Shown here one piece after another: positions 1-11,224 of a stretch of 11,224 nt of DNA. Below the pieces are notes generated by a model, which did not search any database, had not been told where the DNA came from, and saw only the letters and a program-made list of their open reading frames with translations. Made by a program: the position numbers and the translations under genes. Every line of letters begins with the position of its first letter. The first letter of the stretch is position 1. Source of the DNA: Candidatus Thorarchaeota archaeon (GTDB lineage Archaea > Asgardarchaeota > Thorarchaeia > Thorarchaeales > Thorarchaeaceae); assembly GCA_011364905.1 (NCBI GenBank), contig RDNZ01000065.1:1-11224 (forward strand). Direction: 5' to 3'.

Positions 1-37
1 AGGATTCTACTACAATATCAAGTTCAGTTACAATCAT
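1..37 (-). CDS. 5' end of a gene running off the left edge (MIVTELDIVVES...), product unknown
   Basis: Minus-strand ATG at 37 with a strong Shine-Dalgarno GGAGGTG (complement of 48-54) 10 nt upstream. The frame is open to the window edge, and a TATATA element lies at 86-91. Confidence 0.6.
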   Translation of the reverse strand, partial: MIVTELDIVVES

Positions 38-81
38 AGTTTGTTTGCACCTCCGTTAACCATTCTTCGAGGCTCGGAATT

Positions 82-92
82 CAAAGTATATA
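82..92. promoter_or_regulatory. Putative archaeal BRE/TATA element in the divergent intergenic region
   Basis: CAAAGTATATA: a purine-rich stretch followed by the palindromic TATATA, between the divergent left-edge gene and xpb. Confidence 0.35.
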
Positions 93-229
93 GGCGTTCC
101 GGTCACCGCGAGAATTGAATAAGCCGATAGGGAAGGATTTATTTCCTTCATATTTGGCCGTCCCACGCTTTCCGTGTGTGGAAAGCTTAGTATGGTGTGT
201 TATGAATCATATCTGGATGATGAATAGGC

Positions 230-1936
230 ATGGCGAATCCCAGTAACCCACTCATAGTACAGTCTGACAAATCGGTCCTCCTAGAGGTAGACAATCCACT
301 ATACGAGGATGCCAGAGATTCACTCGCACGTTTTGCAGAACTTGTCAAAAGCCCAGAGTATGTTCACACCTATCGTGTCACTCCACTCAGCCTCTGGAAC
401 GCAGCAGCCATGGGGATGACACCTGACGAGGTCATTGCAGCGCTTGAGAAATTCGCCAAGTATCCGATTCCCGGGAACATTTCAAGAGAAATTGTTGATT
501 ACATGTCCAGATATGGTCAACTCTCCCTGTACAAGGAAGGCCCAGACCTTCTCCTTTTGTGCGAAGATGAAGACCTTGCAGAGGAGATATGGGCAAACAC
601 AAAGCTGAGAGAGTTTCTAATTGACCGTGTGGACGCAGTAACAATTCGGGTTGATCCTGACCAGAGAGGATTTCTAAAATATGCGTTGATTGAGATTGGT
701 CATCCGGTCGAGGACGTAGCAGGTTATGTTGAAGGAGAACATCTTCCCTTTGAAATCCGCGACGTGACTCTTGAAGGTAAGAAATGGGACCTTCGAGCAT
801 ATCAGAAGGATGCAGTCGCCATCTTTTATGCTGGAGGCGGCGTTAAGGGAGGCTCTGGCGTAGTTGTCTTACCTTGTGGGGCAGGCAAAACGATGGTGGG
901 GATTGGAGCTATGTATAATCTGCAGACCTCTACAATCATTTTGTGCCCCAACGTCGTTGCGGTCAGGCAATGGATAGCTGAACTTCTTGACAAGACTACA
1001 TTGAAACCTGAAGACATTGGTGAATATACTGGTGACAATAAGGAAATTCGGCCTGTGACTGTGGCCACCTACCAAATTCTAACATGGCGCAAGTCTAGGG
1101 AGGAGAAGTTCCCCCATTTCCAGATTTTTGAGGCAAGAAACTGGGGACTGATAATCTATGATGAGGTACATCTACTTCCCGCACCTGTCTTTCGAGTAAC
1201 TGCGACAATCCAAGCCACAAGAAGACTTGGACTAACTGCAACTCTGGTCCGAGAGGATGGAAAAGAGGAGGATGTCTTCAGCTTGATTGGTCCCAAGCGT
1301 TTCGATATGCCGTGGAAACAGCTTGAAGATCAGGGGTGGATTGCGACAGCCATTTGCTACGAGATAAGACTTGACCTGCCAGACAACATGCGGAGAACCT
1401 ATGCCTTGGCAGAGGACAGGAAGAAATATCGAATCGCAGCTGAAAATCCATTCAAACTCGATGTGATTAAAGAGCTTCTCCAGTATCATGAGAATGACAA
1501 TATTCTGGTCATAGGCATGTATCTTGACCAATTGAAAATCATTGCCGATGAGGTTGATGCGCCACTCATCACCGGAAAGACACCTAATGACGAGAGGCAA
1601 CGTCTCTATAACGCTTTTAGAGAGGGCGAACAGAAGATCCTTATCGTATCTAAAGTTGCCAATTTCGCACTTGATCTCCCGGATGCCAATGTAGCTATCC
1701 AAGTATCAGGAACATTTGGTTCGCGGCAAGAAGAGGCACAGCGATTGGGAAGAATTCTACGGCCCAAAATCGATGGATCATTCGCTCGATTTTATTCACT
1801 TATCACAAAGGACACCCGTGACATGGACTTTGCAGCTAAACGACAGCTTTTCCTCACCGAGCAAGGCTATCAATACGTGATTGCATCTGCAGAAGAAAAA
1901 ATCTGGCTTACTCCACCTGAGAGCTTTTTCAATTAG
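230..1936 (+). CDS. xpb: XPB/Rad25/ERCC3-family SF2 DNA repair helicase/translocase, long form with N-terminal Helicase_C_3-type domain
   Basis: Walker A VLPCGAGKT, Walker B DEVH, motif III plus RED (GLTATLVRED), motif VI GSRQEEAQRLGRILRPK and C-terminal KRQLFLTEQGY. The N-terminus PLIVQSDKSVLLEVD...SPEYVHTYRVTPLSLWNA resembles mycobacterial-type XPB. Confidence 0.95.
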   Translation: MANPSNPLIVQSDKSVLLEVDNPLYEDARDSLARFAELVKSPEYVHTYRVTPLSLWNAAAMGMTPDEVIAALEKFAKYPIPGNISREIVDYMSRYGQLSLYKEGPDLLLLCEDEDLAEEIWANTKLREFLIDRVDAVTIRVDPDQRGFLKYALIEIGHPVEDVAGYVEGEHLPFEIRDVTLEGKKWDLRAYQKDAVAIFYAGGGVKGGSGVVVLPCGAGKTMVGIGAMYNLQTSTIILCPNVVAVRQWIAELLDKTTLKPEDIGEYTGDNKEIRPVTVATYQILTWRKSREEKFPHFQIFEARNWGLIIYDEVHLLPAPVFRVTATIQATRRLGLTATLVREDGKEEDVFSLIGPKRFDMPWKQLEDQGWIATAICYEIRLDLPDNMRRTYALAEDRKKYRIAAENPFKLDVIKELLQYHENDNILVIGMYLDQLKIIADEVDAPLITGKTPNDERQRLYNAFREGEQKILIVSKVANFALDLPDANVAIQVSGTFGSRQEEAQRLGRILRPKIDGSFARFYSLITKDTRDMDFAAKRQLFLTEQGYQYVIASAEEKIWLTPPESFFN

Positions 1937-2895
1937 AGCAGGATTGAGCTCAATCTAGTAATCTTAGAACGAATATAGTCAATGAGAGCTGACCGTATTC
2001 TCTTTGTTGCCAGGCTTGGTTCTAGAAGACCTGCTTCCATTGAGAGCAACCGTTCCAGAGACCAAAGAATCAGATAGGCAATGAGCGGAGGTCTCAGCCT
2101 GTTCACCTCCTCCGTTTCTTCAGGCGATACTAAACCCTCGGGCAAGTCTTGCGATGCTCCAGCATCTGCTTCTATCAGATACGCCAAGTCGAAGAAACGC
2201 GATCCATATGCGCAGGACTCAAGATCGAGAAGAATTGCTGATCCTTCTCGGAAGACAATATTGGGTGCCCATAAATCCCCATGCATCAGCTCGGAAGGCC
2301 ATGTTCTTAGCGAGTCGGCATATTTGAGTACACTAGGATAGATCTCTCCAAAAGAGGCAAGAAGGTCATCAACTTCTTGTGAACATCTGGAACGATGCAT
2401 ATGGTTTTCAGTAACTTCATAGATGGATGTCAGGTACTCGTGTGCCGAAGTGTGTAGTATGAGTCCAGGTGGTTTTTGCTGAGAGAAAATCAGAAGACTT
2501 CTCCGCAGAGATTCTAGTTCGCTGAGTGTATAGTCTGCCAAATCTTCATGAATCACGCCGTCGATATACTCGAATATGATGAACGGAGTGTCAGCATCAT
2601 CAGAGAGGTTGCCAACTGCGAGCGGCTTGGCTGTAACTCCTGTTTTACCAAGGAATGAACTAGTGGCAAAAAGGCGATTGTAGTGTGATGTTTCATAGGG
2701 AGGAACCGAAGCGGGTACCTTCAAGACGAAGTCAATTCCATCAGACTGCCCAAGAACATTGATGTTTGACCAACCCCCAAGTGACTGCTCTTTCAAGACG
2801 ACATCACCATCAAAGAAATCACATGCGTCACGAAGAAGTTGTTCCAACTCGACAATGGTGTGCCCGTGGGTTCTGGTGAATCCCAGATCTTTCAT
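1933..2895 (-). CDS. Aminoglycoside phosphotransferase / choline kinase-like phosphotransferase (protein kinase-like fold)
   Basis: Gly-rich loop LGGWSNIN, FVLKVP lysine, Brenner motif HGDLWAPN, metal-binding LLDLE and GSRFFDLAYL. Start moved from 3015 to ATG 2895 (MKDLGF) to avoid a head-to-head overlap with the gene at 2950. Confidence 0.8.
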   Translation of the reverse strand: MKDLGFTRTHGHTIVELEQLLRDACDFFDGDVVLKEQSLGGWSNINVLGQSDGIDFVLKVPASVPPYETSHYNRLFATSSFLGKTGVTAKPLAVGNLSDDADTPFIIFEYIDGVIHEDLADYTLSELESLRRSLLIFSQQKPPGLILHTSAHEYLTSIYEVTENHMHRSRCSQEVDDLLASFGEIYPSVLKYADSLRTWPSELMHGDLWAPNIVFREGSAILLDLESCAYGSRFFDLAYLIEADAGASQDLPEGLVSPEETEEVNRLRPPLIAYLILWSLERLLSMEAGLLEPSLATKRIRSALIDYIRSKITRLSSILL

Positions 2896-2949
2896 CTCCG
2901 CAGTTCTACACCCGACAACTTCTAAAAGGCTGTCGGGGGTTGCCAAGTC

Positions 2950-3237
2950 ATGAACGGGAGAGACCTCCTTCTCATACTCGCACACCTTTTCAGAATGAAA
3001 GGCAACCCTGTTCAAGTTGAAGATGCAGTTGAGTTCATCTCATTCAGGTGTAGGTACGGCCAACCAAGCCTAGTGAGACGTATGCTCACAATGGCAGTTG
3101 CAAATGAAATGATATCAAGAGTCAAAGACACTCTCAAAGCGGAATTTCTCTTTGACCGTCAGGTACTTCCGCCCAACCTTGCATCTATTCTGTCTGATAA
3201 AGTCAATATTGATAGCAGTATCGAGCCCATGTTTTAG
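2950..3237 (+). CDS. DUF2240-like small archaeal protein (probable winged helix)
   Basis: 95 aa. The pattern LAHLFRMKG...FISFRCRYGQP...RRMLTMAVANEMI...LKAEF...VLPPN resembles the N-terminal part of archaeal DUF2240 proteins. It fills the gap between the kinase and RFC genes. Confidence 0.65.
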   Translation: MNGRDLLLILAHLFRMKGNPVQVEDAVEFISFRCRYGQPSLVRRMLTMAVANEMISRVKDTLKAEFLFDRQVLPPNLASILSDKVNIDSSIEPMF

Positions 3238-4346
3238 GCTTGCTCAGCGGCAATTGCCCGAAGCGATGCTAGCAGTGCAGCTAGATGAACAAATGCGTTC
3301 TTTCCCTGTAGAAGACGAAAATCAATCTCTGCGACTCTGTCCAAAACCTTGCTAAGAACCTCAGGCGCAAAAGGTCGTTTCACAAGGTCTCTCTCAATCT
3401 CAAGACAAATCTCCTGAGGGGTGTATCCGTCAATAGCGACGAGATTTCGAATCTCCTTTCTTGCTGGGGCATATTGGCCATCTAGTGCCAGTGTCACGAT
3501 ATTCCGTGCGCTCTCTGTCAACTGAGTTTCAGCATGCTCATAGACAACATCTTCTGTGACAGAATTACTTGCAGCGGAGGTTATCTGGAGTAGATTCATT
3601 GCACGTCGAAGATCGCCTTCCGTTTCTCGTGCGATGGTGGTTACAGCAGTGTCATCTATTTTCACGTGCTCTTTCTTGGCGATGTTCCTAATGAAGTCTT
3701 GAGCAACTTCAATGGATAAAGGTGGAAAATTCAATGTTAGAGACCTCGATATAATGGCCGGACTCCATCCTGAGAGCGTTGGAGTGATGAGAATGAATCG
3801 ACAGGTGTCACTGTATAGTTCCATGGTCCTTCTAAGAGCTTGTTGCATACCCCAACTAAGAGCATCAGCTTCGTCTAGCACAAGAATCTTGACTTTTTCG
3901 TTTGTGACCGTAGCGGTTGATGCAAAGAAGCGGATTGCTTCAGACAGAATCTCCGACCTTGTGGGATTGCCTGAGCGGCCCCGCGCGTTCCTTGCAGATT
4001 TCGCCTCACGATAAATCACGGAGATATACTCTTCCAACTCAGATCTCTTACCACGTTCGAGCTTCGCAAGGTCTTGAACAGAACGTTTTGCCTTGGTCAC
4101 CGGGATGTCCCAAACATCACGGATATTTAGGATTTTGAAGTTTGCATTAAAGCTGTCACCCAATATGGTTCTGCAGAAGATCTCAGAAGCACAAGTCTTT
4201 CCTGTTCCCTCAGGTCCATAGAAAATCATATTCGTGAAAATGCCGGACTCGGCTAGGGATTTCAGTTGCTTTATAGTATTGTCTTTGCCAACGAAATCAC
4301 TCCATGTCTTAGGCCTGTATTTTACGCTCCATAGGACTGGTTCCAA
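3234..4346 (-). CDS. rfcS: Replication factor C small subunit, divergent paralog with insertion
   Basis: WSVKYRPKTWSDFVG (RFC box II), Walker A GPEGTGKT, Walker B LDEADAL, QQALRRTME, arginine-finger SRS, sensor-2 GDLRRA and a C-terminal collar domain. Likely start is TTG at 4346, preceded by an SD-like GGTGA. Confidence 0.9.
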   Translation of the reverse strand: MEPVLWSVKYRPKTWSDFVGKDNTIKQLKSLAESGIFTNMIFYGPEGTGKTCASEIFCRTILGDSFNANFKILNIRDVWDIPVTKAKRSVQDLAKLERGKRSELEEYISVIYREAKSARNARGRSGNPTRSEILSEAIRFFASTATVTNEKVKILVLDEADALSWGMQQALRRTMELYSDTCRFILITPTLSGWSPAIISRSLTLNFPPLSIEVAQDFIRNIAKKEHVKIDDTAVTTIARETEGDLRRAMNLLQITSAASNSVTEDVVYEHAETQLTESARNIVTLALDGQYAPARKEIRNLVAIDGYTPQEICLEIERDLVKRPFAPEVLSKVLDRVAEIDFRLLQGKNAFVHLAALLASLRAIAAEQA

Positions 4347-4422
4347 GTTTTCACCCAAAATCGTGTCGGACCATTTGAAGATAAGATTGTTTCTTTTTCC
4401 GACAGAGTTATTCAGACATGTG

Positions 4423-4459
4423 ATTATATAATTTGGCAAAACCAAAAGTTCCTTATATG
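4423..4459. promoter_or_regulatory. Divergent promoter elements between rfcS and the p52-like gene
   Basis: Palindromic ATTATATAAT at 4423-4432, and AAAAGTTCCTTATATG (BRE/TATA-like) at 4444-4459, inside a 166-bp intergenic gap. Confidence 0.45.
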
Positions 4460-4512
4460 CTCAAAAGCTGGGCGCTTGTTTGCAATTGACTGGTTTGCGG
4501 TCGGTTAAGATT

Positions 4513-6231
4513 ATGACGAAAGAGACCCTTGAGAAAGAATTGGAACACATCCTAAGGGAGGATTTGATTGTGGCATGCCAGTACTGGTCAATTGATGTCA
4601 CTGGCAAGGACACAGGAGCATCTCTTATCAAAATGCTAGCAGAAAAGATGCGGGATCCCGATGAGCGCGCCAAAGTCTTTGCGACATTCTCACCTCTGGA
4701 ACGTGACCTTCTCGGCATTCTTACTCTAAGTGGGGGAGCAATGAGCTATGACCGTCTCAAACCATTCAGGAAGATTTACAGCTATGGACAATTGAATCAG
4801 ACTGAGAGAGACCTTCGAAAGAAGGGGATAATCATACGAAGGATGATGTCACGTCTAACTGAGTTTGGAAGAGAAGTAGCGGAATTCAAGATTCTGGATT
4901 TCTTCATACCTCACTTGAGAGATTTCTTCGAAAAGAAACCAGAGCCACATCCAGAAAAGCCAAAGAAGACAAAAAGCATCGTGAACGACAGAGACACATT
5001 GCTCATCGACATGCTCCTCCTCGTATCGTATCTGGCAAAACGAGAGGTCCATCTCACAAGTGCTTGGGAGTTTCCAAGAAGAGAGATGGACAATATAAAG
5101 GAGTCAATGTCCAAAGCCACTGATGAGCGATTTGAACTTGTTCAAAAAATGGCTCGGAAAATGGGGGCTTACACTGTAGTAGAAGAAGACAGAGTCCTAC
5201 CCTCGAATATCAGCTTGTTGTTTGCTGGCGAATACCATAATGTGGCCCGAAGACTGTTGCTATCACAACTTGGGCGGACACGAGCAATATGGGCAACTCC
5301 AGACCAACCCACCGAGTATACTCTCAACTTGACAATATGCAGATTGAGAGAAAGTACATCCGAGGAGTGGATAAGCGTTGAGGAGCTAAAGGACTGGATA
5401 AGAAGTGAGCTGTTCATTGAGAATCAACAACAAAAATGGATTCAAGTCGACGATGACAGAGTTCAACTTTCACTGGAAACTCCCCTTCTTTTGGGGCTCG
5501 TTGAAGGTGCTTATCGCGGAAAGAAACTCCTTGCAGTCAAGCTTACAGAGGTTGGAGAAATTGTCCTTAAAGGAACACCCTTCGACCCCGCAGAAAGTCG
5601 GGAAACATTCTTTGTTTTACCGAATTTCGAGGTCACAGTCTTCAGTACCGAAATGGAATATCAGAACTTGTACCGCTTGATGCTAATTACAGAACCCGTA
5701 AAAACGGATGTTGTGAGTACATTCAAGATTACCGACAAATCGGTCTTCGATGCAATTGAGATAGGTCTTCGAGAGGATGATATTCTTGGATTCTTGAAAA
5801 ACGTGAGTACTAAGCCGATTCCTAGAAATGTAGATCGATCCATTAAGGATTGGACATCCCAAACGACCTTTACATCAATCTCCGATGTTATGTTATTTGA
5901 AACAGAGAGTGAGAGAGACCTCGAGGGATTGATGCTTATCCCAGACTTCACAAAGCGGATTGTGAGAAAGGTTGGACCAACAGCAGTAATTGTATCCGGC
6001 GATATGGACGAGCTCAGCGAGAAACTTCGAAAACACAAGTGTATGGTCCGGAGGAAAACAGGCGAGGATGAAACTGCTGTTTCACCAGACTCATCAGTTA
6101 CAGAGCAGTTTCTACTTTATAATGAGGGGCAGAGCGCTGAAGATGTTCCGGATCTCTGTAATGGATGTCCAGCCGTACAATCGTGTAATAAGATCATTCG
6201 AAGGCGAAGTCAAATAACACGAGGTAACTAG
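4513..6231 (+). CDS. Helicase-associated (Helicase_C_3) domain protein, TFIIH p52/Tfb2-like; putative XPB partner
   Basis: FFVLPNFEVTVF...FKITDKSVFDAIEIGLREDDILGFLKNVSTKPIPRNVDRSIKDW matches the Helicase_C_3/p52 clutch pattern. It is preceded by LGLVE...VKLTEVG (winged-helix end) and followed by a small alpha/beta domain. No ATPase motifs. Start is ATG 4513 or TTG 4480. Confidence 0.8.
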   Translation: MTKETLEKELEHILREDLIVACQYWSIDVTGKDTGASLIKMLAEKMRDPDERAKVFATFSPLERDLLGILTLSGGAMSYDRLKPFRKIYSYGQLNQTERDLRKKGIIIRRMMSRLTEFGREVAEFKILDFFIPHLRDFFEKKPEPHPEKPKKTKSIVNDRDTLLIDMLLLVSYLAKREVHLTSAWEFPRREMDNIKESMSKATDERFELVQKMARKMGAYTVVEEDRVLPSNISLLFAGEYHNVARRLLLSQLGRTRAIWATPDQPTEYTLNLTICRLRESTSEEWISVEELKDWIRSELFIENQQQKWIQVDDDRVQLSLETPLLLGLVEGAYRGKKLLAVKLTEVGEIVLKGTPFDPAESRETFFVLPNFEVTVFSTEMEYQNLYRLMLITEPVKTDVVSTFKITDKSVFDAIEIGLREDDILGFLKNVSTKPIPRNVDRSIKDWTSQTTFTSISDVMLFETESERDLEGLMLIPDFTKRIVRKVGPTAVIVSGDMDELSEKLRKHKCMVRRKTGEDETAVSPDSSVTEQFLLYNEGQSAEDVPDLCNGCPAVQSCNKIIRRRSQITRGN

Positions 6232-6345
6232 ACTCGAAGAGCCTCCATCTCAAGTAACCGGCGAGCCATTTTTTGGAGTTGGGGGTATTGGCGAAAAAGA
6301 CCCAGTAAGAATCTTCTTTCAAGTTCTAGAGAAAGGAACAGTTTG

Positions 6346-7200
6346 CTAGAAGGGCCAAGGTGTGAGTCTTGGTGGAATGTGCGGTGGAATAAACCCTGGA
6401 AACCAGATGTTCATCAATGGAAACCATGATGCGAAAAACACTGTCACCAAAAGAAGAACCGCGAATGTCAATGTATGAGCAGCGGTCACATAAGTGTAGT
6501 ATGGTCTAATGTAGGAATAAAACGCAAAGGCGGGAATAGATAAAGCAACCATTGCCATAATCTCGACCGGGTCAAAGAAGAAAGGCATAGAAATTGGCCA
6601 AAGGAAATAGAACAACCCAGTAATCTTGTCGCTTGATGTTTCATGATGTGCAATTTTATGAATCCCATCAACACCCTGAGCTAGGAAGAAGACAGGGATT
6701 AAGAGCCACCACTGAAGTCCAACAAAGAACATCGGACCTGCATAGAAGAGAAGATCTCCCAAGCTCTCAACTCGTTCCCAGAACGGATTCCTGCTGATAA
6801 ACTCGGTCATCTCTGTCATGTAGTATCCAAGCATTTGAAATGCCACTAAAACCGGGAGCAACACGAATGATATGGCAATCATTAGGACAGCGGCCTTTGG
6901 AAGCTCGGGAATCTTCCCCTCATGATAGTTATCAAGTGGGTAAATACCGTGGAGTGTGAAAGCAGTAGCAAGGACAACTAATCCACTTGGAAGGAAAAAC
7001 AAAGGTTGGAAGATATACTGAAAGACCCCAAAGCCTTGATACACATTGCCAGAAACCGGACTGAACGAAGCATCAAGAATTGGAAGGAAATACCATACTC
7101 CAAACACAACGAGGAGTTCAGGGATGAGCATCTTCAAACGATAATCCTGAACGAATTTCATCACAAGACCGGATTCTATGGATTGTTCTTCCAAAATCAT
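6346..7200 (-). CDS. Hypothetical polytopic membrane protein (about 7-8 TM segments)
   Basis: 284-aa ORF with many hydrophobic segments and a Pro-rich C-terminus; starts 11 bp after the 97-aa gene. Confidence 0.75.
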   Translation of the reverse strand: MILEEQSIESGLVMKFVQDYRLKMLIPELLVVFGVWYFLPILDASFSPVSGNVYQGFGVFQYIFQPLFFLPSGLVVLATAFTLHGIYPLDNYHEGKIPELPKAAVLMIAISFVLLPVLVAFQMLGYYMTEMTEFISRNPFWERVESLGDLLFYAGPMFFVGLQWWLLIPVFFLAQGVDGIHKIAHHETSSDKITGLFYFLWPISMPFFFDPVEIMAMVALSIPAFAFYSYIRPYYTYVTAAHTLTFAVLLLVTVFFASWFPLMNIWFPGFIPPHIPPRLTPWPF

Positions 7201-7211
7201 CGACTCCTAGG

Positions 7212-7505
7212 CTAGTCAAATGTTGGCTTTCTAGTCGCAACATCTTCATCCTCTTCTCGAAGTTTGTGCTGGAATGGTCTGCCCTGTCCATAGATTGTTG
7301 GATCCATGTCCTTAGTCTTGGTCATTATCGTGATGAATCCTCCACATTGAATGGCCAGTGACACAAGAGAGATTACAAACACGTCAGGGAAATAGTCATG
7401 ACTGAAAAGTTCCATTACCCAGACTGATGGATAGATTATTGCTTGAATAAGAATTCCAAGCAGGAGCATCAATACCCATTTGTTTGTCCAATTTCTCAAA
7501 GCCAT
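7212..7505 (-). CDS. Small hypothetical membrane protein (2 TM segments plus charged tail)
   Basis: 97-aa ORF with an ATG start, two hydrophobic stretches and a TTTAATTAA TATA-like element about 55 bp upstream. Confidence 0.7.
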   Translation of the reverse strand: MALRNWTNKWVLMLLLGILIQAIIYPSVWVMELFSHDYFPDVFVISLVSLAIQCGGFITIMTKTKDMDPTIYGQGRPFQHKLREEDEDVATRKPTFD

Positions 7506-7579
7506 TCAGTAGCAACTTCCTACATGTCTTAGCCAAGACTTCAGCCACATGGTCTCTTAATTAAAGGTGTCTATGGCAG

Positions 7580-8545
7580 CTATCCTGGATTATAGTTGTC
7601 CTGCAACTCTTCTGCGAGCAGGGCTGCCAGCTCCCTAAAATCACGCATTGATATGTGTGGAACACTGCTCGTACGCTCGGGGATGTCGAACCGAGCTACT
7701 ATCACAATGACATCCTTATCCATTGAGTATTCAAGAAGCGCCGGGTACCGAGTCCCAATCCGGAATGTATCTTCACGTGCTTCGACTCGACCACCTTTGT
7801 AAGCCGTTCCAACAAGATACGGGTAGGCAAATCCACTGTGCGAAACTTGTACCTTAATCTGGACGGTTTCAGGGAGATTTTGGACATAGGCTTTGACCTC
7901 AGCATCAATGATGGTCTGAACTCCTCCACGGACTCCGAGCTCTACATTCATTCCGGCTCTAACACCTCGCACTCCAGCAAGCTCGCTTGCAAAACTGTAG
8001 ACATCACCCTTCAGTGGAGGCTTGAAGAACTCCTGAGCGTCTATGGATGGAATTCTGAATCCAATAACAAACCCTGCAACTGCAACAATGCTGCATTCAA
8101 GGACGATGAAGAGAATTGGATCGAGTATAGGATTAATGAGAACAAGTCCAGTCCTTTGAGAGAAGTAAATCAAATATCCTAGAATTGCGACAAAGATTAG
8201 AGCGCAGAAAAAGCTCAGAGTATCGCCAGGGTGTGAATACAACTCGCCATATGCATCTTCATACTTTTCAACCATGTCATCATAATCAGCAAAACTTACC
8301 CAGGTCTTCTTCTTCTCCCATTTTCCGGGTATGTAGTCGATAGCTCTCTTAGAGCCTGCGCCCATCGCCAATGACACCAAGAATAGTGCGACAGGAATAT
8401 CAATGTAAATTACCAATCTAATCATTTCACCGGTCTCTAGAAAGTTCAGAGCTATTGCCGCAACTGCGAAGAGAACTGCAATGACTGCGAAGGCCCTGTT
8501 CACACCTCTTTGACGACTATAGTCGATGATTCTCTCTTCGTTCAA
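7580..8545 (-). CDS. Hypothetical 4-TM membrane protein with C-terminal soluble domain (paralog C)
   Basis: 321-aa ORF with a TTG start; shares motif order with the two upstream genes. Confidence 0.8.
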   Translation of the reverse strand: MNEERIIDYSRQRGVNRAFAVIAVLFAVAAIALNFLETGEMIRLVIYIDIPVALFLVSLAMGAGSKRAIDYIPGKWEKKKTWVSFADYDDMVEKYEDAYGELYSHPGDTLSFFCALIFVAILGYLIYFSQRTGLVLINPILDPILFIVLECSIVAVAGFVIGFRIPSIDAQEFFKPPLKGDVYSFASELAGVRGVRAGMNVELGVRGGVQTIIDAEVKAYVQNLPETVQIKVQVSHSGFAYPYLVGTAYKGGRVEAREDTFRIGTRYPALLEYSMDKDVIVIVARFDIPERTSSVPHISMRDFRELAALLAEELQDNYNPG

Positions 8546-8591
8546 TCCAAACCGTCCCGATACAATCTCAGTACTTGGGGAGTGATAAGCT

Positions 8592-9539
8592 CTACGATGA
8601 TTGATGAACTTCCTTTTCTGTTGAGTGACTCAGAAATGCTTTGACCTCTTCGACCACTTCATCAAGGAATTCCTCCTCCTCTTTCTCCTTGATGTAAGTT
8701 TCTAGCAATCTCAGAGCTAGTTCCGCAATGAGCCTCGTAGAAACCTCTTCATTAGAGTGCTCCGTCACCTTCTGTGAGCCCGACTCATCAAGGACAATCG
8801 TGGTGGACATCTTTGAAAAATTGCCTTCTTCATCTTGTTCCCCTTGAATCATTGCAGCGCTCTCGATGCCCTCAATTCTTGCCACAGGTGATACACTACG
8901 AATCGAATAGTAGCCTGATGCCTCCCCTAAGATCAGCTTCACGCCAACCCAGGAAAGACCTGGTGATTTATGCATCAGCTCAATCATAGGATGTAGACGT
9001 TTCACTGAAACTGTTGGGAAATGTGGTGTGGCCTCATTTGGCATGATTTTGAACACAATTGAAGCGCACACAAGTCCGAAAAGCAATACAAAGAGACCAA
9101 AAATCACAGGCGTCACTGCAATCAGTGTCAGTACGGTTCGCATGAGAACAAAGGGAGTCGTCACTGCAGCAAAGCCTATGATGCCCGCTAATCCTATGAG
9201 GTTGTAGTCAATTTCTGAGAGGAAATCGCGATACTCTTTTCGATATTCTTTCATCATCTCTTTGTATTCAGTAAGTGAAATTTCTCTTTCTCTCAAGGTC
9301 CAGATTGGATCAACGTATATCACTTGTATCTTCATTCTCCAAGCGACTGCTGCAACCACGGGGACTATGCTGACAAGTACAAACACGGACCAAGCTATCC
9401 ATGAAAGAGGTTTTTCATACAGTGGAACCAACTGGACTTGCGCCACTTCAAAACCGATGATTGCCCAAACGAATACTATCAGGAAAAGTGCAATTTGGTA
9501 AGTACGAAATGATCCTATTCTTACGGGACCCTCAGTCAA
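8592..9539 (-). CDS. Hypothetical 4-TM membrane protein with C-terminal soluble domain (paralog B)
   Basis: 315-aa ORF with a TTG start 2 bp after the upstream stop; motifs YVDPIW, PGLSW and ARIEGIE. Confidence 0.8.
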   Translation of the reverse strand: MTEGPVRIGSFRTYQIALFLIVFVWAIIGFEVAQVQLVPLYEKPLSWIAWSVFVLVSIVPVVAAVAWRMKIQVIYVDPIWTLREREISLTEYKEMMKEYRKEYRDFLSEIDYNLIGLAGIIGFAAVTTPFVLMRTVLTLIAVTPVIFGLFVLLFGLVCASIVFKIMPNEATPHFPTVSVKRLHPMIELMHKSPGLSWVGVKLILGEASGYYSIRSVSPVARIEGIESAAMIQGEQDEEGNFSKMSTTIVLDESGSQKVTEHSNEEVSTRLIAELALRLLETYIKEKEEEEFLDEVVEEVKAFLSHSTEKEVHQSS

Positions 9540-9541
9540 CC

Positions 9542-10555
9542 TTATCCCTCAGGAGGTGTAGCATTTAACTCGGTTAGGACCTGAGACAGGTTCTCATTTC
9601 GACCTCGAGTTTCAAGCCATTCCAAGATTATAATGGCAACTGCGTTCTCAAGAACCACCCTGATGTCCTTGACGCCCGGATGCGCAACCTTGGATTTGAC
9701 TGGGAGTCGGACATAGTATCCGTTTTCATCCTTGCCTACGAACTTGCGGTAGTTCCTATCGGTTCCAATCCACCACCACACAACTTGCGGAAGTTTTTCT
9801 GTTTCCATGAGCCTACACAGAACACGGCTGACAGCATGAAGATCCTCGGACCAAGATTCAATGTATGCATCATGCTCAATGCCATCGATCCGAGCAATCA
9901 CTCTGGGGCTTTCATAGATCTCGTGACCATCCCGCATTCCTTTATCGAACACAACACGGATGTATGATAGACCTGGAATATGCTCCTGAGCTTTGGCAAG
10001 TGTAATCGTTTCTCTTGCAAGGAGAATATCGAAGTCCTCAGATGCAGCATTGGAAGTAGCCAATAACGCACCTACCGATGCAACCACATACACGAGTGAA
10101 AGAGAGATTGCAAACAGCCAAGGGCCAAGTCCCTCCAGGATGAGATGCTCCATATAGATGTAGACTGGTAGTCCAGCAAGAAAGAGAAGAAGGGCTATTG
10201 GGATAAAGAAAGTCCAGTAACTGCTGTTCGAAACTAGTCGCCAGTACTTTCGTTTGTTTTGTTTTACAAGGATCTTAGCCTCGTCAATCTTCATCTGAAC
10301 CGGTTCCATGGTCCATGTGGGATCACTGTAGTTGATAGTGGATTTCTTACCATACCAACCAATGTAGAATCCAATCGCTGAAACTAACACTGGAAGACCA
10401 ATGAAACAGACCAAGTATGCGACCAGATCCCATGTTGAAGTAGGAAGATACATGTCTGCTACGAAGTAGCCTATGGCGATAAGCGACAGACCACCCAGGA
10501 CTATAGCTGCGTAAATCTTTGTCAGTGATTTGTAGGTCACAAAAGGATCTGTCAT
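9542..10555 (-). CDS. Hypothetical 4-TM membrane protein with C-terminal soluble domain (paralog A)
   Basis: 337-aa ORF with an ATG start; motifs YSDPTW, PGLSY and ARIDGIE. Confidence 0.8.
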   Translation of the reverse strand: MTDPFVTYKSLTKIYAAIVLGGLSLIAIGYFVADMYLPTSTWDLVAYLVCFIGLPVLVSAIGFYIGWYGKKSTINYSDPTWTMEPVQMKIDEAKILVKQNKRKYWRLVSNSSYWTFFIPIALLLFLAGLPVYIYMEHLILEGLGPWLFAISLSLVYVVASVGALLATSNAASEDFDILLARETITLAKAQEHIPGLSYIRVVFDKGMRDGHEIYESPRVIARIDGIEHDAYIESWSEDLHAVSRVLCRLMETEKLPQVVWWWIGTDRNYRKFVGKDENGYYVRLPVKSKVAHPGVKDIRVVLENAVAIIILEWLETRGRNENLSQVLTELNATPPEG

Positions 10556-10700
10556 CTTTACGCCGCCTGAATCTAGAGATTGTGCAGTTTCCTTGCTCTT
10601 TAAGGATTACTAATAGTCTAGGACCGATACAAATCTTTATTACTCAAATGTCCCTAATTTAGTTAATTATTGTTAATTCTATCGAGGAGATGACAGTTCA
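10556..10700. promoter_or_regulatory. AT-rich divergent promoter region between the membrane operon and bcp
   Basis: 145-bp non-coding AT-rich gap with TATA-like tracts (CTTTAAGG, AAATCTTTATTA), a GTTAATT repeat and an SD-like GAGGAGATGA before the bcp TTG. Confidence 0.5.
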
Positions 10701-11183
10701 TTGCTAAAAGTGGGTGACAAGGCGCCAAATTTCACGACAACAACCGAAAACGGAGAAATGATCAAGCTCAACGACTTCAAAGGGAAGAAAATTTTCCTCT
10801 ATTTCTATCCCAAGGACAACACGCCGGGATGCAAAGCTGAGGCTTGTTCTATTCGTGACAACTTCAAAGTGTTTGAGAAATCCGACATCCCTGTTTTCGG
10901 GGTCTCGGGTGGCAACAAGAAGTCGCACAAGAGTTTCAAAGATAAGAACAATCTTCCCTTCCCGCTCCTCATGGACGAGGAGTTTGAGATTGCGAAGCTC
11001 TATGACGTCTATAAGAAAAAGAGCATGTATGGGAAGGAGTACATGGGTATCGAACGAACAACTTTCCTCATAGATGAGAAAGGAAAAATCGAGGGGATTT
11101 TTGGTGGCCCAGAGGGAATTGAGAAGGTCAAAACCAAGGAGCATGCGGACCAAGTCATCAAATTCTGGAATCTCAAATTGTAG
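10701..11183 (+). CDS. bcp: Thioredoxin-dependent thiol peroxidase, BCP/PrxQ peroxiredoxin (atypical 2-Cys, CxxxxC)
   Basis: LKVGDKAPNF, YFYPKDNTPGCKAEAC (peroxidatic PxxxTxxC plus resolving Cys), LPFPLL and GIERTTFLID. Confidence 0.95.
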   Translation: MLKVGDKAPNFTTTTENGEMIKLNDFKGKKIFLYFYPKDNTPGCKAEACSIRDNFKVFEKSDIPVFGVSGGNKKSHKSFKDKNNLPFPLLMDEEFEIAKLYDVYKKKSMYGKEYMGIERTTFLIDEKGKIEGIFGGPEGIEKVKTKEHADQVIKFWNLKL

Positions 11184-11224
11184 AAGGAATTGTAATGTTA
11201 CAAAAAGGCGATATCGCGCCAGAT

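What the first reader, a model, noticed from the sequence alone, without database searches (positions are those of the whole stretch)
230..6231. Candidate minimal TFIIH-like XPB-p52 module in an archaeal genome
Seen: a long-form XPB, and 2.6 kb away a non-catalytic protein carrying a second copy of the same domain (XPB: LIVQSD...YRVTPLSLWNAAAMGMTPDEVIAALEKFAKYPIPGNISREIVDY; partner: FFVLPN...FKITDKSVFDAIEIGLREDDILGFLKNVSTKPIPRNVDRSIKDW). Known: in eukaryotic TFIIH the XPB N-terminal domain and the p52/Tfb2 clutch domain share a fold, dimerise pseudo-symmetrically and stimulate XPB ATPase. The characterised archaeal XPBs lack this N-terminal domain and partner with Bax1. Inference: this archaeon encodes an XPB-p52-like heterodimer, either a prokaryotic counterpart or precursor of the TFIIH translocase arm or a bacterial acquisition. 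Caveats: similar xpb plus Helicase_C_3 gene pairs occur in bacteria (e.g. Mycobacterium Rv0861c/Rv0862c), and here the two genes are not co-transcribed.
Basis: partly seen in the sequence, partly recalled or inferred. Interest (0 to 1): 0.85.

Follow-up and report, generated by a model that had tools for sequence, protein, structure and literature searches.

The report
Thorarchaeal XPB with p52-like partner
An Asgard (Thorarchaeota) contig encodes the DNA-opening motor XPB and, 2.6 kb away, a protein predicted to fold like the whole of p52, the subunit that holds and activates XPB in eukaryotic TFIIH. The same gene pair is a common operon in bacteria, so this is an old prokaryotic module and has not been shown to be the direct ancestor of TFIIH.

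Summary
ORF 230-1936 is a full-length long-form XPB with an N-terminal Helicase_C_3 domain. ORF 4513-6231 is a 572-aa protein without a motor that carries a second copy of that domain (direct BLASTP E 1e-7).

An AlphaFold2 model of the partner (pLDDT 84.6) has TFIIH p52/Tfb2 as its 19 best PDB matches, collinear over about 370 residues. Its clutch domain superposes on the XPB N-terminal domain at 1.1 A.

The pair is conserved, with fixed synteny, in 74 of 76 genomes of the window's family and in 1 of 1 of a sister family. It was found in none of 224 other Asgard genomes searched, many of which carry the short XPB.

In bacteria from more than 12 phyla, a partner-family gene lies near XPB in 39 of 57 informative loci, mostly abutting it. 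Fused XPB-partner proteins also occur.

XPB trees place the Thor clade with or among bacterial XPBs, and eukaryotes sit on a long stem. A Thor+eukaryote clade is not rejected (AU p 0.75), so the origin is unresolved.

This scan has noted the same module before in other Thorarchaeota genomes, and one follow-up reached the same verdict.

The parts
230..1936 (+). Long-form XPB helicase/translocase (568 aa). It has Walker A (GAGKT), DEVH, the RED motif and motif VI (QRLGRILR).
   Evidence: NF045503 at 864 bits; Pfam ResIII, ERCC3_RAD25_C and Helicase_C. The motifs were read in the translation. phmmer against PDB: yeast Rad25 at 318 bits, A. fulgidus short XPB at 142 bits.
251..631 (+). XPB N-terminal domain (Helicase_C_3, aa 8-134), the counterpart of the p52-binding NTD of eukaryotic XPB.
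   Evidence: Pfam PF13625 E 1.3e-34; genome search places it at 251-631.
1933..3015 (-). APH-family phosphotransferase/kinase. It is an intervening gene, present in 11 of the 13 other Thor loci examined.
   Evidence: Pfam APH E 8.3e-15; synteny.
3234..4445 (-). RFC small subunit (clamp-loader AAA+), head-to-head with the p52-like gene. The linkage holds in all 13 other Thor loci.
   Evidence: NF001679 and NF009067 at 250 and 234 bits, below the equivalog cut-offs, matched in two stretches. It is the only RFC-S hit in this assembly. Synteny.
4446..4512 (.). 67-bp divergent intergenic region between the RFC-S and p52-like start codons, presumably a shared promoter region.
   Evidence: Coordinates. 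The promoter role is inferred and was not tested.
4513..6231 (+). p52/Tfb2-like XPB partner (572 aa), annotated in databases as 'helicase-associated domain-containing protein'.
4513..5571 (+). N-terminal winged-helix array (aa 1-353), matching the p52 N-terminal half.
5590..5868 (+). Clutch domain (aa 360-452), a second copy of the XPB N-terminal domain.
5866..6054 (+). Small alpha/beta C-terminal domain (aa 452-514), in the position and with the fold of the p52 C-terminal (p8-binding) module.
6148..6231 (+). C-terminal tail not seen in the five non-Thor relatives inspected: motif C-x2-C-P-A-x2-S-C followed by a basic helix.
   Evidence: Conserved in the window and all 13 other Thor loci, and in P0123 and P0125. 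Absent from P0128, P0134, P0142 and P0175. The model is of low confidence here. Function unknown.

Best explanation
The window encodes a two-protein, prokaryotic-type XPB module. One protein is a catalytically intact long-form XPB. The other is a full-length homologue of TFIIH p52/Tfb2 (a winged-helix array, a clutch domain that is a copy of the XPB N-terminal domain, and a p8/p52-CTD-like end domain). The most likely mechanism, inferred by homology with TFIIH, is as follows. The partner's clutch pairs beta-sheet to beta-sheet with the XPB N-terminal domain in a pseudo-symmetric heterodimer. Its C-terminal domain lies against XPB RecA2. Together they position and stimulate the XPB ATPase/dsDNA translocase, while the winged-helix array tethers the motor to DNA or to other factors, for DNA opening in repair. 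Evolutionarily this is the same module that many bacterial phyla encode as an XPB-partner operon or fusion. Among the Asgard archaea searched it occurs in one order only (Thorarchaeia), where the two genes have been separated by a kinase gene and the RFC small-subunit gene but have stayed linked. Shown here: the identity and architecture of both proteins, their distribution, the linkage and the fusions. Inferred: binding, ATPase stimulation and the repair role.
For: XPB identity and intact motifs.
C-terminal domain alone: the top-ranked chains are the XPB DRD-like region, Tfb5, p8 and the Tfb2 C-terminal domain.
Sequence-level homology: the family profile hits the XPB NTD (E 9e-6) and the Tfb2/p52 clutch (E 8.5e-5 to 1e-3) in PDB. 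Nine of ten relatives tested give Pfam Tfb2 hits at profile positions about 240-357, and P0175 scores above the gathering score.
The Thr that aligns with human XPB T119, which is also conserved in the p52 clutch (Greber et al., bioRxiv 10.1101/507723), is present in both window proteins: RVT-P in XPB and KIT-D in the partner (alignment).
Linkage in Thor: most positive Thor genomes have exactly two PF13625 hits, and by my reading of the table about 50 have both on one contig and strand, 4.4-8.5 kb apart. The order XPB - (APH) - RFC-S - p52-like holds in all 13 other Thor loci.
Linkage in bacteria: 39 of 57 informative loci have a partner-family ORF in the locus, 33 of them abutting XPB on the same strand or overlapping it.
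Fusions: predicted proteins in both orders carry two Helicase_C_3 stretches each (P0300, P0305, P0309, P0314).
No Bax1/DUF790, Tfb5, Ssl1 or second XPB was found in this 81%-complete genome.
Against: No interaction was computed or measured.
In Thor the two genes are not co-transcribed, because two minus-strand genes lie between them.
The window's partner itself gives no Pfam Tfb2 or Tfb2_C hit, even at E 10.
It is only about 16-23% identical to bacterial family members.
18 of 57 informative bacterial XPB loci have no partner within the flanks, for example in Spirochaetota and Fibrobacterota.
One archaeal family member (P0128, fused to a WYL domain) has no XPB within 8 kb, so the family can also work away from an adjacent XPB gene.
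The fusions come from metagenome gene calls, and assembly or frame errors are not excluded.
Confidence: 0.72

Rival explanations
1. The Thorarchaeial pair descends vertically from the module of the Asgard ancestor of eukaryotes. On this reading it is the direct precursor of the XPB-p52 arm of TFIIH, other Asgard lineages lost it, and bacteria acquired theirs by transfer.
For: The host is an Asgard archaeon. The partner matches p52 over its full length, including the end domain. Thor XPB is not nested deep inside any one bacterial phylum. In the 83-row set, the tree with Thor+eukaryotes held together has a log-likelihood 17.7 higher than the quick free tree, with AU p 0.75. Support for eukaryotes lying outside a Thor+bacteria group is only UFBoot 56 / SH-aLRT 91.
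Against: PF13625 was found in 0 of 224 genomes of the other Asgard families searched, against 75 of 77 in the Thor order. Many of those other lineages carry the short XPB. Thor XPB is 54-63% identical to the bacterial XPBs aligned with it and 29-40% to eukaryotic ones, and it meets the bacterial-type equivalog NF045503. Free trees put Thor with or among bacteria. No p8, p44 or Pfam-detectable Tfb2 was found in the genome. The long eukaryote and outgroup stems make any deep placement unreliable.
Confidence: 0.12
2. The two proteins do not form a complex in Thorarchaeota. On this reading the partner is an independent winged-helix DNA-binding or regulatory protein that merely retains a Helicase_C_3 domain, and its conserved head-to-head pairing with the RFC small-subunit gene reflects a role in replication or clamp loading, not XPB control.
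For: The genes are not co-transcribed, and the partner shares a 67-bp divergent intergenic region with RFC-S in the window. RFC-S and the partner are neighbours in all 13 other Thor loci. P0128 shows that a family member can lie without an adjacent XPB. WYL and SWIM fusions in relatives suggest sensor or regulator roles. The partner has diverged far more than XPB.
Against: XPB and partner co-occur and stay within 4.4-8.5 kb across a whole archaeal order. The clutch keeps a 1.1 A match to the XPB NTD. Operons and fusions in bacteria argue for joint function of the family.
Confidence: 0.13
3. The pair is part of a mobile or anti-phage defence system that was transferred horizontally.
For: The bacterial XPB tree does not follow phyla, which suggests frequent transfer. 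XPB gives weak hits to the PbeA helicase models of PADLOC (85.6 bits).
Against: The partner, the kinase and orf284 have no PADLOC hit, and the XPB hits are generic helicase similarity (85.6 against 864 bits for XPB). The neighbours are housekeeping genes (RFC, peroxiredoxin). Synteny is stable across the order, and no integrase or transposase was found among the window's ORFs of 97 aa or more that were scanned.
Confidence: 0.03

Closest known systems
Eukaryotic TFIIH translocase submodule XPB-p52-p8 (Ssl2-Tfb2-Tfb5), e.g. PDB 6NMI, 7NVV, 8EBS, 6TRS
   Same: Long-form XPB with the N-terminal domain. The partner is collinear with p52 over the winged-helix array, the clutch (same fold as the XPB NTD) and the small C-terminal domain. 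The Thr equivalent to XPB T119 is conserved in both domains.
   Different: No p8/Tfb5, p44, p34 or p62 was detected. XPB lacks the eukaryotic N- and C-terminal extensions and the DRD insertion (568 aa against 782-843). The partner has a Cys-rich basic tail not seen outside Thorarchaeota and gives no Pfam Tfb2 hit. XPB is only 29-40% identical to eukaryotic XPB. Any role in transcription is unlikely, since archaeal initiation is not known to need such a factor (general knowledge).
Bacterial long-form XPB (e.g. Mycobacterium tuberculosis XPB, Rv0861c) with the adjacent 'helicase-associated domain-containing protein' (Rv0862c type)
   Same: Same XPB family: NF045503 over its full length, and 54-63% identity to the bacterial XPBs aligned. 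Same partner family: 2024 representatives at E<=1e-3. The pair is linked in 39 of 57 informative loci across more than 12 phyla.
   Different: In bacteria the genes usually abut or are fused, and the partners are mostly 600-900 aa, some with WYL or SWIM domains or as tandem paralogues. In Thor the genes are split by two opposite-strand genes, and the partner is 572 aa with its own tail. The Mtb XPB paper states that no p52 homologue had been found in bacteria (PMC3353954). I did not examine the Mtb locus itself.
Archaeal short XPB-Bax1 helicase-nuclease
   Same: XPB helicase core (142 bits to A. fulgidus XPB). Presumed role in DNA opening for repair.
   Different: The short form has a DRD in place of the Helicase_C_3 NTD and pairs with the Bax1 nuclease (PMC13024598). 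No DUF790/Bax1 was found in this genome. Many other Asgard genomes searched carry the short form, and a few Thor genomes carry both.

Membership tests
XPB/Rad25/Ssl2 helicase, long form | SF2 helicase core with the XPB-specific motifs (Walker A, DEVH, RED, motif VI) | tested here: met
   NF045503 at 864 bits (cut-off 610); TIGR00603 at 362 bits (cut-off 328.7); the motifs were read in the translation.
XPB/Rad25/Ssl2 helicase, long form | N-terminal Helicase_C_3 (XPB NTD) domain | tested here: met
   PF13625 E 1.3e-34, aa 8-134.
TFIIH p52/Tfb2 | Match to the Pfam Tfb2 model (PF03849) above the gathering score | tested here: not met
   No hit for the window protein at E<=10, nor in the whole genome at E<=1. 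Relatives give sub-threshold hits, and P0175 scores 38.9 bits against a cut-off of 34.5.
TFIIH p52/Tfb2 | Clutch domain with the fold of the XPB N-terminal domain | tested here: met
   [not shown]
TFIIH p52/Tfb2 | N-terminal array of winged-helix domains collinear with p52 | tested here: met
   [not shown]
TFIIH p52/Tfb2 | C-terminal dimerisation module of the p8/Tfb5 fold | tested here: inconclusive
   [not shown]
TFIIH p52/Tfb2 | Binds the XPB NTD and stimulates the XPB ATPase | not testable with these tools
This needs biochemistry.
TFIIH p52/Tfb2 | Partners p8/Tfb5 and p34/p62 present | tested here: not met
   Tfb5 best E 0.42, which is noise. Ssl1 gave no hit. Tfb4 and p62 were not searched. 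The genome is 81% complete.
Archaeal XPB-Bax1 system | Bax1 (DUF790) nuclease gene next to XPB or elsewhere in the genome | tested here: not met
   PF05626 has no hit in the genome, while the control genomes (Haloferax, Sulfolobus, Methanosarcina) do match.
Prokaryotic XPB + helicase-associated-domain partner pair | Long-form XPB genetically linked to a motor-less Helicase_C_3 protein | tested here: met
   Window, this report; the 13 other Thor loci; 39 of 57 informative bacterial loci; fusions.

The most novel reading that the evidence does not exclude
The Thorarchaeial XPB/p52-like pair is a vertically inherited remnant of the module present in the Asgard lineage that gave rise to eukaryotes. 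In that case the XPB-p52 arm of TFIIH, including a p8-like end domain made by duplication of an XPB NTD+DRD unit, pre-dates eukaryogenesis in archaea, and the bacterial operons derive from or are sister to it.
Probability: 0.12. Interest if true: 0.9.

Novelty: new variant of a known kind. Interest (0 to 1): 0.62.

Why it matters
p52 and the other non-helicase subunits of TFIIH are usually treated as eukaryotic inventions. The Mtb XPB paper states that no p52 homologue had been found in bacteria (PMC3353954), and my five full-text searches found no paper that describes a prokaryotic p52.

A full-length p52 homologue, encoded with long-form XPB in many bacterial phyla and in one Asgard order, would mean that the XPB-p52 translocase arm is older than eukaryotes.

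It also offers a minimal two-protein system, free of the other eight TFIIH subunits, for studying how p52 holds and activates XPB. That question bears on XP, TTD and XP-J disease mutations.

Finally, it turns the origin of TFIIH (bacterial, Asgard or older) into a question that phylogenies and biochemistry can address.

Tried and rejected

I considered modelling a natural fusion (P0305) as a stand-in. The joint alignment A5 stacked the partner rows onto the XPB part, and the tool reports no inter-domain contacts, so I dropped this and used the second fold job on the C-terminal domain instead.

Pfam Tfb2 and Tfb2_C gave no hit on the window protein at E<=10. Genome-wide searches for Tfb2, Tfb5 and Ssl1 found nothing. 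PADLOC gave nothing for the partner, the kinase or orf284.

Foldseek on the isolated C-terminal domain gave no match at E<=0.001.

Five literature searches for a described prokaryotic or Asgard p52 homologue found none. The library lacks most subscription journals, so this is weak evidence of absence.

I did not obtain eukaryotic p52 sequences, so no p52 and partner phylogeny was made. A partner-only tree was not built either.

The reading that the RFC-S gene is a paralogue was checked and not supported: it is the only RFC-S match in this 81%-complete assembly.
Full report
WHAT IS THERE

The window is an entire 11.2-kb contig (C65) of a 3.08-Mb, 81%-complete MAG. The closest homologues of its proteins that carry names are from Candidatus Thorarchaeota, which are Asgard archaea.

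ORF 230-1936 (+) is a 568-aa XPB.
- It matches the NCBIfam equivalog NF045503 (DNA repair helicase XPB) end to end at 864 bits (cut-off 610), and TIGR00603 (rad25) at 362 bits.
- It carries Pfam Helicase_C_3 at residues 8-134, followed by ResIII, ERCC3_RAD25_C and Helicase_C.
- Walker A (GAGKT), DEVH, the RED motif and motif VI are all present in the translation, so the motor looks active.

ORF 4513-6231 (+) is a 572-aa protein. Its only Pfam hit is Helicase_C_3 at residues 387-450 (E 1e-11), and it has no helicase motifs. The ATG at 4513 agrees with the 572-574 aa length of more than 100 homologues.

BLASTP of the two window proteins aligns XPB 32-94 with partner 389-450 at 32% identity, E 1e-7.

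Between the two genes, on the opposite strand, lie an APH-family kinase (1933-3015) and the RFC small subunit (3234-4445). The RFC gene starts 67 bp from the partner's start codon.

THE PARTNER IS A FULL-LENGTH p52/Tfb2 HOMOLOGUE

An AlphaFold2 model built on a 55-sequence alignment has mean pLDDT 84.6 and pTM 0.72.

Foldseek against the PDB returns TFIIH p52/Tfb2 chains as the 19 best matches. The best is 8ebs_D at E 6.8e-12, and whole-subunit chains align over 471-548 columns. XPB chains follow, matched through their N-terminal domain. TM-scores are low (0.22-0.46) because both proteins are strings of small domains on flexible hinges.

The last folded domain (aa 452-514) was modelled alone, with pLDDT 91.3.
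- Foldseek's top ranks are likewise dominated by p8 and the p52 C-terminal domain, but with E >= 0.16.
- I read this as probable homology, not proven homology.

There is sequence support as well.
- A profile of the family hits the XPB NTD (E about 1e-5) and the clutch of yeast Tfb2 (333-404, E 8.5e-5) and human p52 (307-371, E 1e-3) among PDB sequences.
- Nine of ten distant relatives give Pfam Tfb2 hits at profile positions about 240-357. One of them (P0175) scores above the gathering score.
- The window protein itself gives no Tfb2 hit. It is therefore a structural and remote-sequence homologue, and not a member of the Pfam family as modelled.

The Thr that corresponds to human XPB T119 is conserved in eukaryotic XPB and in the p52 clutch (Greber et al.). 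It is present in both window proteins (alignment).

DISTRIBUTION AND LINKAGE

Among 301 Asgard genomes, Helicase_C_3 was found in 74 of 76 genomes of the window's family and in the single genome of a sister family of the same order. It was found in none of the 224 genomes of the other families.

Most positive genomes have exactly two hits. By my reading of the table, about 50 have both on one contig and strand, 4.4-8.5 kb apart.

In 13 Thor loci fetched from 11 further genomes and 3 named records, the order XPB(+) - APH(-) - RFC-S(-) - p52-like(+) - orf284 is kept. The sister family is included, and two loci lack a detectable APH gene. Several of these loci lie on contigs of 1.5-3.2 Mb, so the contig is genuinely archaeal and not a bacterial contaminant.

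Many other Asgard genomes searched carry only a short XPB: ERCC3_RAD25_C at 44-77 bits and stop-free frames mostly of 450-570 aa, against 155-181 bits in Thor. Three Thor genomes carry both types.

This genome has no second XPB and no Bax1/DUF790, Tfb5 or Ssl1. It has two XPD-like genes elsewhere.

Outside Thorarchaeota the partner family is large: 2024 representatives (50% identity clusters) at E<=1e-3, mostly 600-900 aa, matching the query's last winged helix plus clutch plus end domain. Some carry WYL or SWIM domains.

A scan of one genome per species returned 600 or more XPB loci. The best 80 come from Verrucomicrobiota, Gemmatimonadota, Acidobacteriota, Chloroflexota, Planctomycetota, Bacillota, Cyanobacteriota, Spirochaetota, Fibrobacterota and others, with three Thor records ranking among them.

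I searched these loci with an HMM of the partner family.
- 39 of 57 bacterial loci with usable flanks contain a partner-family ORF.
- 33 of these abut XPB on the same strand or overlap it: usually downstream, upstream in cyanobacteria, and as two tandem paralogues in Chloroflexota.
- 18 loci with at least 3 kb on both sides have none.

Four predicted proteins of 1165-1249 aa carry XPB plus a second Helicase_C_3 stretch, in both gene orders. Such natural fusions are classical evidence for joint function, with the caveat that these are metagenome gene calls.

ORIGIN

Thor XPB is 54-63% identical to the bacterial XPBs aligned with it and 29-40% identical to eukaryotic XPBs.

- In a quick tree of 83 XPBs rooted on short Asgard XPBs, eukaryotes form a clade on a very long stem. 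The prokaryotic long forms group together (SH-aLRT 92), with Thor at their base.
- In a careful tree of 58 rows (LG+C20 PMSF), Thor is a clade (UFBoot 94 / SH-aLRT 99) sitting among bacterial groups without support. The split of eukaryotes from Thor+bacteria has only UFBoot 56 / SH-aLRT 91.
- An AU test on the 83-row set does not reject a Thor+eukaryote clade. The constrained tree was in fact 17.7 log-likelihood units better than the quick free tree (p 0.75).

The restriction to one Asgard order and the closeness to bacterial XPBs make an old exchange with bacteria the simpler reading. The direction of that exchange is open.

MECHANISM (INFERRED)

In TFIIH, p52 recruits XPB through a pseudo-symmetric dimer of the clutch and the XPB NTD. 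Together with the p52 C-terminal domain and p8, it cradles RecA2 and stimulates the ATPase (PMC7708078, abstract).

Both halves of that interface are conserved here at near-identical fold, and the genes are linked or fused across prokaryotes. I therefore expect the same heterodimer and the same activation of the motor, most likely for DNA opening in repair.

With no p8 detected, the end domain may contact XPB directly or may homodimerise.

PRIOR NOTES OF THIS SCAN

The same module was flagged by first readers in several other Thorarchaeota genomes. One follow-up (e1-5663154) reached the same verdict. My tests were made independently and agree with it.

VERDICT

This is a prokaryotic, two-component variant of the TFIIH XPB-p52 arm, shared by Thorarchaeia and many bacteria. 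I found no description of it in the literature I could search. Its relation to the eukaryotic complex is open and testable.

Noticed in passing
window 6148-6231 (partner aa 546-572): A tail is conserved in the window, in all 13 other Thor partners, and in P0123 and P0125: C-x2-C-P-A-x2-S-C followed by a basic helix (R/K-rich). It is absent from P0128, P0134, P0142 and P0175. The three Cys have the C-x2-C-x5-C spacing seen in the last three ligands of the EndoIII-type Fe-S loop (from memory), but no fourth Cys is in register. The ligand and the role are unknown.
   Followed up: partly
window 3234-4512: The RFC small-subunit gene is head-to-head with the p52-like gene (67-bp gap), and this pairing holds in all 13 other Thor loci. 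The RFC-S scores below the NCBIfam equivalog cut-offs, matches in two stretches (which suggests an insertion in the AAA+ module), and is the only RFC-S hit in this assembly.
   Followed up: partly
[not shown]
   Followed up: partly
window 7580-10555 (-): Three consecutive ORFs of 321, 315 and 337 aa have no Pfam or NCBIfam hit, and their counterparts are conserved downstream in the Thor loci long enough to include them.
   Followed up: no
P0300, P0305, P0309, P0314 (proteins): Predicted proteins of 1165-1249 aa fuse XPB and a partner-type Helicase_C_3 protein, in both orders (XPB-partner and partner-XPB).
   Followed up: partly
L021, L037, L069, L072, L073 (Chloroflexota loci): Two partner-family ORFs lie in tandem downstream of XPB, which suggests paralogous p52-like subunits in these bacteria.
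   Followed up: no
L104/L105 8001-10049 (Euryarchaeota archaeon ADurb.Bin023): The closest relative of the partner outside the Thor order (P0128, 682 aa) is collinear with query residues 20-527 and carries a C-terminal WYL domain. It has no XPB within 8 kb.
   Followed up: partly
L106 1011-4522 (unnamed Logan contig): A 572-aa long XPB lies divergently next to P0175, a 574-aa partner. P0175 is the only relative tested whose Pfam Tfb2 score passes the gathering score. This XPB is 64% identical to Thor XPBs and about 60% to bacterial ones. The organism is unknown.
   Followed up: partly
G016, G069, G075 (other Thor genomes): These three Thor genomes carry a short archaeal-type XPB in addition to the long form (second ERCC3_RAD25_C hit at 57-66 bits; complete frames of 448-457 aa in G069 and G075, a truncated one at a contig end in G016).
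   Followed up: no
window 10701-11183 (+): An ordinary thioredoxin-dependent thiol peroxidase (Bcp/PrxQ type; AhpC-TSA E 1.9e-39) lies at the contig end.
   Followed up: no
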